Part shown: positions 1 through 32,761 of the stretch, in pieces
Position numbering within the stretch: position 1 is the first letter of the stretch
How the letters are laid out: each line of letters opens with the position of its first letter
Source of the DNA: Choristocarpus tenellus KU-1152
Taxonomy: Eukaryota > Protista > Phaeophyceae
Length of the DNA stretch: 32,761 nucleotides
Reading direction: 5' to 3'
NCBI GenBank assembly: GCA_964200185.2
Contig: CAXNAD020000068.1
Coordinates: 1-32,761, forward strand
The notes under the pieces: model-generated
Seen by the model: the letters and a program-made list of their open reading frames with translations, nothing else
What the model was told of the DNA's origin: nothing
Databases searched by the model: none
Translations under genes and position numbers: made by a program

Positions 1-566
1 CAAAGGAAGGAACTCAACTCCTTCATTGGTCTACAGGTCAATATCTGAACTAAAGAATGATTTCAAAAACTGTATTATTTTGTATTTTATTGTTCTAAAT
101 AATAAAATGATAGATTTCTTACAAACACATGTTGGGTGGCAGACGTGATTTTCGATCTGTGTGGCAACTTAGCCTTCAATATGTTCCTTCAATATGTTGC
201 ACACAATGTTCTTGTTTCCATGGAAAGACCAAACGAAATTGACAGATAGACTTGTAGAACATGTAGTGCACATGGTCTGGATATGACAGAAAAAAATTGA
301 AGTGGTCCTCGTCCATGGTCCAGGCACGCAAGGAAAAGCATTAGTCTGGTGGGTGGGGGACATGGTCCGGACACGTTAGAGAATGTTTGACTCAGTCTGG
401 TCGGTGGACATGGACTGGTTCAATACCTAGTGGACATGGACAGGGATATGTTAACTAATTGTCGGACCAGTCCAACCAGTGGGCATATTATGGGTACTTG
501 ATTTGAAGGACTTTCTTTCACAGATGTGAATTAGTGTGAATGAGAGTGCAAGGAAGGAGGTGGTAA

Positions 567-825
567 TCATGGGAGAATATTTGCTGCACTTAAAATATAT
601 TGAGTTGAACGGTAATTTTGTTCTAAATTCATATAATTTTGCATTAAGAAAATCTTGTTAAAAATGTAGAATGTTCTGAATTTCTGCACCACACCAGCTG
701 TATATCGATTGATCATCATCACATACACAACAGATATTTTTATATTTATTTGCAAGTATCTTAACCCAGAGAAAATTGAACATTGAACAGCATTAATATC
801 TTGATTATTGCCCACCCAAAAATGG
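567..825 (-). pseudogene. uvrD: Frameshifted fragment of a bacterial UvrD/PcrA superfamily-1 helicase (motifs II-IV)
   Basis: Stitching minus-strand frames gives QDINAVQ / [44 protein letters not shown] / LEQNYRSTQYILSAANIL. This follows UvrD motifs DEYQD, VGDDDQSIYxWRGA and LEQNYRS in order and spacing. It has two frameshifts, one stop, no intron and is AT-rich. Confidence 0.85.
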
Positions 826-1427
826 TTCCCTGATTTTGACGACAAACTGGAGATTCCCACTGAACAGGTAAGATAGTGGGGGTGGAGAGATTGGCATCAG
901 TGTATGAATCATATTGGTGACTGCATAATCTTAGTCCACATTGTCATCAGTTTTCTCACAATCATTTGATACTGCTAACTCTATAGTTTACATATTTCCT
1001 TCCCTACCTAGTAGTGTCATTGGATTCCTTGCGGAAAACAGCTAAGTGACCAATCGATAACAACCATTCTGAATGGTGTAGGTTCTGTTCTTATATAAAA
1101 TATCATCTTCAGCAAAAAATAACCTTTTCATTGTGTTAGTATTTTTTGGTGCTGAAGTACCCTCAATAAGTGTTCAGTGACTGCACTGTTGATCACAGTG
1201 TTACGGGAAATATAGCAGTTATGACAGGTACATTCTGCCTCAAGGCTGGATCTCAATGGACCTCTATATGATAAATGAACAAAGTTAATATATCTTGAAT
1301 TGGAATGGGTGCCTCTCTTACCTACCAAAAGCCATCTGCATCCTTTGTTCCTTGAAAATTCTGGAAGACTACTTTTTTGTTGCTGATGTTGGTTGAGTGA
1401 GATAACTTATCAGAGTGTGAAAAAACA

Positions 1428-1545
1428 TACGATTTACTTCGTTGGTGGAATGTGATTGACGACACACTTTCCAATGTTGGTCTGTTGTTCCTTCTGTGTT
1501 TTCCATGGCAATACCGAAGGCCATCTAGGAATTGCAGGCTCTAGA
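1428..1545 (+). mobile_element. Decayed hAT transposase C-terminal dimerisation-domain remnant
   Basis: Across frameshifts it reads YDLLRWWNV / HFPML / MAIP, matching the hAT dimerisation pattern DxLxWW...xFPxL...LAIP. No TIRs were identified. Confidence 0.45.
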
Positions 1546-3744
1546 AATCTTCATTCCTCCAAACTCCACAAAATCTCTGTACTTGTAAATTTTAGTTGTT
1601 TACAATACTGTCCTCCAGCAAATGGTGCATTGGTTGTGCCCTCCCCACCTTGATCTTGGCATCATACTTTTTCTCATCACCCACCTTACACAACTGTTCA
1701 CATCCATTGCAAGTGTTGAGAACATATTAATAGATGCATTTACCTTCATTCAAGTATACCATAGTATTCATTTGATTCAACCATGTAGGGAGGTATTGAG
1801 GTGGTGTGGATAGTTTACTTGAGTCACTACAGCCATGAAGAGGTCTTCATTCTTGAGAGGATGGGGGTATTTCAGTGCTCATGCTCATTTTGTGGAATAG
1901 AGCAACTAAAAACAAAAAGATAGACCAAAGCCATCCCTATGACAAGTGTGTACTCTATGGGGCAAAGGTCAAAGTAATTTGAGACTTGGAGCAAATAATC
2001 AAGGCACTAATGCAAGTAAGAGTGTGGACAATGAAATTGAATAATTCCAAGTGGAAACTTCAGTGCTTGACTTGTTTCACAATTTAGGTTCAGGAATGAC
2101 TGTTGACAGGGTACTTAGACAAGAATAATCAGACCGCATCAATTTGGATCAATCATAGTGAGGAACTAGGAATGCTGTGCTCTAAACAAGGAAAGGCTAA
2201 TTGATGCCACTGTATGAGCATTAGTACAAAAGTGAAGAGACAGCCTTCACATGAAGTTATGCTTGGTATGCATGCACAGGCATAGGTTGTTAACCATGAC
2301 GCACGACACAAATAATGTTGAATATTTTGAGTGACCTCCACGACAATACTGTTTACCTACAACCAAATCTCACCTATTGATGATACCTCTGCACAATGAT
2401 CATTAATAACTATTTCAAAGTACACAATGACCCCTCGATGAAGCAATCAGTGGTAAGAGGCAGACTTGGTTGAAAGGCATCCCTAGGCATCATTTCCCTC
2501 CTTTGTTAATTGAACTTAAGGGTACTTCCATGCATAGATTCACATAATCATACCAGACCCTTAAAATAGGTCTGTCCAAGGGTCAAAATCCAAGGTTAGA
2601 TCAACAGGTATGAATATTAACACACAAAAAAATATTTTGCTAGTTCCAGGAAATGTATTCAACCTACGTAGATTTGTGCAAATATGCAGTTTAGTCCATG
2701 TACAACATCTGAACAGAGTTTCAAAAACGCAACTGCCTGATAAGATCAACTCAGGTATCACACACAATGTCATTGAATGGGAGTAGTATTGTAGAACCAA
2801 AGAGTAAAAAAAAAGTGAAGTCTCAAATCACATCTTGCTTCCAATAAAAATTGGCACTACAGAATTACCCCCTTGGTTATTGTTCTTGACAACAGACAAC
2901 TAATCTGGTGTCTTCAATAAGTTAGATCTTCCTTCATGTTGATTCAGTCGAGCGGCATCTATCCATCTCACAATATCTTCCATTGTAGGTACTCCAGGGT
3001 ACTTTTCAGCAGTATCAATAGGCTATGGTCAAGAAAGAATATGCGTATTGGAAGTCTAAGTCATTGTCTCAGTAGATGTATGTGAGGGACCAAAACAGAG
3101 CAAACAAGGTCCTAAGAAGGTACTGATGTTTTCACACTACATTGGCTAGTCCCTCCCACACTGAGATCAGGTGCTTTGTGTGTTCATATAACCGCACCTC
3201 TTGACTTGACTTGCGAAATGGACCTGCTACTTCAACAGTGTGAGGGTGTATGAGAGTAACCACAAAGTTAAGACAACGCCATTTTATGACCAAATCTCCA
3301 ACACACTCCTGCCTGTGGTGACTGTCCTATGAAAATCCCAAACTGGATAAACTGTTATGATGTGATGTTAAATCTCTGCCCTACAAGTTGAAGGTCAGAA
3401 CACAACTGTCCCTGTGAAATAAGCAGAAAGCAGCTCAGCAAGGACATCTACAGGTGTCCTTAACTCAAAACTCATCAACTTGTCCAAGATACATTCTTGA
3501 CTCACTGATCATCCAGTTTTGATACTGCACAATTGATACTGTAATGTAGTCATTGAACTAATACCTCTCTCCCCTTCAGCAGTACTACCCTTCCCTAAGC
3601 ACCTCAACAACAGACCATGTGGTTGCCAGCATTACATCTTGCAAATAAAGAACCTTCACACTCAAATGGGAAAAAAAATACCATGGGTGGGAGGGAGGGG
3701 CTAGATAGCACAAGCACAAAAAAACTACAATCCTGTCTAGTGGA

Positions 3745-6700
3745 TCAGCCATACATGTCCTCATCTCCTTCAGCATCTCCCTCAGCAGGTCCAGATGCAT
3801 CTCCTTGTGCAGGGGTTGGAGCTTCTGATGTTCCTGGGGCAGTAGGCGTTGCTTGGGTGGTATTGGCTGTGTTGTCAGGGGGTGTTGTTGTGGCCGGAGA
3901 AGGGGCAGATGTAGATGTAGATGCAGGTGCAGGGGCAGTGGTTGCAGCTTGAACTGGCATTGGAGCTGGAATAGGCATTGCTGAACCCATTCCATCCATA
4001 AGAAGATTAGCAGCAAGAGCCTCATTCTTGTCACAGGCCAGATACGCCTGTCAATATTTGAGAACGATCATGATAATGACAAGATATTGTAAGAATTTGT
4101 CCGCACAACAGATGCAAACAGGTAATGGCGACAACAGAATAGTTGCAACTCAGACATAATACAGGATTGCTCCCTAAGCATGGCTGAGTTGGCACCATTT
4201 GTCTTCCATCATTAAAGTACTCAATTTGCGCAGTGTATGCAATTCAGGAACCCTGCTCCTATTCATCAATATCCTGTAAAATTAACAGCTTGACTGCTCA
4301 CCCCACTACAGAACAGGTGTCTAAGGGTTCAATCTCCACTCTCAACTGCTTCATTGACTGTGCTAGTAGATTGAGTACCACAGACATACAGCATCCTCAA
4401 GTACATATTAACAGTGTGTTCCAGCAACTCAGAGAATTGAAGCATTCCATGACCCTCTTCTAAGTATCTTCATTAATAGCCACATTAAACACAAATTCGT
4501 CTTTGAGAGCACAATATTGACTGCGAGGTGTCCTTCCTGTACGTAAGTGCCGTCGACAGCACTCTTACACTTGAAAATGCCACTCAATTCAGAAATAAAC
4601 TAGAGATTTGCCTTATAGCTCAAAGTAGGTGAGAAGGAAGATAATATCACTGCTATACTGACCTTTCTGTACCAAACTTCTCAATAGACATACCAAAGTG
4701 TTGTAGAACAAAGTAACTCACTTTTTGAGAATGATTTACTATACCCACTTTTGGCATATTCCAATTACTTATAAGACAATGTCAACTATACCTTTTGTCT
4801 GAAAATGATTTAGGATATAAATATTAGGTCAAGCTGACGGCATAAAAAAAATATACAAGCATAAAATGATTTCATTCAAAAGATGGAGGGGGCACCATGC
4901 TTATCTGTATTATTGAAGTACTACATTAGAACTTAAAGAATGGTGAAAACCATGTACTAAGCATTGTTTCTGATGCATACTGACTTCATCTTTACGCAGA
5001 TAGATGTCACAAATCATGTCATGAGCAGTTTCATGCCTTCTGAACATAGCAACAAACATGATACGCCTTCCCTATATACTTCCCATATATTTGACAAACT
5101 GTTCTTTACCCAAAGGATTGATTCCAGGGTACACAAACACAGCATTGAGGTGCAAAATAATGGTAATCTGTGGAGTCTATATTTTAATCCTACTGTACAG
5201 CTTTTGTTGGGCTATCAGAAATGATAAAGTTCAAGTTTCAAAGTTTGCCACAGGCAACAATAGACAAGGCTTCATGTAGTTGTGCTGTGATTAAACAACT
5301 TCACCATCAGGATAACCTATCTATATAATGCTGCACAATACCAGCATATATTCATACTCAGTAGTTGAGATGGCAATAGAACACAGATTCACAGTCCCAA
5401 ATACTCTTGGTAATATCTCACTGAAAATTACATACAATATATGCACTTTTATATTTTTGAATTTTAAAAATTCAACATTTCAGCTGTCCGCATGTGTTCA
5501 TTTTCAGCATTAACTTTATTTAGAGAATTCTGCCCCCAATACAGATACAACTAAACTGTCCACCTGTTGTAATGATAATAGTTGAGACAGCATGTAGAGC
5601 AAGAGGAATTCATTCAACAAAGGACACAACAAAGTAAGGAAAGGAGGTGCCTCAAATGTGGTTCAGATCAATCTTAAAAATTGGTTACCTTTATCCTGAG
5701 TGTGGCAGCATGTAGGTCTTTCTGTTGTCTCTGTTTGACTCTACAATCAAAACTCCTTCAAACAGGGTACTGCGAGTCAAATTTTGACAAGAATTGACAG
5801 AATCTTTATTACTTCTTAGGATCTTCTAGTACAATTATTTTAGTGACTGTCTGCAACCTTAAGAAACTGAGAGGGGGTGCTACTGAGCTTCATGAGCCCC
5901 TCTGACTTTCAGATGACACAAGTTTCTGAAGCACACACTACACAGGTGTGGAGGACAAGACCGTCTTGTGAGTGTATTCAGTTTACAGAAACAAGTAATC
6001 CCTACTGGTGCCTCTTTTCAAATTTCTTATCTGATTCAAATAAATCTGAAAAATGCCTTGTTTTGAGAGTGTATTTGGTTTACAGAAGTTATCCTCATCG
6101 ACACCCTCATTCTAATACCTTCATATTCATGAACTAAAGGTGAAAATTACCCTTCAAACTTCAAACTCTCAAAACACACAACCTTACAACCTATTTTGAC
6201 TCTTCCGAGTATATTAGAATTGACTACAAGTGTTCCTCCATTTAATTAGGCAACAAAGTCACACACTTCAATTCTCAAATGAGCTTGATACTGCTTGATG
6301 CTTCTTTGTTAACAGGAATACCACAACATGCTTCTAAACTCCTGCACGTGAAGTAGTAACAAATTAATGTGAGGTAGCAACAAATTAATCGTTTAATGCA
6401 CATGTAGTAAGAAACATCACCTGTGCAGCATCCGATCTGTCGAACCCCAGCTCTGTAAGCCGTGCTACAGCTGCTCCTTCCTCCTCTGTGAGATGGATCA
6501 CATTTGCACCACCTGCTGCTCCCGAGGGCATAGGAGGCACACCCATGGCTCCCATAGCTCCCCCACCCATCCCTCCACCACCAACCATGTTCATTAGCTG
6601 CTGTAGCTGGTCTGGAGGCATGTTGCCAATCACTTGGCTTACCTGCATTGATGTGGAAAAGATGGTAGTCGACAACGAGCTGCTGAGCTAGAATCAAACC

Positions 6701-9700
6701 TTATCCATAGGCCCACAAACTTTGTTTTCATTCCTCTGGGGCATGTGTACAATGTATGATACAGAACATAGACCCATTAATAAATTCAAGTCAATACTTT
6801 CTCAGCTATTTTTTTTTTTGGAAACAAAGAAACAGTTTTTACTCTACCTGGGCAAGCTGCTCTGGTGACACACCCATTGACGCTGCCCATTGTGCACGCT
6901 GTGCCGGAGTCAGGCTCTGCAGGATCTGGGCCATTTGTGCCGGATTGCCCATTCCAGCCCTGAATATATTATTTCACATGGGTTGGTCAGAATGACAAAG
7001 CTTACCCTCGCTTACAACCAACAACGCTCTGCGTACACAGGCATCATTATAGCATTTCTTTTTCAGCATTTTGCTACTTCTAGGAAATAGTACACTACAA
7101 AACGTTTTTGTACTACGAGGGCCATCACTATAACATCACCTTGCATCAAATTTCCCTGAACTAGGCTTGTGAGGGTGGGTCCAAATCAATATTAGAATTC
7201 GCAAAAAAATCAACAGAGAAGAGGCTACTGATACACACCATTCTACACCTTGGTACAGGTACCATTGGATATTTAACTTCGAAGTGCTAGGGATACTATG
7301 ACAGTCATTTTAACACACTGCTTCAATGATATGGAACCGTGTCCTTTACAAAACTTCAGTTCCAAACTTTGCACACAAATGAGCACATCGGTGCAAACAC
7401 AGACCGAGCTAGAATGATCACAAGCTCTGCCTTGAACACCATACCGACTCTTTTACGTATTTCATCCCAAGTAGAGCACTGCACTACCCTACCTAGGGAA
7501 ACAGTTGGAACCATTGTATCACTAAGGGTTGAGCAATTATCATTTCATGTCTTTCCATTCAGATACATGTCTCTCCAAAAAACTCAGTTATGTTTAAGTG
7601 AGGAGAATAGAATACCTCTATGCCAATCTGTGCTACTCCGGAACAAGAGGTAGAATGCGCGTAAGCTACAAGCAACAAAATCTGGAAGATTATTGGCACA
7701 AGGAGATTACATGGTGAAATTGGAATATCAACCTTGCATTTTTAGTTAGAGCATACCAGATAGAATAATGTAATCAGATAATGACCACTTAGTGAAAAGC
7801 TACACTGAAGCATGTACTTGTGATGTCAATGAAAAAAAAAATCTGCATATGTTAAAATACAAGCAGAAAACATGAACAAAAATAATCTCACCCCATCATT
7901 GGTGCAAGGCCCCCAAGGCCACTTGCGGGAGGTGGGGGAACTGATGCAGGGGGAGCTTCCTCAACTGGTTCATTCATCAATGAAATAAATTCCTCCTGAT
8001 TTTCATGGATGCGTGCAAGCAATCTGGGACTTTGTTGACCAATTAGCTGCAGAACTGTTTGAAGAGAGGCTGGATCACGCTGCACCAGCCGTTTCAGCTC
8101 ATTGAACTGGGGGTGTCGACGAAAGTCTTCAAGTGATTCCATCGCTCCTGGGGGAGAAGTTGGTGGTCCTGCATCTGAAGGGGTCCCTCCTGCAACTGCC
8201 TGAGCCATGCGTTCCTGTGGACATGTGCAGGGCAAGTCATCATGATATAACAAGTGAATAACAACACAGATTTGTAGTACCCTGCTCCAACCCTATAGCT
8301 CAGGATCAAAGAAATTTGAGCCAAGGACAACTCCATAAACATACCAGACTCGTGTAGAACTGTAGATTGCAGGTGAGAGGATTAATTATAAGGTGGTCAC
8401 ATACAGTGCAAACTTCAAGTTGGTTCCAGCTACATGAAAAAATCAACAGGGCTATTATACGCATACTTGACCGATTTTTCTGCACATGAAAGAGCCATCC
8501 TCACCCCAAACCATTGCTAACTGAAGAATGGTCACAAGCCAATCCTTAGGTTATGATCAAGTGTCACCAAGTTGAGATAAATTACAAGCGAGATGATAGA
8601 CAAGGATACATGTAATACATAGTGTATGATTGAGTGCCACCAAGTTGAGGAGATAAATTACAAGCAAGATAATAGACAACGATAAACATAATACATAAAT
8701 ATAGCCAATATGTCAAACGTAAAAGAATTTCGCCAAACAATCTGAAATGTTCACAAATGTGAAGACCACGATGTGGACATGATGCAACTATCAAATGCCC
8801 ACTCTTCAGTCACGTTCACCTGGAAATTATCGGGTATTCCTGTCATCAAGAATTCTACAGCTACTTCAGCGTTGCCCATGGCGGCGCGCAATGCTGCCCT
8901 AGCCTGGTCATCGGGGAAACCCATATCGCATAGCTGTCTAACATTTTCCTCGTTGAGGGGAGCACCACCTGCTGGCAATGCAGCAGGGGCTGCCGCTGCC
9001 GCAGGAACCACTGATACTGTGGCAGGAGCAGGTGCGACGGCATCTTGAGTAGGTGCAGGAGCAGGTGCCGCTACTGGCGATGGGGTAGGTGCAGCTGGCT
9101 TGGGCTGCCACAACAGCAAAAATGGAAGAAGTTTTGTATCATTCGTTGGTTAGGCAAGACAAGGGTGGATATTTGGTTGAAGAATCGCTTTAGGAACAGG
9201 GTAAAATGAACCTATTCAATTAAATAGAACATATATCGCGTCTGTAAGCACACATCCATCATCGATCTAACGTGGAAACTGGGTAGGGCCTACCTGTCGT
9301 GGTCAAGTCGCACCCACCTTCGAAACCATGCAAACAATAAAATCATTTTCCTTTATGTTGTACTCCTGGAAGCTAACTTCGTCCTTGAGAACCTTGCCAG
9401 AGTGGATGAGCTTGAGCTGGGCAGCTGGGAAATCGGCGTCTGTCGCCTCAATAACTCCCTTGACTTCCTTCACCTAAAACGCCAAGGAAGTAGCGCAAGC
9501 AGCAAACCTGCATATTAGAATGATGATTTGTTGCGCGCAGTTACTATTTTTCACGGCCTGAACTTCATGTGGCATTCTAGGGAAAAGTTGATAGAGAAAA
9601 TAAGAGGAATTTAGGAGGAGATCCACTGTCTACAAATGCGACAAATAGATTTCAACAAGTCGTGACGAGGGCTCACCGTTTGTATGGGTTCAACCTCCAC

Positions 9701-9745
9701 CTCAAACTTCTTGCCTTTGATCGTTTTCACTGTGAGCTTCACCAT
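3745..9745 (-). CDS. RAD23: RAD23 UBL-UBA proteasome shuttle / nucleotide excision repair protein (~489 aa, 7 exons) with an extended C-terminal tail
   Basis: Exons: 9745-9677, 9473-9318, 9104-8820, 8214-7892, 6959-6848, 6642-6421, 4047-3745. All introns are GT-AG with matching phases. UBL: MVKLTVKTIKGKKF...LKLIHSGKVLKD...FIVCMVSK. UBA1: QLCDMGFPDDQARAALRAAMGNAEVAVEFLMTGIP. XPC-binding: FRRHPQFNELKRLVQRDP...IHENQEEFISLMNEP. UBA2: LTEEEGAAVARLTELGFDRSDAAQ|AYLACDKNEALAANLL. Confidence 0.96.
8565..8698. repeat. Diverged ~75-bp tandem duplication in RAD23 intron 3
   Basis: caccaagttgag...ataaattacaagcRagatRatagacaa occurs twice (from ~8565 and ~8638). Confidence 0.7.
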
Positions 9746-9942
9746 CTCGGAAGAGGACAGGGATAACAGTTGCCACTGTGGTGTGTGATTTCGATCGGCT
9801 TCGAAAACCCAGCAAGGTTTCACATACATGGATGGCTTCATGACTCAGTACAAGTTTCCAATACTACATGAAACAACAGGTGTGACACATGACACACTTT
9901 TCTTGATGGGATAGTGTCTTGTACCAAGACATTGTTCCCTGC
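9746..9942. promoter_or_regulatory. Putative bidirectional promoter shared by RAD23 and HCF136
   Basis: There are only 197 bp between the divergent ATGs (9745 minus, 9943 plus). The spacer contains TGACTCA (9841-9847) and a repeated TGACACA (~9882-9897). Confidence 0.7.
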
Positions 9943-12900
9943 ATGAAGTCCATAGGTTGTAGTACTATGAGTTCAATCTACGTAAGCGCAATGTTCATGC
10001 TTGGTGGCGCCGCCGCTTTTCTGTGCCCTAGCCCGGTGACCTTTTGCACTCACACTCATGGTGTTTACAATAGTGCATATTCCATGCCCTCCAAGGGTCG
10101 CCTTCCGTTCATGTCCCTCGATGACAGTGCGGAATCTAGGCAATGTTTCCTGGAGGGTTCTGCTGCTGCACTGACATCCGGAGCCCTGGCTCTTTCTGTG
10201 ACTTCGTCACCCTCCTCCGCGAATGCAGCTGAAGTCAGTGCTTGGAAGCAACTGGAATTGCCGGTGGCAACGGTTCTGTACGACATTGCCTTTGACGATA
10301 AGGATCCGAACCACGGATTAGTAGTCGGAGCCAAGGGAACCTTTCTTGAGGTTTGTATTCGGAAAAGATCGCTGCAATCTCGGTGTGGTCTCGTGACTCA
10401 ACACGGTGAAGTCGTACCTATCACCTCTGAACTTCTCGCGTTCATTTCGGTGTGCCTTCGACCTCACTCACCTATGACTCCCATGATGAGGCTACGTGCT
10501 TAATATTGCACCGACATATTCGCCACCCTGTTTCGATCTATGTGGATTGCAACTTACAGTGTCGTGTCAATGTGTCGAAATTTCTCGGTTGATTGACTTT
10601 TCAATAGGAAACACCCCAATCACTGGATTAGGCAACACTAAGAGGCTGAATTTTTTTCCCTCTTAAAAATATCTTGTGTTACGGCATGGATCCATTGTCG
10701 CTGCCACGTAGACCTTCGATGGTGGAGAGAAATGGGGCGTTCGCACCTTTGGTAACCTGGACGAAGAGGAAGAGATCACCTACCGCTTCCAGAAGGTGCT
10801 GCACATTCATGTATATGCTTCAAGCTCATGCATTATGTTGATGCAAGAAGAATCATGTTCCGGACATACTTTTTTTGCCATGATATTCTGCCTGTGCCTT
10901 GAGGGTTCTACGTTGCTGTACATTCTGCCGCCTCAGTTTGCACCTTTGTGGAAAGTCTACCTGTGCCTTAAAGGCTCTACATTGCTGTATATACTACTTC
11001 CTCAGATTACCCCTCTGTGACCCAAAACAGGTGTCCATGAGTGGCGGGGAGATTTTCATTATTGGTAAGCCTCCTATCCTTTTGCACAGCAAGGACGCTG
11101 GAAAGACCTGGGAACGAGTTCCTCTTTCCCCGAAGGTGAGAAATGATCTTATTCTACTTGTAATGGATGACAGACTACAATCTAGATCGGGCCTTGTTCC
11201 TGATTTCTTTCCCACGGTTGTATGTCTCGAATTAATTGAAGTGCTGTTGTTGGTTAACCTGTCCAATAAGAAGGGACCCTGACACTTTGATGATACTGTA
11301 CATGCTGCATGGAACACTCCTTTGAGGATGCTTTGGGTGGAGGGAAAAGTATGAAAATGGTTTTCAGAGTCCCTTTTTCCTCATGTTAGAATTCAGATTG
11401 ACTTTCACTCAATTGATCGTGCCACATGTGACCTGTTGGGCTATTTATGGGTTTGGATTAGCTACCAGGAGAGCCGTCAAACATTGAAGCACTGGGTGAA
11501 GGCAAGGCAGAGATGACCACTTCATCTGGAGCAGTGTACTTCACAAAGAATGCTGGCATGAACTGGTCCGCACAGGTACGGGATTACTTCCTTGAAGAAC
11601 TCTGTGCAGCATTGTCAAGCTATATATCTCATTTATCAGTATCTGGTTTCTTCACATGTCCAAGATTGCTGGTATTTTGTATCTTACTGATTGATTTTAG
11701 TATATTGATAGATGACATCTACTTGTGTCACTCTGAATTGGTGTATGTAATCATGTAGTAAGTTGTATATAGCATGCATTTAGTGAGATCTATCACATAT
11801 TGCACACTGTTGTGTATTTCCAGGTCAAGGAAACAATTGATGCTACACTGAACCGCATTTCCTCAAGCGGGGTGAGTGGAGCCAGTTACTTCACAGGTTC
11901 CATCATTGGAACCACAAGGTGGGCACTGATTACCTATGAAAATATTTCGCTGAAAACCAATGCGCATGTGATGTCTGAAGGTAAAGGAGTTTTCAAGGAC
12001 TAAAACAGTTACAATTCATGGTTGGACTGCTCGAGGAGATCAGTGAGTCAATAGGTTATTATGAATAGTGCTACACCAATCAAGGAAACCATCATTTCAC
12101 ACATGACATGTATCTGTTTTCCAATTCAGGGATGAGGATGGGTCATATTTAGCGGTGTCCTCTCGTGGTAACTTCTATTTGACATGGACACCAGGTCAGG
12201 ACTTCTGGATCCCTCACAACCGGTAAGTGTGATTACTGCACTGAGTCAAGACAACGTGGAAAGTATCTTGGGTACTACATATTGCATGTATTATCTGAAA
12301 TGCTACACATGATAATTGTAAGCAGGATGCTATGTACTATAGAAGAACCGACACGTCCTTCTGTGCATCCATGAACTAACATATTCTTGGTGAAGATCCA
12401 ATGTCTATCGTGCTACTCACCCCGTGTTTCATTCATACAAGACTTGCATTGGAATTTCTGAATTGCACTGTATTTCAAGGAGGAATAAAATAGGGTTTAT
12501 TAGAAGTCTGAAAAAAATTGAGGTCTCCTTCCAAAGATTTTTTTTTTCTTTGTTTGAGGAAAATAATTGTCATCAGCAACATTTTTATATTCCCAGCCTT
12601 GTGGCAAGGGTGGTTGGTTGGCACTGCATAAATGCAATGTTGGTGTTAGACTTCAAAGGATAAATCCCATTCGGCAATTGAATCAGTCCTCGATTCTCCC
12701 ACCAGTGGAACACCTCGTCGTATCCAAAACATGGGCTTCAAGAAGGGTCATGCTAAGGAGGGCCTATGGATGACGTTGAATGGAGGTGCACTGCAAATGT
12801 CAACAGGAGAGGTAGAGGGAACGTCAGATGCTACTTTCACAGAAGTGCCTATCAAGTCAGGTGGTTACGGCATCATTGATGTGACATGGAAGGTGGGAGG

Positions 12901-14397
12901 GAGACTTGAAACCATCCCATCATTCTCACTTGCCTTGACTTTGATACACTTCCAAGTATATTTTTGGTGTGTTTTCTATTAATACTGCACCAGTACCTAT
13001 TTCTTGGCAAGTGAGATATCGATTTTGCTGTGTGTAGGTTTTACACATGGCACACTTCATGCAACAGGACATAAAGGCACAAGTTTTAACCAGATACACT
13101 TTTTGTTTTGTGTGTGTGGTACATTCAAGCTATGTACTTGTTAGTACACGGTACAATATGTCACTTCTACTGAGTTTGTAAAAAAGTGGAGTGTTGACGG
13201 TCAGTCACGCCATGTACTTGTTAGTACACGGTACAGTGTGTCACTTCTACTGAGTTTGTAGAAAAGTGGAGGGTTGACGGTCAGTCACGCCTCCATGCCA
13301 TGTACATGTCCAGAAACACAAAATTGTTTTCGGTAAAGGAGGTAATAGAATTCCTCCCTGGCCAGTCCAGTGCCTGGATCCCTTCTATGCATAAGCTGAT
13401 ATGAGTCACTAAACATGCCGTCAGTTGCACCTTGATTCAATGCTTTACTTTGGTGCTGTGTCCTATGCAGTGTATGTGTTGGTCCTGTGACATTTGTGTA
13501 ATTGTATGTTTGTAAGGGTTCAATTGGTGTTGTGAGGTATGATTGGTTTCAATGATTGTAGCAATAAGGATATTTTTGCTTCTCAATTGTAAAGATGCAC
13601 TGATGCTCTATGTTACACAAATTTAGAAATTTGTAAAATGCGCAAGTTATTTCAATTTTTTTTGGGAGAGTATCAAATCCTTCTTATTGCTTTTGGATCA
13701 CTTTTTTACTATTCAATTCAATGCAATGCATAATTGTGGAGTTAATAGGAGTTATATGAATGCATGTAAACATACTTTAAGAGTCATAGTCATCTACCAA
13801 ACTATATAGAGAAGATCCAAGTCCCACTCTTTTGTGTATTTTTTTGTCATGCATCTTGTTGTAGCACCACCACAATATTACAGCCCAATGGACTTGTAAG
13901 TTAGTTTGCATCAGACATAGTATGATGATACAGGTGTATGACGTCCATTGACAATAAAATATAGATTCCTGATGGGCGATGAATAATTCAACACACACAC
14001 AACACAATTGCAATAAACATTACAGGATGACAATGAGGTGTGGGCTGTAGGTGGTGGTGGAAGCTTGTGGTACTCAACAGACGGGGCCAAGAGCTTCCGC
14101 TTTAGCGGAGCTGCCTCCAGTGTTGGGGGTAACCTGTACAATGTGAAGTTCTTTGGAGCTGACAAGGGCTTTGTCCTTGGGTCTGATGGTATACTTCTAA
14201 AGTGAGTGCGACTGATTTTGAATGCCTGTTCTTGTCTTTGCCTGTCTTTTGTCGGGGCTGTCTCCTTGAGACACTTCATTTGTATAATAGATGTGCCATG
14301 ATACTTCTGAATACTTTCATCATATAATGTGAACTTAAAATGAGTCTGACCATGTACACCTTCATGTTGTTACAGATATATTCCTGGCCAGGTGTAG
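9943..14397 (+). CDS. HCF136: Photosystem II stability/assembly factor HCF136/Ycf48, nuclear-encoded thylakoid lumen precursor (~427 aa, 9 exons)
   Basis: Exons: 9943-10350, 10712-10795, 11031-11135, 11462-11575, 11824-11918, 12130-12222, 12706-12892, 14026-14201, 14376-14397. All introns are GT-AG with consistent phases. Motifs: [128 protein letters not shown]. The presequence has a signal peptide ending AAA|FLCP and a lumen-transfer segment ending ANA|A. The start could instead be ATG 9967. Confidence 0.95.
10890..11020. repeat. Diverged ~69-bp tandem duplication at the 3' end of HCF136 intron 2
   Basis: cctgtgccttRaRggYtctacRttgctgtaYatWct...cctcag...ccYYtgtg occurs twice directly upstream of the exon 3 acceptor. 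Confidence 0.75.
13132..13290. repeat. Near-identical 80-bp tandem duplication in HCF136 intron 7
   Basis: atgtacttgttagtacacggtaca...gttgacggtcagtcacgc starts at 13132 and at 13212, with only a few substitutions. Confidence 0.92.
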
Positions 14398-14934
14398 ATG
14401 GGTTCAGATGACATGAAGATCTCTACCATTGGAGTATAGAGGCTGTTGCACCCAACCAAAGTTGTTTCTACACTTTGACTGTGATAGAGACTGGCATCAA
14501 CATAACTGGGCAGCAGAATAGAAATGTGCGACAAGACCATGTGATTGAGTAGGATTAGGGTTAAGACTGAAAAGAGTTGCCAAAAGAAAAGGACAATAGC
14601 CAGACCCAAATAACAACATTTGCCCAATATGGATATTACCAGCAGTTCCATATTATTGAGGACCTTCAAGAAAAAGTAGAGGGAATGTTAGGCAGTACGC
14701 AGCTCAATGCTGAAGTTTCCTATATCAAATCCACAATCGTTAAGGTATTTCTAGAGTTCACACTCTCCTTCTAATACCATGTAAGAGAGAATCATGGACC
14801 ATGACCTACGGTCTCATGAGTGTGGGACATAGCAACCATGTGAAGTGAAAGCACAATAAGAACTTGAGAAAATATTCACCTCATCCTTGTTTCTGTTAAG
14901 GTTAGGGTATTTGACATACTACACAAATATTATA

Positions 14935-15270
14935 TTCCATACCCAAACAAAGAAACTTGGCACATGCTCTTGCACCAACTAGCTCCTTCCCAACAAATGC
15001 TTTTCAACCTTCCTACCTCCCACAGATAGGTCAGACTGAACTCAAGTCCAAACAATTTCCCTCCTATTGCATCATTCATTTCAAAGAGCCAAACCTTTTT
15101 TTTTCCAATAGTACTGTCCACATCCAATACAAAGGGATCTTAAGACAAAAGGCGTAGCCAAAACCCGTCCACCACAATTTTATACAGATTTAGTATATTC
15201 TACACACTAAAGTAAACTTTAAGCTCATCAAAATACAGAAGTTAGATACACATCAACATAGCCTTCACTT
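14935..15270 (+). repeat. Old dispersed repeat, copy A (related to 31700-32080)
   Basis: It shares collinear words with copy B: ccata..caaacaa, ttcccaacaaa/ttccccacaaa, ttcaacctt, tcctattgc, atattcYacaca, acatagc. Confidence 0.45.
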
Positions 15271-15514
15271 GATAATGATGTGACATATACGCAGCAACCC
15301 CAAGTGGTCGGCGAACTCGTATTAGTACAGTAAATGGAACAGCAAACGGTGAACAATAGGAAATGCCCCCGAAAACATAACGCACACCAGAGGACTCAAT
15401 TTACAAGCCAAGGATGAATGGGAAGCAAACACAATAAATGCTCCTACGTTCCACCACAGGAAGATATTCAACAAAACAAGATATCATGGTAAATTTTCGT
15501 TTGATCTTCCAAAT

Positions 15515-15715
15515 CAGTACTATCAAATTGTACTCAAATAGCTGTTCCTTTGCACAACTGATAACCATGAGAACCGTCTTTCTAAATGCTCTGGAGCATG
15601 TGATTTAGTTTTATTGCCAAAACAGCAATACCTTGGAAGGCACCTGACAAACTGCACTATCAATGCTCTGCACAAATTCATTTCAGTAATTGGTACTATC
15701 AACAAAATACACCAG
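15515..15715 (+). mobile_element. Decayed reverse transcriptase fragment, Penelope-like
   Basis: It reads TIKLYSNS...FLNALEHVI*...LSMLCTNSFQ / NWYYQQNT. This resembles the Penelope-type segment (D)xxSLYTNIP...LxxNxFxFxxxxYxQ that precedes G-x-AMG, and it is truncated at that point. Confidence 0.4.
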
Positions 15716-17989
15716 CTTTAGGGCCTTGTGCATTATCTGTGGTCGGTTCCTTATGTGATGCAAGAAGATAGGAGATGGACTAAAGGCACAAGGTACATAC
15801 CCTGTGGGTTGGGAACGTTTTCCACGATATTGACAGCCAAAGATGAATCCAGACCAACTCAGTCCAGAGCGAGAATCAACTCCCCATGGTTTCTTTCCCC
15901 CCGTGGGTGATGGTTGTGGTTCTCTTGGTGAACAAGGAAGTGAGCAGGAAACCATGCCAGAGATACATTTCCCAGTATTTGTCACATAGACTAGACAAGA
16001 GGGAAGGGAAGGGAAGGGGGGGATGGAGAACCTTGAAACCACACCAAGTGCTGAGCGGCTACCGCATCTACCATGCGCATATACTAGAGGAACATGACAT
16101 GGTTCCAGCCACTCTCAGGCACACGTCTAAATGACTGATAGAAACTCTCTTTTGACTTGGCACAAATGCCATAGTGGCAACCCAGTGTCTGATCACGGTT
16201 GCCGAAGGGACACAGGAGATGCCATTAGTCCTGTTGGCAAGTCAATAGACCCGTGATGCTTTCAGTCTGAGTAGCCTCCGTGCACTCACTCCAGGAAGAG
16301 GAAAGGATGATGTTCCAAGTAAGTAGGCCACCTTCAAAAGTGGTTTACGACCACCGTCTTCCTTCCACACATGTGAGGAGAGTGACTGGACACACTGACT
16401 GTTCTGGGCTGATCGATGGCAACAGTCAGGTAGCATCGCGGTGACGGAATTTTCAACCAAATTGCACCAGCAAGCATGGTAAGTCCCCCAAAGCAAGCTC
16501 ACCCCACGGCAGTGGTGGGTCGTTGTGTAATCCATGGTGCACCTAGACAAAACACTTGTGTCCATAACCTCACAGACCTCCTACAGAAGATCGAGTGTGG
16601 GCAGGCACCCAAGGAAGACCGTGGAGTAAGGGAAACTGAGAGGCTAGCTTGGGAAGAAGGTATCAGCCAACTTTGACAAGGAAGGCTGGTAATCCAATAC
16701 CCCTCAATACACCATCACACCCAGGCTCAGGAATGGCTACACAATTACTACAACAAACTACTACAACAAGGAGGAGGTGGATGCCATCAAGGCCTTGGCG
16801 CAGGACCTCAGAAAGACGATATACAGAAAACTACATAGTATGAGCAACCTGTAACGGAGGATACATCCATAACAGAGGGTGTTGCAAGCACGCCAGGCAG
16901 GGCTGATGAGGGGGGGGAATTTTGTCAAAAGAAGAGACAGAGAACCCCCGAAAAAGATAACGCTGGAGGCTTCAGTCATTGCACACCTTCCCACTGTTGA
17001 AGTGGAACCTTATTTCTTGAATTCAAGGGGAGGAGGAGGAAAAGGCTGGACTAGGGGACTTCTCCACAAAGTTGCTCCAGGCGGGATGAAGTTCTTGAGT
17101 ACACGCGATTGGAGAGAACAAGAGGTGCAGGCAGCCACGGACTGATGATGCCTGCTGCTGTAACCTACTTCTTCAGTTCTCCGCACCAACAACAACCTGC
17201 ACAATAAATATCCCATGCAGGGACATGTATTCAAGTTTGAGTGAAAGAATGATCCGAGCCATTAACACGTGAACCAACCACACTTGCTTGACGAACGGAG
17301 AAACTCTGCAGTGTTTTGAGTCACCACGGCCAATTTATTTATTTAGACCCTACCCTACCCGCCAATAACGCATGAGGGGTTGGATCTTCAACACTTCCTG
17401 CCACAACTATGGCTTTTCAGGTCGGTCTACAACTGCATGTGTCCAAGTTGTATGGTATGGATTGTCCTTACTCTGTTGCTTGCTTGTATGTTGCTCTCCA
17501 TTCCCCGTTTTCATTCCCTAAAAATAGAAACAAAACCAGAACGATTCCTAAAATATATAGCCCACAAAAAAAGTGGGCCCTGATGCTTTTCTATCAAGTC
17601 ACAACAGCAGAGCGCAAACGAAAATCTCCTCCACTAGTGCTAGTGCTAGTACTAGTACTAGTACTGCCTCAATCCTCGGGTAGCATGGTAGCATGCCACA
17701 GCAAATAGTTGGGTAATTCCTCCCTTGATGTGAAAGCACTGTGTATGGGGTGAGTGAGGCAGTGAGTTGAGTTCAAGTCCAGTGATAGGGAGAATGGTTT
17801 GCAACCAGGCAGCAACAGTGAATCCTAAGGCATTAACGAAACGTACCCCAGTGCTGGAGCTGTGTTGTGAAATGAACGGTTGGGTTCATGTGTCTACCGT
17901 TTTGAACCTTTGATTCAGCCAGTTCAAATTGTGGTCTGTCCATCTATCTGACCGGGGGCTGCACTGTTTGTTAATCGAGCCCGCCAGGT

Positions 17990-18800
17990 GTTACTTGTGT
18001 TTGTTGATGAAGCATCATCACTATTTATGATGAATGGACCTTGACTGCGTGGCAGAGTCTCACAAAATTGGGGTGAGCTAGTGCGATAACGTGAGGATCG
18101 GGAGGGCCAACACCGCGCACATCGAACATGGGTTCACCTGGTTTCCGAGCATGGAAGACTTCCTTCGCTTCCTTCCACCTGGTTTCCGAGCATGGAAGAC
18201 TTCCTTCGCTTCCTTCCACCTGGTTTCCGAGCATGGAAGACTTCCTTCGCTTCCTTCACACGTCAAGTTCTTATCGAGGATGGGTACGGGAAGATCATTT
18301 GTCACGCCACCCTTCGACCGTGGTGGTGCTCGACTCCTGAAGATTGCCTTACGAACTTGCCCATCAGTAACCCTGCTGTCCACCTCGTATCCGCTTTCCA
18401 TCTGCAAGGTTTGCAAGTTCCCCAAACATCGATCCCTATGCGCACAGCTGACCCTGGGACCGGGAGCCTCCGTTCCCGAACAATCGACTCGATACCGTCA
18501 TACCCTGTCTTCACAGGGGCATCTTTGTACGACGACACGGGATGCGATCAGTGCGTTCCCGTTTTCCCAATTCGGTGCTGCTGCAGCTCAGCAGAAATTT
18601 GTGGCGGTGGAGACGGAGCTTGGAATAGTGGTCCTGGTGGACTGTTCACGCCACACGGCCACATAACTTGATCTCAAGTAACTCAGCCCTCGAGCATTCG
18701 GATCTCAAACTCGAGCGATACGTCCGTGGTCCTCAGATGAAACACTCGTCTGTACTTGCGGAAGCAATCCCAGGTGTCATCGGCGCCATTTCGGATAGTG
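17990..18800 (-). mobile_element. Degenerate Ty3/Gypsy integrase remnant
   Basis: Minus-strand frames give, in the expected order: PVKTGYDGIESIV (cf. LPxTxxGYDxIxVxVD), LQMESGY...TDGQ (cf. MSTAYHPQTDGQ) and LPRSQGPFII (GPY/F motif). It has many stops and frameshifts and is CpG-rich. Confidence 0.6.
18135..18257. repeat. Perfect 41-bp tandem triplication
   Basis: cacctggtttccgagcatggaagacttccttcgcttccttc starts at 18135, 18176 and 18217, with no spacers. Confidence 0.97.
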
Positions 18801-19690
18801 CCTCAATGGTAAACACGCTCGGCCTTCTGCTTCTGGCTACGTGGATCGAACCCTGGATCTGCACCATGTCTGCTGGCGTTTTGGGAGGCCCAAGGGACAC
18901 GCCTTCTGCCTTCGGATCGGACACGGTCAACCCCAATACCCTACAGTTGTGCCTACCTTCACAGTCGCTCCCACCATCCCTTCCGCTCTACCTTGCTTGG
19001 AGGTCTTAAGACACAATGCCAGCCTCGTCAACAAAGTACCATACATTTACTCCCTATCCCTCTTGAACTTGCTTGAAATAGATGCCAACTGTTAACCCAC
19101 TCCCTCCCCTCCGTCCTCTGTTCTCCCTTCCTTACCCAGTCAGCTCCCTCTACGATAATGAGGTCCTTGGAGACAACCAGGCGGCCGGAACTCCCCCATC
19201 AGTCTTGCATTGGCGGTAGGGTGCAGGCGTAGAAGTGATTTGAACAAGAAGATTTGAAATATGGTGTTGTTTGTACCTTTGAAGCGAAAGAAACGCAACA
19301 TACCATACGAAAACTGTTCTTGGAGGAGGAGGGAAGAGGGAGTGGAGGGGATGATGAAATATGATTTGATGTAAGAAGATGAAAAACGAAAAAACGCCGA
19401 AGCGACACGAAAAAAACCGCAGAGGACACACAAAACATACCGCACACAACAACACGGCTGTTATAGCACCTTGTTGTCATATAGCCTGATGTGCCGCAAT
19501 AAAGGAGTGCAGTCCTACAGACGAGATGCAGCGCCTGTTCATACCCATCGAGGGTTGGGATGTCGTCAACATTGAGTGAGGACAGCGAAGAGAGAGGTGA
19601 GCGAGGAGATGAACGTCAAAGTATCAATGCCAGATGGTGATAAGACATAGCACACGCGCGTGTGTGCACGCGCCTCTGTCTCTTTCTCTT

Positions 19691-19700
19691 TGTGTGTGTG

Positions 19701-19756
<56 letters not shown>
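19691..19756. repeat. (GT)n microsatellite
   Basis: Directly visible, with one interruption. Confidence 0.97.
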
Positions 19757-19759
<3 letters not shown>

Positions 19760-20018
19760 TGCCGTGACCTATCTCCCTCCTTGGGTGTGAAATGGTGTAT
19801 AAAACCTGTCAGACTTCATTGTTCCCCCAATGTTGTGTGGAGTGTGAATTGTAGGTCGTCGATGATTGTGTTCGCGGGTGCTCCCTCGATGCGTCCCACG
19901 TTCTCTTTCGTTTGGGTAGATCTCCCTGACCTCACCAGCAGTACTGATGTGAGTGTTGTCCTCCACCAGGGACGCTGCGTCTTGCGCCAGGTCAGGATGG
20001 GTTGGGGAGAAATTTTTG

Positions 20019-20333
20019 GGCACCGTGGGAGTAAGACCCCACGGGCAAAGAGAAGGATCGAACAGGATTGGCGAGTCGAAGGCGCCGACGCTCGGCATAT
20101 TATCTGCCGCGGGCCGGTCGAAACCCGTTCGTGTTTGACCATTCTGAAGAATGGGCCGAGAGAGGTGCGAAACCTTCGGCACCGTGGGAGTAAGACCCCA
20201 CGGGCGAAGAGAAGGATCGAAGAGGATTGGCGAGTCGAAGGCGCCGACGCTCGGCATATTATCTGCTACGGGCCGGTCGAAACCCGTTCGTGTTTGACCA
20301 TTCTGAAGAATAGGCCGAGAGAGGTGCGAAACC
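20019..20333. repeat. 159-bp tandem duplication in CpG-rich, TE-like sequence
   Basis: ggcaccgtgggagtaagacccc...gaggtgcgaaacc starts at 20019 and 20178. The 53-codon period explains the duplicated peptides in ORFs 19634..20437 and 19769..20410. Confidence 0.95.
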
Positions 20334-20929
20334 CTTGTGACTATCCACAGCAAGACGTCTGGATACCTGAACGGGGGAACTCCTTCCTCCTTCCTCCTTC
20401 CAGAAGTCAATCGAAATCTACCAGTACAGTACTGTAGTCAAGGCGGATCGTTGTAGAGTCATGGAGTATTATCGTAGCCGCAGTGTTTGTCTTTTTGTCT
20501 CTTTCTCCCTCCCCCCCCCGACTCTCTCCTTTTTTTTTCTCTCTCTCTCTCTCCCTCTCTCTCTCTCTCGGTCACAAGCAAGGCCTCGATCCCAGGTAAC
20601 TTGGCCTTTTCTGTGTTCTCCTTGCTTTTTCGTTCACAGAGCACTCACTTGGACGTGAAGTTTTGCTTTGACCTCCTTTCTCTGGGCCATTGCTATTTTT
20701 TCCTATCTCCCCTCCTTTGAAAAAGGCCACTGGTACAGGGACATGGGGAGAGTCTTCTTTCTTGGGAGGGGCTCTTAGTAGGTGCGTGGAGCCCCTGGGG
20801 CGTGGTTGGACGGTAGGCGCCTCAGGATGGAGCATTGCTGGTGCCCCCACTCCAGCAAAATGCTGCTGTGCATTATTGGTCCTCACCGCTCTGGCATTGG
20901 CATTGGGTGTCAAGACCCGCCGCCGGTGG

Positions 20930-21160
20930 GTACGGAACAGACCGCACCATCGTCAGTTGGCGACGGGGGTACGTGTGAGGGATTTCCGGTCCGCGGCTCG
21001 AGCATTCCCGGCCCTCCCCCAACTCCCACAGGGTAGGCACATTGTGCCATGGGTTGGGCAACTGGGCCGTGTGTCTAGTAGGTTGCAAACCTTCCCCTGT
21101 GGAGTCAGGGCAGTGCACTCACCTTTCTCCAGGGTGTGCACATCTCCACAATATTGCGTC
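20930..21160 (-). mobile_element. Possible Gag zinc-knuckle remnant of an LTR retrotransposon
   Basis: The minus strand reads QYCGDVHTLEKGEC...GKVC...CPTHGTMCLPCGSWG, resembling the Gag pattern CxxCGxxH...CPAxGKxCxxCGxxGH. It lies on the same strand as, and upstream of, the integrase relic. Confidence 0.35.
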
Positions 21161-21425
21161 CGGGGAGTGGTAGCTGGTGCATTGCTTCCTGCACGAGCTT
21201 ACGTGAGGTCGTGGGAAACCCTCCTGACCCCCTTTCAGGAGCTGACAGTGGGGATTTGTGCGGCCTGTGACTTCATGCCACAGGCCTCGGTGGTTCTTGC
21301 TGTGGAAGAGGAGGGCATTTGGGGAACAGTCCTCTTGTTTCAGAGGGATTTCGGTGAGACTTGAGGGTGATTGATGCCCACAGTTGGCTTGAGCTCTATG
21401 GACACTACTGTGTCACTATGGTCAC

Positions 21426-21488
21426 ATATAGATATAGATATAGATATAGATATAGATATAGATATAGATATAGATATAGATATAGATA
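21426..21488. repeat. (GATATA)n microsatellite
   Basis: Directly visible. Confidence 0.97.
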
Positions 21489-21628
21489 CGAGCAGGCTAC
21501 AATAATGGTGGGGAAGTCCTTGAGTGGGAACGACTAGGGCTGAATATGCATTACTTCTGTAGGTTCATCCCGCTGTGTATCCCACTATCCCACATGCACA
21601 TACTTGTTCTTGGTTGGCTGATTTTTGA

Positions 21629-23109
21629 ATGAGCACAGCAGATATCCCCTCCACCTCAAATCCTCTCTCCCCTGTCTCTAATACTCCGGCGCTCCCTTTC
21701 CCAACTGCAGACCCCACAGAGGTCCTCATGCAGTACGTAACCAACTCCCTGGGGATGGAGAATGCATCTGTGGTTGAGGTTGGGGCACTCAACGGCGTAA
21801 AGACGTTCCTGGTTTGGAGGCTACCTGTACGTATGCGTGAGAGCACCACAGTGAGTTGATAGGGGAGTATGGTAGGAGTACGCGGAATTGAGGGGGAGTG
21901 AAAAAAAAAGCAAGGAGTGTGGTTGACCTGACCTGACCCACAAGTGGGAGGGAAGAATATGGGGGCAAGAGCGCTTCTGACTAGATGCTAGTTGCGTAGG
22001 GTACTGCTCCTAGAAGATGGGAGGTGATATATTGAGGCTGGACGACCTGTCTTGGGCGTGATGATGAGGCACGCACATCCTTGTTGTTTCTGTTCATATA
22101 TAGTGGTCAGGACATCCATCAAAGGGGAAGGGTAGTCAGCCAGCCCCGTGCCGTCTCCCTCTTCCCCCCTCCCACCTGCACCAAGTGTGACACCCCTGTC
22201 CCTGATCCCACCTTCCTTCCTTGTTCGCGGCTTCCACTCTGCAGTCTGTCTCAACTGGAGGGGCAATGCCGGAGGCAATTGCATACCCGGGGGAGGCTGA
22301 GACCGCGAGTGAGGAGCGCCAGGGAGGCAATGCTGAGATGGGGCGTGGTGCTGAGGATGATAAGGCAGTGGGCACTGTGGTCCTTGACCTGGAGACTGAG
22401 ATAGCTCTGCTCCAGCAACAGATTGGTGAGCAGGGGGTGCATTGAGTTGGTACTACAGACAGTACTGCGTGTCATGTGTTGGAAGAGTTTGTTGCAAGTG
22501 GTGTTTGGTTGTCTTTTTCACCTCCCTGCCCAGTACTGGAAATTGCTTGTTCCACGTGTGTGAAGAAGGGGTGGTGCCTTTCTCAGGTCTGAGGAGGTGG
22601 TTCTTGATGGTGCAGGGTGCAGCGCCCGGTTACCACCGTGTGTTGCAAAGGATTGTGGCTCCTGTCTTGGGTTGGGCAGCTTAGGGTGTGTCTGCTGTTT
22701 TGTGGTGTTGTTTTCAAGCAACAACAATAACAACATGGGTGTTGTCATTGTTGCAGCTGTTCCTTAGTTGGTAGCCCCTTCTTGGCCAATGCATTGCAGT
22801 GATCTACTCCGCCGTCAGAAACAGGGATGATTTTGGTGTTCTCATTCTTGATTTTTTTTTTCTGGGGTACTTGGGTATTTCTACTTGAGGGACTTGTGCT
22901 AAGAATGCAAGGTGATGCGAACTACTTGTGTTGCCAATTGCCAATTGCCACATTTCCGTCTTGTCACAAGTTTTGTTTGAGTACACGAGCTCACCGGATG
23001 AATATTTTAGTCAAGGTGATAGCAAAAGCGTTGATTAGAACAATGTAAATATCTTAAATATCTTAAATATCTCAAATATCTTAAATATCTTAAATATCTC
23101 AAATATCTC

Positions 23110-23150
<41 letters not shown>

Positions 23151-26100
23151 CCCTGGATTTGCTTTCCCGGCCCCTGCTACATAATGGATCTCTTCACTCT
23201 TGGTGCCACAAAGGCTCTCCCACACCACAGAACCGAGAAGATGCAGAGTTCATGTCTTCCTTCAGGAACATGTCCAAGGTGGAGGCGATTTTGGTGATGC
23301 TGCGCATGGGTCGGGACCTTGACTCCGCGCTGAGCAAGGTGAGGGAGGTAACTTAAGAGAGCACAATGAACTGCAACTTCCCACAGTACCAGAGAGCATG
23401 TTGCAATTTGACATGAGAGGCACAAAATTGGATAGTTAAGTACACGATAGCGCTTGGAAGCAGTATGAATGTATATATTAGGGGTAGTGGTTCAATGGGT
23501 TGCTGTTATTATTGATAATGATGTACTGTTTTGAAATTCAGTTTTTATGTAGTGTGTATGTTTTAGGGTGGTTGAAGCAAAAGAGGAAATAAAAAAGGAT
23601 AAGGGCATGCTTTTCTGGGCTGTTGAAACAGCGGGCTAGTTGGCTCTGTGGCATTGGCAAACCACTTTGTTGTGGAGTTTGTTGTATTTCAACAATCCAG
23701 GACGTGTTCACTCTCACTCTCACTCTCACTCTCACTGTTGACACCCTTCTCCCCACACCCTGCCTGGAGCAGCTCTGTCTCTAACCTCTTGACCCGGGAC
23801 TCTTTTTCACGTGACGTCTTCATCCACTGCTTGTTTGAGTTTGAGTTTGAGTTTGAGCAATCAGCAAGATTATAAGTTTGGTGTGAGAGGAAGTGTGGCA
23901 TAAATAACACAACTACCCCCACCAAAGACAGAGTAGTAGTGCAAAATATCTCTATCTTTCACGCCATAGTTTCTTGTACCTTTTGTCTGTTTGTCTTTTT
24001 TTTTCTTTCCAGTGTGCTGCAGAGGAGTCAGCAGAGATGCAACGCTTGCGTCGGGAGGCCTCTCGGGCAGAGGACCTGGAGGATAAGCTGGCAAAAAAGA
24101 GCCTCCTTCTGAGGCAGAAGGAGGTGGAGGCGTCCGCGCTGGTCAGCAATGCCGGGGTCCTGGCTGAGCTCAGGAATGAGGTTCTCACAAAGGTGATTTG
24201 CCAACTACTGAGCATTTCATAGTGCATACATACTCTGGAGTAGTAGCACGTTTTTTTGTTTGTGGAAGGAGGAAAGAAATAACAAGTGATTTGAAGTTGC
24301 AGTTGCAGTGACCAACTTCATTGTGTGCGTGAGGTTTAGAAGGGAGAAATAAGTTTCTTCCATGGCAGGGGGGGGAGGAGAAGAAACCAGGTACCCAAAA
24401 CCTAACGGGGGGTGGGGTGGAGAAATATGGAGGAGAAATGTGGAGGAGAATGTGGAGGAGAAATGTGGAAGGGTTCATTTGAGGGAGGACTAGGGGGGTA
24501 GACGCGGGTGTTTGTCTCCCTCTCAAGAATTGCCATAAACGTTGCGTGACCCCTAGTCTTGTTCTTGTTCACCGCCGTAGAGCAATCCCCCCTCCTCCAG
24601 CTCCCGCCTTTCCTCGAATTGATAAGAAATGGGTTTCCATGGCAGTGTACAATTGTTGCTGCAATGTTTGGTAGGGTATGGTGTACTGGCCGGCCGGTCC
24701 CTCCACTGCACATCTTGGTTCGAAAATAAGAGAAGGAAGAAAAGCAAACTCCTGTGATAATGTTTTTTTTTTTTCCTTTCATCAATTACCCTGTCTTTGT
24801 CTGTATGTCACCCTACCCCACCGATCAATCAGGACCTGGCCCTCAAGGATCTCACAGCGCAGCTGGATGACCTTCGGGCTTCAGAGGCAGTAGCTGCTGC
24901 ATCCCATGCTTTGGAGCGCGATTCCCTCGTTGCTGAGTTGGCTGCAGTGAAGGCGGCCTTGGAATCTGCCGTGGTCACTGGTTCGGTGTGGAGGGGTGGA
25001 AAGGAGGGGGAAGGGCAGGGAGAAGGTTTTCAGTCCTTACCTTCTGGGGAGGATGTGTTGAGTGAGCCACCAGAGGGGATAGAAGACAGGGCTTCATTGT
25101 GCTCCAATGCAAATTCTGTTGAAGGAGAAGAAATTGATTATGAGGCTGAGGAGGAGGAGGAGGAGGAGGAGGAGGAGGAGGAGGAGGAGGAGCTAGCTCT
25201 TTGGTGCATTATTGAGGAGGAGGAGGAGGAGGGAGAGGAGAAGCCAGCCCTTTCCTGCATTATTGTGGAGGATGAGGAGGAGGAGGAGGAGGAGGAGATG
25301 GAGGAGGAGAAGCTAACCCTTTCCTACATTATTGATGAGGAGGAGGAGGAGGAGGAGGAGGAGGAGGAGGAGGAGGAGGAGGAGGAGGAGGAGGAGGAGA
25401 AGGAGGAGGAGGAGAAGTTAACGTCTAAACCTGCACCAATGCCCATGACATTGAAGTATTCTCTCCCTTGTGCTGCACCTCCTTTCCCGCCCTCTCCCTC
25501 CACCCCCCCTACTCCGGTGGGAAATCAGACAGTCGCTGAGAGGAAGGAGAGGGTGCTACAGATGGCAATTCCATCCAGTCAGTCTCCCATGTCTCGCTTG
25601 GCGCCCGTGGAGCACGGCCTGGAGATGGCACAAGATGTAGCTGTCATCATGGAGACAGGTTCATGGCGGGTGAGATTTGGTGTTGTGGATCTGTCCTGGG
25701 ATGAAGGAGGTGAGAGGGCTTCCTTGGCGGCGGCAGGTGCAAGCGAGGGGAAAGGAGGGGCTGGGGCATCGGGGGGGGGCATGCTGTCGTACTTCGATGA
25801 CTTCCCGTGCTGTGTGGCCCGTCCGCGGCATGAGAGCATGGACCTGGCCGAGGTGGTCAATGGGGCATCATCCCTGGCCGCACCCATGTACAGGGAGTTT
25901 CGCGAGTAAGTTTTTTCTTGTGTGTTGGTGGAGAGTTTTGTTTTCTGTGTCTGCTGTGTCTGCTGTGTCTTCTGTTATTGCCATTGGTCCTGCCCGTCCA
26001 TCTCTTTGTTTGTTTGTTCCTTGGTGTAAGCTATGCAAGTGTTAACCAAACCAAACCCTATCCCCAACAACTTTTTTGTTGTGCTTGTGTTGTGTTGACT

Positions 26101-29100
26101 TGTGCTGTGTAGCTCTACTATGCTGTAGTAGTCCAGTTTTGTGCTGTATTGATTTGGTCGGTCAGCTGAAGGTGCCCTGGCTCTCTGGTGTTATATGTAT
26201 TGATGCACATGACCTCTTCTTGAGTCCCACCTGTAGGTTTCCACCCAGGTAATGCCTTGTTCTGTGTATGAGATTGACCCATTGGTCTCTTCCCTCACCC
26301 CACGCCGTGCCGTGCCGTGCCGTGCCAAGTCAAGCCAAGCTGAATTTCCTGCTCCTGCTCCTAACCCTAACCCTAACAGTCCCCCCACCCATACCCCCCC
26401 ACCCCTCAGCATTGGCCTCTTTGTGGGGGGAGATGCATGGTACTGTACCATGGAGCACCCGGACAGAGGCCTCCGTTCGAAGCTGAAACTGTCCTTCCCC
26501 ATGGAACAGGGACTCCCCACCCCGGATGTTGAGCGGCTGTGGGGACATGCCTACAGACTGCTGAAGCAGTCGCCTGATTTGGCGCCGCTGGTGTTACCGT
26601 ACAAGCCTACGGCAACCTGGGAGGAACTGTGGCCAATGGTCTGGTTCCTCTTCAGCACCCTTGAGGTGCAGCATCGAGATGTCCAAAGCACCTTGCTTGT
26701 AGTTTGTGTTGGTCTCTCCCTGCTGATGATGTGATATTCCTGTGTACTATGGATGCGTTCGTGCCTGCCTTCATTAGTTTATTCTGTGTGCCTACAGCAA
26801 TGGCGAAAAGAGAAAGTGTAGTACATCTACTTGCATTTTTCATTTTTTTGGCATCAATCTAGAGTTCAGTTCAAATATTGAGATACAGTTATAGACACCC
26901 TGCCTGCCTGTCTGTCTGTCTGTCTGTCTGTTGTTGTTGTGCAAGGTGGTGGTTACCGAGCTTATACCTGCATCCCTCCCTCCCCCATAATTTTATCTTT
27001 TCTAACTAAGAAAGAAGAGAATACGTCCGATGGCCTTGTAAACAATATATCTCCTGTGGTGTGGTGTGCTTTGTGTTTTGTAACAGGTGCCAGCGATACG
27101 CCTCATCAGCGAGGCAACTCTAGCGGCAAAGGCAGCTGGGGTTCGCACAGGGGTGGTGGTGGACCTCGGGGAGTCCGGGGTTTATGTTTCACCAGTCTTT
27201 GAGGGCTGCCCCCTCACAGAGTCAGTACGGACTCATAAGGTGGGGGGCGGCTGCCTTACCAGGTACCTGGAGTACATGCTCCTGAGTCGTGCCAATGAGC
27301 ACTTCAACCAGTTGGTGAGTGAGTTGGTGGGCGTGCTTGGTGCAAGAAGACATTAGGGTGCATAGTATACTTACTTGGAAGTGTGGAGTATGCTTGAGTG
27401 TATGTGATGCCGTTGATGTTTGACATCACCCGGTCAACCAACACCCAAGACATTTGGGGGGAGGAGAGGGGGGGGGGGGTTAAAATCTGTTGGCATGGTT
27501 GGGATGGGTGTGGCCTGATGTCTGATTCTGATTAAATGTTTTTGTCATGGCAGGGGAAGTGAGTCTTAGTCTTGTGAGGGAAGTAAGTATATTGAGTGCG
27601 CTACTACTCTGAGTTATATCACAACACACTAGCAATAGCAGCATACTTGGCCAAATAGGAGGCACTGGTATCCTCCTGCAGTGGACTGCTCAGGCCTACT
27701 TTGCCCACAAGAAGACAGAACAGAACAGAACAGAACAGAAAACAGTGCAATGACTTGTACCCCACGCTGAAGCCGTTGCCAATCCGGGCCGGTACATACT
27801 GACTCCGGTGAATGCACTTGCAGATAGAACCGCGAAGGATGGACTTTGCAAGGCAGGTGAAGGAAGGGAGCTGCTTTGTGTCCATGGACTTTGCGGGGGA
27901 GGTGAGGAGGGCCGGGCAGTTTAGGAGGAAAACTGTCCGGGTGATGGGCGATGGGGATGTGCCTGCAAAGCTCAGCGGCTATGCAGTCTGCAGTCCCACA
28001 GAGTGAGTAGTTGTTCTGACAAGATGGAGTGTGAGGTGGGTTGGGACACGCTGAAAATGAGCATGCTGAGGTTAGGTCACTGATTGGCCTGCACTTTGCA
28101 CTTGGGTGCAAGAAATGCGAGTTCTCTGCCCTCCCCCTCGCATTTTTTCCTGGTTGAGGTTCCTTAACAAGGCCTTGACAATGAATACTTTAGCGAGTAC
28201 TTGTTGTTTTTGTCACTCTGTTATTGCTAGTCCCCTCTCCATCTTCCAGCTCCACTTGCTATTGGCTCCAAGCCCAACCCTATACTATGCCTGATGGGAC
28301 GTTTCGTTGTGTTCAAGGTGCTACAGCAACGGTGATACACCCGATGAGCCGGTGACGGTGTCATTCACCACGGCAAGTGGAGAGGCTCTCCTTGTAAAGG
28401 TTGGCCTGGAGAAGTTCCATGTTGGGGAACTTCTCTTCCAGGCAAGCGGTACTTTATTTATTTATCATATATATATATATATATTATCTTGGTCTTTTTT
28501 CTTTTTTGATAACCATTGCGGCTACCTCTCTGGTGTTGATACCTGTTCCTTGTCCAGAGAGGTTCCCCTGGGGGATGGTGTTGATGGATGCGCGTATCAA
28601 TTCAGGACTGGTAATAGTGAAAGTTGAAATATGCTGCACTTGGAAGTAGCACATTTTACATTTTGATCTTGTTTGCATGAACTCACAGGGGTGTAGAGTG
28701 AGCACCCCGTAGTGATCACGTTTGGTCCCATCAATGGAAATAGCCTGTAGAGTTACAATAGTATCTAGTTCTGGAGATGCGCTATTAACATAAGGCTATT
28801 TACTCTCCACTGCATCACAACATCAATTCACCCTCGGAGTGTATCCCCTCCACTACCCTCCACTGCCCTCCACTCCCCCCACCCTCCATCTCCCAACTTG
28901 CACAAATGCCAACCAAATGACATCCAGCCACACTTGTGGCACCAAGAGGGAGAGATCCCCACGAGCCTGGCCGCTGTGGTTGTGGATGCTGTGATGTCAT
29001 GCACGCCTGACATTCGAGAGACTCTCCTCAGCAATGTTGTGCTGGTGGGTGGGTCTTCGAGCCTGCGTGGGCTGGGACCCCGTATGCTGCAGGAGCTTAG

Positions 29101-30060
29101 GATGGAGGCCCCTGATCACCTGTGCGGTGTGGTCAATGTGAGGGTGTTGGGTGCAGAGGAGTTGCAGCACACGTGAGTGTTGACGATTATCTCATGGTCA
29201 GAGTTTTCGTTTCTAGTACTATAAATGTTGAGTGAGATGTAAGAAATATCACCACTAGTATGTTTTGAGTATTTTGGTGGGGTATTAATAGCTGCTGCTT
29301 GTGTAACATTTGTCCTGGTTAGAGGCAGCTAGCTCTATTGCCAAGGTCAACCTCAAGAAGTGTAAATGCCTTGCCGCTGGTGGGAAGAGGTATTGTTAGT
29401 TTGCAGTCCCCAACTTTGAGTTGAGGCCTGTCTCTCACTAAGCAAACGCAATAGTGTCTGCGTGCATTTATCGAGTTATCAAGCACCCACCTATCCTTGT
29501 CACAATACCCCAGGAAGTAAGTGCATTCATCATCCCTGACCGTACTTGAAAGCGATAGATCATCAACCAGTGCATAGGTGCATAGGTGCATAGGTACATA
29601 GGTGCATAGGTGCATAGGTACATAGGTGCATAGGTACATAGGTACGGGCATTCAATCCAATGCAAACAATCCCCTTCTCTGCAAGCAACAGGAGCAATGT
29701 ATTGATGTAGGGACGTAGTCATGCATTGATCGACCAACCCAAGCGCTCTCTCCACCCATCCTGTCTGACCTTCCTTCACTTAAATGACACAGCGGGCGGT
29801 ACTCCCAATGCTTCTCTCATCCGCACTCCTCTCCCTCTCCGCCCTGCTCAGCCTCCTCCTAACCATTGGCCCTCTCTCTCCTCCCTCTCCTTCCCTGTTA
29901 CACGCCCAGCAACCCCAACTCCCGATCGAGTACCTCAGCAGTTCTGCGGGGCGCAGAGATGCTCTGTGGGGCGGAGGGACAGAACAGGAAGTCCTGGCTG
30001 TTGCGCCCCGACTGGGAGGAGGACCCCGAGCGCCTCATGAGGGAGTATTACCTCACCTGA
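21629..30060 (+). CDS. Divergent actin-related protein with N-terminal coiled coil, poly-Glu and Pro-rich segments
   Basis: Well-supported exons: 24013-24192, 24833-25905, 26410-26665, 27087-27314, 27824-28002, 28327(or 28318)-28441, 28928-29172, 29910-30060, with consistent phases. Actin-fold motifs appear in order: VIMETGSWRVRFG, FPCCVARP, FVGGDA, LKLSFPMEQG, VERLWGH, TGVVVDLGESGVYVSPVFEG, VGGGCLTRYL, RQVKEGSCFVSMDF, EKFHVGELLFQP, SCTPDIRETLLSNVVLVGGSS, AVLRGAEML. Tentative 5' exons are 21629-21850, 22245-22425 and ~23231-23347; the phase between the last two does not resolve cleanly, so the start is uncertain. Confidence 0.8.
23047..23137. repeat. (AAATATCTY)n 9-mer array followed by (TA)n
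   Basis: Directly visible. Confidence 0.95.
25148..25420 (+). repeat. Coding (GAG)n tracts nested in a higher-order tandem repeat
   Basis: Four GAG runs are separated by related spacers (gagctagctctttggtgcattatt, aagccagccctttcctgcattatt, aagctaaccctttcctacattatt) within an open frame. Confidence 0.9.
29571..29645. repeat. (CATAGGTR)n 8-mer array in the last intron of the actin-like gene
   Basis: Directly visible. Confidence 0.93.
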
Positions 30061-30239
30061 GGGGAAGGGAGGGATTGGCGTATGGGGGCCTACACTGGAG
30101 GTTGAGGGGTAACCATCCGGTCTAGTAGTGCTTGTGAGCATGCGTGTGTGATACAATGGATATGAAAGAGTGCCATTGTAACTTGTTGTCAATAGATGTT
30201 TGTGGGAAGGGATTGAAGAACAGACAGTCCAATAAAGGA

Positions 30240-30425
30240 CTGCTGGAGTGAAGCCTGTCTCCCTAAAGTTGCATCATATATATTGTAGATGGTCAATTCT
30301 TATGAGACTATTCACAAATTCACAAAGACCTTTTTGGAAAACTCAAACCACCTTAATGAGCATACAACTGGACCATCTACAATGTATGTAATGCATCCTT
30401 AGGGAGATAGACATCACTCCAGCAG
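30240..30425. mobile_element. 186-bp fold-back element (MITE-like) with ~65-bp imperfect terminal inverted repeats
   Basis: The left arm 30240-30304 (ctgctggagtgaagcctgtctccctaa...ttgtagatggtc...) aligns without gaps to the reverse complement of 30361-30425, with about 12 mismatches in 65 by eye. No clear target-site duplication. Confidence 0.7.
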
Positions 30426-30514
30426 CTCTCGTTCGGGTCGTGTGTTCTTCAACCACTTCCCACAAGCATTTATTGAGAAGAATTTGCAACAAGGACTATT
30501 ACATGTCCATTTTG

Positions 30515-30592
30515 ACATACATACATACATACATACATACATACATACATACATACATACATACATACATACATACATACATACATACATAC
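30515..30592. repeat. (CATA)n microsatellite
   Basis: Directly visible. Confidence 0.97.
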
Positions 30593-31699
30593 TCGTGTAT
30601 TGTGTGTTGGTGCACTATAATGGAGTAGAAAATAGGAATGGAGAGGCATGAAATTTTCGTCTGGGGACCTGGAGTGAAGAAGTGGGTAATGCAAAAAATA
30701 AAATTTACATGCAGGGGCTCCAGCTTTACCAAGGTCGTCACTATGGAAACATTGGAGGTATATTCTCAAAAAGGGACAAAATTCGCTTCTAAATGGTGTG
30801 CAGATTGAAGAGGAAGTAAATTATCTAAGTTGAGTCAAGTTCGCATTCAGGGCCTCAGGTTTGAATGTGAAGTCTACTATTGACACTATTTGTAGCCTGA
30901 AGGCATATAGTTCAATCCTGAAGGGTCAGGATTGAGGAAGAATATGGGCAATGTTCAGGGGTGTGGATTTTACGTGTGGTACTGAGAATTGAGACTTAAC
31001 CTGTCAAAAAAGGCACAAAGTTTGCTTGTGCGGGTTCAGGTTGAAGGGACTCCTTAGGAGGGGAGCTTAACATCCTAGATCGATTACGCATCAGGACCTA
31101 TAATATCTGCCGCCAATATGTCATCCTATCAGTACTAGTACATGCAAATATTTTTACCATGCCATCAGTATTTTCACTACTTCTAGCACAGCTATTAGCC
31201 AAAAATGGATATTTTCCCACTTGATATTCAATCCCATCTATTCAAATCAAGTTAGATTTGTAGATGAAAAAATAGGTCCATGGATAAATTAAAATCTTCG
31301 ATGAAAAACAATTAGAGAAATTCAACTTCCTGAAAGAATAGAGGGTGGTATGATGATACTGTAAGAAAACTGGTAGATATTTTTCTGTTTTATATATTTT
31401 ATTTTTTGGATGATTTTGCTACATTTTATTGGTTCCAGTGTCGTGACCCTCTTGGCATGCCCTCTCCACACAATTCGAAATACAAACAGATTATTATTGT
31501 TCCACCACGAGGGCACACAACATGATCAAATAACTACTGGTACGTATCAGACCAGGAAGTACATTTGGATCTACAGTACTCCAAATACACGATACATTGA
31601 GTTGATAACAGTCAGCTACAGCCAATGGTTGCAGACTGCCTGGGAGCGCAAACAAGCAAACTGCTACTAGCAAGTGCTTTTTGCCTAAGCCTCCTTGCT

Positions 31700-32080
31700 A
31701 TTCAAATTGACCCATAACAAACAAGGGGATAGGATTTCCCCACAAACATGCCTGTAGGGTCTTCAACCTTACCTATCCCAGCAAAGGGTTCATGTCTCAA
31801 GGATATCAATAGCCTCTCCTCTTCCTATTGCTCTTACAGTACACAACCATTGCCTCAATCACTGTCAACACCACTCAACACTTCCATAACAAACGCACTC
31901 ATGATGTAACACCAACATCATGACACAACATCAATTCAAAATCAACTCTTTACACCCACTTTTAAAAACAAAGCATCTCAACATATTCCACACATTGAAC
32001 AACACTTAAACACCTGTTGGTGCCTTTCCAATCACATGTTATAATTACTTTCAGGTTCACACATACATAGCTTGACAGCT
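31700..32080 (+). repeat. Old dispersed repeat, copy B (related to 14935-15270)
   Basis: It shares collinear words with copy A and has the same CA-rich strand skew. Confidence 0.45.
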
Positions 32081-32761
32081 GCAGCATTAGCCAACAGCAC
32101 ATCAAACTTTGACCAAGAACATATATTCCATTGTGTCACATTATACTCCAGCAAATACACATCTGCCCATGAAGCCATCGAAGGCTAGGCTAGGCACGGA
32201 CAGGCTGTCCAACGTCTTGAATACTGGTTTGATGCACAATCCCAGACAAATGGACTTCCATGAGATCCTTATAAAACTTTGTGAATTCAAGGTTATCCCC
32301 CTTGCCCCTCCGCACCTATTGAGAACGCACAAGGGAAGGAAGTATGAGGGGGACAAGAAAAAATGTAAGTGATCCCTCTGACCCCCTGGGGATATTTATG
32401 GATGGATCAATCAAGCACCATCAAACACCAATGGCAACATGCACCTTATTTCTTTTATAAAACCCGATATAGTTAGTTGATACTGTACACAAATCTCTGT
32501 GAAAAAAATAATAATATGCCCTGGACTATTAGCACCCACAACCATAACCACTCTTCTTGGCGCTGCTCAGAAGAAAGGCAAGAGAAATGCAAAAGTGAAG
32601 CCAACACCAGGTATAGTAATGGGGCCAAGCTCAAAAATCTTGAGTACACAAATAGTAAGTCAGTGCATCAAGAACAGAAAAACATTCATGGAAGAACAGA
32701 AATCGTCGTAACATCACAGGAAGATTTAGGTAGAGTACAAGTGTTGGGGGGGGGGGAATCA

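What the first reader, a model, noticed from the sequence alone, without database searches (positions are those of the whole stretch)
3745..3774. RAD23 ends in a p97/Cdc48-like PUB-interacting/HbYX motif (…EGDEDMYG-stop)
Seen: the last codons read D-A-E-G-D-E-D-M-Y-G-TGA. Known: human p97/VCP ends DDDLYG and yeast Cdc48 ends DDDLYS. That acidic-hydrophobic-Tyr-X tail binds PUB domains (PNGase) and PUL domains (Ufd3/PLAA) and fits the HbYX motif that docks in 20S proteasome alpha pockets; the OTULIN PUB-interacting motif is EEDMYR. Yeast, animal and plant Rad23 proteins end right after UBA2. Inference: this shuttle factor may mimic the p97 tail. It could recruit PUB/PUL cofactors without p97, compete with p97 for them, or dock on 20S, possibly switched by Tyr phosphorylation. 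That would be an unusual wiring of ERAD/proteasome delivery, and it is the best candidate here for an undescribed system.
Basis: partly seen in the sequence, partly recalled or inferred. Interest (0 to 1): 0.85.

Follow-up and report, generated by a model that had tools for sequence, protein, structure and literature searches.

The report
Stramenopile RAD23 carries a p97-like tail
In brown algae, diatoms and oomycetes, the proteasome shuttle protein RAD23 ends in a conserved copy of the docking tag normally found at the end of the p97/Cdc48 ATPase, so it may recruit p97's tail-binding cofactors itself; no binding has been tested yet.

Summary
Observation confirmed. The window is from the brown alga Choristocarpus tenellus. 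Its seven-exon RAD23 (minus strand, 9745-3745; 489 aa) ends UBA2 + 76-aa disordered linker + E-D-M-Y-G-stop. Spliced contigs of one public run support the last exon and the stop.

The motif is not a one-off. Of the 120 closest homologues, 108 end in [DE]-[DNAE]-[MI]-Y-x-COOH with Tyr fixed at -2, while the tail varies from 17 to 96 aa. It occurs in brown algae, xanthophytes, raphidophytes, pelagophytes, dictyochophytes, Mallomonas, diatoms and oomycetes. It is absent from human and yeast RAD23, from 31 outgroup rows, from Paraphysomonas and from this genome's second RAD23 paralogue.

Best reading (0.62): a p97-type C-terminal PUB/PUL-binding motif (PIM). The genome has at least 9 PUB hits, Ufd3 and Ufd2. 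The -3 residue is always Met or Ile, never Cdc48's Leu, which hints at a selective reader. 20S HbYX docking is less likely (0.15).

Binding was not testable here. Verdict: new variant of a known kind.

The parts
9677..9745 (-). RAD23 exon 1 (ATG at 9745; start of UBL)
   Evidence: PF00240, weak; loose end in run X3 matches it
9318..9473 (-). exon 2, UBL domain
   Evidence: PF00240 E 1.8e-12; joint 9104/9318
8820..9104 (-). exon 3, Pro/Ala linker + UBA1
   Evidence: PF00627 E 1.4e-12; joints
7892..8214 (-). exon 4, XPC-binding (STI1) domain
   Evidence: PF09280 E 3.2e-20; joints
6848..6959 (-). exon 5, first half of an extra Met/Gln-rich helical domain (residues about 284-336)
   Evidence: four helices, pLDDT 82-89; joints
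6421..6642 (-). exon 6, rest of the extra helical domain, Gly linker, first half of UBA2
   Evidence: PF00627 partial; joints
3991..4047 (-). exon 7, last 19 codons of UBA2
   Evidence: joint 6420/4046 after a 2373-nt GT-AG intron
3763..3990 (-). 76-aa Ala/Pro/Thr-rich, lysine-free, acidic disordered linker
   Evidence: pLDDT about 42-50, no secondary structure; tail net charge -9, 0 Lys
3748..3762 (-). conserved terminal motif E-D-M-Y-G (Tyr codon 3751-3753), p97-tail/PIM-like
3745..3747 (-). TGA stop, placing Tyr at -2 with a free carboxylate after Gly

Best explanation
Stramenopile RAD23 has gained a tethered p97/Cdc48-type C-terminal PUB-interacting motif (PIM). Shown: the gene, the spliced last exon, the predicted-disordered linker, conservation of acidic-acidic-[MI]-Y-x at the free C-terminus across ochrophytes and oomycetes, and candidate readers in the genome. 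Inferred: the [MI]-Y pair plugs into the hydrophobic pocket of a PUB (or PUL) domain, the acidic residues and terminal carboxylate pair with its basic rim, and the variable linker lets RAD23 hold that cofactor while the UBAs hold polyubiquitin and the UBL docks on the 19S cap. The likely outcome is hand-off: RAD23 takes a tail-binding cofactor with its substrate (PNGase, a UBL-PUB or UBXN6-like protein, Ufd3 or Ufd2) from Cdc48, or recruits it without Cdc48. The acidic, low-complexity, lysine-free linker would keep the new tail from becoming a degradation start site on RAD23 itself. The partner is not identified.
For: Motif in 108 of 120 nearest homologues with Tyr invariant at -2 and tail 17-96 aa. 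Among 197 motif tails: -5 D/E 194, -4 D 174, -3 M 166 or I 31. Named carriers in seven ochrophyte classes and in oomycetes, with a dissimilar low-complexity linker. 0 of 31 rows outside the stramenopile-containing clade have it. Same layout as the human p97 tail and the OTULIN PIM EEDMYR; PUB recognition rests on the hydrophobic-Tyr pair, an upstream Asp and, for PNGase, the terminal carboxylate (PMC4017264). Readers exist: 9 PUB hits, several keeping the residues aligned to NGLY1 N41/K50/Y51/R55/N58 (L004, L005), a PFU/Ufd3 hit and a Ufd2 hit. Oomycete PNGases end in Jacalin-PUB. Ufd2 and Ufd3 bind the Cdc48 tail and Rad23 binds Ufd2 in yeast (PMC4192671).
Against: No binding data. The -3 residue is never Leu as in Cdc48, and Met was suggested to be too large for the mammalian PNGase pocket. 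The Jacalin-PUB exon that probably ends this alga's PNGase (L008, not physically linked to the catalytic exons) has lost N41/K50/Y51, so PNGase is a doubtful partner here. The motif is lost in Paraphysomonas and others and absent from the second paralogue, so it is dispensable. Cdc48 keeps its own tail in this genome, so RAD23 is not replacing a lost one.
Confidence: 0.62

Rival explanations
1. HbYX motif: the tail inserts into an alpha-ring pocket of the 20S core (the free end of a singly capped 26S, or free 20S), tethering RAD23 or helping to open the gate.
For: [MI]-Y-x-COOH fits the HbYX letter definition (PMC4192671; PMC8907193). The linker is long and flexible. RAD23 is a proteasome-associated protein.
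Against: The last residue is Asp in 103 of 197 tails, while human 20S prefers Ala/Thr at P1 and Tyr at P3 (a different organism). HbYX does not call for the acidic -5/-4 pair that is conserved here. A single motif is weak without multivalency. Whether eukaryotic p97's own HbYX caps 20S is debated (PMC11475706).
Confidence: 0.15
2. A different reader or role: the terminus binds a non-PUB/PUL partner (for example a carboxylate clamp, an E3 or a phosphotyrosine reader), or is a regulated degradation start or cap that sets RAD23's own half-life, and the p97 likeness is convergent.
For: Strict Met/Ile instead of Leu and frequent terminal Asp differ from Cdc48 tails. [quoted passage not shown]
Against: The register acidic-acidic-hydrophobic-Tyr-x-COOH matches a known ligand class in the same pathway. 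Acidic, biased tails are poor initiation sites, and a protective cap would not need an invariant Tyr.
Confidence: 0.19
3. Artefact or neutral sequence (wrong last exon, or a chance acidic end).
For: The DNA pattern alone occurs at chance level genome-wide. Only one spliced run from one study was available.
Against: Spliced joint and intact stop. 194 of 227 tails match against 0.05% shuffled. Kept between oomycetes and ochrophytes while the linker turned over.
Confidence: 0.04

Closest known systems
RAD23/HR23 ubiquitin shuttle factors (yeast Rad23, human HR23A/B)
   Same: UBL-UBA1-XPC-binding-UBA2 order; top fold match is hHR23A.
   Different: Human and yeast proteins end 5-7 residues after UBA2. 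This one adds an 81-aa tail with a conserved terminal motif, and an extra helical domain before UBA2.
p97/VCP/Cdc48 C-terminal PIM (DDDLYG; binds PNGase, UBXD1 and HOIP PUB, PLAA/Ufd3 PUL, yeast Ufd2)
   Same: Acidic-acidic-hydrophobic-Tyr-x at the free C-terminus after a disordered linker (Gly-rich in diatoms and oomycetes).
   Different: Sits on a monomeric shuttle, not a hexameric ATPase. Met/Ile instead of Leu at -3. Last residue often Asp.
OTULIN PIM (EEDMYR, binds HOIP PUB)
   Same: Acidic run followed by Met-Tyr; a non-p97 protein using a p97-like PIM.
   Different: OTULIN's motif is internal and HOIP-specific. This one is strictly terminal, and no HOIP-like reader was sought here.
HbYX motifs (PAN, Rpt2/3/5, PA200, PI31, PAC1/2)
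   Same: Hydrophobic-Tyr-x-COOH.
   Different: Conserved upstream acidic pair and frequent terminal Asp. RAD23 is not mentioned in the main text of the ProEnd HbYX catalogue (its supplements are not held).

Membership tests
RAD23 | N-terminal UBL | tested here: met
   PF00240 on exons 1-2
RAD23 | two UBA domains flanking an XPC-binding domain | tested here: met
RAD23 | binds polyubiquitin and the 19S cap | not testable with these tools
   inferred from family
p97-type C-terminal PIM | Tyr at -2 with a free C-terminus after one more residue | tested here: met
   197 of 197 motif tails by selection; 108 of 120 nearest homologues; stop intact in spliced contig
p97-type C-terminal PIM | hydrophobic residue at -3 (Leu in p97, Met in OTULIN) | tested here: met
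   Met 166, Ile 31, Leu 0
p97-type C-terminal PIM | acidic residues at -4/-5 | tested here: met
   -4 D 174/197; -5 D/E 194/197
p97-type C-terminal PIM | exposed in a disordered region | tested here: met
   predicted only: pLDDT about 42-51, no secondary structure after residue 408
p97-type C-terminal PIM | cognate PUB/PUL domains with an intact pocket in the same genome | tested here: inconclusive
   pocket residues kept in L004 and L005, degenerate in the probable PNGase PUB L008; PUL itself not detected, uninformative control; PFU detected
p97-type C-terminal PIM | Tyr-dependent binding to a PUB/PUL domain, blocked by Tyr phosphorylation | not testable with these tools
   no complex prediction or binding assay available
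HbYX 20S activator motif | hydrophobic-Tyr-x at the C-terminus | tested here: met
HbYX 20S activator motif | P1/P3 residues that suit eukaryotic 20S (human: Ala/Thr at P1, Tyr at P3) | tested here: not met
   P1 mostly D/G/S/N, P3 M/I against PMC8907193; preferences of stramenopile 20S are unknown
HbYX 20S activator motif | binds alpha pockets or opens the gate | not testable with these tools
   needs an assay

The most novel reading that the evidence does not exclude
Across stramenopiles the ubiquitin shuttle mimics the Cdc48 tail to strip tail-bound cofactors (Ufd2, Ufd3 or PUB proteins) and their substrates from Cdc48. This would be a built-in, possibly phospho-switched Cdc48-to-proteasome hand-off, with a reader tuned to Met/Ile-Tyr rather than Leu-Tyr.
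Probability: 0.3. Interest if true: 0.8.

Novelty: new variant of a known kind. Interest (0 to 1): 0.6.

Why it matters
The C-terminal PIM is described in the papers read here only for p97/Cdc48; the other PIM covered there (OTULIN) is internal. A RAD23 that has kept one across oomycetes, diatoms and brown algae suggests that the Cdc48-to-proteasome relay is wired differently in a major eukaryotic lineage. How substrates leave Cdc48 for the shuttles is still only partly understood, and this gives a natural five-residue handle to test it in tractable models (Phaeodactylum, Ectocarpus). It also departs from the rule that Rad23 survives at the proteasome by ending in a folded UBA2.

Tried and rejected
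Wrong or alternative last exon: only one UBA2-completing exon exists in the window and the joint is in spliced contigs; a minor alternative 3' end cannot be excluded from contigs.
Species-specific oddity: rejected.
Compensation for a lost Cdc48 tail: one Cdc48 ends in DDLYG (L043). A second candidate last exon ends EEDLYS (L068) but is not linked to the other Cdc48 exons on contigs C3151/C11541.
Genome-wide DNA pattern search for other motif-bearing proteins gave chance-level counts and nothing else convincing.
PUL and Rad4 family searches were blank with uninformative controls.
Cluster look-ups named few of the divergent sequences, so the outer taxonomic limit (Bigyra, alveolates, rhizarians, haptophytes) is unresolved.
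The IQ-TREE run did not finish; the tree is FastTree on tail-stripped sequences.
Literature searches found no mention of the motif. Smith 2007, Bohm 2011 and Fishbain 2011 are not held and were used only through papers citing them. My recollection that some PI31 tails end in a similar acidic-Met-aromatic run could not be confirmed and is not used as evidence.

Full report
Gene and observation. The minus strand carries a seven-exon RAD23: 9745-9677, 9473-9318, 9104-8820, 8214-7892, 6959-6848, 6642-6421 and 4047-3745. All introns are GT-AG and the phases add up to 489 codons. Exon-by-exon Pfam gives UBL, UBA1, XPC-binding and the first half of UBA2. The last exon supplies the rest of UBA2, an 81-aa tail and the stop. 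Run X3 (library not on record, but its contigs are spliced) shows five GT-AG joints, including the 2373-nt last intron at depth about 1755, and no change at the stop. This is one run of one study. The model has folded UBL, UBA1, XPC-binding, an extra four-helix domain and UBA2, then no structure after residue 408.

Conservation. One DNA match is chance-level (26 hits against 31 control), so the case rests on orthologues. Of the 120 best homologues, 108 end in [DE]-[DNAE]-[MI]-Y-x, with tails of 17-96 aa. Across all fetched RAD23s, 194 of 227 tails of at least 10 aa match, against 0.05% after shuffling. In 197 motif tails, -5 is D/E in 194, -4 is D in 174, -3 is M (166) or I (31) and never L, and -1 is D 103, G 36, S 29, N 20. 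These rows are not independent and diatoms dominate, so named examples matter more: Ectocarpus, Tribonema, Chattonella, Pelagomonas, Rhizochromulina, Mallomonas, Nitzschia, Leptocylindrus, Saprolegnia, Phytophthora and Pythium all have it (names). The linker composition meanwhile switches from Gly/Asp-rich to Pro/Ala/Thr-rich. On a FastTree of tail-stripped proteins, 55 strict and 2 near matches fall in an 87-row clade that holds all named stramenopiles, and none of the 31 other rows has it (most rows are unnamed, support 93). Human HR23A/B and yeast Rad23 end 5-7 residues after UBA2. Losses exist: Paraphysomonas imperforata and some unnamed rows. This genome's second, divergent RAD23 (contig C597) stops three residues after UBA2 (not RNA-checked).

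What the motif resembles. Human p97 ends DDDLYG. PUB domains read this tail through the hydrophobic-Tyr pair; PNGase also binds the terminal carboxylate through Arg55; Tyr phosphorylation blocks binding; OTULIN uses an internal EEDMYR for HOIP (PMC4017264). PLAA/Ufd3 PUL and yeast Ufd2 bind the same tail, and Rad23 binds Ufd2 through its UBL (PMC5468458; PMC4192671). The RAD23 motif keeps every sequence feature of this class. It also fits HbYX by letter. However, human 20S prefers Ala/Thr last and Tyr at -3 (PMC8907193), whereas Asp is the commonest last residue here, and HbYX does not explain the acidic pair.

Candidate readers. The genome has nine PUB hits. They include a UBL-PUB (L004) and L005, which keep the residues aligned to NGLY1 N41, K50, Y/F51, R/K55 and N58; a PUB protein read by eye as UBXN6-like (L009); PUB plus EF-hand (L006); and Jacalin-PUB (L008). 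Ufd3 (PFU) and Ufd2 are present. Oomycete PNGases end in Jacalin-PUB with most pocket residues kept. L008 is the best match to the Saprolegnia PNGase PUB among this genome's PUB loci and probably ends the algal PNGase, whose catalytic exons are on another contig; its pocket is degenerate. PNGase is therefore a plausible partner in oomycetes but doubtful here. Cdc48 keeps a Leu-Tyr tail in this genome, so both tails coexist, and the strict Met/Ile versus Leu difference suggests a reader that tells them apart (inference).

Mechanism. Most likely RAD23 uses the tail as a tethered PIM to recruit, or take over from Cdc48, a tail-binding cofactor while carrying ubiquitinated cargo to the 19S (0.62). 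[quoted passage not shown] The tails here are acidic, low-complexity and nearly lysine-free (7 of 197 have any Lys), which would let the shuttle carry a tail and survive (inference). Rivals: another reader or a stability role (0.19), 20S HbYX docking (0.15), artefact (0.04). No binding step is shown.

Novelty. No paper in the searchable library mentions the motif. That includes a SELMA phylogeny that treats Rad23 and the Cdc48 DDDLYS tail, the HbYX catalogue ProEnd main text and two papers on stramenopile RAD23. Subscription journals are mostly not covered. The scan's earlier notes have nothing on it. The gene is an ordinary RAD23 member; the tail is a real, lineage-wide and apparently undescribed addition whose function is inferred. 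New variant of a known kind, interest 0.6.

Noticed in passing
window:6959-6530 (-), P0001 residues about 284-336: An extra well-folded Met/Gln-rich four-helix domain (STI1-like by eye) lies between the XPC-binding domain and UBA2 and is conserved in the stramenopile alignment A1; no Pfam hit on exon 5.
   Followed up: partly
G000:C597 about 11900-16300 (+), L015: Second, divergent RAD23 paralogue that ends right after UBA2 without the tail; possible division of labour.
   Followed up: partly
L008 (G000:C4961) and P0380/P0395: Oomycete PNGases carry C-terminal Jacalin-PUB domains (animal NGLY1 has PUB at the N-terminus). Other PNGases in the hit list carry PUL, AZUL, UBL or thioredoxin plus F5/8 domains instead, i.e. 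repeated swapping of the accessory modules.
   Followed up: partly
diatom and oomycete RAD23 tails (e.g. P0175, P0208): After UBA2 many have an aromatic G-F-G-F-like patch followed by a Gly-rich run, reminiscent of the p97 pre-tail; could reflect origin from a Cdc48 3' end or just low complexity.
   Followed up: no
P0254 and P0157: Labels look like contamination: an 'Ectocarpus fasciculatus' RAD23 groups with chrysophyte-like rows, and a sequence labelled with the ciliate name Tiarina has a diatom-like tail.
   Followed up: no
window:9919-13000 (+): Ycf48/HCF136 (PF14870) gene head-to-head with RAD23, starts about 250 nt apart; probably a shared promoter region.
   Followed up: partly
window: about 2100-3744: The spliced-run contig holding the last exon continues about 1.4 kb beyond position 3550, suggesting a 3' UTR of about 1.6 kb.
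   Followed up: no
window:24797-26734 (+): Glu-rich ORF followed by actin-like pieces (by eye; no Pfam actin hit on the two ORFs tested).
   Followed up: no
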